DNA of 64,000 nt from an uncultured delta proteobacterium (GTDB lineage Bacteria > Myxococcota > Myxococcia > Myxococcales > Anaeromyxobacteraceae): assembly GCA_963814585.1 (NCBI GenBank), contig CAWFDF010000008.1, forward strand, positions 160,001 through 224,000, written 5' to 3'. The notes under the pieces are model-generated. The model was not told where the DNA came from. It ran no database searches and worked only from the letters and a program-made list of their open reading frames with translations. Below, in pieces: positions 1-64,000 of this stretch. Positions within the stretch are counted from its first letter, which is position 1. The number at the start of each line of letters is the position of its first letter. The position numbers and the translations under genes were made by a program.

Positions 1-475
1 GTTCGAGCACCTCCGGATCGTCGATCCAGATGGTGCCGACGCCGGCCTGGGCCAGCGCCACCAGCGCCGGCGTGGCCACCCCGCTGGCACCGACCATCCG
101 GATCCGGGCCGACATCAGCCGTTCCTGGCCCGCAGCCCCGAAGCCGGGGACCAGCAGCTGGCGCGCCCAGCGCGCGATCCGCTCGGCGTCGAGCTCCGGC
201 GCGCCGCCGGCGATGGCCGGCACCAGGCAGATCCGGTCTCCGTCGCGCACCGGCGTGGCCAGGCCGCCCAGCTCGCGCAGCTCCTCCTCGCCGAGGAACA
301 CGCCGACGTGGCGGCGCACCCGTCCGTCCTCGTCGAGGAGGCGCTGGCCGAGCCGCGGGTGGGCGTGCGCCACCTGGCGAAGCACCTCGCCGACGGTGGC
401 GCCGACCGCCGTGAGCTCGGCCTGGCCACCGGCCAGGTCGCGCAGCGGCGCGGGGACGGCGATGATCACGGGCAT
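1..475 (-). CDS. MoaD/ThiS-like ubiquitin-fold sulfur carrier fused to a ThiF/MoeB-like domain (3' end runs off the window)
   Basis: Hand translation from ATG at 475 (not in the ORF track): MPVIIAVPAPLRDLAGGQAELTAVGATVGEVL...RRHVGVFLGEEE...DGDRICLVPAIAGG, continuing without a stop into APELDAERIARWARQLLVPGFGAAGQERLMSARIRMVGASGVATPALVALAQAGVGTIWIDDPEVLE. Confidence 0.85.
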   Translation of the reverse strand, partial: MPVIIAVPAPLRDLAGGQAELTAVGATVGEVLRQVAHAHPRLGQRLLDEDGRVRRHVGVFLGEEELRELGGLATPVRDGDRICLVPAIAGGAPELDAERIARWARQLLVPGFGAAGQERLMSARIRMVGASGVATPALVALAQAGVGTIWIDDPEVLE

Positions 476-485
476 GGGCTCGGCC

Positions 486-764
486 TCACGGCAGGTCCAG
501 CGCCGCGCGCGGCGCCCCCTTCTCCAGCACCAACTCCCACGCGCCCGGACCCTGGTCCTCGAGCGGCTCCATCGAGACCACCCGGTGCCCCTCCTCCGCC
601 GCGCTGGCCGGGACGCTCCTCAGCGGCTCCCCCTCGCGCAGCAGCACCACCACGCGCTCGCCCGGCCCCACCCTCTCCAGCGCGATGCGGGTCTTCACCC
701 AGGTGATGGGGCAGCTGTCGAGCCGCACGTCGATCATCGCCGAGGCGATCCGGGGCGGCTTCAT
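486..764 (-). CDS. TusA/SirA-family sulfurtransferase
   Basis: IDVRLDSCPITWVKTRIALE resembles the TusA D-x-R-x-x-x-C-P motif; 92 aa; ATGA overlap with upstream moeB. Confidence 0.8.
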   Translation of the reverse strand: MKPPRIASAMIDVRLDSCPITWVKTRIALERVGPGERVVVLLREGEPLRSVPASAAEEGHRVVSMEPLEDQGPGAWELVLEKGAPRAALDLP

Positions 765-1497
765 GGCGCCGGTTCCCTGGCGGCCGGTGCGCAGGCGGCC
801 GGCCTGCTCGGCTCGAGCGGCTGCGTGCCGGCGCAGGCCGGACAGCCGGGGCGGCGCCGGACCAGCACCAGTCGGCCCCGGCCGGTGCGCGCCTCGAAGA
901 CCAGGAGCCGTCCGGCGTAGGCGCCGCGCTCGCCGGCCAGCAGGCGCAGCGCCTCGGCCCCATCAGGCCCCCGGCGAAGCCGGCCAGCGCGCCGACGATG
1001 CCCGCCTCGGCGCAGGAGGGGACCTGGCCGGGCGGTGGCGGCGCCTCGAAGAGGCAGCGGACACAGCCCGAGAAGCCGGGGACCACCGTGAGGATCTGGA
1101 GCGAGGTGCGCAGCACGCCGCCGTGGACCAGCGGCTTGCCGGCCCGGAGCGCGGCGTCGCTGGCGAGGAACTTGGTGGGGAAGTTGTCCGAGCCGTCGAG
1201 CAGCACGTCGACGCTCGAGGCCAGCTCGACCGCCTCCTCGGTGTCGAAGCGGCGCCCCAGGGGGACCGCCTGGAGCGCCGGGTGGAGCGCGCGCAGCCGG
1301 GCCGCCGCCACCGCGGCCTTGGGCTGGCCCAGGTCGGCCTCGCCGAAGAGCGGTTGGCGGTTGAGGTTGGAGGTCTCGACCACGTCGTCGTCGATCACCA
1401 GCAGCCGGCCGACACCGCCCGCCGCCAGCGCCAGCAGGGCCGGACCGCCGAGGCCACCCGCGCCGATCACCAGCGCGCTCTTGTTCGAGAGGTCCAT
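761..1497 (-). CDS. moeB: MoeB/ThiF adenylyltransferase (E1-like), with a 1-nt frameshift near 959
   Basis: GAGGLG, SNLNRQ, DGSDNF, CVRC and PSCAEAG motifs; after LMG the frame shifts and resumes as AEALRLLAG...RRRPGCPAC, ending in a TGA at 761-763 that overlaps the tusA ATG. Confidence 0.85.
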
Positions 1498-1577
1498 CCG
1501 GGCCCGGTCATAGCCCGCGTGCCGGGGTGGGGCAATGCCGAGGACCCGTGCGGAGGGACGGTGCCGGGCCTCGGCGC

Positions 1578-1952
1578 CTAGAACGACAGCGCCCGGCCCT
1601 GCTGCGCCAGGCGCCACAGCGACGGCAGCGGCTCCAGCCCGTCGAGCCTCGTGCGCACGGCCTCGGGCTCGAGCCCGGCCAGCCGCACCGCCGTCTCGCA
1701 GGCCACCACCCGCAGGCCCAGCTCGCGCCGGGCCTCGGCGAGCGTGGGCTCCAGCGGAGGGACGCGCGCCCCGCTGGTGGTCGGCGGCGCCCCCTCCTCG
1801 AAGCGGCCCTCGACGAAAGCGCGGAGCGGCTCGAAGGCCAGGACCAGCGTGACCGGGTCCCCCAGCGAGGCGGCGGTGACGCCGAGCATGACCGCCTGGT
1901 AGCGCTCCGGCCAGCCGCGGCCGGAGAGGAAGATGACGAGCGGTCGGGACAT
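1578..1952 (-). CDS. DsrE/DsrF-like protein
   Basis: 124 aa; LVIFLS...AVMLGVTAASLGDPVTLV...LAEARRELGLRVVACETA fits the DsrE fold; sulfur-relay context. Confidence 0.6.
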   Translation of the reverse strand: MSRPLVIFLSGRGWPERYQAVMLGVTAASLGDPVTLVLAFEPLRAFVEGRFEEGAPPTTSGARVPPLEPTLAEARRELGLRVVACETAVRLAGLEPEAVRTRLDGLEPLPSLWRLAQQGRALSF

Positions 1953-2027
1953 GGCGGGCCTCCGGGGGCGGCCATTCTACCTTCGAATGTCGCGCCGCCA
2001 TTTCGCCCCGGACGCGCTCGCCCGCGC

Positions 2028-2056
2028 TTGCAGCCACCCCGGGCCTCTGCTACATA
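2028..2056 (+). promoter_or_regulatory. putative sigma70 promoter of tRNA-Leu
   Basis: TTGCAG-N17-TACATA, ending 15 nt before the tRNA. Confidence 0.5.
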
Positions 2057-2071
2057 CCGACCCCGCTTCGA

Positions 2072-2153
2072 GCCCAGGTGGTGGAACTGGTAGACACACC
2101 ATCTTGAGGGGGTGGCGCCGTAAGGCGTGCGGGTTCGAATCCCGCCCTGGGCA
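2072..2153 (+). tRNA. tRNA-Leu(GAG), CCA not encoded
   Basis: GCCCAGG/CCTGGGC acceptor stem, D-loop GGTA, anticodon arm CCATC-TTGAGGG-GGTGG, long variable arm, GGTTCGAATCC T-arm. Confidence 0.95.
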
Positions 2154-2161
2154 ATCAAGCG

Positions 2162-2196
2162 AAAGGGACCCGGCCAGCGCCAGGTCCCTTTTTTCT
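2162..2196. terminator. bidirectional intrinsic terminator between tRNA-Leu and secG
   Basis: AAAGGGACC...GGTCCCTTT inverted repeat with a T-run, between convergent genes. Confidence 0.75.
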
Positions 2197-2217
2197 GCTC
2201 GCCGCCCGGCGGCTCGC

Positions 2218-2586
2218 CTACCTGGCGGGCGCGGGTGCGTGCGCGGGCGCAGGCGCCGCCGGGACGGGAGCCTGGGCCGGGGCGAACGGCGCGGCCGGGG
2301 CCGCCGGAGCCGGCGCGGTCGGGGCCGCCGCCTCAACGGCGTCGAGCACCGACTTGGTCTTCGACGAGTTGTAGGCCAGCGTGAGCGAGGTCAGCATGAA
2401 GATGAAGGCGCTGACGCTGGTCACCTTGCCGAGGAAGGTCTGGGCGCCGCGGCCGCCGAACACGGTCTGCGCGCCGGCGCCGCCGAAGGCGGCCCCCATT
2501 CCGCCGCCCTTGCCGGCCTGCAGCAGGATGATGAGGATGAGGAAGATGCAGACGAAGACGTGGAGGATGGTGACGATGGTGATCAA
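2218..2586 (-). CDS. secG: preprotein translocase subunit SecG
   Basis: [17 protein letters not shown] motif, two TM segments, follows tpiA. Confidence 0.95.
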
Positions 2587-3341
2587 CGGAGTGCACCTTT
2601 CACGATGGCGAGGAAGTCCTTCGCCTTGAGGCTGGCCCCGCCGACGAGCGCGCCGTCGACGTCGGCCTGGGACATGAGCTCGGCGGCGTTCTCGGGCTTC
2701 ACCGAGCCGCCGTACTGGATGCGGATGGAGTCGGCCATCGCCCCGCCCAGCTCGCGGAGGATGGCCCGAATGGCCGCGTGGACCTCCTGCGCCTGCGCCG
2801 TGGTGGCGGTCTTGCCGGTCCCGATGGCCCAGACCGGCTCGTAGGCCAGCGTGACGGCGGCCAGGGCCCCAGCGGGCAGCCCGGCCAGCCCGCCGCGCAC
2901 CTGCCGGCCGACCACCTCGAGGGTCTTGCCCGCCTCGCGCTCGGCCAGCAGCTCGCCGACGCAGACGATGGGGCGCAAGCCGGCGTCCAGCACCGCGCCC
3001 ACCTTCTTGCGGACCGTCTCGTCGGTCTCGCCGAAGAGCTGCCGACGCTCGCTGTGGCCGACGATGACGTGCGTGACGCCCACGTCGGCGAGCTGCGGCG
3101 CCGAGACCTCTCCGGTGAAGGCGCCCTGCGCCTCCCAGTGGACGTCCTGCGCGGCCAGCTGGATGGGCGACCCGGCCAGCGCCTGGGCCACCGCCGGCAG
3201 CGACGTGAAGACCGGCGCCACCGCCACCTGGACGCGCGCGTCGCCGGCCAGGCCCTCCGACAGCTCCTTCACCAGCGCGGCGGCCTCGGCCACCGTCTTG
3301 TGCATCTTCCAGTTGCCGCAGACGAACTTCTGGCGCGCCAT
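2583..3341 (-). CDS. tpiA: triosephosphate isomerase
   Basis: [30 protein letters not shown] motifs. Confidence 0.98.
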
Positions 3342-3343
3342 GG

Positions 3344-4534
<1,191 letters not shown>

Positions 4535-4558
4535 GGGCCTCCCTCCGGGACCGGACGG

Positions 4559-5566
<1,008 letters not shown>

Positions 5567-5608
5567 GTCAGGGTCCTCCCCCCGCAGGGGTCAAGAATTG
5601 GGGGGGCC

Positions 5609-5637
5609 AAGCTACTTGCAGCGCCCTGGGGTGTCAA
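5609..5637 (-). promoter_or_regulatory. sigma70-type promoter of the gap-pgk-tpiA-secG operon
   Basis: Minus strand reads TTGACA-N17-TAGCTT, about 40 nt upstream of the gap ATG; GGAGG SD before the ATG. Confidence 0.65.
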
Positions 5638-5667
5638 CGTCGACTCCGGGCGCTTCCGGGGTCCCAA

Positions 5668-5700
5668 GAAGGAGGACGGCGCCCAGGGGGGCGCCGTCCC
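5668..5700 (-). terminator. putative terminator downstream of the small 5746-5958 gene
   Basis: GGACGGCGCCC/GGGCGCCGTCC hairpin followed on the minus strand by a T/C-rich tract. Confidence 0.5.
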
Positions 5701-5745
5701 GTTGCTGGTGCCACTGGCCTCGGAGTCGAGTCGCGACCGGACGAC

Positions 5746-5958
5746 CTACAGCGCCGCCCGCCACCCCTCGCTCGGCGGCGCGTCGACGGCCGTGAGGTGC
5801 GGCTCCTGACCCGACTTGAGGTCCTTGGTGACGAGATCGATCAGCTCGGTCGAGAGCCCCAGGATCTGGTTCGGCGTGTAGCCACTGCCGCGCAGCTCCT
5901 TGAAGAGCGTCTTGGCGAGGATCTGTGTTCCCTTGGCGTCGAGCTTGGCGGGTATCAT
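5746..5958 (-). CDS. small hypothetical protein (~70 aa)
   Basis: MIPAKLDAKGTQILAKTLFKELRGSGYTPNQILGLSTELIDLVTKDL; typical high-GC3 codon usage; GGAG SD upstream of ATG 5958. Confidence 0.7.
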   Translation of the reverse strand: MIPAKLDAKGTQILAKTLFKELRGSGYTPNQILGLSTELIDLVTKDLKSGQEPHLTAVDAPPSEGWRAAL

Positions 5959-6196
5959 GGGGTCTCCAGAGCGCGCGAGCAGCCGCGGTGGGTGCGACGA
6001 CAGGCACCAAAGCAAGCTGCGGACCAATCGGGGCATGGACGCGTTCGGGCCTGATATCGATGGGTTGCCGATCGGGGCGGGTCCCCTGTAGGCTGCTCGG
6101 TGCGTAGGTGCTTACGCGAAACGCCCGTTGTGCCGTGTTCATGGTGCGTACCGGGCTTCACGCCTCCCCGACCTCCCGCTGCCCGTGAACCACGCG

Positions 6197-7789
6197 ATGC
6201 GCTACCGGATCCAGAACCTCCCCCACTGGCTCGACGAGGACGACGAGGTCCTGCTGCGGCGGGCCGCCGAGCGGCTCTCGCTCCAGCCCTCCGACCTGCG
6301 CGACGTGGTGGTGCTGCGCCGCTCGCTCGACGCGCGGAAGAAGGGGCACGCCCGCTGGCTGGTGAGCCTCGAGGTGTCGCTGGAGGGCCCGCTCGCCTCG
6401 CCTCCCGCCGAGGTGCTGCCCGTCCCGGCCTCGGCGCCGCCGCCCACGCCCGTCCGGCCCCCGGCCGCCCGCCCCGTCATCCTGGGCGCCGGACCGGCCG
6501 GCCTCTTCTGTGCCTGGGGCCTGCTGGAGCGCGGGGTCCCCTCGATCGTCGTCGACCGGGGCCGGACCGTCGGCCCGCGCCGGCGCGACGTGGCCGCGCT
6601 GATGCGCGACGGCTCGCTCGACCCCGAGTCGAACATGAACTTCGGCGAGGGGGGCGCCGGGGCCTACACCGACGGGAAGCTCGGCACCGGCATCCACCAC
6701 CCCGCGGTCCGGACCGTGGTCGAGCTCTTCGCCCGGTTCGGCGGCGTGACCCGGATCCTCGCCGAGGGGAAGCCCCACGTGGGCTCCGACGTGCTGCCCT
6801 CCGCCATCTCGGCCATGGTGGAGGAGCTGACCCGGGGTGGCTGCGAGTTCCACTGGGGCGCGCGCGCCGTCGACATCGAGCTGCGCGGGGGGCGCTTCAG
6901 CGGGGTGCGCCTCGCCGACGGCCGGACGCTCGAGTCGGACCGGCTGGTGCTCGCTCCCGGCAACTCGGCGCGCGAGCTCTTCGAGCTCTTCGCCGCGCGA
7001 GGCTGGCCCATCGAGGCCAAGCCCTTCGCGGCCGGCTTCCGCGCCGAGCACCCGCAGCCGCTCATCGACTCGATCCAGTACGGCAGCGCCAGCCGCCACC
7101 CTCGCCTCCCCCCGGCCGACTACAAGCTGGCCGACAACCCCAGGCTGGGAGGCGCGCCGCGCGGCGTCTTCTCCTTCTGCATGTGCCCCGGCGGCGTGGT
7201 GGTGCCGACCCCCACCGAGCCGGAGATGCAGTGCACCAACGGCATGTCCAACTCCCGGCGCTCCTCCCCGCTCGCCAACGCCGGCATCGTGGTGGCGGTC
7301 TCGCCCGGCGACTTCGCCGCCGAGGGCTTCACCGGTCCGCTGGCGGGGCTGGCGTGGCAGCGGAAGTGGGAGCGGGCCGCCTACCGGCTCGGTGGCGGCG
7401 GGTTCCGGGCGCCGGCGCAGCGGCTCTCCGCCTGGCTGGCCGGCAGGCCGGGCGCGGCGCCGGGGCGCTCGAGCTACCGGCCCGGGCTGACCCACGCCGA
7501 CCTCGAGCCGCTCTACCCGGCCGCCGTGAAGGAGGCCCTGCGCGCCGGCCTGCGCGCCTTCGACAGGCGGATGCGCGGCTTCGTCACCGACGAGGCGGTG
7601 CTGATCGGCGTGGAGACCAGGACCAGCGCTCCCTGCCGGCTGCTGCGAGGCGCCGACCTGCAGTCGCCATCCTTGCGTGGCGTCTACCCGTGCGGCGAGG
7701 GGGCCGGTTACGCGGGCGGCATCGTGTCGTCGGCGGTGGACGGGATCAGGGTGGCCGAGGCCATCGCGGCCGAGCTGGGGCCGGCGTGA
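6197..7789 (+). CDS. FAD-dependent oxidoreductase (COG2509-like)
   Basis: GAGPAG Rossmann motif, FGEGGAG, FCMCPGG, GVETRTS, YPCGEGAGYAGGI. Confidence 0.9.
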   Translation: MRYRIQNLPHWLDEDDEVLLRRAAERLSLQPSDLRDVVVLRRSLDARKKGHARWLVSLEVSLEGPLASPPAEVLPVPASAPPPTPVRPPAARPVILGAGPAGLFCAWGLLERGVPSIVVDRGRTVGPRRRDVAALMRDGSLDPESNMNFGEGGAGAYTDGKLGTGIHHPAVRTVVELFARFGGVTRILAEGKPHVGSDVLPSAISAMVEELTRGGCEFHWGARAVDIELRGGRFSGVRLADGRTLESDRLVLAPGNSARELFELFAARGWPIEAKPFAAGFRAEHPQPLIDSIQYGSASRHPRLPPADYKLADNPRLGGAPRGVFSFCMCPGGVVVPTPTEPEMQCTNGMSNSRRSSPLANAGIVVAVSPGDFAAEGFTGPLAGLAWQRKWERAAYRLGGGGFRAPAQRLSAWLAGRPGAAPGRSSYRPGLTHADLEPLYPAAVKEALRAGLRAFDRRMRGFVTDEAVLIGVETRTSAPCRLLRGADLQSPSLRGVYPCGEGAGYAGGIVSSAVDGIRVAEAIAAELGPA

Positions 7790-7797
7790 GGGGAGGC

Positions 7798-8061
7798 ATG
7801 CGCTACCAGGTCCGCGACAGCCAGGGGCGCGAGCTGACGGTGCCGTCGCTCGACGACCTGCACGCGCTCTACGATCAGGGCTTCCTCGACGACGAGGACC
7901 TGGTCCGGCAGGAGCGGGGCGAGCGCTGGGTGAAGGCCGGCGCCATGCCGGCCCTGGCGGGAGCCCGTCACCGGAGGGCCGGGCCCCGCTGGATCCTGGT
8001 GGTCCTGGCGGCCGCGGTGGCCCTGGCGGCGGCGATCGGCCTGATGCTGGCGGGCCGGTAG
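7798..8061 (+). CDS. small membrane-anchored hypothetical protein (GYF_2-like N-terminus plus C-terminal TM)
   Basis: GGAGG SD then MRYQVRDSQGRELTVPSLDDLHALYDQGFLDDEDLVRQE...RWVKAG; hydrophobic C-terminus. Confidence 0.65.
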   Translation: MRYQVRDSQGRELTVPSLDDLHALYDQGFLDDEDLVRQERGERWVKAGAMPALAGARHRRAGPRWILVVLAAAVALAAAIGLMLAGR

Positions 8062-8083
8062 CGGCCCGGGCGGGGGAGCGATC

Positions 8084-8437
8084 TCAGCGGCCGTAGTCGT
8101 CCTGCACCCGGACCACGTCCTCGACCTCGGGCGTGGAGACCTCCCAGACGTCGACGTCGGTGATGGCGCGCATCCGGTGGACCGTGCCCGGTCGGACCCG
8201 GTAGCTCTGGCCGACCTGCATGGGGTGGTCGACCAGCCGGCCGCCCTCCTGGAGCACCAGCACCATCTGGCCGGCGGCGAGGTGGATCGTCTCGTCCTTC
8301 TTCACGTGGTACTGGAGCGAGAGCTGGAAGCCGGCCTTCACGTGGAGCAGCTTGCCCACGTACTTCTCCGACTGGGCCCACCAGAGCTCGTGGCCCCATG
8401 GCTTCTCGACGCGCTTCGGCACCTCGAACGGGCTCAT
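8084..8437 (-). CDS. cupin domain protein (mannose-6-phosphate isomerase-like)
   Basis: VEKPWGHE, LSLQYH...KDET, PGTVHRM, EVSTPE...DVVRVQDDYGR. Confidence 0.85.
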   Translation of the reverse strand: MSPFEVPKRVEKPWGHELWWAQSEKYVGKLLHVKAGFQLSLQYHVKKDETIHLAAGQMVLVLQEGGRLVDHPMQVGQSYRVRPGTVHRMRAITDVDVWEVSTPEVEDVVRVQDDYGR

Positions 8438-8448
8438 GGCGGCCGACT

Positions 8449-9075
8449 CTACCTGGGGCGGATGGTGACGACCATCCCCTTGGCGCTGGTGCGGCCGGCC
8501 AGGGTCCTGAGCAGCTTCTCCGCCTCGGCGCGGGTCTCCAGCGAGCCGACCCGGACCCGGTAGACGCGCCCCTTGCCGGTCACCTCGGCGGACTCCACGC
8601 GCGGGTCGAACTCATGCAGCTTGCCGGCCAGCTTGTCGGCCTCGGCCCGGCTGGTGGTGGAGACCAGCTGCACGGCGAAGCTGCCGGCGGTGGGCGCCGG
8701 GGTGGGCGCGGCCGCTGGCGGGGCGGCGGCCGGCGTGGCCGGCGGCGCCACGGTGGACGGGGGAGGCGAGGCAGGCGCGATCCTGGCGGGCGGGTCCTCG
8801 GCGGGCGGCGGGCGGTCCCGGGTGAGCCGGTCGTGGAAGGTGAGGGCCTCGTCGGAGATCGGCCCGGCGGGCGACGGGGGCGGCCGATCCAGCGCCGCCA
8901 GCGCGTCGCCGCGAGTCGCCTCGATCTGCTTCACCGCCAGCTGCCGGCCCAGGTTGAGGCCGAGCACGAAGATCACGCCGAGGAGCACCAGCGCCCCGAC
9001 CACGATCGACGCGATCTGGCGGCCGTCGAGCGCCAGCTCGATCCGCTCCTTCACCCTCACGTTCCCGACGTCCAT
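8449..9075 (-). CDS. SPOR domain membrane protein
   Basis: N-terminal TM, Pro/Ala linker, FAVQLVS...YRVRVG SPOR motif; downstream of argS. Confidence 0.85.
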   Translation of the reverse strand: MDVGNVRVKERIELALDGRQIASIVVGALVLLGVIFVLGLNLGRQLAVKQIEATRGDALAALDRPPPSPAGPISDEALTFHDRLTRDRPPPAEDPPARIAPASPPPSTVAPPATPAAAPPAAAPTPAPTAGSFAVQLVSTTSRAEADKLAGKLHEFDPRVESAEVTGKGRVYRVRVGSLETRAEAEKLLRTLAGRTSAKGMVVTIRPR

Positions 9076-9133
9076 GGCCACCCGCCTGCCGGTCGCGGGC
9101 CCCTCGCCCGCGCCACCGACGCTGGCGGCGAGT

Positions 9134-10939
9134 CTAGGCCTCGGCGCCGATATCGCCAGTTTCCGGAAGCTCCATCCGCTCGGGCGCCGAGACCCCCAGC
9201 ACCGCGAGCCCGTTGGCCAGCACCTGCGCCAGGCCCCGGCAGAGGAAGAGGCGCGCCCGGGTGCGTGCCGGATCGCTCCCCAGCACCCGCTCGCCCGTCC
9301 GCTTCCCCTGCGTGTACCAGGAGTGGAAGGCCGCGATGGTCTCCTGCAGGTAGAAGACCACCCGGTGGGGCTCGAAGGCGGACGCCGCGCCGGCCAGCAT
9401 GTCGGGGAAGGCGGCGATGCGGCGGACCAGGTCGAGCTCCTCGGGTACGGTGAGCATCCGCGCCTCGTCCAGATCGAAGGCCGGCAGGTCCACGCCGCTC
9501 TCGGCCGCCTTGCGGAAGATGGCGTGGAGGCGGGCGTGGCCGTACTGGACGTAGAAGACCGGGTTGTCCAGGGTCTGCCTCTTGGCCAGCTCGAGGTCGA
9601 AGTCGAGCGGCGCATCGGAGCGGCGGGTCAGGAAGATGTAGCGGGTGGCGTCGCAGCCCACCTCGTCGACCACCTCGCGCAGCCAGACCACGTTGCCGGA
9701 CCGCTTCCCCATCTTCACGGCCTCGCCGCCGCGGGTCAGGTTGACCATCTGGATGAGGACCACGTGCAGGTCGTCGCGCGAGTGGCCCAGCGCCTCCAGG
9801 GCGGCCTTGAGCCGGGGCACGTAGCCGCCGTGGTCGGCGCCCAGCACGTCGACGAGCAGGTCGGCCCGCTGCCGCTTCTCCCAGTGGTAGGCGATGTCGG
9901 CGCAGAAGTAGGTGGGCGTGCCGTCGGCCTTCTTGACCGGGCGATCCACCTCGTCGCCGTAGCTCGACGACCGGAAGAGCGTGAGCAGGTCGGTGGCGGC
10001 GATCCCCTCCTCGTCCGGCCCGGCCGGCGCCGGCGGGGGCGCCGCCTCGCCCTTCCTCGACTTGGGAGGCGGGAGCTGGCCCTGGTAGACGAGGTCGCGG
10101 GCCTCCAGGTCCTTGACGAACCGCTCCACCGTCCCCGACTCGTAGAGCGCCTTCTCCGAGGTCCAGCGGTCGAACTGGATCTGGATGGCCCCCAGGTCGC
10201 CGCGGATCATGCCGAGCACGTGCTGGACGGCCCGGTCCCTGAAGAGCGCCAGCCACTCCGCCTCGGGCGCGTCGAGGTAGCGCGTGCCGAGCTCGCCCGC
10301 CAGCCCGGCGGCGATCTCCCGCACGTACTCGCCCGGGTAGGCCTTGGCCGGGAACTCGACGGTGCGCCCCAGCGCCTCCTGGTAGCGGAGGTGGACCGAG
10401 CGGGCCAGCGTCTGGACCTGGGCCCCGTAGTCGTTGACGTAGTACTCGCGGGTCACGTCGTAGCCGGCCCAGCGGAGCAGGCTCTGCACGCCGTCGCCGG
10501 TGACGGCGTTGCGGCCGTGGCCGACGTGCATGGGACCGGTGGGATTGGCCGAGACGTACTCGACGATGACCTTCTTCCCCTGCCCGGCCGTGGTGCGGCC
10601 GTACCGATCACCCGCCGTCACGGCCCGCTCCAGCGCGCGCAGCCAGAGATCCGGGTTCAGCCGGAGGTTGATGAACCCCGGCCCCGCCACCTCGAGCGAG
10701 GCGAGGTCGCCGGCGGCGTCCACCTCGCGGAGGGCCCCGATGATGGCGTCGGCCAGCTGCCGGGGCGGCTGGCCGGCTCGCCGGGCCAGCACCATGGCGG
10801 CGTTGACGGCGAAGTCCCCGTGCCTGGGGTCCCGGGGCGCGTCGACGCTGAAGCCGACGTCGCCCTCCGGCCACTTCCCCTCGGCGGCGCCGCGGGCCAG
10901 CGCGGCGCGGACCAGCTCGATGACGCGTTCACGGACCAT
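9134..10939 (-). CDS. argS: arginine--tRNA ligase
   Basis: VEYVSANPTGPMHVGHGR (HIGH-like), GADHGGY, KMGKRSG, NPVFYVQYGHAR. Confidence 0.97.
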   Translation of the reverse strand: MVRERVIELVRAALARGAAEGKWPEGDVGFSVDAPRDPRHGDFAVNAAMVLARRAGQPPRQLADAIIGALREVDAAGDLASLEVAGPGFINLRLNPDLWLRALERAVTAGDRYGRTTAGQGKKVIVEYVSANPTGPMHVGHGRNAVTGDGVQSLLRWAGYDVTREYYVNDYGAQVQTLARSVHLRYQEALGRTVEFPAKAYPGEYVREIAAGLAGELGTRYLDAPEAEWLALFRDRAVQHVLGMIRGDLGAIQIQFDRWTSEKALYESGTVERFVKDLEARDLVYQGQLPPPKSRKGEAAPPPAPAGPDEEGIAATDLLTLFRSSSYGDEVDRPVKKADGTPTYFCADIAYHWEKRQRADLLVDVLGADHGGYVPRLKAALEALGHSRDDLHVVLIQMVNLTRGGEAVKMGKRSGNVVWLREVVDEVGCDATRYIFLTRRSDAPLDFDLELAKRQTLDNPVFYVQYGHARLHAIFRKAAESGVDLPAFDLDEARMLTVPEELDLVRRIAAFPDMLAGAASAFEPHRVVFYLQETIAAFHSWYTQGKRTGERVLGSDPARTRARLFLCRGLAQVLANGLAVLGVSAPERMELPETGDIGAEA

Positions 10940-11050
10940 GAAGCGCCCGGTTCTACCGGCTGGCTGCCCGGGGCCGCAAGCGCCGGCCGTCGGGATGGTG
11001 CCGGCCGAGGAAAAATGGACGGGACCTGCTCCCCCGGTAGCATCGCGCCG

Positions 11051-11659
11051 ATGGCCTCGCCCCGGATCCTCCTCCTGGTCACCGCCGCGCTCACCGGCGC
11101 CTGCGCCGCCGCGCCACCCCGGCCGGTCTCCCCCGCCAGCGCGGCCGCCACGGCCGGGCCTCCGGCCCCGGTCCGACCCGCCGATCCGGCCGCGGCCCGC
11201 CGTGCGGTCGAGACCGCCCGTTCCCTGGCCGGCCGCAAGGAGATCGTGGTGGGCGGCGTCAGCTTCGGCGACGGCTGCGCGGCCCTGGTCCGGGCCGCCT
11301 ACCAGCAGGCCGGCCGGCAGCTGCCCGCCAGCGCCGCCGACGTGCCGTCGCTCCACGCGCTGGCCAGGGCCGGAGGCCTGCTCCGCCGCGCCCGCCCGGC
11401 CCCCGGCGACCTGGTCTTCCTCTCCGACCGGCCCGGCGGCCAGGCCGAGCACGTCGGCCTGGTGGAGAAGGTCGGCACGGGTGGAACGGTCACCCTGCTG
11501 CACCGGACCGGACGCGGCGTGGCCCGGGTGCGCGTCAACGCCGGCCAGCCGTGGAAGGCTCGCGGCGACGACGGACAGATCCTCAACGACGTGCTGGTGG
11601 TCGGCGGCGGTCGGGTCTCGGCCGGCCGGCTGCTGGTCGCCTACGCCACGCTGCTCTGA
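11051..11659 (+). CDS. NlpC/P60 (CHAP-like) lipoprotein
   Basis: Lipobox LTGAC; DGCAALV (catalytic Cys region), PGDLVF, HVGLV. Confidence 0.7.
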   Translation: MASPRILLLVTAALTGACAAAPPRPVSPASAAATAGPPAPVRPADPAAARRAVETARSLAGRKEIVVGGVSFGDGCAALVRAAYQQAGRQLPASAADVPSLHALARAGGLLRRARPAPGDLVFLSDRPGGQAEHVGLVEKVGTGGTVTLLHRTGRGVARVRVNAGQPWKARGDDGQILNDVLVVGGGRVSAGRLLVAYATLL

Positions 11660-11675
11660 TCGGCCCCGGGCTCCG

Positions 11676-13214
11676 TCATCCCGCCGACGGGTCGAACGGC
11701 GAGACCGGCGCGGGCGGAGGCTCCCTCTTCGGAGGCGGCTCCGGCCTCGGCGGCGCCGGTTCCGTCGTCGGCTCCGTCGTCGGTGACGGCGCCTCCAGCG
11801 CTGGGGGCGCGACGGGCGGCGCTGGCGCCGCTCCAGGAGCCGGAGCCCCCGGCGGGCTCGCGCTCGCGTCCGGTGCGACCGCCGCCGGGGCCTGCACGGC
11901 GTTGGTCGCCGCCGGGGCCAAGTGCGGCACGGCCGGTCGTGCCGTCCAGGCGGGTCGCTCGGGCGGGGGCGGTGGGGCCGGGACCGGTGCCGCCACCGGA
12001 GTCGTGGCCAGCTGGGCGCGCAGGCGCTGGGCCCGCTCATGGTGGGGATTGGCGGCCAGAAGGAGGCCGACGGTCGAGATGGCCTCTTCGCGGCGGCCGG
12101 CCGAGACCTGGGCGCGGGCCAGCACGAAGCGGGCCCGGATCAGCGCCGGATGGGCTGCGGCGAGCGCCACCAGCCGCGGGATGGCCCGGTCCCGCGCCGC
12201 GCCGTCCTGCCGCACGGCGAGCCAGAGCTCGGCCAGGTCGGCCCAGGGATCCGGCCCGGCCTGGCGAAGCCGCGCCGCGGCCGCCTCGACGGCCATCGCG
12301 TTGGAGTCGAGCACCGCGAGCACCGCCTGGCCTCGCGCGGCGGCCCCTTCCTTCGGCGAGGCGGCCACCGCCTCCAGCTCCTCCGCGGCACGGCGCCGGA
12401 GCGCCTCGAGCCTCTGGCGCCGGGGCGCGAGCTCCACCTCGCCCCGCGTGATCTCCATGGCCAGGGCCCGCAGCGCGTCGCCCGCCCCCGGCGGCTGCTC
12501 GCGCTCCAGCCTGGCCTTCTCGGCCGACGCCGCGGCCAGGCGCTCGACGAGCGGCTCGATCTCCTCGGCGTGGGCGGTGGCGAGCAGCGCCCGGGCCAGG
12601 CCCCGATCGCCGTCGGCGTCGCGGGTGGCGCGGTCACCCTGCTGGATGGCGTCCAGCAGGTCCAGCGCGCGGGCCAGGCTGGCGGCGTCGTCCTGCGCGA
12701 TCAGGGCCATCGCCTGGGCCCGCTGCCGCTGGACCTCGGGGTCCGGGAGCCGCCTCCAGGCCGACCAGGCGAGGTAGGCCGCCCCCAGCAGCACCACGGC
12801 GGCCAGCGGCACGATCGCCAGCTTCCACCGGGCCAGGCTCCGCAGGCGGGCATCCATGGCCGAGACCGCATCGCGCGGCGGAGCGCCCGGGCGGCTCGCG
12901 CCGCTGCCAGGGGGACGGCCACGGGCCGGTGGCGTGGCGGAGGGCCGCGGCTTGGGGGGCCGGTAGATGTTGGGGCCGGCCTGAGCGGCGCGTGGCGGCG
13001 GTTCGGAGGGCCTGGCGAAGATCGGCGGGACGGCGGAGGGGGGCTCGGACCGCGCCGGGGGCGGTGGCGCGCCCTGGGGCGCGGCGCCCGGCCTGGGCCG
13101 AGCCACGGTGAAGACCGCCTGGCACCTGGCGCACTGGACCGGCGACCCCTCCGGAGCCAGGAGCGCCTCGTCCAGTTCGTAGAGCGTCGAGCAGCGCTCG
13201 CAACGGATGATCAA
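11676..13214 (-). CDS. zinc-ribbon (MJ0042-type) membrane protein with helical/TPR-like C-terminal part
   Basis: IIRCERCSTLY...VQCARCQAVF, Pro-rich linker, TM segment, TPR-like helices; TTG start inferred. Confidence 0.75.
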   Translation of the reverse strand: MIIRCERCSTLYELDEALLAPEGSPVQCARCQAVFTVARPRPGAAPQGAPPPPARSEPPSAVPPIFARPSEPPPRAAQAGPNIYRPPKPRPSATPPARGRPPGSGASRPGAPPRDAVSAMDARLRSLARWKLAIVPLAAVVLLGAAYLAWSAWRRLPDPEVQRQRAQAMALIAQDDAASLARALDLLDAIQQGDRATRDADGDRGLARALLATAHAEEIEPLVERLAAASAEKARLEREQPPGAGDALRALAMEITRGEVELAPRRQRLEALRRRAAEELEAVAASPKEGAAARGQAVLAVLDSNAMAVEAAAARLRQAGPDPWADLAELWLAVRQDGAARDRAIPRLVALAAAHPALIRARFVLARAQVSAGRREEAISTVGLLLAANPHHERAQRLRAQLATTPVAAPVPAPPPPPERPAWTARPAVPHLAPAATNAVQAPAAVAPDASASPPGAPAPGAAPAPPVAPPALEAPSPTTEPTTEPAPPRPEPPPKREPPPAPVSPFDPSAG

Positions 13215-13292
13215 GAAACGGCCTCCCAGCAGCGGGGAATCCCTCTTTACCCCGGGGCGGCACCGCGGCGCCATGCCGGCGCCGCGGCGGGA

Positions 13293-13697
13293 TCACGGCG
13301 GCGCCACCACCAGCGCGCCCCTCGCCTTCTCCAGCCGCTTCTCACCGATGCCGCCCACCCGGCGCAGGTCCTCGACGTGCTCGAACCGTCCGCGCGACGA
13401 CCGATCGGCCGCCACGGCGACCGCCAGCCGGCGGGAGAGGCCGGGCACGAAGGCCAGCGCCTCGGGGCGGGCGGTGTTCAGGTCGAGCGGCAGCCGAAGC
13501 AGGAGCCGCTCCTCGTCCGCCAGCGGCCGGGAGGCGGCCGTCGGCACCCGGGGGCAGGCCAGCCAGTGGTGCGGGGGCCGGCCCGCCGGCGTGGGCTGGC
13601 ATCCCGGCGGTCGGGGCGCCGGGCGGAGCCAGCGCCGGGCCGGCGCAGCCAGGAGCAAGGGGACGAGGGCGATGACGAGCGCGAGCCGCCGGGCCAT
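13293..13697 (-). CDS. ComEA-like helix-hairpin-helix DNA-binding protein
   Basis: LDLNTARPEALAFVPGLS...GRFEHVEDLRRVGGIGEK. Confidence 0.8.
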   Translation of the reverse strand: MARRLALVIALVPLLLAAPARRWLRPAPRPPGCQPTPAGRPPHHWLACPRVPTAASRPLADEERLLLRLPLDLNTARPEALAFVPGLSRRLAVAVAADRSSRGRFEHVEDLRRVGGIGEKRLEKARGALVVAPP

Positions 13698-13824
13698 GCG
13701 CTGCCAAGGAGCAAGAACCGGGCGAGCCCGGGTGCGCTCACCTGGCGGTGGCCACCGGGCCGGAAACGTGGTTACTTCTTGCCCCCAAAAGCGACCATTC
13801 CCCGCCCGGAACGGAGGCCAGTCC

Positions 13825-15216
13825 ATGATCACCGTCGAGAAGATCGGCGGCACCTCGATGTCGCACTTCGAGGACGTCATCAAGAACATCATGCTGCGGG
13901 ACCCGAAGCACGTCTTCGGCCGGGTCTACGTGGTCTCGGCCTACGCCGGGGTGACCAACCAGCTGCTCGAGCACAAGAAGACCGGCGAGCAGGGCGTGTA
14001 CGCCAGGTTCGCGGCCGGCGGCGACTACGCCGGCGCGCTGGACGCCCTCACCGGCAAGCTGAAGGAGATCAACCGGGGGCTGGCGGCGATCGGCCTGCCG
14101 CTGGCCGTGGCCGACGGCTTCATCTCGCAGCGCATGTCGGTGCTCAAGGAGTACCTGGACTCGATGCGCCACGTGCTGGCCTCGGGCTACCTGAAGCGCG
14201 AGAACGTGCTGCTGGCCGGGCGGGAGATGCTGGCCGCCATCGGCGAGGCCCACTCCGCCTTCAACAGCGTGGAGATCCTGAAGGCCAAGGGCATCCCGGC
14301 GCTCCTGCTCGACCTCTCCGGCTTCGACGACGACGAGCCGCTCACCATCGACGAGCGGATCCACGAGTCGTTCAAGGGCGTGGACCTGGCGCGCCAGGTG
14401 GTGGTGGTGACCGGCTACACCAAGGGCGTCGAGGGGATCATGCGGGAGTTCGACCGCGGCTACTCCGAGGTCACCTTCAGCAAGGTGGCGGTGGAGCTCA
14501 AGGCCGACGAGGCGGTCATCCACAAGGAGTTCCACCTCTCCTCGGCCGACCCGGAGATCGTGGGCGCCGGCAACACCGTGGTGGTCGGCAACACCAACTA
14601 CGACGTGGCCGACCAGCTGGCCGACGTGGGCATGGAGGCCATCCACCCCAAGGCCGCCAAGCCCATGGAGCTGGCCAGCATCTCCATCCGCCTCAAGAAC
14701 ACCTTCGAGCCGGACCACCCGGGCACGCTCATCACCAAGGACTACGTGGGCAAGCAGGCCCGCATCGAGGTCATCGCCGGCACGCCCAAGGTGACCATCG
14801 TCGAGATCCACGACCCCAGCATGGTGGGCACGGTGGGCTTCGACCTCGGCCTCATGCAGATCTTCCAGCGCCACGGCGTCTCGTACATCCTCAAGGCCAC
14901 CAACGCCAACTCGATCACCCACGTGGTCTGGGAGAAGTCGGCGACGCCGAGCTTCGTCGAGGAGCTGGAGAACACCTACGAGGTGGTCTCGGTGGTGCCG
15001 GCGGCGGTGGTCTGCGTCATCGGCTCCAACATCGCCATCCCCGGCGTGCTGGCGCGGGCGGCCCAGGTGCTGGCCGACGGGAAGATCAACGTCAACTGCG
15101 TGTCGCAGTCGCTGCGGCAGATCAACATGCAGTTCGTCATCGACCGGGCCGACTACAAGAAGGCCATCGCGGCGCTCAACAAGGCGCTCTGCCTGGAGCC
15201 GATCCGGGCGGCCTGA
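13825..15216 (+). CDS. aspartate kinase (Ask_Ect-like subtype) with C-terminal ACT domains
   Basis: TVEKIGGTSMS, VVSAYAGVTNQLLEHKK, FDRGYSEVTFS, HKEFHLSSADP, GMEAIHPKAAK. Confidence 0.9.
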   Translation: MITVEKIGGTSMSHFEDVIKNIMLRDPKHVFGRVYVVSAYAGVTNQLLEHKKTGEQGVYARFAAGGDYAGALDALTGKLKEINRGLAAIGLPLAVADGFISQRMSVLKEYLDSMRHVLASGYLKRENVLLAGREMLAAIGEAHSAFNSVEILKAKGIPALLLDLSGFDDDEPLTIDERIHESFKGVDLARQVVVVTGYTKGVEGIMREFDRGYSEVTFSKVAVELKADEAVIHKEFHLSSADPEIVGAGNTVVVGNTNYDVADQLADVGMEAIHPKAAKPMELASISIRLKNTFEPDHPGTLITKDYVGKQARIEVIAGTPKVTIVEIHDPSMVGTVGFDLGLMQIFQRHGVSYILKATNANSITHVVWEKSATPSFVEELENTYEVVSVVPAAVVCVIGSNIAIPGVLARAAQVLADGKINVNCVSQSLRQINMQFVIDRADYKKAIAALNKALCLEPIRAA

Positions 15217-15345
15217 GCGCGGACCGGCGGCCGGGGAGACCGTGAGACGGGGCGACCGGCCGGGGGCGACCGTGCGTCCGCGGCGCGACCGGGCGATCGG
15301 TCGCCTCCCCGGGTCGTGGTGGGCGCCACCCCTACATCCATGAAT

Positions 15346-15374
15346 TTGCAGGGTGCTTTCCGAGGTGCTAGATC
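15346..15374 (+). promoter_or_regulatory. putative sigma70 promoter of the lipoprotein/RiPP operon
   Basis: TTGCAG-N17-TAGATC with an extended -10 TG, in an AT-richer patch; AAGGAG SD before ATG 15425. Confidence 0.45.
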
Positions 15375-15378
15375 TCAC

Positions 15379-15392
15379 TTGACGCGGCGCAA
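15379..15392. promoter_or_regulatory. Fnr/Crp-like palindromic box
   Basis: TTGAC-GCGG-CGCAA versus consensus TTGAT-N4-ATCAA. Confidence 0.35.
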
Positions 15393-15424
15393 GCAGCCCG
15401 GCGCCCGGCCAAGGAGAAGCCCCG

Positions 15425-16464
15425 ATGCGCCGATCCGCCCTCCACGCACTGACCGTCACCGCGCTGATCGGCCTGGCCGCCTGCGGTGAGGCACCTCCGG
15501 TCGAGGCGACATCGGCCGATATCGCCGCGCCCGGGCCGGGACTCCAGCAGGTCTCCTTCACCGGCGTCGGCGACCCGGCGACAGGCCGGCTCCAGATCTT
15601 CATGGGACCGCAGGCGTCCATCGGCACCATCACCGAGGACAAGGACGGCAGCGCCGCCACGGTGACCGCCGACACGGCGCAGGTCTATGGCCCAACGCGG
15701 TCACCTTCATCGCCACGGGCGGCGTCGGGCTATCCGGCCGGTTGCAGCAACACGGCCGCCCTAGGCATGGTCGCCAACGTCGAGGTCTTCTCCGGCTTCA
15801 AGGAGCAGCTCCGCAACGTCTACGCCCGGATCACCAGCGTGAGCGGCGGCCAGACCTTCTGCACCAGGGCGACGCCCGGCGGCCATCGCGCCGCCCGCTC
15901 GGCACCTACTCCGGGCTCTACTTCTACCAGCCGCTCAACAGCTGGCACGTCCCCGAGCGCCATCAAGCGGTCCGGTCCAGTGGGCCCTGAACCTGCCCGA
16001 CAATGGCGCCCTTCTGGTTCAGCGGCGACGCTCTGCGCCGAGGTCATCCCGGCGCCGCCCGACCTGCGTCGCGCCGGCGGACAACCTCGTCATCCAATCT
16101 GCCACGCACAAGCCCCAGCGTCACCTTCTCCTGGACCAACGATCCGCGGGCCGACGGAGGGACCTCGGGCGAACGGCTATCGCCGTGGCGCGCCCGAGCG
16201 GCGGCGCCTACCTGACCGCTACGCAATGCGGGAGCGCCGGGACTGCTGCCGCGCCCATCGCCTTCGATCCGGAGCTCTGCCGTCGCGACGACCTACTACA
16301 CCCACGGACCCTTCAACCGGAGAACCACAAGCTACAGGGCTCGCTACGCCAGGGGATTCTGGTACCAGTGGACACTCCAGAGCGCCTTCCTCTTGCCCGG
16401 AGCGAGGACCACCCGGACTCTTGGAAGCACGTTCATGACCCGCCACTTCGCCGTCGTCCAGTAG
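15425..16464 (+). CDS. secreted lipoprotein of unknown function, multiple frameshifts (sequencing error or pseudogene)
   Basis: Lipobox GLAAC; protein-like segments continue across frames (VEVFSGFKEQLRNVYARITS, YSGLYFYQPL, VQWALNLPDN, PFWFSG, VTFSWTNDP, FWYQWTLQS) to TAG 16462-16464. Confidence 0.6.
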
Positions 16465-16481
16465 GCCTTGGGTCAGCCCCC

Positions 16482-16659
16482 ATGAACAACTCAATCACGC
16501 TTACGACGCCTGCCCCTCCCAGCCGGCCACCCCCGCGCCGTGCCCCTACGAGTCGCCCCGCCTCACCGGCAAGCGCGTCACTCGATCGGGTGACGCTCCT
16601 CAGCAGCGCGTCTCTGCGCGCCGAGCGACCCGCGTCCTGCACATATCGGTCACCTGTAG
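16482..16659 (+). CDS. putative RiPP precursor peptide (frameshifted in this assembly)
   Basis: ATG 16482; PYESPRLTGKR (TAC at 16547) matches the YxxPxL RRE-binding leader motif; LDRVTLLSS from 16581; LCAPSDP...IGHL-TAG (16657-16659); segments lie in three frames. Confidence 0.6.
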
Positions 16660-17662
16660 TGCCGCTGAGGACCGCTCCCGCTCGCGCTCGCCGCTCGCCG
16701 CGGCCCTGCTGGCCTGCGCCGCGGATCCCGCCCCCGCCCTGCCCCTGCCCCGACGGCTACCCGGCCACCGCGACGCGCCCGGCCGGCTGCAGCCCCGGAC
16801 GTCGACTGGCTCGCCTTCGCCTTCACCAGGCCAGGGCACGCTCGACGCCGGCCGTCTTCATCGGCAAGCCGGACGGCAGCTGCGCCCAGCGCCTCACCAC
16901 CGACGCGCGCCTACTACGGCGACCCGGCCTTCTTCCCGGGCGGCAAGAAGCTGGTCTACGCCAGCACCAGGAGCGGCCTGAACCAGCTCTACGTCCGCGA
17001 CCTGGTGACCGGCGCGGAGACCCGACTCGACACCACCTACACCTTCGCGCCGCCGACCGGCCACCGCGGACACGCTGACCGCCGCCATGCCGTCGGTCTC
17101 GCCGGACGGCGCCACCATCGCCTTCGAGGGAAGCCTGGCCGCCTACCCGGGCTGGAGCGACGTCTTCACGGTTCCGGTCGTCGGGCGGCGACGTGGCGCG
17201 GGTGACGCACGATCCGGCCGCGGCCACCAGCCCCAGGTGGTCGCCTGACGGGGCGCTCCTCTACTACCTCTCCTACCAGACGGGCGCCGAGGAGCTCTTC
17301 TCGGTCCAGCCGGACGGCACCGCCGAGGTGACCCGGATCACCACCGGCTCTGCGCTCTCCAGCCGGTTCGACGTCTCCGGCGACGGCCGGCGCTGGTCTA
17401 CGCCCGCCACTCGACGACCGGCGCCGGCCCCCAGCCGACCGAGCTGGTCGCCTACGACCTCGCCACCGCGCCGGTGCGCGTCATCTCCTCGGCCAACGAG
17501 GCCGACCCGGCGGTGGACGCAGCGAACACCTCGGTGGCCGTCTCCCGCCGCAACGCCGCCAGCGGCTACGACCTCTTCCTGCTCGACTACGCCAGCGGCG
17601 CGGTGAAGCGGCAGCTCACCAGCTGCCCCGGCCAGGCCTTCGGCGCCGCCTTCGCCCGTTGA
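16659..17662 (+). CDS. TolB-like/PD40 beta-propeller lipoprotein, multiple frameshifts
   Basis: GTG overlapping the precursor TAG; lipobox ALLAC; PD40 repeats YYGDPAFFPGGKKLVYASTRSG, MPSVSPDGATIAFEG, SPRWSPDGALLYYLS, FDVSGDG. Confidence 0.7.
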
Positions 17663-18372
17663 CCGGCGCGGCCCCGCTCTTCCGGCTCCGCCAGGCCGCC
17701 CGCGGCCTGGCGCTGCGCGCCCTCCTGCCTCTCATGGTGAAGCAGCGGGCGCTCCCCGACCTGCTGGCCCGGCTCGACCTGCCGAGGGAGCCCGGCGCGC
17801 CACCGGGCGACGGCCAGCGCCGGCTGGCCGAGCGGCTCTTCCAGCCGCTCCGCTTCTGGCCCACCACCTGCCTCTACCGGGCGCTGGGGAGCTACGCCCT
17901 CCTGCGCGCCGCCGGGCAGGAGGTCCGGTTCGTCATCGGCGTCTCCAGGGCCGGCGGGGAGCTGGTGGCGCACGCCTGGCTGGAGCGCGACGGCCGGGCC
18001 ATCATCGACCGGCCCGGCCCCGGCGAGGGCTACGCGGTGGCCTACGCCTGGCCGGCCGACCCGGCTATGCTGCCGGCGCCGAGGGGGAACGCCAGCGTGC
18101 CCGGGATCAGCTGCAGCGACGACGCCGTGCTCACCGAGCTCCAGGACGGCACCGGCGTGCTGCTCCACCTCCAGACCCGCTTCTACTTCACGCTCAACCC
18201 CAGCGGCGTGCAGGCCTGGAAGCTGATCGGCGCCGGCGCCCGGGACGCCGCCGAGCTGGCGCGGCGGCTGGCCGCCGCCTTCCCGGACGCCGACCCGGTG
18301 AAGGTCCGGGCCGACGTCGACGCGCTGCTGGCCGACCTGGTGCGCGAGTCCCTGGTCGTCGTCCGGGGCTGA
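17659..18372 (+). CDS. lasso-peptide B2-type leader peptidase (Transglut_core3) fused to a C-terminal PqqD/RRE domain
   Basis: TCLYRAL...VRFVIGV...VAHAWLE (Cys/His) followed by VLTELQDGTGVLLHLQTRFYFTLNPSGVQAWKLI...DVDALLADLVRESLV. Confidence 0.85.
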   Translation: MTGAAPLFRLRQAARGLALRALLPLMVKQRALPDLLARLDLPREPGAPPGDGQRRLAERLFQPLRFWPTTCLYRALGSYALLRAAGQEVRFVIGVSRAGGELVAHAWLERDGRAIIDRPGPGEGYAVAYAWPADPAMLPAPRGNASVPGISCSDDAVLTELQDGTGVLLHLQTRFYFTLNPSGVQAWKLIGAGARDAAELARRLAAAFPDADPVKVRADVDALLADLVRESLVVVRG

Positions 18373-18379
18373 GCCGACC

Positions 18380-19327
18380 GTGCCGGCCTTCGCGCTCCAC
18401 CACCTGACGGTCAAGACCGTCTCCGCGCTGGACGTCGATCCCGGGGCGCTGCTGCTGGCCGGCTTCCCCCCGTCCGAGGACTGGCGCCGCCCCGCGCTCA
18501 CCATCGCCTTCGAGGCGGCCACCGGGCCGCTGCCGCCGCCGCGGGGTCCGGCCTTCTTCGAGCACGGCGACGTCTCCGTCCACCTCGACGGCGGCGTGGC
18601 GGTCGTCTCCGGGCCGGGCACCCGGCTGCGGGTCTCGGAGCGTGGCGAGCGGATCGACGGCCTGCTGGTCCCGGCCGCCGCCGGCGAGCCCCGCGAGGTG
18701 GCCGAGATCGACCTGATGCTGGCGCTGACGCTGGCGCTCCGCTCGCACGGCCTGGTCCACCTGCACGCCGCCGCCACGGTGTCGCCCTCCGGCCAGGTGC
18801 TGCTCATCACCGGGACGGGCGGCGCCGGCAAGAGCACGCTGGCCGCGGCGCTGGTGGCCGCCGGCCACGGCTACCTCGGCGACGACGTGGTCCTGGTCGC
18901 GCCCGGCGGCGCCCTGCTGGCCTTCCCCCGCCCCTTCCACCTCTCCCCGGCGTCGGCGCGCGCGGTGGGCGTCGAGGCCGGCCCGACGCGTCCCCGGACC
19001 GGCAAGGGCGACCTCGACGCCGGTGCCGCCTTCCCCGGCCGCTTCCGCTGGTTCGCCCCGGCGCCCGACCTGGTGCTGATGCCGCGCGTGGCCAGCCAGC
19101 CGTCCACGGCGCTGGAGCCGTCCACCCGGGCCGAGGGGCTCGGCGCGCTCCTCTCGCTCAGCGCCTTCGCCGCCTCGGCGCTCCCCGGGGCCGCCGAGCA
19201 GCGGGCCCGGCTGGCCTCGGTGATGGACGGGGCCCGCCCGGTGAGCCTGGCGCTGGGGCGCGACCTGCTCGACGACGCCGCCAGGACGGTGGCCCGGCTC
19301 GAGGCGGCGCTGGCCCGGAAGGAGTAG
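18380..19327 (+). CDS. HPr kinase-related P-loop kinase (RiPP peptide kinase type)
   Basis: HLHAAA, Walker A GTGGAGKST, YLGDDVV, LLAFPRPFHL. Confidence 0.8.
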   Translation: MPAFALHHLTVKTVSALDVDPGALLLAGFPPSEDWRRPALTIAFEAATGPLPPPRGPAFFEHGDVSVHLDGGVAVVSGPGTRLRVSERGERIDGLLVPAAAGEPREVAEIDLMLALTLALRSHGLVHLHAAATVSPSGQVLLITGTGGAGKSTLAAALVAAGHGYLGDDVVLVAPGGALLAFPRPFHLSPASARAVGVEAGPTRPRTGKGDLDAGAAFPGRFRWFAPAPDLVLMPRVASQPSTALEPSTRAEGLGALLSLSAFAASALPGAAEQRARLASVMDGARPVSLALGRDLLDDAARTVARLEAALARKE

Positions 19328-19421
19328 GCGGCCGGCTCCGGCTCGACGTCGCCCGGCCGGCGCGGCCCCGAGTCGCACGCACCCAGGGTCACACGCACCT
19401 CCCGGCCCCGGTGGCGCCCTG

Positions 19422-20513
19422 CTACCCCTGCCCCGTCGCCAGCCGGATCGCCTTGCAGAGCCCGGCGAAGCGCGGGATGCGCGCCGCCTCCGCCGGCGGG
19501 TGGAACGCCGCCTCGACGTGCTCCTCCGAGAGGCGCGGCACGAAGCCGGCCGGCAGCCGCGCCACGAAGGCCTCCTCGATGCAGCCTCGCACCGGTCCCG
19601 GCGGGCGCCCCAGCGAGACCGGGTCGTAGCCGAAGCCGTGGCGGTAGCCGAGCGGCGCCACGGCCACGTCGGCCCCGGTCTCCTCGCGGAGCTCGCGGCG
19701 AGCGGTCTCGATGGGCGTCTCCCCCGGATCCATCCGCCCGGTGACGGGCTGCCAGAAGCCGCCTCGCTCCGGCGCGCGCCTGAGCAGCAGCACGCGCCCG
19801 TCGGAGGCCACCGGCACCACCGAGACGGTGCGCAGCGGGTCCGGCCCCGGCGTGAGCCGCCGCCCCAGCGCCTCGGCGGCGTGCCGGGCCAGCTGGGCCT
19901 CCACCTCGTCGACCGGCGGGGCGGCCCGGCCACGCGCCGCGAGCTCGGCCGCCAGGCTGGTGACGCCGAGCCGCGGGTCGGCGATGCCGCACGGGACGAT
20001 CGCCTGGAAGTGGGCGAGATCCGGCGAGAGGTTGAAGGCGAAGCCGTGGCTGGTGATCCAGCGGGCCAGGTGGACGCCGACCGCGCCGATCTTCCTCGTC
20101 CCCACCCAGGCGCCGCGGTGCTCCTCGTGGCGGCCCGCCACCACGCCGTGATCGGCGCAGGTCCGGATCATCGCCTCCTCCAGCGCCGCCACGTAGCGGC
20201 GCACGTCGGGCCGATCGGCGAGGTCGAGCACCGGGTACCCGACCACCTGTCCGGGGCCGTGGTAGGTGACGTCGCCGCCGCGGTCGGTCTCGTGGAGCTC
20301 GAACCCCTGCGCCTCCAGCCAGGCCGGCGCGGCGATCAGGTTGGCCCGGTCGGCGCTGCGGCCGAAGGTGAGCAGCGGCGGGTGCTCGAGCAGGAAGAGG
20401 TGGTCGGTCTCCGGCGGGGTGGCCGCCCGCAGGGCGTCGCCGGCCAGGCGCATCAGCGCCAGCCCGTCCTGGTACTCGACGCGCCCGAGCCGGTGGACCT
20501 GCAGCGCCCTCAC
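19422..20513 (-). CDS. lipB: octanoyltransferase LipB with C-terminal NUDIX hydrolase domain
   Basis: LLEHPP, DRGGDVTYHGPGQ, RKIGAVG, ITSHGFA, IVPCGI; then WQPVTG and Nudix box GRMDPGETPIETARRELREETG. Confidence 0.92.
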   Translation of the reverse strand: MRALQVHRLGRVEYQDGLALMRLAGDALRAATPPETDHLFLLEHPPLLTFGRSADRANLIAAPAWLEAQGFELHETDRGGDVTYHGPGQVVGYPVLDLADRPDVRRYVAALEEAMIRTCADHGVVAGRHEEHRGAWVGTRKIGAVGVHLARWITSHGFAFNLSPDLAHFQAIVPCGIADPRLGVTSLAAELAARGRAAPPVDEVEAQLARHAAEALGRRLTPGPDPLRTVSVVPVASDGRVLLLRRAPERGGFWQPVTGRMDPGETPIETARRELREETGADVAVAPLGYRHGFGYDPVSLGRPPGPVRGCIEEAFVARLPAGFVPRLSEEHVEAAFHPPAEAARIPRFAGLCKAIRLATGQG

Positions 20514-21946
20514 GCCTTGGCGTCCGCCTTCTTGGGCCGCGCCGGGCGGTTGAGGGCGTGGATGGCCTCGCCCAGGGCCGCCTTGCAGGCCTCCATGAAG
20601 GCCTCGGGCAGCGTCGGATGGGCATGGACGGTGAGCGCCACGTCCTCGACGTAGGCCCCCATCTCCAGCGCCAGCGCCGCCTCGGCGATCAGGTCGGACG
20701 CCTCCGGTCCGCACATGGTGACGCCGAGCAGGAGGCCGGTCTTCCTGTCCCCCACCACCTTCACGAACCCTTCGGTGTGATCCATGGCGATGGCGCGTCC
20801 CAGCGCGCCGAAGGCGAACTTGCCGACCATGGGCTCGTGGCCGGCCGCCACCGCCTGCTCCTCGGAGAGGCCGACCGCCGCCACCTCCGGATCGCTGAAG
20901 ATGGCCGCCGGCATGGCCACCCAGTCGCGAGCGCTCTTCTTTCCGGCGATGACCTCGGCGGCGATCTCGCCCTCCCTGGAGGCCTTGTGGGCCAGCAGCG
21001 GTGGTCCGGAGAGATCGCCGACGGCGAAGACACTGGGCGCGCTGGTCCGGAACTGCGCGTCCACCTCGACGAAACCTCTCGGCCCGACCTTGACGCCGGC
21101 CGCCTCCAGCCCCAGGCCGTCGGTGACAGGCTTCATGCCGACCGCCACCAGGATCTTGTCGCAGGTGACGGACTGCTCGGCGCCGTCCACCTCGAACTTG
21201 ACGGCGAGCTCCTTCCCCTTCCTCTCGAAACCCCTGGCCTTGGCGTTGACGTGGACGGTGGCCTTGCGCAGTCGAAGCCCCTTCTGCACCAGCCGGACCG
21301 CCTCGGGGTCGATGCCGGCCAGGATGGTCGGCAGCGCCTCCAGGAAGGTCACCTCGCTGCCCAGCTTGGCGTAGACGGTGCCGAGCTCGAGGCCGATGAC
21401 GCCTCCGCCCACCACCACCAGCCGCCTCGGCACCTCGGGAAGGTCGACCGCCTCCCTGGCGCTCCAGACGTCCTTGCCGTCGAAGGCGAAGCCGGGGATC
21501 TCGATGGTGCGGGCGCCGGTGGCGAGGATGAAGGCCGGGGCCTCGAGGCGGAGCGGCTCGGCGCCGCCGGTCACCTCGACCGCGGTGGGCGAGACGAACC
21601 TGCCTGTCCCCTTCACCACCTCGACGCCGTTCCCCTTCTCGAGCTGGCCGACGCCACCGACCAGCTTCTTCACCACGCCGGTCTTGAACTCGCGCAGCCT
21701 GGCCACGTCCACGCGCGGGGAGTCGGCCAGGATGCCTCGCTCGGCGGCGCCCCGGACGTCCTCCACCAGGTTGGCCGCGGCGATGAGCGCCTTCGACGGG
21801 ATGCAGCCCCAGTTGAGGCAGACCCCGCCCAGCGACTCCTTCTCGACCAGCGCCACCCGCTTGCCGAGCTGGGCCAGCCGGATGGCGGCCACGTACCCGC
21901 CGGGGCCGGCGCCGACCACGACCGCGTCGAATGTCTTGGTTGCCAT
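20510..21946 (-). CDS. lpdA: dihydrolipoyl dehydrogenase (E3)
   Basis: GAGPGGY, GGVCLNWGCIPSK, HAHPTLPE. Confidence 0.97.
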   Translation of the reverse strand: MATKTFDAVVVGAGPGGYVAAIRLAQLGKRVALVEKESLGGVCLNWGCIPSKALIAAANLVEDVRGAAERGILADSPRVDVARLREFKTGVVKKLVGGVGQLEKGNGVEVVKGTGRFVSPTAVEVTGGAEPLRLEAPAFILATGARTIEIPGFAFDGKDVWSAREAVDLPEVPRRLVVVGGGVIGLELGTVYAKLGSEVTFLEALPTILAGIDPEAVRLVQKGLRLRKATVHVNAKARGFERKGKELAVKFEVDGAEQSVTCDKILVAVGMKPVTDGLGLEAAGVKVGPRGFVEVDAQFRTSAPSVFAVGDLSGPPLLAHKASREGEIAAEVIAGKKSARDWVAMPAAIFSDPEVAAVGLSEEQAVAAGHEPMVGKFAFGALGRAIAMDHTEGFVKVVGDRKTGLLLGVTMCGPEASDLIAEAALALEMGAYVEDVALTVHAHPTLPEAFMEACKAALGEAIHALNRPARPKKADAKA

Positions 21947-21987
21947 GTGCTCCCTCGCTTGGTGCCCGGGTGAATATACGCCCGGGG

Positions 21988-22827
21988 TCAGTCCCGCGCT
22001 CGCTTGCGCCGCCGCCTCAGCTCCCGCTCGTCGACCAGGGGCGGCGTCGCCGGCCGGATCCCGGTGAGCCGCTGCACCACCGCCCCCGCCGCGGCCAGCC
22101 CGAAGGCGCCGGTGACGAAGGCGATCGAGCCGTGGCACCTCGGCTCCCTGCGCCGAGGCCCCTCCCCGCGCGGGCGCGTCCCCGGGATCCCGGCCTCGTC
22201 CCCGGGCAGCGGGAGCGCGCGGCGCGGCGGCTCGATCGACCAGACCGCCAGCACGCCGGTCGGGGCGCTGGCCGAGATGCCGAACCGCTTGCGCAGGTAC
22301 TTGCGGACGTCCTTGGCCAGCTGGTCGGTGTGCGAGTCGCACAGGTCGGTCACCTGGATGGCGGTCGGATCGACCCGCCGCGCGGCGCCCAGGGCGGTGA
22401 CCACCGGGATCCCCAGCGTCAGGCACCGGTCGATGACGTGGAGCTTCGCCACCACCGTGTCCATGGCGTCGACGACGAAGTCGACGCCGGCGGGAGGAAC
22501 CAGCCGCTCGGCGGTCGACTCGTCGTAGCGGACCGCCACCGGCGTGACGGCGCCAGTCGAGATGCGCGAGAGCCGCTCGGCCAGGGCCTCGGCCTTGAGC
22601 CTGCCCACCTCGCCGTCGAGCGCGTGGAGCTGCCGGTTGACGTTGGTCTCGTCCACCCGCTCGCCGTCGACCAGCGTGAGCCGCCCCACCCCGGCGCGGG
22701 CCAGCGCCTCGGCGGTGAAGGAGCCGACGCCGCCGAGCCCGAGCACCACCACGTGGGATCGGGCCAGCCGCGCCTGGGCCTCCGCGCCCAGCAGCCGGGC
22801 GTTCCGGTCGAGCCGCGGCGGGATCAT
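21988..22827 (-). CDS. tcdA: ThiF-family tRNA threonylcarbamoyladenosine dehydratase
   Basis: GLGGVGS, TNVNRQLHA, VVDAMD, ALGAARRVDPT, VWSIE, GSIAFVTGAFG. Confidence 0.8.
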   Translation of the reverse strand: MIPPRLDRNARLLGAEAQARLARSHVVVLGLGGVGSFTAEALARAGVGRLTLVDGERVDETNVNRQLHALDGEVGRLKAEALAERLSRISTGAVTPVAVRYDESTAERLVPPAGVDFVVDAMDTVVAKLHVIDRCLTLGIPVVTALGAARRVDPTAIQVTDLCDSHTDQLAKDVRKYLRKRFGISASAPTGVLAVWSIEPPRRALPLPGDEAGIPGTRPRGEGPRRREPRCHGSIAFVTGAFGLAAAGAVVQRLTGIRPATPPLVDERELRRRRKRARD

Positions 22828-23624
22828 CGCGCCCCCCCGGCGGCCGGCGGCGCCGGCAGGAACAGCCGCCTGGCGTTGGCGCTGGTGAGGGCGTCCACCT
22901 CCGCCACCGGGCGACCCAGCGCCGCGGCCAGCGCCGCGGCGGTCTCGGCCAGCCAGGCCGGCTCGCAGCGGCCGCGGTGAGGGCGCGGGGTCTGGTCGGG
23001 TCCGTCGGTCTCGAGCAGCAGCCGGTCGGGCGGCACCGCGCGCGCCGCCAGCAGCGGCCTCCTGGCCCCCGGCCAGGTGATGGCGCCGGCGAAGGAGAAG
23101 TGGAGCCCGAGCGCGGCGAACGGCGCCGCCTGCTCCGCCGAGCCGGAGTAGCTGTGGAGGGCGCCGCCGAACGGCAGGCCGTCGCGCTCCAGCACCGGGA
23201 GGAGCGCCGGGAGCGCGTGCAGCGCGTGGAGCGAGACCGGCAGCCGGTGCTTGCGAGCCAGCGCCAGCTGCCCCTCCAGCACCGCCACCTGGCGCTCCAT
23301 CGAGGCCCCCTCCCCGACGCTCCCGCCGTCGAGGCCGCACTCCCCCACCGCCACCACGCCGCCGCCTCGGAGGGCCGCGTCGAGATCGGCGAGCCGGCGG
23401 TCGTCGCCGCCCGGGTCGAGGTCGGGGAGGAGCTGCGGGTGGATCCCCAGCCCCGCGTGGAGGCCAGGCGTGGCGCTCGCCAGCGCCAGCAGGCGCGCCC
23501 AGCCATCCGGGCCGATGGCCGGGACCAGGACGTCGGTGACGCCGGCTCGGCGGGCCCGCTCGACCACGTCGCCGCGGTCGGCGTCGAAGACCGGGAGGTC
23601 GAGGTGGCAATGGGTGTCGAACAC
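22824..23624 (-). CDS. TatD-family hydrolase
   Basis: DTHCHLD, GIHP, AVGECGLD, LHSYSG, LLLETDGP. Confidence 0.92.
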   Translation of the reverse strand: MFDTHCHLDLPVFDADRGDVVERARRAGVTDVLVPAIGPDGWARLLALASATPGLHAGLGIHPQLLPDLDPGGDDRRLADLDAALRGGGVVAVGECGLDGGSVGEGASMERQVAVLEGQLALARKHRLPVSLHALHALPALLPVLERDGLPFGGALHSYSGSAEQAAPFAALGLHFSFAGAITWPGARRPLLAARAVPPDRLLLETDGPDQTPRPHRGRCEPAWLAETAAALAAALGRPVAEVDALTSANARRLFLPAPPAAGGAR

Positions 23625-23633
23625 GCGGTGGGT

Positions 23634-24957
23634 TCAGACCAGCCGCATGAAGAGCAGCCCCGGCTCCTCGAGGTACTTGATCACCTCGTAGCAGAAGGCC
23701 GCCGCCTCGTGGCCGTCCACCACCCGGTGATCGCTGGTGACCGAGACGTGCATCACGTCGCGGATGACGATCTGGCCGTCCCGCACCACCGGGGTCGGGC
23801 GCATCCGGTGGATGCCGAGGATGCCCACCTCGGGGTGGTTGAGCACCGGCGTGGCGAACATCCCGCCCAGGGCGCCGAGGCTGGTGATGGTGAAGGTGGA
23901 GTGGCCGTGGTCCTCGGCGCGGGCCCGGCCGGCCCTGGCGTCGGCCGAGAGCCGATCGAATCTCGCGGGCCAGGTCGAGCAGCGAGCGCGCGTCCGCGCC
24001 CCGGACCACCGGCACCAGCAGCCCCTGCTCGGTGGCCGCGGCGATGCCGATGTCCCAGTGCCTCTTGATGACGATCTCGCCGGCCTCCTCGTCGAGCTCG
24101 GCGTTGAGCTTCGGGTGGGCCTGGAGCGCCGCCACCACCGCCTTGACGACGAAGGGCAGGAAGGTGAGCTTGACGCCCTCGGCCCCGGCGCCGGCCGTCA
24201 TCCGCTCCTTCAGGCGGACCAGCTCGGTCACGTCGCACTGCTCGACGAAGGTGAAATGGGCGGCGGTCCGCTTGGAGAGCGCCATCTTCTCGGCGATCTT
24301 CCTGCGGACGCCGCGCAGCGGGATCCGCTCGTCGGTGCCGCGCGAGACCCGCGGCACGGCGCGGCGCTCCGGCTCCCGGCCGCCGCCCTCCTGGTCACCA
24401 CCACCCTGGAAGGCCTGCAGGTCCTGCTTGGTGACCCGACCGCCCTCGCCTGTCCCCGCCACCCGCTGCAGGTCGAGCTCCAGCTCCCTGGCCAGCGCCC
24501 GGACCGCCGGGGTGGCGAGCGCCCGCCTGCCCGCAGGGCGGACCGCCTCGGCCCGGGGAGCGGCCGGACGGGCGGGCGCGGAGGCGGGGGCGGGCCCGGT
24601 CGAAGCCTGGGCCGCGGCCGCCGCCGTATTCGCGGGCGCGGGCGCGGGCGCGGGCGCCGCCGGGGTCGAGGGCGAGGCCGGGGCCGCCTTCGCCTTCGCT
24701 GGCGGAGCGGCGGCCGAGTCCGACGGCTCGAGCTCGATCAACGCCGAGTGGACCCTGGCGACGTCCCCCTCCTTCCAGCAGCGGCGCAGCACCCGCCCGC
24801 GCCTCGGCGACGGGATGGTGACGGTGGCCTTGTCGGTCATCACCTCGACCAGCGGCTGGTCCTCGGCCACCTCCTCACCCTCGGTGACGAACCACCTCAC
24901 GATCTCGGCCTCGACGACCCCCTCGCCGATGTCGGGCAGCTCCAGCGTGTAGGACAT
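23634..24957 (-). CDS. dihydrolipoamide acyltransferase (E2), +1 frameshift near 23959
   Basis: Lipoyl domain EVMTDKAT, E3-binding ATPAVR, catalytic STFTITSLG and DHRVVDG; span 1324 nt (3n+1), with ATTC where ATC would restore the frame. Confidence 0.9.
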
Positions 24958-24974
24958 GGCGAGCCTCGCTTCGG

Positions 24975-25949
<975 letters not shown>

Positions 25950-25961
25950 GCCGGCGCTCGC

Positions 25962-27158
25962 TCAGCCTTCCACGTGGCGGGGGTTGGCGACGCGCGGATC
26001 GGCGTCCATGGCCTTCTTCAGCTCCGCCAGCTGCTCGCGCTGCGCCCAGCCCGGCTCGGCGTAGACGTCCTCGAACAGCGACTCCACCGGAGGCCTGGGC
26101 GGGAGGGCCTCGGCCTCCCTGAGCGCCGCCTGGATCTCGATCCGGACCTCCTCGCGCAGCGCCTCGTCGCCGGCCTCGTCGAGGAGGCCGCGCGCCGCCA
26201 GCAGCTTCTGGACCCGCTGGATGGGATCCTTGCGCTTCCACGGCTCGACCACCTCGGCGGGCCGGTAGGCGCGCGGGTCGTCGGAGGTGGAGTGACCCTC
26301 CATCCGGTAGGTGACCAGCTCCAGCAGCGTCGGCCCCTCCCCGGCCGCCGCCCGCTGCCGGGCCCGCCGCGTGGCGGTCCACACCGCGACCAGGTCGTTG
26401 CCGTCCACCCGCTCGCCGCGCATGCCGTAGGCGATGGCCTTCTGGGCCATGGTCTCGGAGACGGTCTGGCTGGCCGAGGGCGTGCTGATGGCCCAGCCGT
26501 TGTTGCGGCAGGCGAAGAGCACCGGGACCTTCATGACGGCGGCGAAGTTGAGCCCGGTGTGGAAGTCGTGGGCGCTGGTGGAGCCGTCGCCGAAGAAGGC
26601 GACCGGGACCATGTCGTCCCCCTGGATCCGCGCCGCCCAGGAGGCCCCCACCGCCTGGGACAGCTGCGTGGCGATGGGCGAGCTGATGGAGACGAAGTGG
26701 CCTGGCGCCCAGGTCTCGTGGCAGGGCATCTGCCGGCCCTGGACGACGTCCCCGGAGTTGCCGAAGAGGTTGGCCATGAAGGTGACCAGCGGCAGGCCGC
26801 GCATGAGGGCGGCGCCGTGCTCGCGGTAGGAGGGGAAGATCCAGTCCTGCGGGTGGAGCGCCGCCACGGTGCCGAACACCGTCGCCTCCTCCCCGATGGC
26901 GCCGATGTAGAAGCCGATGCGCCCCTGGCGCTGCAGCGTGATCATCCGCTCGTCGAGCGAGCGCCCCAGCACCATCCAGCGGTAGAGGGCCAGCAGCTCC
27001 GCCTCCGGCATCTCCAGCTCGGCGCCGGCGACCAGCCGTCCCTCCTCGTCCACCACCCGGTAGACCGGGAACTCCTCCAGGAAGCGACCCGGGGCCCACT
27101 CCCTCGCCGTGCCGATGTCGGGGCGGACCCGGGCCCGGTGCGCCCGCTCCCGCCTCAT
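25962..27158 (-). CDS. 2-oxoacid dehydrogenase E1 alpha subunit
   Basis: [17 protein letters not shown], ThDP motif GDGSTS...[18 protein letters not shown]. Confidence 0.93.
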
Positions 27159-28156
27159 CGCGCCTCCACGGGGCCGGGCACCGGCCGCGCCGCCAGCTCG
27201 CCCCGGAGGAACAGCTCCGCGGCCCGGTAGGAGGAGCGGACCAGCGGGCCGCTGGCCACGTAGCGGAAGCCCAGGGCCAGCCCCTGCTGGCGCAGCGCCT
27301 CGAACCGCTCCGGCGGGACGAACTCGGCCACCGGCAGGTGCCAGGCGCTCGGCCGCAGGTACTGGCCCAGGGTCAGGATCTCCACGCCGTGGGCCCGCAG
27401 GTCGCGCATGGTCTCCACCACCTCGGCCTCGGCCTCGCCCAGCCCGACCATGATCGACGACTTGGTGACCACGCCGGGGAACTCGGCCTTCATGAGGGCC
27501 AGCACGTCGAGCGTCTGCTGGTAGCCGGCCCGGGCGTCCCGCACCACCGGGGTCAGCCGCCGCACCGTCTCGATGTTGTTGGCGAAGACGTCGGGCGCGG
27601 CTCGCCCCACGGTCCGGACGGCCTCGGCGTCCCCCTGGAAGTCGGGCGTCAGCACCTCGACCAGCAGGCCGGGGATGGCCTTGAGCCGCCGGATGGCGTC
27701 GGCGAAGTGGGCGGCACCGCCGTCGGGCAGGTCGTCGCGATCGACGCTGGTCACGACGATGTAGTCGAGCCCGAGCGCGGCCACCGCCTCGGCCAGGTGA
27801 CGCGGCTCGTCAGCGTCGAGCGCCGGCGGACGAGCGGCCGTCTTCACCTGGCAGAAGCGGCACCCGCGCGTGCAGGTGTCGCCCATCAGCATGACCGTGG
27901 CGGTCCCGCCCCCCCAGCACTCGCCGACGTTGGGGCAGTGGGCCTCGGCACAGACGGTGTGCAGCTTCAAGGTCGTGAGGGTGGCCTTGACCTGCTGGTA
28001 GCGCTCCCCGCCCGGCACCGGCACCCGGAGCCAGCGCGGCTTCGGGGCCTGGATGGGCAGTCCCTGACCCCACATCGAACTGGCCAGCTCGCGCCGGGAG
28101 CTCGGCCCCGGATCGGGACTGACGATTGGCAAGCGCTGGCGCGTGGTGCCGGACAT
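27155..28156 (-). CDS. lipA: lipoyl synthase
   Basis: [31 protein letters not shown]. Confidence 0.97.
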
Positions 28157-28238
28157 GGTGATGGCGGCGACTTATCCGCGACGGGCCCCGGGGTCAAGGT
28201 TCAGAGGGGCCGTGGAGCGATGTTATGCTGGATTCCCG

Positions 28239-29237
28239 ATGACCGCCCAGGCACAGGCACCTGCCTCCGCGCTGCGCGACGCCCAGGGGCGGAGCATCAG
28301 CTACCTGCGGCTCTCGCTCACCGATCGCTGCAACTTCCGCTGCAGCTACTGCTCGCCGCTCTCGCTGGAGCACCACGAAGATCCGCTCACCCGCCCCGAG
28401 GTGGCGCGGCTCACCGGCATCTTCGCGTCGCTGGGCATCCGCCGCGTCCGCCTCACCGGCGGGGAGCCGACGCTGCGCCGCGACCTGGTGGAGATCGTCC
28501 GGGACGTGGCTGGCTGCCGCGGGATCGAGGAGGTGGCGCTCACCACCAACGGCCAGGCGCTGGCGGAGCTGGCCGGGCCGCTGCGCGCCGCCGGGGCCGC
28601 CCGCATCAACATCTCGCTCGACACCCTCCACCCGGAGCGGCTGGTGGCCATCTCCGGCCGCGCCGCCTCGCTCCAGCGCATCACCGAGGGGATCGCCGCG
28701 GCGGGGGCGGCTGGCTTCCTCTCGGTGAAGCTCAACGTGGTGGTGATGAAGGGCGTGAACGACGGCGAGCTGGCCGAGCTGGCCCGCTTCGGCTGGCGCC
28801 ACGGCGCCATCGTGCGCTTCATCGAGCTGATGCCCTTCGGGAAGGGGGTGCCGGTCCCGCTCGCCGAGGTGCGGCGGCTGCTCACGGCGCAGGGGCTGCG
28901 GCTGGAGCCCGACGCCACACGCGGCTGGGGGCCGGCCTCGCACATGCGTGGCTTCGGCGACGGGGCGCCGCCGGCGGGCGGCCTGCTCGGCTTCATCGGC
29001 GCCATGACCGAGAACTTCTGCGAGGGCTGCAACCGGGTCCGGGTCGCCGCCGACGGCTCGCTGCGCGCCTGCCTGGGCGGGCGCGACCAGGTGTCGCTCA
29101 AGGCGCTGCTGCGCGACGGCACGCCGGACGGGGCCATCGGCGCCCAGATCGTGGCCGCGCTGGGGCGGAAGTCAGAGCGCCACGAGATGGGCACCCCCGG
29201 GAACAAGCTGCTGCCGATGGTGGGGACGGGGGGGTAG
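28239..29237 (+). CDS. moaA: GTP 3',8-cyclase MoaA
   Basis: YLRLSLTDRCNFRCSYC, RLTGGEP, FCEGCNRVR...C, C-terminal GG. Confidence 0.95.
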   Translation: MTAQAQAPASALRDAQGRSISYLRLSLTDRCNFRCSYCSPLSLEHHEDPLTRPEVARLTGIFASLGIRRVRLTGGEPTLRRDLVEIVRDVAGCRGIEEVALTTNGQALAELAGPLRAAGAARINISLDTLHPERLVAISGRAASLQRITEGIAAAGAAGFLSVKLNVVVMKGVNDGELAELARFGWRHGAIVRFIELMPFGKGVPVPLAEVRRLLTAQGLRLEPDATRGWGPASHMRGFGDGAPPAGGLLGFIGAMTENFCEGCNRVRVAADGSLRACLGGRDQVSLKALLRDGTPDGAIGAQIVAALGRKSERHEMGTPGNKLLPMVGTGG

Positions 29238-29283
29238 GCGGAGCCGGGGAGGCGGCGCGCCCTGCGGGACGCGCCAATCAGGC

Positions 29284-29703
29284 CTACGCGGCCGCCCCGT
29301 GCGGCTTCACGTTGGCGCGGATCCACTCCACCGTGGTCTGCGTGGTGGTGCCGGGCAGGAAGAGCTCGGCGACGCCCTTGGCCTTGAGCTTGGGCACGTC
29401 GTCCTGGGGGATGATGCCGCCGCCGAAGACCTGGATGTCCGAGGCCTTGTTCGCCGCCAGCAGCTCGATGACCGCCGGGAAGATGGTCATGTGCGCGCCG
29501 GAGAGGATGGAGAGGCCGACCGCGTCGACGTCCTCCTGGATGGCGGTGGCCACGATCATCTCCGGGGTCTGGTGCAGGCCGGTGTAGATGACCTCGATGC
29601 CGGCGTCGCGCAGCGCCCGGGCGATGATCTTGGCGCCGCGGTCGTGGCCGTCGAGGCCGGGCTTGGCAACCAGGATGCGGAGCTGACGGTTCACGGTGCT
29701 CAT
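29284..29703 (-). CDS. methylmalonyl-CoA mutase cobalamin-binding small subunit
   Basis: [26 protein letters not shown]. Confidence 0.93.
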
Positions 29704-30443
29704 GGCTTCTCCAGCAGGGCGATGAGGTCTGGCGCCTCGGGTCCAGGCAGGCCGCCGGCAATCGTCGTGGTGCTCGTCACGTCCGTGAGGAGGAGCCCGG
29801 CGCGCCGCGCGAGGGGCTCCCACTCCGAGGGACTGTAGTACCTCAAATGGGCCGTCCCTTCCAGCCGGCTCCCGTCGGCGCGCAGCAGCCGCCGGGCGCA
29901 GCGATCCACGCCGGTCCGCGCGTCGAACTCGGAGACCTCCTCGACCACCCCGCCATCCGCCAGGGTCCGCCGGGCCTCGGCCCGCGGCTGGCGCGCCAGC
30001 GCCAGCGGGTTGGCGTGGTGGACCAGCAGCCGCCCGCCCCGCCGCAGCGGGCGGGCCGCCTCGCGCAGGACGGCCTCGTTCCCGGCCTCGTCGTACATGA
30101 AGAGCGAGGCGTACCAGGAGAAGGCGGCGTCGAAGCGCCCCTCCCGGAGCGGCAGGGCCCTCAGGTCGCCGCGCAGCCAGCCGACGCCCGCGGGCGGTGG
30201 ACCGGCGCGGCGCAGCGGCTCGGGCCAGCGCTCCAACCCGCAGCACCACCCCACCCGCCCGGCCAGCGCCCGCGCATGGCGGCCGTGGCCACAGCCCAGG
30301 TCGAGCAGCCGGTCGCTCCGCGCCAGCCCCATCAGCTCGGCGATCCGGGCCGCCTCGACGGCCGTGAGGCGCGCCGTCAGCAGGTCGACCGCCGTGGCCA
30401 GGTAGAGGTCGCCGCCGTAGTAGCCGTCGGTCCAGTCGCCCAC
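29700..30443 (-). CDS. class I SAM-dependent methyltransferase
   Basis: [30 protein letters not shown]. Confidence 0.85.
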
Positions 30444-30474
30444 GCGCCCGCCCGCCTCCGCGCCGCCCGGGCCG

Positions 30475-32157
<1,683 letters not shown>

Positions 32158-32244
32158 GCCGATCTCAGTAACCGCTCGGGAGCCAAAACGGAAGGGGGAA
32201 GCGGTGGCCCCGCTCCGATGGCCCCCGGCCGGCCAGGTGGGGCC

Positions 32245-33345
32245 TCACGCCCTTCGCGGCACGATCCGGACGGCCGGGGCCTTCACCACCGCCGCCACCC
32301 GCCGGCCGGCGGCCAGCCCGAGCCGCTCGGCGCTGGCCCGCGTCACCAGCGCCACCAGCCGGGCGCCGCAGTCGACGACGATGCGCGAGAGCGGCCCCTC
32401 GTCGCGCCGCGACGCGACCACCCCGGCCAGCCGGTTTCGCGCCGAGGAGTCGTGGCCCCCGGCCGGCTCCAGCACCACCTCCTCGGCGCGGATGCAGGCG
32501 TAGGCCTCGTCCTCGACGCCGCCGGGATCGACCGCCACCAGCTCGACGCCGCCCGGGCCGGCCGTCCGGACCACCACCAGCCCCTCCTCCCGCCGCACCA
32601 GCCTCGACGGGAAGACGTTCTCCGTGCCCACCGCCCGCGCCACCTCCGCGTCGACCGGGGCCGAAAAGACCTCGTGGACCGGGCCGATCTGCCGGATGGC
32701 GCCGTCGACGAGCACGGCCAGCCGGTCCCCGAGCGCCAGCGCCTCGAGCCGATCGTGCGTGACCACCACGGCCGGCACGCCGGCCTGCTCGAGCAGGTGG
32801 CGCAGCTCGCCCCGCAGCGCCTCCCGGGTGGGCGCGTCGAGGGCGGAGAGCGGCTCGTCGAGCAGCAGCAGACGGGGGCGGGGCGCCAGGGCCCGGCCCA
32901 GGGCCACGCGCTGCTTCTGCCCTCCCGAGAGCTGCGCCGGGCGCCGGTCCATGAGCTCGACGACGCCGAGCCGCCCCGCCAGCTCGGCCACCCGCGCCTG
33001 GCGCTCGGCGCGCGGGAGCCGGTGCAGGCCGTAGCCGAGGTTGGCCGCCACCGACAGGTGCGGGAAGAGCGCGTCGTCCTGGAAGATCAGCCCCACGCCG
33101 CGCGCCTGCGGCGTGACGTCGATCCCCAGCCGCGCGTCGAACCAGGTCTCTGCGCCGAAGCGGATGGACCCCTCGTCGGGACGGTCGAGCCCGGCCAGGG
33201 CCCGCAGCACCGTGGACTTGCCCGAACCCGACGCCCCGAAGAGGACCGTGACCGGCGCGCCCTCGAGCGGCCACGCCCCCCGCGCCGAGACCACCGGGCC
33301 CCGCCGGAAGCGCCGGACCACCTCGAAGGTCAGCGCTCGTTCCAT
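32245..33345 (-). CDS. modC: molybdate ABC transporter ATP-binding protein
   Basis: GASGSGKS, LSGGQKQR, LLLDEP, C-terminal TOBE (SSARNRL). Confidence 0.9.
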   Translation of the reverse strand: MERALTFEVVRRFRRGPVVSARGAWPLEGAPVTVLFGASGSGKSTVLRALAGLDRPDEGSIRFGAETWFDARLGIDVTPQARGVGLIFQDDALFPHLSVAANLGYGLHRLPRAERQARVAELAGRLGVVELMDRRPAQLSGGQKQRVALGRALAPRPRLLLLDEPLSALDAPTREALRGELRHLLEQAGVPAVVVTHDRLEALALGDRLAVLVDGAIRQIGPVHEVFSAPVDAEVARAVGTENVFPSRLVRREEGLVVVRTAGPGGVELVAVDPGGVEDEAYACIRAEEVVLEPAGGHDSSARNRLAGVVASRRDEGPLSRIVVDCGARLVALVTRASAERLGLAAGRRVAAVVKAPAVRIVPRRA

Positions 33346-34004
33346 CTGAAGAGCGACCGCCGCTGCAGGGCGTAGACGAGGGCCAGCACCGCGAAGGAGA
33401 TGGCCAGCAGCAGGCCCGCGGTCCGGTGCGCGGCGCCATACTCCAGCGCCTCGACGTGGTCGAAGATGGCGACCGACAGCGTCCGGGTCCGTCCCGGGAT
33501 GTTGCCGCCCACCATCAACACCACGCCGAACTCGCCCAGCGTGTGGGCGAAGGTGAGGACCGCGCCGGCCAGCACGCCCGGCCAGGCCAGCGGGAGCGTC
33601 ACCCTGAAGAAGGTGGAGAGCCGCGAGACGCCGAGCGTGTGCGAGGCCTCGACGAAGCGGCGCTCGACGCCCGCCAGCGCCCCGGCGAACGGCTGCACGG
33701 CGAAGGGCAGGCTGTAGAGCAGCGAGGCCACCAGCAGCCCGGCGAAGGAGAACGGGAACGGGTGGCCGGCCACCGCCTCGAAGAGCTGGCCGGCCGGGCT
33801 GCGGGGCCCGAGCCCGACCAGCAGGTAGAAGCCCAGCACCGTGGGCGGCAGGATCAGCGGGAGCGCCACCACCGCCTCGACCAGGAACTTGGCCCGCCAT
33901 CGGCTCACCACCAGCCACCAGGCCAGCGGCAGGCCGAGCACCAGCAGGATGACCGTGGTGAGCGCGGCCAGCTCGACCGAGAGGATGAGGGCGGTGACGT
34001 CCAT
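33330..34004 (-). CDS. modB: molybdate ABC transporter permease
   Basis: LPLILPPTVLGFYLL, FAHTLGEFGVVLMVGGNIPG. Confidence 0.93.
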   Translation of the reverse strand: MDVTALILSVELAALTTVILLVLGLPLAWWLVVSRWRAKFLVEAVVALPLILPPTVLGFYLLVGLGPRSPAGQLFEAVAGHPFPFSFAGLLVASLLYSLPFAVQPFAGALAGVERRFVEASHTLGVSRLSTFFRVTLPLAWPGVLAGAVLTFAHTLGEFGVVLMVGGNIPGRTRTLSVAIFDHVEALEYGAAHRTAGLLLAISFAVLALVYALQRRSLFRWNER

Positions 34005-34092
34005 GGGGCGGGGTCATAGTGCCCCGACCCAGGCCAGATGCCTACTGCGGGAGGATCGGCTCTCGTCACTTCATCGTGCCTGGGCCCGGGCG

Positions 34093-34857
34093 CTACGGCA
34101 GGCCGTACCCGCCACGGGAGAGGATGGCCCGCCCCTTCTCGCCGGTGAGGAAGCGGAGGAAGTCGCGGGCCAGGGCCGGCTCCCGGGCGCCGGCCAGCAC
34201 CACGCCGGATTGCCCGATCCTCGGGTAGAGCTCCGCGGCGACCTCGACCGTCCGGCCCGCGGCCAGCTCCTTCCCGGAGGTGAGAGAGAGCGGCAGGAAG
34301 GCCACGTCGGCGGCGCCGGTGGTGGCGAACTGGGCCGCCTGCCCGACGCTGGTGCCGAGCACCAGCTTCTGCTTCACCGCGTCGTGGACTCCGGCCGCCT
34401 TGAGGGCCGCCTCGGCGGCACGACCGAAGGGAGCGACCGCGGGGTTGGCGATGGCGATGCGCCTCACGCCGGCGTCGGCCAGCGCCGCCAGCCCGCGCCC
34501 CTCCAGGTCCAGCGTCGAGCCCGGCGGCAGCCAGGCCACCAGCCTGCCGTAGGCGTAGGTCCGCTCGTCGGCCGCGGCGGCCAGCCCGGCCGACACCAGC
34601 CTGGCCGGGTAGTCGCGGTCGGCGGAGAGGAAGAGATCGAAGGGGGCGCCGTTCTGGATCTGGGCGAAGAGCGCACCAGAGGCCCCGAACGTCAGCGTCA
34701 GCTCGACGCCCGGCCGCGCCGCCTCGAAGGCCTGCTTCAGCTCCACGGCCGCCTCCTTGAGGTTGGCCGCGGCGGCGATGGCGACGGTGTGGTGCTTCGG
34801 CGAGGGCCCCGGGGCGGACAGGAGGAGCGCGAGCGCGAGCGGGGCGATGCCAGCCAT
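34093..34857 (-). CDS. modA: molybdate ABC transporter substrate-binding protein
   Basis: AAAANL, FGASG, QIQNGAPFDLFLSAD, IANPAVAPFG. Confidence 0.93.
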   Translation of the reverse strand: MAGIAPLALALLLSAPGPSPKHHTVAIAAAANLKEAAVELKQAFEAARPGVELTLTFGASGALFAQIQNGAPFDLFLSADRDYPARLVSAGLAAAADERTYAYGRLVAWLPPGSTLDLEGRGLAALADAGVRRIAIANPAVAPFGRAAEAALKAAGVHDAVKQKLVLGTSVGQAAQFATTGAADVAFLPLSLTSGKELAAGRTVEVAAELYPRIGQSGVVLAGAREPALARDFLRFLTGEKGRAILSRGGYGLP

Positions 34858-34992
34858 GTCCTCTCCAGGGAGCCACGTGGATCCGAGGCCGTCGATGCTC
34901 GCATGCTGCAGGGCACCGGCCGGGACCGGAAGGAGCGCGGCCCGCCGAGGGACTCCAGCGGGCCGCGGGACTGCTCGACGATGCTGCCTGTC

Positions 34993-35069
34993 TGGTGGTG
35001 AGGGGGAGAATCGAACTCCCGACCTGGGGATTATGAGACCCCCGCTCTAGCCGACTGAGCTACCTCACC
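34993..35069 (-). tRNA. tRNA-Met(CAT), elongator type, CCA encoded
   Basis: Minus strand GGTGAGGTAGCTCAG...GGGGT-CTCATAA-TCCCC...GTTCGATTC...CCTCACCACCA; paired G1-C72 excludes initiator; Ile2 not fully excluded. Confidence 0.9.
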
Positions 35070-35107
35070 GAAGTGGCCCCACGCCCGAAGAGCCGCAAGG
35101 ACGCGGG

Positions 35108-35136
35108 GTTATAGGGCCCCGCGCCGGAGCCGTCAA
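35108..35136 (-). promoter_or_regulatory. sigma70 promoter of tRNA-Met
   Basis: Minus strand TTGACG-N17-TATAAC. Confidence 0.65.
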
Positions 35137-36227
35137 GCGCCGGCCGGCGGCACCCCGGCTCCCTTCGCGGCGCCAGGTCCCTCCGCCGCGAGCGCCTCGG
35201 CCTCCTCCTCGTCCAGCGCCTCGGCGGTCCCCTCGGGCGACCGGAAGATGCGCGCCATCTGGATGTGGGGCGAGAAGATGAAGATCGCGCCGAGCAGGAG
35301 CTGGAAGCCGACCTGCGAGGCCCACAGCACGTTGGCCCAGGCCACGCCGCGCGTGTGGGCGACCTCCTCCGGGACGAAGAGCGAAAGCCCGAAGGCGGCC
35401 GCCAGCTGGAACGTCCCCACCATCCCGGGCCCGGCCGGGATCATGATCCCGGCCACCAGGACGCCGAGGATGGTGAAGGCGTCGACGAGCTGGAGGTCGA
35501 GGGCGAAGGCGCGCGCCATCAGCTGCATGCCCCAGCCGTTGACGCCCCAGTAGGCGGCGGTGAGGGCGATGAAGAGCGCCATCTTCCGCTTGCTCGGGAC
35601 CAGGCGCAGGCCGCGGATGAAGGCGTCGAGCATCCCGGCGGCGTGCTCGGCCAGGCGGGGTGAGAAGGGCCTGAGGAGCCGGATCACGATCCGGACCGCC
35701 AGCTCCCGGTTCAGGTAGGCCACCACCAGGAAGGCCAGCAGGCCGCCGAAGAGCGCCGCCATCACGAAGCCCGCCTTGCGGATCTCGGCGAGGTGCGGCG
35801 TCCCCTCCGGCACGGCGAAGAGCGTCACCAGCAGGAGCAGCGCCGTGAAGACGCCATCGGCCACCCGCTCCACCACCACGCTGGAGAGCGCCGCCGAGAC
35901 CCGCAGCCGCGGCCGGTCGCTGATGAGGTACGGGCGGGCGAACTCGCCGAGCCGGAACGGCAGGATCATCAGCGCCGTGAACCCGACCGCCGAGACCGCG
36001 TTGAGGCGTCCGAACGGGACCTTGGCGACCGGCTCGAGCAGGATCCCCCAGCGGACCGTGCGCAGCAGGTGGATGAGGCCCAGCGAGGCCAGGTAGACCG
36101 GCAGGTACCGGTAGTCGCCGGCCCGCACCGCCAGCCAGATGGCGCCGAGATCCTTCCCCCGGAAGGTCAGGTAGATGGCCAGGGCCGAGATGCCCACGCC
36201 GATCACCGACTGGAGGACGCGCTTCAC
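35133..36227 (-). CDS. lysylphosphatidylglycerol synthase TM / flippase-like (UPF0104) membrane protein
   Basis: RTVRW, ILPFRLGEFARPYL, SVVVERVAD, IPAGPGMVG; multiple TMs. Confidence 0.85.
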   Translation of the reverse strand: MKRVLQSVIGVGISALAIYLTFRGKDLGAIWLAVRAGDYRYLPVYLASLGLIHLLRTVRWGILLEPVAKVPFGRLNAVSAVGFTALMILPFRLGEFARPYLISDRPRLRVSAALSSVVVERVADGVFTALLLLVTLFAVPEGTPHLAEIRKAGFVMAALFGGLLAFLVVAYLNRELAVRIVIRLLRPFSPRLAEHAAGMLDAFIRGLRLVPSKRKMALFIALTAAYWGVNGWGMQLMARAFALDLQLVDAFTILGVLVAGIMIPAGPGMVGTFQLAAAFGLSLFVPEEVAHTRGVAWANVLWASQVGFQLLLGAIFIFSPHIQMARIFRSPEGTAEALDEEEAEALAAEGPGAAKGAGVPPAGA

Positions 36228-36949
36228 CCGAGCTCCTCCCCGGCCAGGATGCGGCGCGGGTTGGAGGAGAAGAGCCGCTCGAGCGTCTCCACGCCGCCGC
36301 GCTGCACGAGCTGGTCCATCGCCTCGGGCACCCACTCGTCGGCGCCGTCCGGCCGGTGCAGGTCGGTGGCGGCCACCGCGTAGAGCCCCTCTTCGAGGAA
36401 CTGCTCGGCCAGCTTGCGCGCCGTCGCGCCGTAGAGCCCCACCAGGGCGCCGACGTTGAGCTGCAGCCCGCCACCCAGCCGCACCACCTCGGCCGCCCGG
36501 CCCGGCCGCTCGAACTCCTGGCAGCGCTCCGGGTGGGCGACGAGCGGGAGCACGTCGCGCCGTCTGAGCCGGAAGATCAGCTCGGGCAGGGTCGGCACCG
36601 CGCCCCGGAACGGGAGCTCCACCAGCACCCAGCGCTGGCTCTCGCCGATGCCCCTCCGGTCCGGCACGTCGAGCCGCTCCAGGAAGCGGTCGTCCAGCTT
36701 GTTCTCGGCGTTCTGGTGGAGGCGGAGCGGGATCTGCTCGGCGTCCAGCAGCGTGGCCAGCTCGGCCCGGCGCGCGGTGCAGGAGGCCGCGTCGCGGGAC
36801 GGCACCTCCAGGTTGGCGTGGGGGCTCGGGGCGGCGTCGCTGAAGCCCAGCGAGGCCAGCAGCCTGGAGGCGGCGACCGCCTCCTCGGCCGTCTCGACGC
36901 CGTCGTCGAGCGCCCAGAGGAGGTGGCAGTGGAGATCGACGAAGCCCAT
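36224..36949 (-). CDS. PHP-family protein-tyrosine phosphatase (CpsB/YwqE-like)
   Basis: VDLHCHLLWALDDG, SPH, LVELP, AHPER, LQLN, ATDLH. Confidence 0.85.
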   Translation of the reverse strand: MGFVDLHCHLLWALDDGVETAEEAVAASRLLASLGFSDAAPSPHANLEVPSRDAASCTARRAELATLLDAEQIPLRLHQNAENKLDDRFLERLDVPDRRGIGESQRWVLVELPFRGAVPTLPELIFRLRRRDVLPLVAHPERCQEFERPGRAAEVVRLGGGLQLNVGALVGLYGATARKLAEQFLEEGLYAVAATDLHRPDGADEWVPEAMDQLVQRGGVETLERLFSSNPRRILAGEELG

Positions 36950-36988
36950 CGCGGCGGGCTCATACCACAACGGGGCCGGGCCGCCGAC

Positions 36989-37186
36989 TCAGGACTTCTC
37001 CGGCTCTCCTTCCCCGCCGCCCGGGTCGGCCCCACCGTCGCCGGCCGGCTCGCCCGGGACCCGGTACTGGCCGTCGAACCACTTCCCGAGGTCGATCAGG
37101 CGGCACCGCTCCGAGCAGAACGGGAAGGCGCGGTTCACGCCCCGCTGGCCGACCGGCTGGTGGCAGACCGGGCAGCGGCGCGTCAC
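36989..37186 (-). CDS. yacG: DNA gyrase inhibitor YacG
   Basis: CPVC...FPFCSERCRLIDLGKW...YRVPG. Confidence 0.9.
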   Translation of the reverse strand: MTRRCPVCHQPVGQRGVNRAFPFCSERCRLIDLGKWFDGQYRVPGEPAGDGGADPGGGEGEPEKS

Positions 37187-37704
37187 GGGCTTCCCTCCCG
37201 GCAGCCCGGGGCCAGCAGCGGGGCCGAGGCCTCCTCGAGCCGGCGCCGGTCCAGCGCCCCCTCGAAGACCCGCGCCACCCGCCCCTCGCGGTCGAGCAGG
37301 AAGGTGCGCGGGTAGGCGGTCACGCCCCAGGCGGCCGCCACCTCGGCGCGGACGTCCAGGACCACCGGGTATGGCAGGGTCCTCGCCACCGCGGCCACGT
37401 CGTCACGGGCCGACTCCTCCGCCACCCCCAGCACCTCGAGGCAGCGCCCGCCGTCCACCTGGCGGGCGGCCGAGAGCTCGGGGAGCTCGGCCAGGCACGG
37501 CGAGCACCAGGTGGCCCAGAAGTTCACCGCCACCACCCGGCCCCGCAGCGCGGCCAGGTCCACCTCGGCGCCGTCGGTCGACCTGAGCGTGAACGGAGCC
37601 GGCGTCGCGCCGGCCGCCACCAGGCGCTCCGAGCGCTGCACCAGGAGCTGGCCGACCACCACCGCCGCCACGCCCGCCAGCGCCAGCTTGAGCCAGGCCT
37701 TCAA
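37183..37704 (-). CDS. TlpA/ResA-family thiol-disulfide oxidoreductase
   Basis: N-terminal TM, VNFWATWCSPC, YPRTFLLDREG. Confidence 0.9.
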   Translation of the reverse strand: MKAWLKLALAGVAAVVVGQLLVQRSERLVAAGATPAPFTLRSTDGAEVDLAALRGRVVAVNFWATWCSPCLAELPELSAARQVDGGRCLEVLGVAEESARDDVAAVARTLPYPVVLDVRAEVAAAWGVTAYPRTFLLDREGRVARVFEGALDRRRLEEASAPLLAPGCREGSP

Positions 37705-37711
37705 CGCCGCC

Positions 37712-39465
37712 TCAGTTGACCGCCGGGGAGACCATCGAGCCGGCGCCCATGCCCATGAGCGTCTTCAGGTCGTCGTCCGTGAAGAAGATCCCGCCACCGA
37801 AGAAGACGTCGGTTCCGAGGGTGAACTTCGGACCGCCCGGATACCGGCCCGACCGCCATTGGTTGAGGAAGTCGTCCGAGCCGGCGGTGACGTAGAAGTG
37901 CTGCAGGAAGTTGTAGTTGAGCCAGAACTTGGCGCGCGGGAAGACGCCCTGGAATGGCCGGCTGAACTGGTAGATCGAGACCGACACCTGCAGCCGGTCG
38001 TCGAAGAGGTGGAGATCCGAGCCCACGCCGCCCGAGCTCTCGATGACCCCCGCGCGGAAGGCGACCGGGCCGTAGCGCTTGGCGAACTGCAGCGTGAAGG
38101 TGAGCTTCTGCTCGTGGACCGTGCTGGTGGTGATGGAGGTGACGTCCGGCAGCGTGGGCTGGGACGGATCGCGCGTGGTGGAGGTGGTGGTGGTCACGGT
38201 GTCCACGCCGCGCGGGTCCGAGACCAGCTCGAAGATGAAGTACTTGTCCGGTCGCGGCAGCAGGCGGACGCCGAAGTAGGTCTTGGCCGCGGTCTGGTTG
38301 AGGAGCCACTCCGAGCGGAGCCGGACCTCGACCTGCAGGCGGTACAGGTTGTCGACGTAGTTGGCGTAGGTCTCGATGGCGTCGCCGACCTTGTTGCCGA
38401 GCCGCTCGTCGTTGAGCAGCTTGCCGGCGATGCTGTCGCCCTGCTGCAGCTTGGCCAGGAGCTCGTCGAGCCGGTTCAGGCTGACGTTGGCCTTCTCGAT
38501 GGCCTGCTTGACGCCCCGCGCCTCGGTGCTGGCCGTGGCGCCCGCCCCCGTCCCAGCGGCGCCGGCCGTGGCCGGGGGGATCCCGCCGGTCCCGCCGGCG
38601 TGGCCGGTCCGGCCGGACTGCCTCCTCCAGCCGGCCGCGGCGCCACCCCGCCCGCCACCGCGCCGGCACCAGGCCCCGTCACCGCGCCGCTGGAGCCGCC
38701 GTCGGAGCCCGTGGTCCCTCCGTCCATGATGGACTGCGTGCTGGCCAGCAGCTGCCGCAGCTGCCGCGACACCACCTCGGTGTTCCGGACGATCTCGCGG
38801 ATGTGCTCCTTCTCCGAGCCGGTCAGCTCCCGCACGTCGCCGGAGATGGCCTCGGCGTTGGAGATCAGGCTGGTGAGCTTCCCCTGGTTCGCGGCGACCG
38901 TCTCGTCGAGCCGTCGCGTCAACCTGACGATGTTCTCGATGATCTCGCGCATCGAGCCGCGCTCGGCGCCCACCATCTTGGTGAGGTCGGCGCTCACCAC
39001 CTGCACGTCGGCGGCGATCTTGGACAGGGTCTCGATGAGCTTCTGGGTGCTGCCGGCCTCGCGGACGCAGGTCACCTCGCGCTGCTCCCTGGGGAGCCGC
39101 GAGAGCACCGGGGCGGCCTCGCTGCCGAGCGAGACCTCCAGCAGGGCGTCGGGGAGCAGCGCCGAAGGGAAGACCTTGGAGAGGCAGGCGTCGGCCCGGA
39201 GCTCGACCTCGTTCTTGATGCGCAGGTCGAGCCGGGCCCGGTGTCCCACCAGCGAGATCTTCTCGACCTCGCCGATCTGGATGCCGGCGATCTGCACCCG
39301 GCTCTTCCAGGTGAGCCCGGTGGCGTCCGTGAACAGGGCGTGGACCACGTAGCTGTCCTTCTCCGAGTAGCCACCCGTCCTGATGAAGGTGAACACCAGC
39401 AGGAAGGCGGCCCCGGTCACCGCCACCAGCGCGCCCACCGAGAGGGCCTTGTTGAGGTGCGGCAT
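37712..39465 (-). CDS. mlaD: MlaD/MCE family protein, frameshifted in a Gly/Pro/Ala linker (~38520-38720)
   Basis: FTDATGL...SRVQIAGIQIGEV MCE motif, coiled coil, then a beta-strand-rich C-terminal region in another frame; span 1754 nt is not a multiple of 3. Confidence 0.8.
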
Positions 39466-39481
39466 CTTCACGGGCGGGAGC

Positions 39482-40222
39482 TCACTGCTTCTGGAACCAG
39501 GTGGAGAGGTAGCGCTGCACGTAGGGATCCTGGCTCGCCTTGACCTCGGCGGGCGTCCCCTCGGCAGCCAGGTTCCCATCGTAGAGCACCGCCAGGCGGT
39601 CGGCCACCTTGAATGCCGAGGCCACGTCGTGGCTGATCACCATCGAGGTGATGCCCAGCCTCTGCTTGGCGGCCAGGATCATCCCGTCCACGTAGTCGGT
39701 GGTGATGGGGTCGAGGCCGGTGGTCGGCTCGTCGTAGAGCACGATCTTCGGGTCGGAGACCAGCGCCCGGGCCAGCGCCACCCGCTTGCGCATGCCGCCC
39801 GAGAGCTCGGCGGGGTACCGCGCCAGGACCTCCTCGCCCAGGTCGACCACCTTGAGCTTGGCGAGGACCTTCTCCCGCACCTCCTCCGGCGGAGGGGCGT
39901 GGCCGCGCTCGCGCAGCGGGAAGGCCACGTTCTCGTACACGGTCATCGAGTCGAAGAGCGCCGCCCACTGGAAGACCATGCCGAAGACGCCGCGCGCCTC
40001 GGTGAGCGCCTTCCCGGTGAGGCTGGAGATCTCGACCCCGTCGACGTGGACCGTGCCCCGGTCCGGCTTGAGGAGCCCGATGACGTGCTTCATCAGCACC
40101 GTCTTGCCCGAGCCCGAGCCGCCCAGCACCACGTAGACCTCGCCGCGCTCGATGGTGAGGCTGATCCCCTTGAGGACCTGGTTCTCCCCGAACGCCTTCC
40201 AGAGGTCGCGCACTTCGATCAA
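39482..40222 (-). CDS. mlaF: MlaF-type ABC ATP-binding protein
   Basis: GGSGSGKT, ALFDSMTVYENVAFPL, LSGGMRKRVALARA, YDEPTTGLDP. Confidence 0.9.
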   Translation of the reverse strand: MIEVRDLWKAFGENQVLKGISLTIERGEVYVVLGGSGSGKTVLMKHVIGLLKPDRGTVHVDGVEISSLTGKALTEARGVFGMVFQWAALFDSMTVYENVAFPLRERGHAPPPEEVREKVLAKLKVVDLGEEVLARYPAELSGGMRKRVALARALVSDPKIVLYDEPTTGLDPITTDYVDGMILAAKQRLGITSMVISHDVASAFKVADRLAVLYDGNLAAEGTPAEVKASQDPYVQRYLSTWFQKQ

Positions 40223-40225
40223 GGC

Positions 40226-40990
40226 TCAGGTCCCCACCGAGAACAGGGTCATGGCGTAGTCGACCACCAGGATGCCGATCGAGCTGGTGACCACCGCCCG
40301 GGTGGTCCCCTCGCCCACGCCGCGCGAGCCGCCGGAGGCCGAGTAGCCTCGCCAGGTGGTGACCACCGACACCAGCAGCCCGAAGAGGAGCGCCTTGCCC
40401 AGCCCGTGGAACACGTCCTCGGGCAGGACGATGGTCCGGGTGTGCTCGATGAAGGGGCCGGCCGGGATCCGGGACACGAAGACCCCCATCAGGTAGGCCC
40501 CGGCGTAGCCGAGCGCGTTGAAGAGCATGGTCAGCACGGGGAACATCAGGACCGACGCGACCACCCTGGGGACCACCAGGTACTGGATGGGGTTGACCGC
40601 CATGGAGTCCATGGCATCCATCTGCTCGGTGACCCGCATGGTCCCCAGCTCGGTGGCGATGGCGCTCCCGGCCCGCCCGGTCACCATGAGCGCGGTGAGC
40701 ACCGGCGACAGCTCGCGGGCCAGCGCCAGCGCCGTGGTGCCACCCACGTACCCCTCGGCGGCGAACTGCCGCATGCCGTAGTTCGTCTGCAACGCGAACA
40801 CCATGCCGGTGAAGGTCCCGGTCACGCCGACGATGAAGACCGATCCGACCCCGATGAAGGCCATCTGGGTCAGGATCAGCCACGGCCGGAACGGCGGGCG
40901 AAAGGCCCAGGCGATGGTCTCAAAGGCGAAGAAGATCATGCCCCCGAAGTCCTCGAGGGCGGCCGTGAGCCGTCTCATGGGCCCGATCAT
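40226..40990 (-). CDS. mlaE: MlaE-type ABC permease
   Basis: RELSPVLTALMVTGRAGSAIATELGTMRVTEQMDA. Confidence 0.93.
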   Translation of the reverse strand: MIGPMRRLTAALEDFGGMIFFAFETIAWAFRPPFRPWLILTQMAFIGVGSVFIVGVTGTFTGMVFALQTNYGMRQFAAEGYVGGTTALALARELSPVLTALMVTGRAGSAIATELGTMRVTEQMDAMDSMAVNPIQYLVVPRVVASVLMFPVLTMLFNALGYAGAYLMGVFVSRIPAGPFIEHTRTIVLPEDVFHGLGKALLFGLLVSVVTTWRGYSASGGSRGVGEGTTRAVVTSSIGILVVDYAMTLFSVGT

Positions 40991-41070
40991 GGCATGCTTC
41001 CCCGGGGTGGTCGCCTTTCCCTCCTTGTGGCCTATCCGGGTACGGCCGTTCCTGTATGCTGCGCGTCCCT

Positions 41071-41481
41071 ATGATCAAGGTCGGCGGCGAAGTGGATGCG
41101 CTCTGCAGCAAGTGCGAGCTGACGCTGGCACACACGGTGATCGCCATGGTGGGCGACAAGCCGGCGAAGGTGAAGTGCAACACCTGCAAGGGGGAGCACA
41201 AGTACCGACCCCCGGCCGGGGCGGCTTCCCCGACCACCTCGGTGGCGAAGCGGAAGGCGGCCCGCCCGCCCCGGGAGAAGAAGGCGGTGGTCACCTTCGA
41301 GGAGCTGCTGGCCTCGCACAAGCGGCCGCCCGTCCCCTACTCGGTGAGGCGTCGCTTCGTGGTCGACGACGTCGTCGATCACCCGACCTTCGGCGTCGGG
41401 TTCGTCCACGCCGTCCGCATCGACAAGATCGACGTGACCTTCCGCGCCGAGCCACGGGTCCTGATCCACGGTCGGGCCTGA
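41071..41481 (+). CDS. hypothetical protein: Zn-ribbon plus SH3/Tudor-like C-terminus
   Basis: CSKC...H...CNTC..EH, basic linker, VVDHPTFGVGFV..V...KIDVTF. Confidence 0.7.
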   Translation: MIKVGGEVDALCSKCELTLAHTVIAMVGDKPAKVKCNTCKGEHKYRPPAGAASPTTSVAKRKAARPPREKKAVVTFEELLASHKRPPVPYSVRRRFVVDDVVDHPTFGVGFVHAVRIDKIDVTFRAEPRVLIHGRA

Positions 41482-41494
41482 GGCCGCGCCGTCC

Positions 41495-42190
41495 TCATCC
41501 GCGCAGCGCGGCCAGCGCCGCGGCCAGGTCCAGGGGACAGGGCGCCTCGAGGGTGAGAACCTGGCCCGCCGGGTGGCGGATCACCAGCGCCGCCGCGTGG
41601 AGCGGCGTCCGCTCCAGCAGCACCGTGCCGTCCGGCCCCCGCAGCGGCCCCGCCTCGCCGTAGGCGGGATCGATGGCGAGCGGGAAGCCGGCCGCCAGCA
41701 GGTGGACCCTGATCTGGTGGGTGCGTCCCGTCTCCGGCAGCGCCTCGAGCAGGGCCAGCGGGCCGGGTCCGCCGGCGGGCTCGAGCCGCTCCAGCACGCG
41801 GAAGGTGGTTCGCGCCGGCTTGCCGCGCCGGTCCCCGTGCGGGACCGGCTTCATCCTCCCCTTCCGTGCCGGCGCGATCCCGGCCTGGCACCGGAACTGG
41901 TCCGGGGGCCGGCCGGACACCAGCGCCAGGTAGGCCTTGCGAGGCTCGCCCCGCTCGAACTGCCCATTGAGGTCGCGGTGGGCCTCGGCGGTTCGAGCGA
42001 AGAGCAGGACGCCGCTGGTGCCACGATCGAGCCGGTGGACCACCCAGAGCGGGCCGTGACTCCTCGTGAGCTGATCGCGCAGCGAGACCTCTCCCGCCGT
42101 CCGGCCAGGGATGACCAGCCGGCCCGCCGGCTTGTCGATGGCCAGCAGGACATCGTCCTCGTGGAGGATGGCCGGCGGGTCCGCGGTCAC
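41495..42190 (-). CDS. RluA-family pseudouridine synthase
   Basis: IDKPAG, VHRLDRGTSG, TGRTHQIRVH. Confidence 0.92.
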   Translation of the reverse strand: MTADPPAILHEDDVLLAIDKPAGRLVIPGRTAGEVSLRDQLTRSHGPLWVVHRLDRGTSGVLLFARTAEAHRDLNGQFERGEPRKAYLALVSGRPPDQFRCQAGIAPARKGRMKPVPHGDRRGKPARTTFRVLERLEPAGGPGPLALLEALPETGRTHQIRVHLLAAGFPLAIDPAYGEAGPLRGPDGTVLLERTPLHAAALVIRHPAGQVLTLEAPCPLDLAAALAALRG

Positions 42191-43506
42191 GTCACCGTCC
42201 GGGCCGCCACCACCCTGACCGGGCCGAAGCGGGCCAGCTGGGCCCGGAGCCGCCGGGCCGGGCCGACCGCCACCACCACGCGCCGGGACTCGGGGAACCA
42301 GCGCCGCGCCACGTCGAGGCAGGCGGCCGCGGTCACGGCCCTGACCCGGTCCGGGAAGCCCGCCACCTCATCGGCGGCCAGGCCGTACAGCTCCACCTCG
42401 GCCAGCTTCTCGGCCCATTGCTCATGGGTCTCGAGCCCGAGCGGATAGAGGCCGCAGAGGTAGCCGCGGGTGCGCTCCAGCTCCTCCTCGGTCGGACCGC
42501 CCTCGCGAAAGCGCGCCACCTCGTCGAGCGCGACCTGCACCAGCTCTCCGGCGGTCTCCACCTTGGTGAAGGACGAGAAGGCGAAGAGCCCGCCGGCCCG
42601 GCTGGTGGCGAAGCGGCTGCGGACGCCGTAGCTCAGGCCCCGGTTGACGCGCACCGCCTCCATGAGGCGCGAGGTGAAGCCGCCACCCAGCACGGCGCCG
42701 GCCACCAGCCCGGCGGTGTAATCCGGGCTGGCGCGCGGGTAGCCGCCCGAGGCGATCCGGAGCTGCACCTGGGTCAGCTCCGGGCTGTCCACGATGAGCA
42801 CCGCCGGCCCGGCCGGCGGCGCCGGCGGGGCGATCTCGAGCTCCGCGCCCGGCGTCCCCCTCCATCCGCCGAACCGCCTCCCCACCAGCGCCAGGGTGCG
42901 CGCCGGGTCCACCGGCCCGACCACCAGCAGCGTGGCCCTCGAGGGGCGCCAGTGGCGGGCGTGGAACGAGCCCAGCTCGGTGCGGCGGACGGCGGCCACG
43001 TCGCGACCCCGCCCCTCCGCCGGGTGGCCGTACGGGTGCTCGCCGTAGGCGGCCGCCAGCGTGGCCCGGTCGGCCAGGACGCCCGGCTCGTCGAGGTCGT
43101 GCGCCAGCGAGGCCGCCTCGCGGCGACGCAGCCGATCCACCTCGCCGGCCGGGAAGGCGGGGTGCATGGCCACGTCGGCCACCACGTCGAGGAGGCGCGG
43201 CAGCGCCTCGAGCGGCGCCGAGAGGCCGAGCGCCGCGGCGTCCTCGTCGACGCCGCCGCCCAGCTCGGCGCCGAGCGCCTCCACCTCGGCGTCGAGCCGC
43301 TTCCCGCTGCGCCGCCGCGTCCCCCGGCGGACCGCCGCGGCCACCAGGTGCGCCAGGCCGAAGCGCCGGGCCGGGTCCAGCGAGGAGCCGGCGCGGACCA
43401 GCAGCCGGATCGCCACCAGCGGCACCCCGGGACGCGGCGCCACCACCACCTGCAGCCCGCTGGCCAGCCGGACCCGCTCCGCCGGCGGCGCCTGGATTGC
43501 GCTCAT
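42187..43506 (-). CDS. M16B peptidase, non-catalytic subunit
   Basis: No HxxEH (GLAHLVA); LGGGFTSRL...VRVNRGLSYG motif. Confidence 0.85.
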   Translation of the reverse strand: MSAIQAPPAERVRLASGLQVVVAPRPGVPLVAIRLLVRAGSSLDPARRFGLAHLVAAAVRRGTRRRSGKRLDAEVEALGAELGGGVDEDAAALGLSAPLEALPRLLDVVADVAMHPAFPAGEVDRLRRREAASLAHDLDEPGVLADRATLAAAYGEHPYGHPAEGRGRDVAAVRRTELGSFHARHWRPSRATLLVVGPVDPARTLALVGRRFGGWRGTPGAELEIAPPAPPAGPAVLIVDSPELTQVQLRIASGGYPRASPDYTAGLVAGAVLGGGFTSRLMEAVRVNRGLSYGVRSRFATSRAGGLFAFSSFTKVETAGELVQVALDEVARFREGGPTEEELERTRGYLCGLYPLGLETHEQWAEKLAEVELYGLAADEVAGFPDRVRAVTAAACLDVARRWFPESRRVVVAVGPARRLRAQLARFGPVRVVAARTVT

Positions 43507-44789
43507 GCCCTCGACCCCGGGACCAGGACCACGGCGTTGGTGCGATCGGGCGCGAGCAGGTCGCGCACCACCCGCTGGATCTCGGCCGGCCGGACCCGTG
43601 CGTACTGCTCGAGCGCCCGCCCCGCCTCGCGCCAGTCGCCCTGGAGCGCCTCGGCCTGCCCGAGCGCGTGCGCCAGCCCGTGGTGGGTCCCCAGCTCGTG
43701 CAGCACCGAGCTGCGCAGCAGGGCCCGGGCCCGCTGCAGCTCGCCGGTGGTGACGCCGCGCTCCGCCACCCGCGCCAGCTCCTCGGCGAGGACGCGCTCC
43801 ACCCGGGCCACCTTCACGCCCGGTGACATCTCGGCGAAGATCGAGAACACGCCGGGATCGATCCTCCAGCCGAAGGAGACCCCCACCGCGCTGGCCAGGG
43901 CCTCGCGGTGGACCAGCCGCCGGCGCAGGCGTGACGACTCGCCGACGCCGAGGCAGACCTGCGCCAGGTCGAGGGCGGCGGCCTCGCGCGTCCCGGCCGC
44001 CGCGGCGCGCCAGCCGCACAGCAGCGCCGGCCCCTGCGCCGGGTAGCGGATCTCGGCCCGCCGGGCTCCCCGCTGCGCGGGCTCTCCCGCCGCCACCGAC
44101 GGCGGCGGCGGACCGGCCGGGATGTCCTGGTAGGCCCGCTCCAGCAGCGCCAGCGTCGCCTCCGGATCGAGGTCGCCCACCACGTAGATGGCGGCGTTGC
44201 CCGGGGCGTAGTAGGTGCGGAAGTAGGCCTCGCAGTCGGCGCGGCTGATCCGCTCGATGTCGGACATCCAGCCGATCACCGGCCAGCGGTAGGGGTGGGC
44301 CTGGTGGACCAGCGACTCCAGCGCCTCCTCCATGAGCCCGTACACCGAGTCGTCGGTGCGGAGGCGGCGCTCCTCCTTCACCACCTGCCGCTCCTGCTCC
44401 AGCGCCTCGTCGTCGATCCGGAGCGAGCGCATCCGGTCCGACTCCAGGTCGACGACGGTCTCCAGCGCCTCGGCGGCGAAGTCCTCGTAGTACACGGTCA
44501 GGTCGTTCGAGGTGTAGGCGTTGGAGCTGCCGCCCCGGGCCTCGAGCACGCGGTCGAACTCCTTGGGGCCGTACCTGGCCGCCCCGTTGAACATCATGTG
44601 CTCGAAGAGGTGGCTGATGCCGGTCATCCCTGGGCGCTCGTTGCGCGAGCCGACCCGGAAGAAGGTGGCGTAGCTGAGCGTCGGCGAGCCGGTCTCGCGG
44701 AGCACGCGCAGCCGCAGGCCACTGGGGAGGACCCGGTGGTGGACGGCGTCGAGTTCGATGAGTGGGCGGGGAGCGGCCGGGCGGGTCAT
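43503..44789 (-). CDS. M16B peptidase, catalytic subunit
   Basis: GISHLFEHMMF (HxxEH), NAYTS, ERQVVKEERR, HPYRWPVIGW. Confidence 0.9.
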   Translation of the reverse strand: MTRPAAPRPLIELDAVHHRVLPSGLRLRVLRETGSPTLSYATFFRVGSRNERPGMTGISHLFEHMMFNGAARYGPKEFDRVLEARGGSSNAYTSNDLTVYYEDFAAEALETVVDLESDRMRSLRIDDEALEQERQVVKEERRLRTDDSVYGLMEEALESLVHQAHPYRWPVIGWMSDIERISRADCEAYFRTYYAPGNAAIYVVGDLDPEATLALLERAYQDIPAGPPPPSVAAGEPAQRGARRAEIRYPAQGPALLCGWRAAAAGTREAAALDLAQVCLGVGESSRLRRRLVHREALASAVGVSFGWRIDPGVFSIFAEMSPGVKVARVERVLAEELARVAERGVTTGELQRARALLRSSVLHELGTHHGLAHALGQAEALQGDWREAGRALEQYARVRPAEIQRVVRDLLAPDRTNAVVLVPGSRA

Positions 44790-44817
44790 CCAGGATGACC
44801 TTAACCGCGAGCCGGGC

Positions 44818-45048
44818 TCAGATCGAGTCGAGTGGCCGCTTGCAGGCGGCGCAGCGGCCGGCGCGGCGGCGCAGCGGCAGGCCACAGCCAGGGCAGCGGC
44901 GCACCGGGCGTGCCGGCTTCTCCACCGCGGCCCGGCCGTCACCGGTCCCGACCCGCCCCGTCTCCAGCTGCAGCACGCGCTGCTCCAGCCCGGCCAGGCG
45001 GGCCTGCAGGGCGGCGACGGTGCGTGGGGAGGGGGCGCGGCGAGCCAT
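44818..45048 (-). CDS. small coiled-coil plus zinc-ribbon protein
   Basis: LQARLAGLEQRVLQLE then CPGC...CAAC. Confidence 0.55.
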   Translation of the reverse strand: MARRAPSPRTVAALQARLAGLEQRVLQLETGRVGTGDGRAAVEKPARPVRRCPGCGLPLRRRAGRCAACKRPLDSI

Positions 45049-45143
45049 CGCGACGAGCCTAGACGGCCCGGTGGCCGACGCAACTTTCCTTCGGGACACT
45101 TCGCCGAGCAGGCCTGCCAGACCGCGTGTAGGCTCGGGGGCGA

Positions 45144-46739
45144 ATGAGCTCCGACCTCCAGCCACCGGGCCTCCCCGCCTGGGAGACCCCCGAGATCCAG
45201 CGCCTGCTGGCCGAGCCCGTGACCGGCCGGCGAGAGGTGCCGGCGGCGCGCCAGGTCTTCGTCAACCGCACGCTCCGCATGGACAAGATCGAGGCGGTCG
45301 GCTTCGACATGGACTACACCCTGGCCATCTACCAGCTCCGCCACATGGAGGCGCTGGCCTTCCGGATGACCGCCGAGCTGATGGTGTCCCGCTTCGGGTA
45401 CCCGGCCGAGCTGCAGGACGTCGCCTACGACCCCGACTTCGTCATCCGCGGGGTGGTGGTGGACAAGCAGCAGGGCAACCTCTTCAAGATGGACCGCCAC
45501 AACCACGTGGGGCGCGGCGTCCACGGCCGCCGCCCCATCCCCCACGCGGCCATCCACAGGCTCTACCGCGAGGAGAAGATCCACCTCGGGTCGCCGCGCT
45601 TCGCCTGGCTCGACACGCTCTTCGCCCTCCCGGAGGGCTGCCTCTTCGCCGAGGCCATCGAGCTGCTCGAGCGGACCGGCGCCGAGGTGGACTACACCCG
45701 GCTCTACGACCACATCCGCGAGGCCATCGACACCGTCCACCGCGACGGGACGCTCAAGCGGGTGGTGCTCTCCGACCTGCCGCGCTACCTGGTGCGTGAC
45801 CCGGAGCTGGGGCCGGCTCTCCACAAGCTCCGCTCCGGCGGCAAGCGCCTCTTCCTGCTCACCAACTCCCTCGCCGACTACACCGACGCGGTCATGCGCC
45901 ACGTCCTCGACGGCGTCATGCCCGAGTACGCCTCCTGGCGCAGCTACTTCGACGGCATCGTCACCGGGGCCGGAAAGCCCGGCTTCTTCAGCGAGCGGCG
46001 GCCGCTGCTGCAGCTCGGCCCCGACGGCACGCCGGCGGGCGAGGCGGCCTCGCTGGAGCGGGGCAGGCTGTACCAGGGTGGCGACCTGGGGCGGCTGGAG
46101 GAGCTGCTCGGGATCGGCGGGGACCGGGTGCTCTACGTGGGGGATCACATCTACGGCGACATCCTCCGCTCGCGGAAGAGCTCGCTATGGCGGACCGCGC
46201 TGGTCGTCGAGGAGCTGGAACGCGAGCTGACCTGGCTCGACGGCCACCGCGAGACGCTCGGCGAGCTGGCGCGGCTGGAGGGGCTCCGCACCCGCCTGGA
46301 GGACGCCGTCGCCTCGCACCGCACGGCGCTGAACCAGGCCGAGCGGCGGCGCGACCGGGCGGGGAACGGCGAGGTGGCCGGGCTGGAGGAGCCCTCGAGG
46401 CGGATCCGGCTGGAGCTGGAGCGGCTGCGCGCGGCGCTGCGCGGGGCCGACGAGCGCATCGAGGCGCTGGCCCGGGACCTGGAGACGGGCGTCAACGCCA
46501 CCTGGGGCTTCCTCTTCAAGGAGGGGAACGAGAACTCGCGCTTCGGCGAGCAGGTGGAGGACTACGCCTGCCTCTACACCAGCCGCGCCTCCAACTTCGG
46601 CTACTACTCCCCGATGGAACGGTTCCGCTCCCCGCGCGCCGCCATGCCCCACGAGCGCGCCACCGTGGTCCTCTCGATCTGGGGCGAGGAGCACGGCCAG
46701 GCCGCCGCCGCCGCGCGCCCGTCCAAGGCACCGCGCTGA
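45144..46739 (+). CDS. HAD-IG family 5'-nucleotidase (cN-II-like)
   Basis: VFVNRTL, GFDMDYTLA, FLLTNS, KPGFF, LYVGDHIYGDI, YACLYTSR. Confidence 0.92.
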   Translation: MSSDLQPPGLPAWETPEIQRLLAEPVTGRREVPAARQVFVNRTLRMDKIEAVGFDMDYTLAIYQLRHMEALAFRMTAELMVSRFGYPAELQDVAYDPDFVIRGVVVDKQQGNLFKMDRHNHVGRGVHGRRPIPHAAIHRLYREEKIHLGSPRFAWLDTLFALPEGCLFAEAIELLERTGAEVDYTRLYDHIREAIDTVHRDGTLKRVVLSDLPRYLVRDPELGPALHKLRSGGKRLFLLTNSLADYTDAVMRHVLDGVMPEYASWRSYFDGIVTGAGKPGFFSERRPLLQLGPDGTPAGEAASLERGRLYQGGDLGRLEELLGIGGDRVLYVGDHIYGDILRSRKSSLWRTALVVEELERELTWLDGHRETLGELARLEGLRTRLEDAVASHRTALNQAERRRDRAGNGEVAGLEEPSRRIRLELERLRAALRGADERIEALARDLETGVNATWGFLFKEGNENSRFGEQVEDYACLYTSRASNFGYYSPMERFRSPRAAMPHERATVVLSIWGEEHGQAAAAARPSKAPR

Positions 46740-46782
46740 CGGGAGCTTGACCGGCCGTCGCCCCTCCCGTACACCCGGTGAC

Positions 46783-46881
46783 GGCAGGGCGTCCTGGGCT
46801 GGTGCCGGGCCCGGTCTTCAAAACCGGTGAGTGGTGCTGAGAGGCGCTGCTGGGGGGTTCGATTCCCCTGCCCTGCCGCCA
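46783..46881 (+). tRNA. selC: tRNA-Sec(TCA)
   Basis: 8-bp acceptor stem GGCAGGGC/GCCCTGCC plus GCCA, anticodon arm CCGGT-CTTCAAA-ACCGG, long variable arm, GGTTCGATTCC. Confidence 0.93.
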
Positions 46882-46895
46882 CCCTCCTCCGGCCG

Positions 46896-47096
46896 CTACT
46901 CGACCTTGAAGCCGACGCGGATGGTGACCTGGAACTCGGCCACCTTGCCGTCCTTGATGCTGCCGCGCTGCTCGGCGACCTCGAACCAGCTCATCTGGCG
47001 CAGCGACTTGCCGGCCTCGGCCACCGCGGCCTTGACGGCCTCGGCGAAGCTGACCTTCGACGTCCCCACGATCTCGATCTTCTTGTAGACGGCCAT
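46896..47096 (-). CDS. dodecin (flavin-binding)
   Basis: VYKKIEIVGTS...WFEV...FQVTIRVGF. Confidence 0.92.
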   Translation of the reverse strand: MAVYKKIEIVGTSKVSFAEAVKAAVAEAGKSLRQMSWFEVAEQRGSIKDGKVAEFQVTIRVGFKVE

Positions 47097-47151
47097 GCGT
47101 CACTCCTGGGTGGTGGCCCCCGCCCCGCCGAGGCGGGCCAGGAGCGGTTGA

Positions 47152-49116
47152 TCAGCGCTCCTGCAGGTAGGTGTACCCCTTCATGACGGCCTCGTAGAAG
47201 TCGCCGAGCGAGACGCCGTCCTTGGGGCGGATGGTGCCGTCCTTGATCCGCTGGTCGAGCTCGTTCTTGACGCGGCGGAAGAGGTCGGAGGGCTCGTACT
47301 GCACGCGGGAGAGCACCTTGGCGATGGTCTCGCCGGGGATGTACTCCTCGATGTAGAAGTCCTCCGGGTCCTCGTCGTCGGCGAACACGTGGAGCTCGTT
47401 GACCCGGCCGAAGAGGTTGTGCATGTCGGCGAGGATGTCCTGGTAGGCGCCGGTGAGGAACATGCCCAGGTAGTAGGGCTCCCCGGGGCGGAGCGGGTGG
47501 AGCGAGAGCGTCTCGTCGACCCCATCCCCCTCGATGAACCGGTCGATCTTGCCGTCCGAGTCGCAGGTCACGTCGACGATGGTGCAGTCGCGGGTGGGCG
47601 GCTCGTCCATGCGGTGCAGGGGGATGATGGGGAAGAGCTGGTCGAAGGCCCAGTGGTCGGGGGCGCTCTGGAAGAGCGAGAAGTTGGCGAGGTACTGATC
47701 GGCGATCTTGTCGCCGAGGTCCTTGGTCTCGCGGGGCAGCCGCTTCTTGCCCCGGTTCATCTCGGCGATGCCCCGGGCCAGCTTCCAGAAGAGCGACTCG
47801 ACCACGGCGCGCTCCTCCAGGCCCAGCAGCCCCAGCTTGAACATCTGCAGCGCCTCCTCCTTCTTGGCGGCGGCGTCGTGGTAGGCCTCGGCCCGGTTGC
47901 GGGCCGTCAGCGCGGAGACGATCTCGCGCATCTCGCGGACGATCTTGGCCTCGCTCGGCTGCGGCACCGAGGCGGCTGCGATCTCCTCGGCCGAGCCGAT
48001 CTCGATGTGGCCGAAGACGTTCATGATGACGCAGCTGTGGTGGGCGGCGATGGCCCGCCCCGACTCCGAGACCAGGTGCGGCTCCGGCACGCCCTCGTTC
48101 CCGCAGATCCGCTGCAGGCTGTAGACGACGTCGTCGACGTACTCGTCCATGGAGTAGTTGATGGAGGAGGAGTGGCCGCTCATGCGGGTGCCGACGTAGT
48201 CGACTCCCAGGCCGCCGCCCACGTCGAAGTACTCGATGGGCAACCCCATCTTGCGCAGCTTGGCGTAGACCCGGGCCCCCTCGTTGACGGCGTCCTTGAC
48301 CACCCGGATCTCGGTGAGCTGCGAGCCGACGTGGAAGTGCAGCAGCTTGGCGCAGTGCTCCTTGCCGGCCTCCTTGAGGATCCGCACGGCGTGGATCATC
48401 TCGGGGATGGTGAGGCCGAACTTGGCGAAGTCGCCCGAGGAGCCCTCCCACTTGCCGGTGCCGCGGGTGCTCAGCTTGGAGCGCAGCCCGACCATGGGCT
48501 CGACCTGCATCTCCTCGGCGAGGCGCAGCAGCGCCGGCAGCTCGGAGAGCTTCTCGATGACCACGATCACCTTGCGCCCCAGCTTGCGCCCCAGCAGGGC
48601 CAGCCGCAGGTAGTCGTCGTCCTTGTAGCCGTTGCAGATGGTGAGCGCCTCGGGATCGGTGTTCATCGCCAGCACGATGAGCAGCTCGCCCTTGGAGCCG
48701 GCCTCGAGCCCGTAGTGGTACGGGGCGCCGGCGTCGACGATCTCGTCGACCACCTCGCGCATCTGGTTCACCTTGGTGGGGTAGACGCCGTAGTAGCGCC
48801 CGGCGTAGCCCTGCTCGGCCACCGATCGCGCGAAGGACTCGTTGATCTGCTTGACCCTGGCGCGCAGCACGTCCTGGAAGCGGACCACGCAGGGGAAGCC
48901 GATGCCGCGCTCCCGGATGTCCTCGACCACGTCCATCAGGTCGATGACCGGGCCGGGCTGCCCATGGGGGTGGACCACCACGTGCCCCTTGTCGTTGACC
49001 GAGAAGTACCCGGCCCCCCACCCGGCGATGTTGTAGTACTGCGTGGCGCGCTCGATCGACCAGTCCGACGGGGCCATGGCCGTCGTGGCGTCGCTTCTCG
49101 GCTCGGGCAAGGTCAT
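47152..49116 (-). CDS. speA: biosynthetic arginine decarboxylase
   Basis: YPTKVNQ (PLP Lys), [28 protein letters not shown]; start could also be 49077. Confidence 0.95.
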
Positions 49117-49236
49117 CTCCCCGACGTGATTACAGGAGAGCGGCGAAAAAATGAAGGGCGCCGGCGACCCATCGACGCAGGCGCGCCCTGGCGCGAAGCG
49201 GTAGAAGAGGGCGCCACACTCGCCCGGGAGGCCGAC

Positions 49237-50430
49237 GTGATCCGCGACTTCGACGCCCACCTCGCCGCCCAGCTGGCCCGCCTCGAGGCCGACGGCCTCC
49301 TCAAGCCGGAGCGGGTCCTGACCAGCCGGCAGGGCGCCTGGGTCGAGACCGGCGGGCGGAGGGTCATCAACCTCTGCGCCAACAACTACCTCGGGCTGGC
49401 GGGCCGGCCCGAACTGGTGGAGGCCGGCAAGGAGGCGCTGGAGCGCCACGGCTTCGGCCTCTCCTCGGTCCGCTTCATCTGCGGCACCCAGGACGTCCAC
49501 AAGGCGCTGGAGGCGCGGCTGGCCGGCTTCCTCGGCTTCGAGGACGCCATCCTCTTCTCCTCCTGCTTCGACGCCAACGGCGGCGTCTTCGAGGCGCTGC
49601 TCGGCGAGGAGGACGCCGTCGTCAGCGACGCCCTCAACCACGCCTCGATCATCGACGGCATCCGGCTCTGCAAGGCGAGGCGGTTCCGCTACGCCAACGG
49701 CGACCTGGCCGACCTGGGCGCGCAGCTGGCCGCCGCCGACGCCGCCGGGGCCCGCTTCAAGCTGGTGGTCACCGACGGCGTCTTCAGCATGGACGGCTAC
49801 CTGGCCAAGCTGCCGGCCATCTGCGACCTGGCCGAGAAGCACGGGGCGCTGGTGATGGTCGACGACAGCCACGCCGTCGGCTTCATGGGCGAGCACGGGC
49901 GCGGCACCCACGAGCACCACGGGGTCATGGGGCGGGTCGACCTGGTCACCGGCACCCTCGGCAAGGCGCTGGGCGGCGCCGCCGGCGGCTACGTGGCCGG
50001 CTCCAGGCCCATGGTCGCCTGGCTGCGGCAGAAGGCTCGCCCCTACCTCTTCTCCAACACGCTGCCGCCGGTCGTTGCCGGGGTGAGCCTGCACGTGCTC
50101 GACCTGCTGGGGCAGGGAGACGACCTGCGCCGCCGGCTTCGCGCCAACGCCGCGCACTTCCGGGCCGCCATGACGGCGCTCGGCTTCACCCTGCTGCCGG
50201 GCGAGCACCCCATCATCCCGGTGATGCTCGGCGAGGCGCCGCTGGCGCAGGCGTTCGCGCGGCGCCTCCTCGAGGAGGGGGTGTACGCCGTCGGCTTCTT
50301 CTTCCCGGTGGTGCCGAGAGGCGAGGCCCGCATCCGCACCCAGATGAGCGCCGCCCACACCCACGAGGATCTCGACCTCGCCATCGCCGCGTTCGCCAGG
50401 GTCGGCCGGGCGCTCGGCGTCATCCGCTGA
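49237..50430 (+). CDS. kbl: glycine C-acetyltransferase (2-amino-3-ketobutyrate CoA ligase)
   Basis: [44 protein letters not shown]. Confidence 0.95.
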
Positions 50431-50440
50431 AGGAGCCCGC

Positions 50441-51466
50441 ATGAAGGCGCTGGTCAAGTCACGGCCCACCGAGGGCATCTGGATGGTCGGCGACGCGCCG
50501 GAGCCGGCGGTGGGCGTCCACGACGTGCTCATCCGCATCAAGAAGAGCGCCATCTGCGGCACCGACGTCCACATCTACAACTGGGACGAGTGGAGCCAGA
50601 AGACCATCCCGGTGCCGATGATCGTCGGCCACGAGTACGTCGGCGTGGTGGAGCGGGTCGGCGCCGAGGTGGAGGCCTTCGAGCCGGGCGACCGGGTCAG
50701 CGGTGAGGGGCACCTCACCTGCGGCTTCTGCCGCAACTGCCGCGCCGGCCGGCGCCACCTCTGCCGCCACACCGTGGGCGTGGGCGTCAACCGGCCCGGC
50801 TCCTTCGCCGAGCTGCTCAGCCTGCCGGCGGTCAACGTCTACCGGATCCCCGACGACGTCCCGGACGAGATCGCCGCCATCTTCGACCCGTACGGCAACG
50901 CCGCCCACACCGCCCTCTCCTTCGATCTGGTCGGCGAGGACGTGCTCATCACCGGCGCCGGCCCCATCGGCGTGATGGCGGCCGCCATCGCGCGGCACGT
51001 CGGGGCGCGCCACGTGGTGGTGACCGACGTCAACGACTACCGGCTGGCGCTGGCCGCCCGGGTCGGCGCCACGCGGACCGTCAACGTGGCCCGGGAGGAG
51101 CTGCGGGAGGTCATGGCCCAGCTCGGCATGAAGGAGGGCTTCGACGTCGGCCTGGAGATGAGCGGCAACGGTCGTGCCTTCCGCCAGCTGCTCGAGGTGA
51201 TGAATCACGGCGGCAAGGTGGCGCTGCTCGGGATCATGCCTGGGCAGGAGGCCATCGACTGGAGCCAGGTGGTCTTCAAGGGGCTCCTCCTCAAGGGCAT
51301 CTACGGGCGGGAGATGTTCGAGACCTGGTACAAGATGGTCGCCATGCTGCAGAGCGGCCTCGACCTCTCCGCGGTGGTCACCCACCGCTTCCCCATCGAC
51401 CGTTTCCAGCAGGGCTTCGACGCCATGCGGAGCGGGCAGTCGGGGAAGGTGGTGCTGGAGTGGTGA
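50441..51466 (+). CDS. tdh: L-threonine 3-dehydrogenase
   Basis: [37 protein letters not shown]. Confidence 0.97.
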
Positions 51467-51524
51467 ACGGCTCGACCCCGGCGACGAACGCGGCCGGGGC
51501 GAAGCGAGACCAATTCTCACTTAC

Positions 51525-51538
51525 TTGACGCCGATCAA
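51525..51538. promoter_or_regulatory. Fnr-type binding box
   Basis: TTGAC-GCCG-ATCAA (9/10 match to TTGAT-N4-ATCAA); -10-like TAGGTT at 51561. Confidence 0.6.
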
Positions 51539-51575
51539 GGATCGGGCCCTGGGCCCGGTCTAGGTTTGGCGAATA

Positions 51576-52415
51576 GTGAGACTTCTTCTCGTTGTCGCGT
51601 CCTGTGGCTGGTTCCATCCATCCCCTCGCGTGGGTCGGCCGGTCTATCGAACGAGCAGCTCCACCCGGCCAGTCAGACTGGCTCGTGCTCTGCTCTTGCT
51701 GCTCTTTTCGCTCCATCCGCGCCTCGCGTGGTCCTCCCCACCCGAGTCCACCGAGGAGTCCACCGAACTGGTCATCGAGGCGCTTTACCTGTGCGACCCG
51801 GTCCCGCCCGGCGGACACGAGGTGAGCCTTGCCACCACGTTCGTGCCAGGCGCTACCAGGGACTCCGCCGGGGCTCTCATCATGGAGCCGCTCCCCCGCG
51901 TCCAGGTCGCCGTGGCCTTCTCCGATCGCCTGGGCCTCACCGCGGACGTCGGCCTAGCCACCGAGCAGGGGCGCCTGGTCACCGACGCCCCGAGCGCCTC
52001 GCTCAAGTACCTCCTGATCGACCCGGCGGGCGGCCGGGTCGGGCTCGCGGCGTCGCTCGACCTCCTCGGCTCGACCCGGTCCCTCGCCGAGTCCGAGCTC
52101 GGAATCGGCCTCGGCACCCTGCGGGGGATCGGCCCGATCACGGTGCGTGCCGGCCTGGCCGCCGCCACGACCACCGGGGCGTGGGCTCCGCACCTGCACG
52201 CCGGGGCCTCGGCGGCGTTGGCGCTCTCCTCCCGCGTGCGGGCGCTGGCCGAGGTGGTGGCCAGCGTGGGAAGCGGAGCGCGGACGGTGGCTGCCGGCCC
52301 GACGATCAAGGTGGCGCTGGCTCCCGCGACCTCGCTGACCCTCGGCGCGCTGCTCCCGGTCAGCCCGGGCGCCGGCCCGATGCTGGTCACGCTGCAGGTC
52401 GCCCAGGGGATCTGA
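51576..52415 (+). CDS. hypothetical exported protein, probable outer-membrane beta-barrel
   Basis: Signal-like LLLLLFSLHPRLAWS, then alternating amphipathic strands; true start uncertain. Confidence 0.5.
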   Translation: MRLLLVVASCGWFHPSPRVGRPVYRTSSSTRPVRLARALLLLLFSLHPRLAWSSPPESTEESTELVIEALYLCDPVPPGGHEVSLATTFVPGATRDSAGALIMEPLPRVQVAVAFSDRLGLTADVGLATEQGRLVTDAPSASLKYLLIDPAGGRVGLAASLDLLGSTRSLAESELGIGLGTLRGIGPITVRAGLAAATTTGAWAPHLHAGASAALALSSRVRALAEVVASVGSGARTVAAGPTIKVALAPATSLTLGALLPVSPGAGPMLVTLQVAQGI

Positions 52416-52520
52416 CGGCGTCGCCCGCCCGGCGAGATCCCGGCGCCGGGCCCGCCGGGATGCCGGCGAGGTGGAGGCCAGGCCCGCCGCGGATCAGGCC
52501 CGCTGGCCACCGCTGCCGCC

Positions 52521-55064
52521 TCACGACCCCCGCAGCCACGCCCCCAGCGCCGGCCGCGCCCGCTCGGCCAGCGCGACGTCCTCGGCCAGCCGCTCCAGCG
52601 TCTGGGCCACCGCCGCCTTCACCGGCTCCACCGGCCTGGCGGCGTAGAAGGCCCGCGCCTCCTCGAGCTCTGCCCGGGTGGTGAGCAGCCCGGTCGCCTC
52701 GACCACCCGCCGCCAGAGCATCGGGGCGTTGGCCAGCCTCGAGGTCACCGCCGGCCACTCGGCCCGCAGCCTCGCCCAGGCTGGGCCGCGGGCCGCCGGG
52801 TTGGACAGCAGCCCCGCCGCGAACGACGCCCAGTCCTGCAGCGGCACGCCGTCGCCGAAGAGCAGGGCCAGCGACCGCTCCACCTGCTCGGGGGCCTCGA
52901 AGGCCGCCAGCCCCAGCAGCCATCGCCGGCGCCAGGCCGGATCGACCTCGCGCTCGAAGCGGTCCTTGAAGGCATCCCACCGCGCCGCATCCCCGCCGCG
53001 CGCCGCCAGGGTCACCGCCGCGTCGACCAGGTTGGGCTCCAGCGCGCCCCGGTCGCCACCGGCGAAGCGCCCGACGCGGGCCGAGGCCTCCTCGATCACC
53101 GCCTCGTCGCGCCCCCGCAGGCCCACCGCCCGGAGCAGCGCGGCGCGCCGCAGCCGGTCGACGTCGCCCTCCCCGGCCTGCGCATCCCAGCCGGCCGCCC
53201 GCCAGGCGGCGCCGTACCGATCGCGCACCAGCCTGGAGAACCGCGGCCGGTCGCCGGCCTCCAGCAGCCGGTGGTCGATGGTGCCGAGCCTGGCCACCAG
53301 CTCGTCGAGCACCGCGTGGTCGGTCTCGCCCTCGAAGGCCAGCGCCAGCGCCATCCAGGCCTCGATCGACCTCTCGCCGCAGCGGACCAGCGCCCACTCG
53401 TCGGCCAGCAGCCCGACCCGCTCCGACGGCGCCAGCTCCGCGAGGTTGGCGGCGAGCCGATCGCGCAGCGGCGCCTCGAGGGCGACCCGGTAGAACCCGG
53501 TGGCGCCGGCGTTGGCCACCAGCCAGGCGGGGGGCCCCTCCAGCGACACCGTCGCGGTCCCCTCGCGCAGCACCAGGCGCCGCTCGTGCACCTGCTCGCC
53601 GGCCCCGTAGCGCAGCACCACCGGCACCGGCCAGCGCGCCGCGGGCTCGGCGTCGCCGGGGCGGGAGAAGAAGCGGCGCTGCGTGAGCCGCACGCTGGCG
53701 CCGTCGAGCGTGACCGAGACCAGCGGATAGCCGGGCGAGTCGATCCAGGCCTCGGCCAGCTCCAGCACCGGCTCGCCGGAGGCCTCGCCGAGGGCGCGCC
53801 AGAGATCGGCCGCCACGGCGTTGCCGCGGGCGTGGCGCACCATGTAGCGGCGGATGCCGGCGCGGAAGCGCTCCCGGCCGAGGTAGCCCTCCAGCATCCG
53901 CAGCACCGCCCCGCCCTTCTGGTAGGTGATGAGGTCGAAGGCCTCGGTGGCCTCGGCCACGGTCCGGACCGGGGCGTGGACCGGGTGGGTGGAGCGGAGC
54001 GCGTCGAGCTCCAGCGCCGAGGCCTTCCCCTGGTCGAACTCCAGCCACATCCGCCAGTCCGGCCGCCAGTCGTCCACCACCAGGGCGGCGATCCAGGTGG
54101 CGAAGGCCTCGTTGAGCCAGAGGTCGTCCCACCAGGTCATGGTCACCAGGTTGCCGAACCACTGGTGGGACAGCTCATGGGTCACGACCTCCGCGATCCG
54201 CTTGCGCTGCGCCAGCGAGGCCGTGGCCGGGTCGAGCAGCAGCGCCACCTCGCGGTAGGTGATGAGGCCGGCGTTCTCCATGGCGCCGGCCTCGAACTCG
54301 GGGAGGCCGACCTGGTCGAGCTTGCCGAATGCGTAGGGCAAGCCGAAGTAGTCCTCCAGCCGCGGCAGCGCCGCCCCAGCCACCTCCTGGCCGAAGCCGA
54401 GCAGCGCCGCCTTGTCCGGGCTGCCCCAGGTGCGCGCCGGCACCCCGCGCACCTCGGCGGCGGAGCCGGAGGCCAGCGGCCCCACCACCAGCGCCACCAG
54501 GTAGGTGGGGAGCGGGGGCGTCTCGGCGAAGCGGTGCCGCCGGCGGTCCCCGGCGGCCTCCACCGACTCGACCGCGCCGTTGGAGAGCACCACCGCACTG
54601 GCCGGCGCCTCCACGGTGAGCCGCCACGGCGCCTTGAAGCCGGGCTCGTCGAGGCACGGAAAGACCCGCCGCGCGTCGGCGGCCTCGAACTGGGTCGCCG
54701 CCAGCCCCGGGCCGGCCAGGTAGAGGCCGCGCAGCCCGTCGCAGAAGCGCCCGGTCCAGGCCAGCCGCACCTGCACCGGCCCCGCCCGCAGCGGCCGGGC
54801 GAAGCCCAGCCGCACCGTCTCGCTCACCGCCACCGGCGTCACGGTGGCGGCCTGCTCGGCGCCGCCCGACTCGGCCACGGCGCGCGTCAGCTCGAGCCCG
54901 GTGGCGTGGAGGATCAGCTCCTTCGCGTCGCGCCCCAGCTGGAGGGACAGCGTCAGCTGCCCCTCGAAGCAGCGGCCCTCGACGTCGACCGAGAGGACGG
55001 CGTCGTAGCGGAGCGGGCGAACGTCGAGCGGGAGCCTGAAGGCGGCGTCGGAGATGGGGATCAT
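52521..55064 (-). CDS. M1 family aminopeptidase (PepN/ERAP1-like)
   Basis: TQFEAADARR, GAMEN, HELSHQWFGNLVT...WLNE. Confidence 0.95.
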   Translation of the reverse strand: MIPISDAAFRLPLDVRPLRYDAVLSVDVEGRCFEGQLTLSLQLGRDAKELILHATGLELTRAVAESGGAEQAATVTPVAVSETVRLGFARPLRAGPVQVRLAWTGRFCDGLRGLYLAGPGLAATQFEAADARRVFPCLDEPGFKAPWRLTVEAPASAVVLSNGAVESVEAAGDRRRHRFAETPPLPTYLVALVVGPLASGSAAEVRGVPARTWGSPDKAALLGFGQEVAGAALPRLEDYFGLPYAFGKLDQVGLPEFEAGAMENAGLITYREVALLLDPATASLAQRKRIAEVVTHELSHQWFGNLVTMTWWDDLWLNEAFATWIAALVVDDWRPDWRMWLEFDQGKASALELDALRSTHPVHAPVRTVAEATEAFDLITYQKGGAVLRMLEGYLGRERFRAGIRRYMVRHARGNAVAADLWRALGEASGEPVLELAEAWIDSPGYPLVSVTLDGASVRLTQRRFFSRPGDAEPAARWPVPVVLRYGAGEQVHERRLVLREGTATVSLEGPPAWLVANAGATGFYRVALEAPLRDRLAANLAELAPSERVGLLADEWALVRCGERSIEAWMALALAFEGETDHAVLDELVARLGTIDHRLLEAGDRPRFSRLVRDRYGAAWRAAGWDAQAGEGDVDRLRRAALLRAVGLRGRDEAVIEEASARVGRFAGGDRGALEPNLVDAAVTLAARGGDAARWDAFKDRFEREVDPAWRRRWLLGLAAFEAPEQVERSLALLFGDGVPLQDWASFAAGLLSNPAARGPAWARLRAEWPAVTSRLANAPMLWRRVVEATGLLTTRAELEEARAFYAARPVEPVKAAVAQTLERLAEDVALAERARPALGAWLRGS

Positions 55065-55068
55065 CGGG

Positions 55069-56046
55069 CTACTCCAGGGTCAGGATCTCGGCGCCGTCGT
55101 CCGTCACCAGCACGGTGTGCTCGAACTGGGCCGAGCGGAGCCCGTCGGCGGTGACCGCCGTCCAGCCGTCGCCCCAGATGGCGTCGTCCCAGTGGCCCTC
55201 GGTGATCATCGGCTCGATGGTGAAGGACATCCCCGGCTCCATGACCTGCCGGGCGCGGGGATCGACGTGGTGCGGGATCTGCAGCGCGGTGTGGAAGGTC
55301 TCGCCGATGCCGTGGCCGCAGTAGGAGCGGACCACGCCGAAGCCGGAGGCGGTGGCGTGCGGCTCGATGGCCCGGCCGATGTCGCCGACCGGCCGGCCCG
55401 GCCTGACGGCCGAGATGCCGCGCTCCAGGCACTCCCGCGCCACCCGCACCAGGCGCCTCCCGGCCTCGTCCACCTCGCCGACCAGGAAGGTGGCGGAGCA
55501 GTCACCGTGCATGCCGTCGAGCCAGATGGTGATGTCGAGGTTGACGATGTCGCCGTCGCCGAGCGGCCGGCTGTCGGGGATGCCGTGGCAGATCACCTCG
55601 TTGGGCGACGTGCAGATCGACTTGGGGAAGCCGCGGTAGTTGAGCGGGCTGGGGTAGCCGCCCAGGCGGATGATCTCCTCGTGGCAGACCGCGTCGAGCT
55701 CGTCGGTGGTGACGCCGACGCGGACCGCCTCGCCCCCGATCCGGAGCACCCGGGCGGCGGCCCGGCAGGCACGGCGCAGCCGGACCTGCTCCTCGGGCGA
55801 CTTGACGTCCCGCCCCTGCCCTCTGGGGCGGCCTGTGAGGGCGTAGTCGGGGCGCGGGATGGCCTCCGGGACGGCCCGGGCCGGCGTGACCCGCCCTGGT
55901 CGCAGCGCCGCCCGCCCCGCACGCCGAGCAGGGACGGTGCGGCCGTCCTGGTCGGAGCCGAGGTGGCACTTCTTGTACTTCTGGCCGCTGCCGCACCAGC
56001 AGAGCTCGTTGCGGCCCGGCCTGGCTCCCTGGGCGGGCTCGGTCAT
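55069..56046 (-). CDS. map: methionine aminopeptidase type I with N-terminal SEC-C motif
   Basis: PGRNELCWCGSGQKYKKCH; ICHGIP, DIT...HGD, GHGIG, FTIEPM, SAQFEHT. Confidence 0.95.
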   Translation of the reverse strand: MTEPAQGARPGRNELCWCGSGQKYKKCHLGSDQDGRTVPARRAGRAALRPGRVTPARAVPEAIPRPDYALTGRPRGQGRDVKSPEEQVRLRRACRAAARVLRIGGEAVRVGVTTDELDAVCHEEIIRLGGYPSPLNYRGFPKSICTSPNEVICHGIPDSRPLGDGDIVNLDITIWLDGMHGDCSATFLVGEVDEAGRRLVRVARECLERGISAVRPGRPVGDIGRAIEPHATASGFGVVRSYCGHGIGETFHTALQIPHHVDPRARQVMEPGMSFTIEPMITEGHWDDAIWGDGWTAVTADGLRSAQFEHTVLVTDDGAEILTLE

Positions 56047-56093
56047 GACAGGGGTTTATGGCCGGACGGCCCGCGGGGCAAGGCGATGACCCC

Positions 56094-58313
56094 TCAGGCC
56101 GCGCGGCTCCCGCTCAGGCGGATGAGCTCGGCCAGCACGCCGCCGGCGGTGAGCGGGCCACCCACGCCCGCGCCCTGGACCAGCAGCGGCCGCTCGGCAT
56201 GGCGGGCGGTGGTGAAGGCCACGAAGGCCTCGACGCCGACCAGCCTCGCCGCCGGGTGGTTGGCGTCGACCGCCCGGGGCCCGACCCGTATCGAGGCCCG
56301 GCCGCCGGGCCCCGGCTCGATGGTCACGAGGTAGCGCAGGGCCTTCCCCTCCCCGCGCAGCCGCTCCACCTCGGCGGCCAGCACCGCGTCGTGCCGGCGC
56401 AGCGAGGCGATCAGCTCGACCGGCGTGAGCAGGTTGGGGGGGAGGAACGGCTCGACCACCACGTCGGCCAGCTCCACGTCGAGGCCCGCCTCCCTCGCCA
56501 GGATGAGCGCCTTCCGGGCCGAGTCGAGGCCGGAGAGATCGTCCCGGGCGTCGGCCTCGGTGTATCCGAGCCCCACCGCCCAGCGGGTCGCCATGGAGAG
56601 CGGCACGCCCTTCTGCACCTCGCTGGCGAGGTAGCCCAGGGTCCCGGACAGCGCCCCCTCGATCCGGAGGATCCGGTCACCGGCCTGCACCAGCTTGCGC
56701 AGGGTGTCGAGCACCGGGAGGCTGGCGCCCACCGCGGTGTCGTAGGCGAAGTGGCGGTGGTGCTGCCGGCGGGCCTCGCGCAGCTCCCGCGCCCGCCTCG
56801 CCGGCGCCGCCAGCGGGAGCTTGTTGGCCGCGATGACGTCGATGCCGCGCCGGAAGGCCTGCTGGTAGATCTCGTCCATCCCCTCGGCCGCGGTCAGGTC
56901 GATCAGCACCGGGTGCGGCAGCCTCGCCAGCCGGTCGAGCAGCGCCGGCGCCCGGGCGGCGTCGACGGGCCCGGTCTCGGGGGCCTCCGCCAGCCTTTCC
57001 CTCCACGCCGCCAGCTCCACGCCGCGCTCGTCGAACAGCGTGGCGCGCCGGTCGGCCACCCCGGCCAGGCGGAGCACCAGGTCGTGATCGGCCTCGAGCG
57101 AGCCGCGCAGCGCCGCCAGCTGGTCGAGGAGCGCCCCCCCCACCTTCCCCTTTCCCAGCACCAGCAGCGACATCCCCTTCCCGGCGTAGGCCCGCTCCAC
57201 GGCGTCGCCACTGGCCGCCTGTGCCGTCCGGCCGCGGAACTCGGCCACCAGGTCGGAGAGCCGATCGACGTCGATGAGGAAGGCGTCGTGGCCGTGCGGC
57301 GAGTCCATCACCGCGAGCCGGGCCCCGGGCACCAGCCGCGCCACCTCGCGCTGCTCGGCCGGCCAGTAGAGGATGTCGGAGTCGATGGCCACCACCAGGG
57401 TGCGGGGACGGACGCCGCGCAGCACCTCGTCGAAGTCGCCGCGCCCGCGGCTGACGTCATGGGTGTCCATGGCCCGGGTCAGCGTCACGTAGCTGGCCGG
57501 GTCGAAGCGGTCGACCAGCGCCCGCCCCTGGTGGTGCAGGTAGCTCTCGATGGCGAACTGGCCGGCCGACTGCGAGCGCCGGCCGAACCGCTCCTCGAAG
57601 GACGGGAAGCTCCGGTAGGAGAGCATCGCCATCATGCGGGCGGCGGAGAGGCCGGCGCTGGGTGGATCGGCCGCGTCGTAGTCGCCGCCGCGCCAGCGCG
57701 GGTCGGCGAAGATGGCCTGGCGCTGGGCCTCCCCCAGGCCGATGGCCCAGGCCGAGTGTCGCGCGGTGGAGGCGATGAAGACCTGGGCCTCGACCAGCTC
57801 CGGGTGGAGCAGGCCCCACTCCAGCACCTGCATGCCTCCCAGCGAGCCGCCGATCACCAGCTTGATCCGCTTCACCCCCAGCGCCACCGCCAGCCGGTGC
57901 TGGACGCCGATCATGTCCCGGACGGTGATGGCGGGGAAGGCGCCGTGCCAGGGGCGGCCGGTGGCGGGATCGGGATCGGCCGGGCCGGTGGTGCCGTAGC
58001 AGCTGCCGAGGATGTTGGAGCAGAGGATGAAGTCGCGCGCCGGATCGAGCGCCCGCCCCGGCCCGAACATGCGCGTCCACCAGCGGTCGGCGTCCGCCGA
58101 GCCGGTCAGGGCGTGGCAGATGACCACCGCGTTGGCGCCGTCGGCGTCGAGCTCGCCCCAGCTCCGCCAGGCCACCCGGACGGCGGGGAGCGTGCCGCCC
58201 AGCTCCAGCGGGAATGGACCCGGGAGCTCGAGGACGCGGGTCTCCGGGGCGGCGAAGCCGGCTCGTCCGGCGCCGGGGGCCGGGCGACCGGCGCTGGTGG
58301 ACGTGTCCGTCAT
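56094..58313 (-). CDS. metX: homoserine O-acetyltransferase MetX fused to homoserine dehydrogenase
   Basis: HALTG, GGSLGG, DSDILY, HGHDAF; then [41 protein letters not shown]. Confidence 0.9.
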
Positions 58314-58328
58314 AGTGGAGGCGCGGCG

Positions 58329-58358
58329 AAGATAACGGCGCCTCGCCAGGGGTGTCAA
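58329..58358 (-). promoter_or_regulatory. putative sigma70 promoter of metX-hom
   Basis: Minus strand TTGACA-N18-TATCTT immediately upstream of ATG 58313. Confidence 0.45.
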
Positions 58359-58873
58359 GAACGGGCGCCGACCCCCCGCCGAGCGGGCTTCCGGCGGACG
58401 AAGCGGGCCACCAGGAGGTCGGCCAGCCCGGCGAGCCGGTCCGCGTCGAAGCGCGGCAGCGCCCGCGGCGGCGCCTCGTCGCTCACCACCGCGAAGACGC
58501 GTCGATCGGTGGCGCACAGGAAGGCCCGGGCCACGCCGCGCCGGTGGACCTCGATCCGGGGCAGCGGCTCTCCCCGCCACCCCTCCGCGAGCACCAGGTC
58601 GCAGGCCGGCAGCAACCGGGCCAGCGCTCGCGCTCCACCGGCCGGCGGCCCGAAGAGGGCCATCCCGCGCGGACCCTCGATGGCCGCGGCCACGGCCCCG
58701 GCGCGCCGGAGCACCTCGGTGTCCTTGCCTGGTGCGTCGAAGGCGTGGAGGTGGCCCGTGTGCTTGATGACCGCCACGCTCACGCCGCGGCGGCGCAGCA
58801 ACGGGATGAGCCGCAGCAGCGCCCTGGTCTTCCCGGCGCCACTCGGGCCCGTGACCGCCACGATGGGCGTCAC
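58355..58873 (-). CDS. mobB: molybdopterin-guanine dinucleotide biosynthesis protein B
   Basis: [40 protein letters not shown]. Confidence 0.88.
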
Positions 58874-59072
58874 CGCGCGTCGTCGAGCAGCCACGCCGTC
58901 ACCTCCTCGCCGCCATCCGGACGCTCTCGACGGGCCTCGTCCCACCGCGAGAGCGGACCCGGTCGCCGGTGATCTCGAACGCCTCCGGTGGGACCTCCTC
59001 CGAAGGGCGTGGGGACGGCGTCGCGATGAGCTGGTCGCGGATCGCGAGGAGCCGCTTCACGGGGCCAATCAT
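58870..59072 (-). CDS. small hypothetical protein, probable frameshift near 58960
   Basis: [19 protein letters not shown]...EAFEITGD; the alternative frame [28 protein letters not shown] ends in a TGA overlapping the mobB GTG. Confidence 0.4.
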
Positions 59073-59123
59073 GCCACGCGGTCGGCGGCCTGCCGGACCC
59101 GCAATGATTGCGCCTGGGTAGGC

Positions 59124-59161
59124 TTGATCCGGGGCAAGGCGCAACCGGTGCACCAGATCAA
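59124..59161. promoter_or_regulatory. two Fnr-like boxes in the divergent intergenic region
   Basis: TTGAT-CCGG-GGCAA (59124-59137) and GTGCA-CCAG-ATCAA (59148-59161). Confidence 0.45.
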
Positions 59162-59247
59162 GTGGATTCCTTTTAACATTTCACGGGCCTACCTCATGCA
59201 AAGAGAGTACGGTCAAGTCGCTCAGGATCTTCTTCCCAGGAGTTGCC

Positions 59248-59919
59248 ATGCTCTCGAAGCAACCGGTCACCGACTGCAGCTGCTGCAGCTTCGGCATCGC
59301 CTCCCAGATGAGCACTCCCCAGGGGAAGTGCCGGCTCACCCCGGCGACCAGGGAGCCGGGCTCCACCATCTGCGCCCAGGGGGAGCGCCCCCGGACCGTC
59401 TTCTTCGTGAAGGAGGGGGTGGTCGCCCTCTCGTCCGTCAGCCCGAAGGGGGCCGAGCTGGCCCTGACGCTGCGCGGGCCCACCGCGCTGCTGTGCACCG
59501 AGGCGCTCCAGGGCGAGGCCTCGCCGTTCGAGGTCCGAGCGCTCTCCCGGGTGCGGCTCTGCGGGATCAGCGGCGAGGCCCTCTCCCAGTGGGTCGGCCC
59601 GGAGAAGGGCGCCTCGCGCGTGGTGCTGGAGCTGCTCCTCACCGAGGCGCGCCAGCAGCGCGACGAGGTCAACTGGCGGCAGGGGGATTGCCTCGCCCGC
59701 GTGGCGCGGTTCGCGCTGGCGCACGCCCGCTTCCTCGCCGATCGGCCCAACGCCGTGAGGAAGCAGGTGGTGGCGCGGTTGCTCGGCATGCGGCCGGAGA
59801 CCCTCTCCCGCTGCCTGACCCGGCTCGAGGCGGAAGGGCTGATCGACGCCTCTCGCGGCGTCCGCGTCCTCGACGCCGGCCGGCTGGCGACGGTGGCGGC
59901 CGAGGAGCAGGCGGCGTAG
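59248..59919 (+). CDS. Crp/Fnr family transcriptional regulator with Cys-rich N-terminus
   Basis: DCSCC...KC, QGE...FFVKEGVV cNMP-type domain, [13 protein letters not shown]. Confidence 0.88.
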
Positions 59920-59990
59920 GCTCGAGCGGAAGACAGCCTCGGCGGTTCTGGTGTAGAAAGGCCACCGACGCGGTCCACGGGAGCAGCCAC

Positions 59991-60182
59991 ATGTTCGGTC
60001 TCAGAATGCCGGAGCTGCTGATCATCGGGTTCATCCTGGTGCTGCTGTTCGGCGCCAGCAAGCTGCCGGCCCTCGGGGCCGGGCTGGGCCAGGGGATCCG
60101 CAGCTTCAAGAAGTCGTTCGGCGGCGATGACGAGAAGGACAAGAAGGACCCGCCCGCCAGCGAGCCGCCCGCCAAGGCCTAG
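59991..60182 (+). CDS. tatA: twin-arginine translocase TatA/E
   Basis: [30 protein letters not shown]. Confidence 0.93.
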
Positions 60183-60297
60183 GGCCGCGCCCATGGCAAG
60201 ATGCCTGCAGCGAGAGCCGGTCCTCTCGCTGCGGCAGGCGGCCTCGTCGGGCTGCCTCGGTTGACTCCCGGCCCCACGCTCCATAGATCTGCACGCC

Positions 60298-61434
60298 ATG
60301 CCGGCGAAGGTCTTCCACGAGCTGCAGCGCTACGTCCAGTTCGGAGAGGACGAGGAGCGCCGGCTCCGCGCCCTCCACCGGCTGGTGGCGCCGTCGTTCC
60401 AGGAGGTCGCCGAGGCCTTCTACGCCCGCATCCTCATGCACGAGGAGGCCACCCGCGTCCTGCAGGGCGGCGAGAGCCACGTCGGGCGCCTCAAGGGGAC
60501 GCTGGTGGCCTGGCTCGACACCATGCTGCTCGGCCCGTGGGATGACGCCTACTGGGAGCACCGCAAGCGGATCGGCCAGGTGCACGTCCGCATCGGGATG
60601 CCCCAGCACCTCATGTTCGGCGCCATGAACGTGGTCCGCGGCGAGCTCGACCGCCTGGCCGTGGCGCGGCTCCCGGCCGGGCCCGAGCTGGAGGCCACCC
60701 GCGCCGCCGTCGGGAAGATCCTCAATCTCGAGCTGGCGGTCATGCTCCACACCTATCGCGACGACCTGCTCGCCCAGCAGGCCCGCGTCGAGCGGCTCAG
60801 CACCTTCGGGCAGCTGGTGGCCTCCATCGGCCACGACCTGCGCAACCCGCTCGGCGTCATCGAGAGCTCGCTCTTCATCCTGCGGGGCCGCCTCGGCGAG
60901 GACGAGAGGGCCAGGAAGCACGCCGACCGGATCGGAGAGCAGGTCGACATCGCCAACGGGATCATCACCAACCTGCTCGACATGGTCCGCAACAAGCCGC
61001 TGGCCCGCGAGCCGGTGCAGCTCGCCGAGGTGGTCGAGGCGGCGCGCCGGGCCCTCACCTGGCCCGCCGCGGTGAAGGTGGAGCTGGCCGGGCTCTCCGG
61101 GCTGCCGGCCGTGGAGGGCGATGCCGGGCAGCTGCGCCAGGTGCTGGTCAACCTGCTGGAGAACGCGCTCCACGCCGCGTCGCCCGCCGGGACGGTCACG
61201 GTGAGGGGCCGGCAGGAGCCCGGCGTGCTGGCGGTGGACGTCGACGACACCGGGCCGGGCGTCGATCCGGCCACGCGGCGGCGGCTCTTCGAGCCGCTCA
61301 TCACCACCAAGGCCCGGGGCGTCGGCCTCGGCCTGGCGCTCTGCAAGCGGATCGCCGAGCGGCACGGCGGCGACATCTCCTACGCCGATCGCGAGGGCGG
61401 CGGAGCCCGCTTCACGCTGCGCCTCCCGGCCTGA
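60298..61434 (+). CDS. globin-coupled sensor histidine kinase (AfGcHK-like)
   Basis: Protoglobin domain (FY B10, IGQVH F8), H-box GHDLRNP, NLLENA, DDTGPG, GVGLGL. Confidence 0.92.
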
Positions 61435-61449
61435 GCGCCCTCCCCGCCC

Positions 61450-62160
61450 ATGCGCCGCTACCTGATCGTCGACGACAACCTCGAGTTCGCCGAGAACCTC
61501 GCCGAGATCCTCCGCGACCTGGGGGCCGAGGCGGACCTCGCCGGGAGCGGCGCCGAGGCGCTGGGCCTGGTGGAGCGGGGCCGCTACCACGCGCTGCTCA
61601 CCGACATGCGGATGCCGGGGATGGGCGGCGCCGAGGTGGTCCACGAGGTGCGGCACCTCGATCCCGGGCTGGCGGCCCTGGTGGTCACTGCCCACGTCGC
61701 CGACGACGCGCTGGAGGCGGCGCGGCGCGAGGGACTGCTGGCGGTCCTCGCCAAGCCGGTGCCGATCGGGCCGCTGCTCGAGCTGCTCGGCGCGGCCCGG
61801 CGCGACGGCCTGGTGGCGGTCATCGAGGACGACCAGCGGCTCTCCGACAACCTCTGCGAGGTCCTCAGGAGCCGCGGGTTCGCCGCCGTCACCGCCGCCT
61901 CGGTGCTGGAGACCCAGCGGCTCGGCCCGGTGCGGCCGTTCTGCGCGCTGGTCGACCTGCGCGTGCCCGGCGGCCCCGACGGCGAGGCCATGCGCCGGCT
62001 CGGGGAGCGGTACCCGGGCCTGCCCATGCTGATCATGACGGGCGTCCACGACGGGCCGGTCCCGGGCACGCCGGCCTTCTTCAAGAAGCCGTTCGACACC
62101 GCCGCGCTGCTGGCCGCCGTCGAGCGCCTCCACGCCTCGCAGCCAGGGGCACCGCCGTGA
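61450..62160 (+). CDS. response regulator with two receiver domains
   Basis: IVDD...TDMRMP...KP; then VIEDD...VDLRVP...KPF. Confidence 0.9.
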   Translation: MRRYLIVDDNLEFAENLAEILRDLGAEADLAGSGAEALGLVERGRYHALLTDMRMPGMGGAEVVHEVRHLDPGLAALVVTAHVADDALEAARREGLLAVLAKPVPIGPLLELLGAARRDGLVAVIEDDQRLSDNLCEVLRSRGFAAVTAASVLETQRLGPVRPFCALVDLRVPGGPDGEAMRRLGERYPGLPMLIMTGVHDGPVPGTPAFFKKPFDTAALLAAVERLHASQPGAPP

Positions 62161-63290
62161 TCGAGCCCTCCCCGCGCCGGCCGCGAGTCCTGCTGGTCGA
62201 CGACAACTCCCCGCTGGTGGAGAACCTGCGCGAGATCCTCGAGGAGGCCGGCTACGCGGTCCACTCGGCCGGGTCCTGTGCCGGCGCGCTGCCGCTGGCC
62301 GCCGAGGGGTTCGACGTGGCGCTGGTGGACCTGAAGCTCCCCGACGGGGACGGCACCGCGCTGGCGCCCCGGCTCAAGGAGCTGAGCCCGACCGGCGAGG
62401 TGGTGCTGCTGACCGGCTTCGCCACCCTGGAGTCGGCGGTGGCGGCGGTGCGGGCCGGCGCCTGCGCCTACCTGGTGAAACCGTGCGCCACCCAGGAGCT
62501 GCTGGTGACCGTGGAGCAGGCCATGCGGCAGGTGCGGCTGCACGGCGAGAAGCAGGCGCTGGCCCACAAGGCCCAGATGGCCGAGAAGCTGGCCGCCGTC
62601 GGCACCATGACGGCCGGCCTCTCCCACGAGATCCGCAACCCGCTCAACGCCGCCCTCCTGCAGCTCACCGTGCTGGAGCGGCGCATCCAGCGCCTGGCGG
62701 CCGACCTGCATCCTCCCCTGCTCGAGCCGCTGGTGCTGGTGAAGGACGAGATCCGGCGGCTCGACCACATCCTCGAGGACTTCCTGCAGTTCGCCCGGCC
62801 GCGCGTGTTCGTGCCCCGGCCGGTCGACCTGTGCCAGGTGGTCTCCCGGGTGCTCGACCTGCTCTCGGGCGAGGCCGAGCGGCGCGCCATCCGCCTGGTG
62901 CGGGAGCTCGCGCCCAATCCGGGGGGCACCCGCGTGGCCGGGGAGGAGGAGCGCCTCCGCCAGGTGCTGGTCAACCTCACCATCAACGCCATGGAGGCGA
63001 CCCCCGAGGGCGGCCAGGTGCGGGTGCGCTGCCTGCCCGAGGCGCCGGACCCGGCGCTGGGCGAGCGCGGCACCAGCGTGGTGGTGGCCATCGAGGACTC
63101 CGGCCCGGGCGTCCCGGCGGCCCTGCGCGACCGGATCTTCGAGCCCTTCTTCACCACCAAGGCCAAGGGCTCCGGGCTGGGACTCTCAATCGTCCACGCC
63201 ATCGTGTCGCAGCACGGCGGGACCATCTCGGTGGAGGACGCCCCGGGAGGCGGGGCCCGCTGCCAGCTTCGCCTTCCGCGGCTCGGCTGA
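62157..63290 (+). CDS. hybrid REC-histidine kinase
   Basis: LLVDD...VDLKLP...VKP; SHEIRNP, NLTINA, EDSGPG, GSGLGL. Confidence 0.92.
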   Translation: MIEPSPRRPRVLLVDDNSPLVENLREILEEAGYAVHSAGSCAGALPLAAEGFDVALVDLKLPDGDGTALAPRLKELSPTGEVVLLTGFATLESAVAAVRAGACAYLVKPCATQELLVTVEQAMRQVRLHGEKQALAHKAQMAEKLAAVGTMTAGLSHEIRNPLNAALLQLTVLERRIQRLAADLHPPLLEPLVLVKDEIRRLDHILEDFLQFARPRVFVPRPVDLCQVVSRVLDLLSGEAERRAIRLVRELAPNPGGTRVAGEEERLRQVLVNLTINAMEATPEGGQVRVRCLPEAPDPALGERGTSVVVAIEDSGPGVPAALRDRIFEPFFTTKAKGSGLGLSIVHAIVSQHGGTISVEDAPGGGARCQLRLPRLG

Positions 63291-63299
63291 GCGGCCGGC

Positions 63300-64000
63300 T
63301 CACTCCTCGTCCTCGCCCTCGGGGCGCGGCACGAAGCGGCCCTCCTCGCGCTCCTTGTACTCCTTCTGCCGGTACTGGATCTTCCGGACGCTGATGCCGA
63401 GGATCTCGGCGGCCCGCGACGTCGAGCCGCCCACCATCTCCAGGGTGCGCACGATGGCCTCCCGCTCGATGTCGTAGAGCGTGGCGCCGGGGATGAGCGC
63501 GCCCGGGGAGCGATCGCTGCGCGGCCGCAGGCCGCGCAGCGTGGGCGGCAGGTCGTCGCCGTTCAGCTCGGAGCCCTTGCAGAGGACCACCGCCCGCTCC
63601 ACCACGTTCTCCAGCTCGCGGACGTTGCCGGGCCAGTCGTGGGAGAGCAGCGCGTTGAGCGTGCCGGGCGCCAGCGCCTTGATCTCCTTGCCGTAGGCCT
63701 TGGCGTACTTGGCGATGAAGTGCGTGACCAGCGAGGGGATGTCACCCTTTCGCTCCCGCAGCGGCGGCAAGGTCACGGCCACCACGTTGAGCCGGTAGAA
63801 GAGATCCTCGCGGAACCGGCCCGTCTTCACCAGCTCGCCGAGGTCGCGGTTGGTGGCGGCCACCAGCCGGACGTCCACCTTGAGCGTGCGGGTGCCGCCG
63901 ACCCGCTCGAACTCGCGCTGCTGCAGGACGCGCAGCAGCTTGACCTGCAGGCCCGGGGAGATCTCCCCGATCTCGTCGAGGAAGAGCGTCCCGCCGTCGG
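63300..64000 (-). CDS. sigma54-dependent (NtrC-family) transcriptional regulator, C-terminal part (5' end outside the window)
   Basis: [46 protein letters not shown], Fis-type HTH. Confidence 0.93.

Follow-up and report, generated by a model that had tools for sequence, protein, structure and literature searches.

The operon at positions 15425–19327 of the window (the 64 000-nucleotide stretch of Anaeromyxobacteraceae DNA analysed here) encodes the leader-binding and leader-cutting parts of a lasso-peptide system and a peptide kinase, together with two lipoproteins. The question is what such a set makes when no ring-closing enzyme accompanies it, and what the lipoproteins have to do with the product. 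Given lasso leader-processing parts and a kinase with no ring-closing enzyme, the product is therefore probably a short linear phosphorylated peptide. As an explanation of the whole we think it fairly probable that the locus belongs to a linear phospho(glyco)peptide RiPP pathway, present in the Anaeromyxobacteraceae and some other Myxococcota, which resembles that of the linear polyphosphorylated peptides (LPPs) of Bacillota and in which a fused B2-RRE replaces the signal peptidase.

Organization of the operon

The features are as follows, the last three lying elsewhere in the source genome.

15425..16464, plus strand: lipoprotein with lipobox Cys20, an N-terminal β-sandwich domain of ~180 residues and a C-terminal FN3/Ig-like domain; frameshifted; no Pfam match for the family
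16482..16659, plus strand: precursor peptide gene, 178 nt, lasso-type leader; frameshifted
16659..17662, plus strand: TolB-like PD40 β-propeller lipoprotein (PF07676 and TIGR02800 matches); frameshifted
17659..18372, plus strand: fused lasso B2-type cysteine leader peptidase and RRE (PF13471, PF05402, NF033537); intact
18380..19327, plus strand: HprK-like peptide kinase (TIGR04352 E 3e-13, below cut-off); intact
19328..19421, no strand: gap of 94 nt between the kinase gene and lipB, a place occupied in L012 and L016 by an NTP_transf_5 gene of 1.1 kb and in L014 by an AbiE toxin–antitoxin pair
C9:193969-195112, in trans: clade-type nucleotidyltransferase (NTase); frameshifted
C9:186992-188717, in trans: MsbA-like ABC transporter; frameshifted
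C4:342978-347386, in trans: second precursor–lipoprotein–TolB cassette, with TolB-like, radical SAM, precursor and lipoprotein genes; intact

The five genes are co-directional and are flanked by ask (NF006614 over its cut-off), which ends at 15216, and by lipB, which ends at 19422 on the minus strand. The tight packing described in the first-pass annotation was confirmed, with a TAG/GTG overlap at 16659, a TTGA overlap at 17659 and a gap of 7 nt at 18373–18379, and its statement that the operon contains no cyclase, transporter or radical SAM enzyme was borne out by the absence of profile matches to these inside it. A search for promoter or terminator consensus found none, no RNA holder was among the matches listed, and no Logan contig among them bridges the kinase–lipB gap with 31 nt on either side. 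The view of the operon as a complete, bounded system does not hold. The same-site relatives L012 and L016 carry an NTP_transf_5 gene of 380 codons between the kinase gene and lipB, other relatives likewise have this nucleotidyltransferase in addition, in many cases accompanied by a radical SAM enzyme and an exporter resembling MsbA, and in the source genome the corresponding genes are in trans; all three components were missing from the earlier gene inventory.

The gene identities proposed earlier stand in that all five genes are present and those for the B2-RRE and the kinase are intact, but the first three are not intact open reading frames. Matches to the lipoprotein profile are spread over three frames. 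In relatives the first three genes are intact, with open reading frames of 56–64 residues at the precursor position in L012, L013, L014 and L016; the TolB-like pieces are 53–59% identical to the intact L013 and L015 proteins, and the N-terminal part of the lipoprotein is 38–51% identical to intact relatives (tblastn). Comparison with three relatives gave 21 common indel sites, of which 18 are extra bases in the window. As background, a run of 79 of 206 queries covered 31 control genes (29 kb) and gave three frame changes. The rate in the first three genes is ~50-fold or more above this background, and the excess is confined to them.

In our view these three broken genes are most likely the result of read errors. 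Gene decay in bacteria is deletion-biased, and the excess of extra bases among the common indels argues against decay, as does the 50–59% identity that the pieces retain to their closest relatives. It is rather unlikely that this strain carries the three genes as true pseudogenes, the intact B2-RRE and kinase then serving the C4 cassette, despite the restriction of the frameshifts to these genes, the loss of the NTase from the locus and the existence of the second, intact cassette. Near-identical short-read contigs among the matches listed cover 17482 onward and none spans a frameshift site, which would suit pseudogenes, although the short-read contigs of related strains are gapped across the stretch.

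Leader processing and the absence of a cyclase

The B2-RRE scores 58.5 bits with PF13471, 52 bits with PF05402 and 54.6 with NF033537 (cut-off 33). Cys71 and His105 of the B2 domain are invariant in 13 sequences; the third catalytic residue is not, which counts against the explanation that we favour. The fused domain is the one PF05402 match in the genome, and some relatives add or use a discrete RRE. The kinase scores lie under the curated cut-offs (24.6 versus 33.3 for PF07475; 49.4 versus 200 for TIGR04352). Its His129, P-loop Lys151-Ser152 and Asp168-Asp169 follow the spacing of the BsfK residues given in the available part of PMC10368454. In a quick tree that includes many loci on short contigs, one branch (SH-aLRT 98) unites 43 kinases whose loci gave no cyclase match, and all nine cyclase-linked kinases lie apart from it. 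An SpI-like peptidase (TIGR02228) gave no match in the source genome, which is 92% complete, and matched in eight of 14 controls; B2 takes the place of the SpI-like leader peptidase in this genome.

The precursor has the Tyr-x-x-Pro-x-Leu leader and Thr(-2) seen in lasso peptides. In the window the leader Tyr codon is at 16547 and the Thr(-2) codon at 16593, the predicted core begins at 16599 and has Ser as its second residue, and the profile match (16514–16576) is weak at 19 bits. An alignment of 28 precursors, themselves found by means of this pattern, shows no variation at the leader Tyr, Pro and Thr. Of 47 distinct cores, 39 carry Ser or Thr at position +19 from the leader Tyr, and 46 have one or the other within core positions 1–3. 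The first-pass annotation had likened the system to paeninodin, and there the phosphosite was wrong: no core ends in Ser (0/47), and the conserved Ser/Thr lies towards the N terminus, as it does in LPPs and Bsf. NCBIfam gave no match for eight precursors or two NTases.

Among the closest known systems, as described in the accessible part of PMC13381572 (2026), is the lppA-K-B-S-D-N cluster of Paenibacillus alginolyticus, and with it linear phosphorylated peptides were already known from Bacillota. Since that kit comprises an RRE and an HprK-like kinase, as well as an NTP transferase and a pump of the MsbA type, the earlier suggestion of a new class falls. Both systems lack a cyclase and share a Tyr-x-x-Pro leader in equal register (with the leader Tyr as origin, the LPP consensus places Thr at +16 and phospho-Ser at +19), a conserved Ser/Thr where LPPs have Ser3, the kinase, transferase and pump, and links to polysaccharide loci (PMC13381572). 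They differ in that the RRE is here joined to a B2 cysteine peptidase, whereas LPP clusters use signal peptidase SpI and a separate RRE, in the host phylum (Myxococcota rather than Bacillota, to which LPPs are described as restricted), in the short Gly/Pro cores with Thr often replacing Ser, and in the TolB-like and N-domain lipoproteins and the optional radical SAM enzyme (PMC13381572). Thr is not accepted by LppK (PMC13381572) but is by BsfK (PMC10368454). The Supplementary Data of the LPP paper could list B2-type clusters. Our literature search, mostly of main texts outside subscription journals, listed no account of this Myxococcota system or of a lipoprotein partner.

The phosphorylated lasso cluster Bsf of Bradymonas sediminis, in the part of PMC10368454 available, also has a deltaproteobacterial host, B2, RRE, kinase, nucleotidyltransferase and ABC components, the same kinase His, P-loop and Asp-Asp residues, an N-terminal phosphorylation site (Ser3; predicted here) and a Tyr(-17)/Pro(-14)/Leu(-12) leader register with B2 cleavage. 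In contrast to the present system it encodes a cyclase and separate B1 and B2 proteins and has Ile(-2), where we find no cyclase, a fused B2-RRE, Thr(-2) and Ser/Thr mostly at core position 2 (PMC10368454). Paeninodin and pseudomycoidin share the HprK-like kinase and a PsmN-type NTP transferase but have a cyclase and are phosphorylated on a C-terminal Ser (PMC6993621, as far as accessible). Daptides were considered as a precedent for the use of B2 without a cyclase and were ruled out, their peptidase being a site-2 protease according to the accessible part of PMC10036551. The HPr-rel-A cassette (TIGR04352, TIGR04353) likewise pairs an HprK-related kinase with a PqqD-family protein, but our scores are far below its cut-offs (49 versus 200 and 14.6 versus 35). 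Its definition is not known to include a B2 or a precursor.

No cyclase was found at any of 43 clade loci, 15 of which have at least 7 kb on each side, and the same profile found cyclase-like genes at 18 of 33 distant B2 loci. The 15 long loci contain TolB-like (15), kinase (14), N-domain (14), precursor (13), NTase (12), radical SAM (seven) and ABC (six) genes. The absence of a cyclase and the synteny are thus conserved among relatives, and a leader-cleaved, phosphorylated, non-lasso product, as first proposed from the sequence, still appears to be the best reading. For a cyclase in trans the picture is mixed, as none of 25 genomes has an NF033535 match over the cut-off and 18 have weaker asparagine-synthetase-like matches; one such gene of the source genome, fragmented, lies ~21 kb from its NTase.

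It is very unlikely that the products are true lasso peptides closed by such an enzyme in trans, with a Bsf-like N-terminal phospho-Ser inside the ring. In its favour, Asp or Glu, which a cyclase could use, occurs at core positions 7–9 in 23 of the 47 cores, 18 genomes have the weaker matches, and the NF033535 cut-off is not sharp, since the cyclase-like gene of a lasso-type locus in G021 scores 297 against 525. Against this, the 43 clade loci hold no cyclase, 24 of the 47 cores have no acid at positions 7–9, the three candidates of the source genome lie in polysaccharide or acyl-carrier contexts, and NF033535 finds nothing in seven genomes. These seven include G029 and G108, both 98% complete (190 and 290 contigs), whose six and seven precursors mostly do have Asp at these positions.

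For the linear phosphopeptide the chemistry as a whole seems likely by analogy with LppK, BsfK and PsmN. The RRE would bind the leader; the kinase would (poly)phosphorylate Ser/Thr at core position 2; the NTase would place a sugar or nucleotide on this phosphate; B2 would cleave the leader after Thr-Xaa; and a Gly/Pro-rich linear peptide of ~13–30 residues would leave through the MsbA-like exporter, with further change by the radical SAM enzyme in part of the clade. The NTase is present in 23 of the 25 B2-RRE/RRE genomes searched. The precedent for glycosylation is PsmN only, which adds hexoses onto phosphate (PMC6993621), because LppN had no activity in the published heterologous test (PMC13381572, in the part available). 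With it, the making of linear phosphopeptides would reach a Gram-negative phylum in which another protease is used; the system also brings in a radical SAM enzyme that is uncharacterised and a family of protein domains not represented in Pfam.

The lipoprotein N-domain and its pairing with precursor genes

Among 92 family genomes, B2-RRE/RRE was found in 25, the N-domain in the same 25, the precursor in 24 of these, and the TolB-like protein (E ≤ 1e-27) in 24 of these and no other; these figures overstate co-occurrence because the profiles were built from the same loci and the genomes are related. Of 44 precursor genes, 39 have an N-domain gene no more than 4 kb away (26 of them within 500 nt), and precursor–lipoprotein pairs are often repeated far from the enzymes (L142, L146, L150–L152, L154). 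The copy numbers of precursor and N-domain genes track each other (6 and 7 in G029, 7 and 11 in G108), and the TolB-like propeller is usually present in one to three copies. The pairing recurs in two genomes of another family (G223 and G232), outside the set used to build the profiles. Exceptions are nine of 54 N-domain genes without a precursor within 4 kb, several on short contigs, and five of 44 precursors without a nearby N-domain (G027 has both, apart). Outside the family, four of six N-domain genomes have no adjacent precursor and two of five searched have no B2-RRE match. The link between lipoprotein and precursor is stronger than the earlier sequence-only reading could tell. The new element is the lipoprotein, the N-domain of which has no Pfam match, co-occurs with B2-RRE and is mostly encoded beside precursors.

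The N-domain (~180 residues, with variable extracellular cargo attached) gave no credible Pfam match and no PDB sequence match; the family comprises 519 cluster representatives at E ≤ 0.001. An L014-type homologue was predicted with a pLDDT of 80 (82 for its N-domain). The best fold match is white spot syndrome virus envelope protein VP37 (Z 9.3, r.m.s.d. 2.8, 116 aligned), followed by adaptin-ear and MATH peptide-binding sandwiches at Z of about 6. Foldseek returned nothing at E ≤ 0.001, no pilin was among the fold matches listed, and the ESM Atlas gave one match at 0.81 and no family. The start of the core (Phe, Ser/Thr, Gly) resembles, by eye, the first β-hairpin of the N-domain, a hairpin attached in the model by a loop of low confidence, and this suggests possible strand addition or exchange.

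Possible roles of the peptide

What LPPs and paeninodins do biologically is unknown according to the LPP paper, as far as available (PMC13381572). The N-domain lipoprotein is a concrete candidate partner, as its presence, position and copy number follow those of the precursor genes; the pairing is a lead to the role of such peptides and makes the question of function testable. We propose tentatively that, outside the cytoplasm, the peptide pairs with the N-domain of the adjoining lipoprotein as an envelope adaptor or anchor and that the TolB-like propeller handles it in the periplasm. A more specific and somewhat unlikely form of this is RiPP-based surface display, in which the phospho(glyco)peptide, as dedicated partner of the N-domain, would bind or complete its β-sandwich and in this way fasten exchangeable cargo outside the cell (adhesin repeats, hydrolases, nucleases) to the envelope or to its polysaccharide.

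With the same chemistry the peptide could instead be a diffusible signal or weapon, with the lipoproteins as receptor, immunity or co-regulated cargo rather than structural partners. The cores vary by lineage, the module is patchy within genera (7/12, 8/37 and 9/14) as in conflict systems, and an exporter is linked at six of the 15 long loci. We nevertheless consider this unlikely. Among the loci listed, no regulator or sensor is a recurrent neighbour, and 30 of 49 scanned proteins have cargo domains (RCC1, FG-GAP, Ig-like, CBM, phosphoesterase, nuclease, deacetylase). Furthermore, near-identical cores recur beside different lipoproteins in one genome, and therefore a shared tag fits better than cognate immunity pairs.

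Adaptor or anchor pairing is also compatible with, and does not exclude, a peptide that mainly primes or carries surface polysaccharide as a phospho-glycan acceptor, with the lipoprotein genes adjoining by co-regulation. As a main role this seems quite improbable, since it leaves the repeated precursor–lipoprotein pairs far from enzyme and EPS genes unexplained. The hexose transfer by PsmN agrees with it, as do the LPP clusters in capsule loci (PMC13381572, accessible part) and the NTase genes that follow a WecA-like gene or lie in EPS loci in several genomes. In line with the LPP-like pathway that we favour, the NTase, the ABC transporter or the whole kit lies inside polysaccharide loci in six genomes (G000, G027, G085, G093, G001 and G223), as LPP clusters do.

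The locus and its flanking genes

The home genome (4.3 Mb, 92% complete) carries the locus on contig C8, and its nearest named relatives among the related genome contigs are Anaeromyxobacteraceae. The five co-directional, tightly packed genes described in the first-pass annotation are present, with the junctions as it reported them, between ask and a lipB-NUDIX fusion. The neighbouring genes are as follows.

13825-15216, (+): aspartate kinase (ask), PRK09181 type, by profile match
19422-20714, (-): LipB octanoyltransferase with a C-terminal NUDIX fusion, the best NUDIX match being dihydroneopterin triphosphate diphosphatase, below cut-off
23634-24950, (-): dihydrolipoamide acyltransferase gene with one frame change; the related locus L016 is split at the same position

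Among the related loci, the aspartate kinase flanks the cassette in L012, L013, L014, L016, L091 and L093, and the LipB reading frames are about as long in L012, L014 and L016.

In the window the B2-RRE and kinase genes are clean open reading frames; the lipoprotein, precursor and TolB-like genes show repeated frame switches. Comparisons with three relatives have 21 indel sites in common, 18 of which are extra bases in the window, and the background level is three frame changes in 31 genes, counted with 79 of the 206 candidate queries. The first three genes look like a stretch of unpolished long-read consensus or, less probably, are truly decaying in this strain; short-read contigs favour neither reading. 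Because of these frame switches, the kit was studied in intact relatives.

The conserved kit and the cyclase

Related loci were drawn from genome contigs (n = 42), metagenomes (n = 33) and the genomes of relatives. The clade comprises 43 loci with a B2-RRE profile score of at least 200, after removal of six duplicate regions; 28 are flanked on one side by less than 7 kb and the other 15 are treated as long loci. Of the long loci, all 15 have a TolB-like gene, 14 a kinase, 14 an N-domain lipoprotein (named for an N-terminal domain of about 180 residues), 13 a precursor, 12 an NTP_transf_5 nucleotidyltransferase (NTase), seven a radical SAM enzyme and six an MsbA-like ABC transporter.

The absence of a cyclase noted in the first-pass annotation is conserved, as none of the 43 clade loci, including the 28 with a short flank, matched the cyclase profile. 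As a positive control, the same profile detected cyclase-like genes in 18 of the 33 B2 loci that are more distant. Genome-wide, the cyclase profile NF033535 gave no match above cut-off in any of 25 genomes, with weaker matches in 18 of them and no match in the other seven; the weaker matches make this test only partly decisive. By the cyclase test on the loci the system differs from lasso peptides, and we consider a lasso closed in trans very improbable. In a quick kinase tree containing long branches, the 43 kinases whose loci gave no cyclase match, two Gemmatimonadota kinases among them, fall on one side of a branch (SH-aLRT 98). Cyclase-less cassettes also occur in two phylum genomes outside the family, G135 and G180, at sites other than that of the N-domain gene.

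Several loci (L012:7965-12349, L014, L091, L093 and L094) are rearranged: B2-RRE stands ahead of the lipoprotein, and the TolB-like gene is followed by an additional, discrete RRE. In several of the predicted cores from these loci Ser is the first residue and not the second. Genome G021 contains, besides a cyclase-less system, a separate lasso-type cluster (L078, on contig C64) with kinase, cyclase, RRE and B2, resembling the coexistence of linear polyphosphorylated peptides (LPP) with paeninodin. In L077:3-4072 an RRE gene precedes a 1,238-residue reading frame with B2-type, AMP-binding and ketoreductase domains, which may be a fusion or an artefact of ORF calling.

Pairing of precursor and lipoprotein genes

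The lipoproteins of the upstream genes range from about 330 to over 1,100 residues, yet have a lipobox and the N-domain in common. The N-domain matched neither Pfam nor PDB sequences. Its predicted fold is a β-sandwich (pLDDT 82), and the best structural match to this model, a viral envelope protein (Z 9.3, r.m.s.d. 2.8, 116 residues), says little about function. Pfam matches in 30 of 49 scanned N-domain proteins include RCC1, FG-GAP, Ig-like, CBM, phosphoesterase, nuclease and deacetylase cargo domains. An FG-GAP repeat protein flanks the phosphorylated lasso cluster bsf of Bradymonas (PMC10368454); FG-GAP repeats are frequent among the cargo of N-domain lipoproteins.

Exactly those 25 of 92 family genomes with B2-RRE or its RRE contain the N-domain; 24 of the 25 have a precursor and 24 a clade TolB-like gene. 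Genome-wide, 39 of 44 precursors (43 from the genome scan plus the window's own weak match) have an N-domain gene no more than 4 kb away, and for 45 of 54 N-domain genes a precursor is equally close. Surplus precursors are repeated precursor-lipoprotein pairs with neither enzymes nor TolB. Beyond the family, the N-domain occurs in six of 261 sampled phylum genomes, with an adjacent precursor in two and none shown in four. The co-occurrence in these sequences is strong but overstated, since the genomes are related and the loci themselves served to train the profiles. The papers searched gave no report of such a lipoprotein pairing.

Predicted product and remaining genes

The aligned leaders have in common Tyr-x-x-Pro-Arg-Leu/Ile and a Thr fifteen residues past the Tyr. 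With cleavage taken to fall after Thr-Xaa, 52 of 54 precursor matches yielded a core. The 47 distinct cores have a median length of 16 residues and contain 31% Gly; one of them runs on to 105 residues, probably through a frameshift. The first residue is Phe in 33 and the second Ser/Thr in 39; Ser/Thr occurs at positions 1-3 in 46, Asp/Glu at 7-9 in 23, and Ser is never the last residue. The window precursor has Ser at position 2.

In the LPP consensus (PMC13381572), the Thr and the Ser that is phosphorylated are spaced from the Tyr as in the clade precursors; the kinase LppK polyphosphorylates Ser3, and the NTP transferase LppN showed no effect. BsfK phosphorylates a lasso precursor at Ser3, and the Tyr(-17) register of that precursor equals that of the clade (PMC10368454). 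The pseudomycoidin NTP transferase PsmN decorates the phosphate with one or two hexoses (PMC6993621). The core pattern and these precedents thus suggest, by analogy at every chemical step, that the product is likely a linear N-terminal phospho(glyco)peptide. The RRE would guide phosphorylation of the core-2 Ser/Thr, after which the NTase would decorate, B2 cleave and the ABC transporter export the peptide; we regard this whole scheme as probable. As judged from its genes the system functions like LPP, but departs from that class in two defining features, the SpI peptidase and a discrete RRE.

Near-identical cores recur beside different cargo proteins, and for this reason we favour, tentatively, a cell-bound partner of the N-domain over a lasso closed in trans and over a signal or weapon, which seems unlikely. 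Somewhat more doubtful than the cell-bound partner is an adaptor or display role for the peptide-lipoprotein pair. A polysaccharide primer that does not bind the lipoprotein is less probable still than a signal or weapon, and the N-domain partner is again favoured over it. The home genome supplies the rest of the kit away from the locus. The clade-type NTase and ABC transporter genes, both frameshifted, lie in a polysaccharide locus on contig C9, where several broken genes and many small toxin-antitoxin-like reading frames surround them (L160, G000:C9:184000-204000). On contig C4, intact genes for a radical SAM enzyme and a TolB-like protein form a pair oriented away from a 63-residue precursor and a 681-residue N-domain lipoprotein. 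The radical SAM enzymes exceeded no NCBIfam cut-off among the matches shown, and all five checked have the three-Cys motif and five conserved C-terminal cysteines. At L014:12391-14053 an AbiEi/AbiEii toxin-antitoxin pair stands in place of the NTase gene, and the NTase of that genome is on a different contig.

Follow-up and report, generated by a model that had tools for sequence, protein, structure and literature searches.

The window analysed here is a stretch of 64,000 nucleotides (G000:C8:160001-224000) from an assembly of 18 contigs that is 92% complete and 4.3 Mb long. It contains a small gene cluster whose closest named loci come from Anaeromyxobacteraceae MAGs. The cluster is placed after an aspartate kinase gene (NF006614, window 13815-15216), a neighbour that we found again in L001, L002, L003, L005 and L150, and before a convergent lipB-like gene (window 19422-20714). 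The features are as follows, in window positions:

15328..15394, + strand: non-coding stretch upstream of the lipoprotein gene, conserved with L005 (two sequences only)
15425..16464, + strand: lipoprotein with an unnamed N-terminal beta-sandwich domain and an Fn3/Ig-like C-terminal domain, ∼10 breaks
16482..16659, + strand: RiPP precursor gene, broken at five places, 29/44 residues identical to the L002 precursor
16547..16598, + strand: leader recognition stretch with Tyr(-17) at 16547, Pro(-14), Leu(-12) and Thr(-2) at 16593-16595
16599..16656, + strand: predicted core of 17-18 aa with Ser2 at 16602-16604, Cys at 16615 and 16638, and an IGH tail
16659..17662, + strand: TolB-like PD40 beta-propeller lipoprotein, 7-8 breaks, 229/317 residues identical to L002 and 246/323 to L004
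17659..18372, + strand: fused B2 leader peptidase (N-terminal) and RRE/PqqD (C-terminal), 237 aa, intact, NF033537 54.6 bits (cut-off 33)
18380..19327, + strand: HPr-kinase-like peptide kinase, intact, with His, Walker A and Asp-Asp motifs

The precursor lies in pieces between the two lipoprotein genes. The preliminary description had picked out an ATG at 16482, a TAC at 16547, the residues LDR from 16581 in the ATG frame and a third frame running to a stop. All of these are present, the third frame from 16612 with its stop at 16657-16659. The frames had been joined by at least three indels; the joining stands, but a reading like that of the orthologs takes five breaks, near 16518, 16577, 16614, 16633 and 16644. 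The frameshift-aware alignment to the L002 precursor reached its identities over four of them, and the alignment to L005 supplied the fifth near the start, which joins the ATG. Read in this way the precursor is ∼57-58 aa long. The leader stretch carries one extra base at 16577 and its spacing is exact once this base is removed. From the upstream stop to the precursor ATG there are 17 nt in the window and 18 nt in L002 and L005, and in all three the precursor stop overlaps the next start codon. In its six reading frames the window has two occurrences of the pattern Y..P.L; the genome has 216. This corresponds to ∼0.009 occurrences per 180 bp, so finding it by chance in the single gap upstream of the B2-RRE gene is unlikely. 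The longer pattern Y..PRL.GK, composed after the orthologs had been seen, occurs once in the whole assembly, at the precursor.

In the five closest loci the B2-RRE protein is 62-71% identical to that of the window. Four of them (L001, L002, L003 and L005) have an intact ORF of 56-64 aa between the same lipoprotein and TolB-like genes, whereas in the fifth, from G087, the precursor sits at the end of another contig and is cut by an inverted-repeat element. This element of ∼180 bp (L004:4811-4992 and L109) lies at the precursor-propeller junction of G087 and cuts the precursor end. The preliminary description had staked its reading on homologous loci having a small YxxPxL ORF at this position, and such an ORF was found in L001, L002, L003, L005 and L163/L168. 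The intact orthologs also have the leader, the Thr (at -2) and the short Ser-containing core that it had read from the window. In close relatives, which are soil and sediment bacteria, the intact ORF measures 56-67 aa. Scanning metagenome DNA with the pattern gave eight matches, two of them true precursors of identical sequence (L163 and L168) and six chance hits; scanning metagenomes with the precursor alignment gave 44 candidates, none of which was confirmed. In a tree of B2-RRE proteins the window groups with G090 and G091 (95/94). We are nearly certain that this is a real precursor gene in the lineage.

Of 92 family genomes, 27 have a B2-RRE match, which is strong in 25; the two genomes with weak B2 matches (G009 and G022) were left out of these 25 system-positive genomes, three of which match via the RRE only. 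Among 301 genomes sampled across the phylum 21 matched, and only three of these, all weak, were from outside the family. The precursor profile had strong matches in 24 of the 25 system-positive genomes, with up to seven per genome. One off-pattern candidate near an AsnB-like gene (L127, in G068) was removed before the precursors were counted. Thr follows Tyr at exactly 15 residues in 40 of 41 distinct precursors (Tyr-17/Pro-14/Thr-2 register). Core position 1 is Phe in 31 of 40, position 2 is Ser or Thr in 34 of 40 and position 3 in 2 of 40. The cores are 13-30 aa long and either Gly-rich or with two Cys. The window gene is an ordinary member of this family. None of the Pfam or NCBIfam models matches the precursors, and annotation easily misses them.

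In the B2-RRE protein the B2 half comes first and has the Cys and His motifs. Fused lasso B proteins are generally known with a different domain order. The RRE had previously been placed at 18097-18372; the place was right, but it is the C-terminal half of one 237-aa ORF with a possible internal start at 18097. It matches TbiB1 (E 2.9e-5), and no further PqqD domain was detected in this genome. The kinase scores below all family cut-offs, though its His, Walker A and Asp-Asp motifs are of the kinds essential in BsfK (PMC10368454). We examined 26 B2/RRE loci, some of them short contigs, with local profiles built from those same loci. Of these, 22 encode the kinase and 21 PD40; the lipoprotein domain was detected in 18 and NTP_transf_5 in 17. 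Radical SAM genes (12 loci) and ABC transporters (11 loci) were less frequent, and no locus contained AsnB or a lasso cyclase. None of the 92 family genomes reached the lasso-cyclase cut-off of NF033535. Neither a cyclase nor AsnB was matched at all in seven of the 25 system-positive genomes (G036, G054, G055, G058, G059, G086 and G090), two of which are 98% complete and carry 6-7 precursors. AsnB-like genes do occur elsewhere in the genome of the window.

NTP_transf_5 was found in 21 of the 25 system-positive genomes compared to one of the 67 others. It follows the kinase in L001, L004 and L005 and is absent from the window locus, which has no transporter gene either. Both functions have candidates on another contig (G000:C9:188000-201000), where toxin-antitoxin-like genes surround a fragmented NTP_transf_5 homolog and both a WecA-like gene and an MsbA-like transporter gene lie nearby, the last two named by their likeness to scanned proteins. 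A further PF14907 match is located at C9:232778-233476. In L003 an AbiEi/AbiEii toxin-antitoxin pair occupies the NTP_transf_5 place (L003:10394-12122), and in G085 the NTP_transf_5 gene is on another contig. A second, stand-alone RRE is encoded besides the fusion at L001:9093-9368 and L003:9130-9420. In the genome of the window the system is scattered over the window, C4 and C9. On C4 (L152, G000:C4:342981-347400) there is a second, intact precursor; the lipoprotein encoded after it combines the shared N-domain with a metallophosphoesterase domain, and the propeller and radical SAM genes there are divergent. This second precursor would need the B2-RRE of the window in trans.

Three genomes differ in the peptidase. 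G055, G056 and G057 have the same kind of precursor with a stand-alone RRE and, instead of B2, an S24/S26-like peptidase (L100:4413-5291, L099:4832-6511 and G057:C113:6247-6819, respectively). In G055 this peptidase carries a fused GNAT domain, and in G056 its fusion partner is apparently the NTP transferase. The peptidase's score of 23.0 bits against Pfam S24 falls just below the cut-off of 23.3, and we did not find it in the genome of the window with the G055 protein as query. One leader family is hence served by two unrelated peptidases, and the second of these ties the family to the linear polyphosphorylated peptides (LPP; lppA-K-B-S-D-N) of Bacillota described by Popov et al. 2026 (PMC13381572).

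LPP is among the closest known systems. In both systems the leader is of the YxxP type with a TxxS junction: in the LPP consensus, as in LppA, Thr lies 15 residues and the phosphorylated Ser 18 residues beyond Tyr (PMC13381572), and 34 of 40 family precursors have Thr and Ser or Thr, respectively, at these two distances. The family does not share the middle part of the LPP consensus. Both have an HprK-like kinase and an RRE and lack the cyclase, and some loci of both lie beside polysaccharide genes. An NTP transferase, uncharacterised in LPP, and an MsbA-like transporter belong to the LPP set; in the family NTP_transf_5 and an ABC transporter occur in 17 and 11 of the 26 loci, and the window locus itself has neither of these two. 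The LPP leader peptidase, however, is SpI-like (S26), whereas the window has B2 and the family mostly a B2 fused to the RRE. Further differences are the phylum (Myxococcota compared to Bacillota), the 13-30 aa Gly-rich or two-Cys cores, the radical SAM in 15 of 25 genomes and the pairing with lipoproteins. None of the words Myxococc-, radical SAM and lipoprotein appears in the main text of PMC13381572. Because of the shared Tyr-Thr-Ser spacing the system is best read as an LPP-like variant of Myxococcota with a fused B2-RRE, and because of the different peptidase as a variant rather than a member. We found no paper on this Myxococcota system in the literature searched, which covered few subscription journals, and the supplements of PMC13381572 may list such clusters. 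The same source gives the biological role of LPP and of the NTP_transf_5 partner as unknown. The short cores, the intact set of four to five genes in public MAGs and a candidate site at the cell surface make that question testable.

On the observed gene, its conserved leader, the enzyme set and the absence of a cyclase we base a proposed pathway, each chemical step of which is taken by analogy. The precursor probably belongs to a cyclase-free, lasso-derived pathway whose product would be a short, unthreaded peptide with a phosphate on residue 2 and, likely, a disulfide that closes it. As in lasso enzymology, the RRE half of the B2-RRE protein would bind the YxxPxL leader and B2 would cut two residues past Thr 16593, at the predicted core boundary. 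The preliminary description had named the Ser residues in general as kinase targets. We narrow this to the Ser two residues past the predicted cut (16602-16604) as the likely acceptor of the HPr-like kinase, because the phosphorylated Ser of LPP lies 18 residues after Tyr, where the family keeps Ser or Thr. The phosphate may receive a sugar or a nucleotide from the NTP_transf_5 enzyme, whose gene is a direct neighbour in most relatives and lies at another place in this genome. Glycosylation is the weaker proposal, modelled on pseudomycoidin, where the nucleotidyltransferase adds a hexose to the phosphate (PMC8498205); LppN showed no activity in a heterologous host (PMC13381572). The MsbA-like ABC transporter would then export the core, the conserved pair of Cys could oxidise to a loop and the peptide might act at the cell surface with the neighbouring lipoproteins, which is the least certain step.

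Several observations run counter to this pathway. The window core has Ser at both positions 2 and 3. Among deltaproteobacterial kinases the closest one studied, BsfK, phosphorylates Ser3 and never residue 2 (PMC10368454), which counts against phosphorylation of residue 2. NTP_transf_5 and the transporter lie outside the window locus, the kinase is below the cut-offs and AsnB-like genes are present elsewhere in the genome. The core also has an Asp near position 9-10, depending on how the break near 16614 is read.

The machinery is tightly associated with the lipoproteins. Their N-domain, for which no Pfam or NCBIfam match was obtained among the members scanned, was found in 23 of 92 genomes, all of them within the 25 system-positive ones, and in none of the 67 others. 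The two exceptions, G026 and G027, have diverged lipoproteins beside their precursors. This co-occurrence goes beyond the papers searched. The C-terminal cargo varies between Fn3/Ig-like, propeller and metallophosphoesterase domains. Folds were predicted on the intact L002 ortholog: the N-domain model (pLDDT 63) matched a generic beta-sandwich best (Z 8.5, rmsd 3.9 over 114 residues), the C-domain gave only generic beta-sandwich matches with Z up to 7.4 and the Atlas matches were all <0.9. A pilin-like strand exchange, considered as a candidate, had no support in these searches. The complex prediction for the N-domain and the precursor gave no answer (score 0.00) and counts neither for nor against binding.

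It is possible, at somewhat below even chances, that peptide and surface lipoprotein are partners. We can offer a more detailed version only as a speculative and rather improbable proposal: the peptides would be dedicated partners of a new surface-lipoprotein family, one per lipoprotein operon, matured in trans by one B2-RRE and kinase, with a radical SAM loop in Gly-rich cores and a Cys pair after loss of the radical SAM, the window peptide being the disulfide form. Alternatively, the product would be a phosphoglycopeptide of the LPP type with a link to exopolysaccharide synthesis, and the lipoproteins would be co-inherited passengers on the same mobile module, which we consider unlikely. LPP clusters often lie in capsule loci (PMC13381572), the clusters of G033 and G027 adjoin WecA-like and glycosyltransferase genes, the NTP_transf_5 homolog of the window genome is near a WecA-like gene and an MsbA-like transporter, and co-occurrence among kin is not independent. 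Passengers, however, would not be paired anew with every extra copy, except if precursor and lipoprotein were duplicated together. The lipoprotein domain is present in 16 of 20 further precursor loci outside the B2/RRE stretches, where the precursors are far from the enzymes. Furthermore, precursor and lipoprotein copy numbers rise together, to 7 and 11 in G058 and to 6 and 7 in G059, with a Spearman correlation of 0.58 over 25 genomes that is due mostly to one genus, and kin are not independent. In several dispersed precursor-lipoprotein units (L134, L137, L138, L140 and L151) an AraC-family regulator often adjoins, and TetR was seen in L144 and L146, suggesting that these units may be separately inducible.

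There are two possible reasons for the breaks in the window. The precursor gene is probably intact in the organism and broken by long-read sequencing errors; that the breaks are real, and precursor, lipoprotein and propeller are decaying pseudogenes beside an intact B2-RRE and kinase that serve only the C4 precursor, is quite unlikely. The frameshift-aware alignment, in which the rows for the kinase and the aspartate kinase were left out, placed 10 breaks in the lipoprotein, five in the precursor, 7-8 in the propeller and none in the B2-RRE gene. Their confinement to ∼15690-17470 fits decay, as does the NTP_transf_5 gene not being adjacent in the window. If the window genes decay, the second precursor at C4:343-347 kb, which is intact and has a lipoprotein, a propeller and a radical SAM of its own, would account for the intact enzymes. 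In the precursor three near-invariant positions are altered (Pro at -15 is Ser, and both Phe at +1 and the final Pro are Leu), but Ser at -15 also occurs in one intact homolog (L101), and all three altered residues are themselves doubtful because no contig spans the precursor: the public contigs of five runs contained no long piece across 16510-16660.

Real bacterial gene decay is rich in substitutions and biased to deletions. Here the read-through of the broken genes contains zero stop codons and identity is not lowered, the broken propeller being 72% identical to L002 compared to 66% for the intact B2-RRE protein. Inserted bases are in strong excess: an extra base was assigned to 20 of the 23 breaks, a share that depends on the alignment scores since two missing bases and one extra are frame-equivalent. 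Several breaks are also absent from short-read contigs, in which single-base gaps relative to the window occur at 15943, 16008, 17046-17056, 17183 and 17387, all near breaks found independently; over the neighbouring broken genes these contigs are only 88-93% alike and may be from other strains. Similar patches of frameshifts appear across the assembly. In a frame model of four contigs, whose counts include gene junctions, 22 of 1237 two-kb bins had at least five shifts compared to ∼1 expected.

With lasso systems the family shares the YxxPxL leader with Thr at -2, the RRE (B1) and the Cys protease (B2), here fused. It lacks the asparagine-synthetase-like cyclase in the cluster, and Asp or Glu at core positions 7-9 is not conserved (20 of 40 precursors), so that on the cyclase and the ring acid the system falls outside the lasso class. 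An ordinary lasso precursor with a cyclase encoded elsewhere in the genome is very improbable and at the family level largely refuted: the canonical leader spacing, the B1-like RRE and B2, the AsnB-like genes of the genome and the Asp found at core position 9 of L002 and close to that position in the window would suit it, but acidic residues are absent from the core of the close ortholog L005, 16 of 40 precursors have none in residues 1-12, and the cyclase is missing from every B2/RRE locus and, like AsnB, from seven system-positive genomes.

Phosphorylated lasso peptides offer partial parallels to the cyclase-free pathway. The bsf cluster of Bradymonas sediminis is likewise deltaproteobacterial and has a Tyr-17/Pro-14/Leu-12 leader, B1, B2, a kinase acting near the core N-terminus and a nucleotidyltransferase. 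It differs in having a cyclase, in encoding B1 and B2 as separate proteins, and in its Ile at -2 and Ser3 site; the family lacks the cyclase and has Thr at -2 and a conserved hydroxyl residue at +2 (PMC10368454). Paeninodin and pseudomycoidin share the combination of an HPr-like kinase and a nucleotidyltransferase; in contrast, theirs are threaded peptides modified at a C-terminal Ser, and the family has no conserved C-terminal Ser (PMC8498205).

The cores themselves show a further pattern. A radical SAM gene is present in 15 of the 25 system-positive genomes and in none of the 67 others. Two-Cys cores were observed in six of the nine radical-SAM-negative genomes with a precursor and in two of the 15 positive ones, a distribution that amounts to about three lineages on the tree. 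G080, G085 and G026 have neither radical SAM nor two Cys, G059 has both and G054 is fragmented. That two-Cys cores tend to appear where the radical SAM is missing is a lead and not a result, and like the lipoprotein association it is absent from the papers searched. The family provides a natural comparison of radical-SAM-positive and Cys-containing cores. The second Cys in the window core, put forward as a possibility in the preliminary description, is backed by the read-through, in which two Cys stand six residues apart as in the C-x6-C cores of the three nearest orthologs (G087, G090 and G091). A radical SAM acting on the window peptide was considered and rejected: none was found in the 12 other genomes of the genus, and the copy in the genome of the window adjoins the other precursor. 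Upstream of the cluster, the stretch at 15328-15394, which includes a TTGAC hexamer-like stretch, is a likely promoter or operator.
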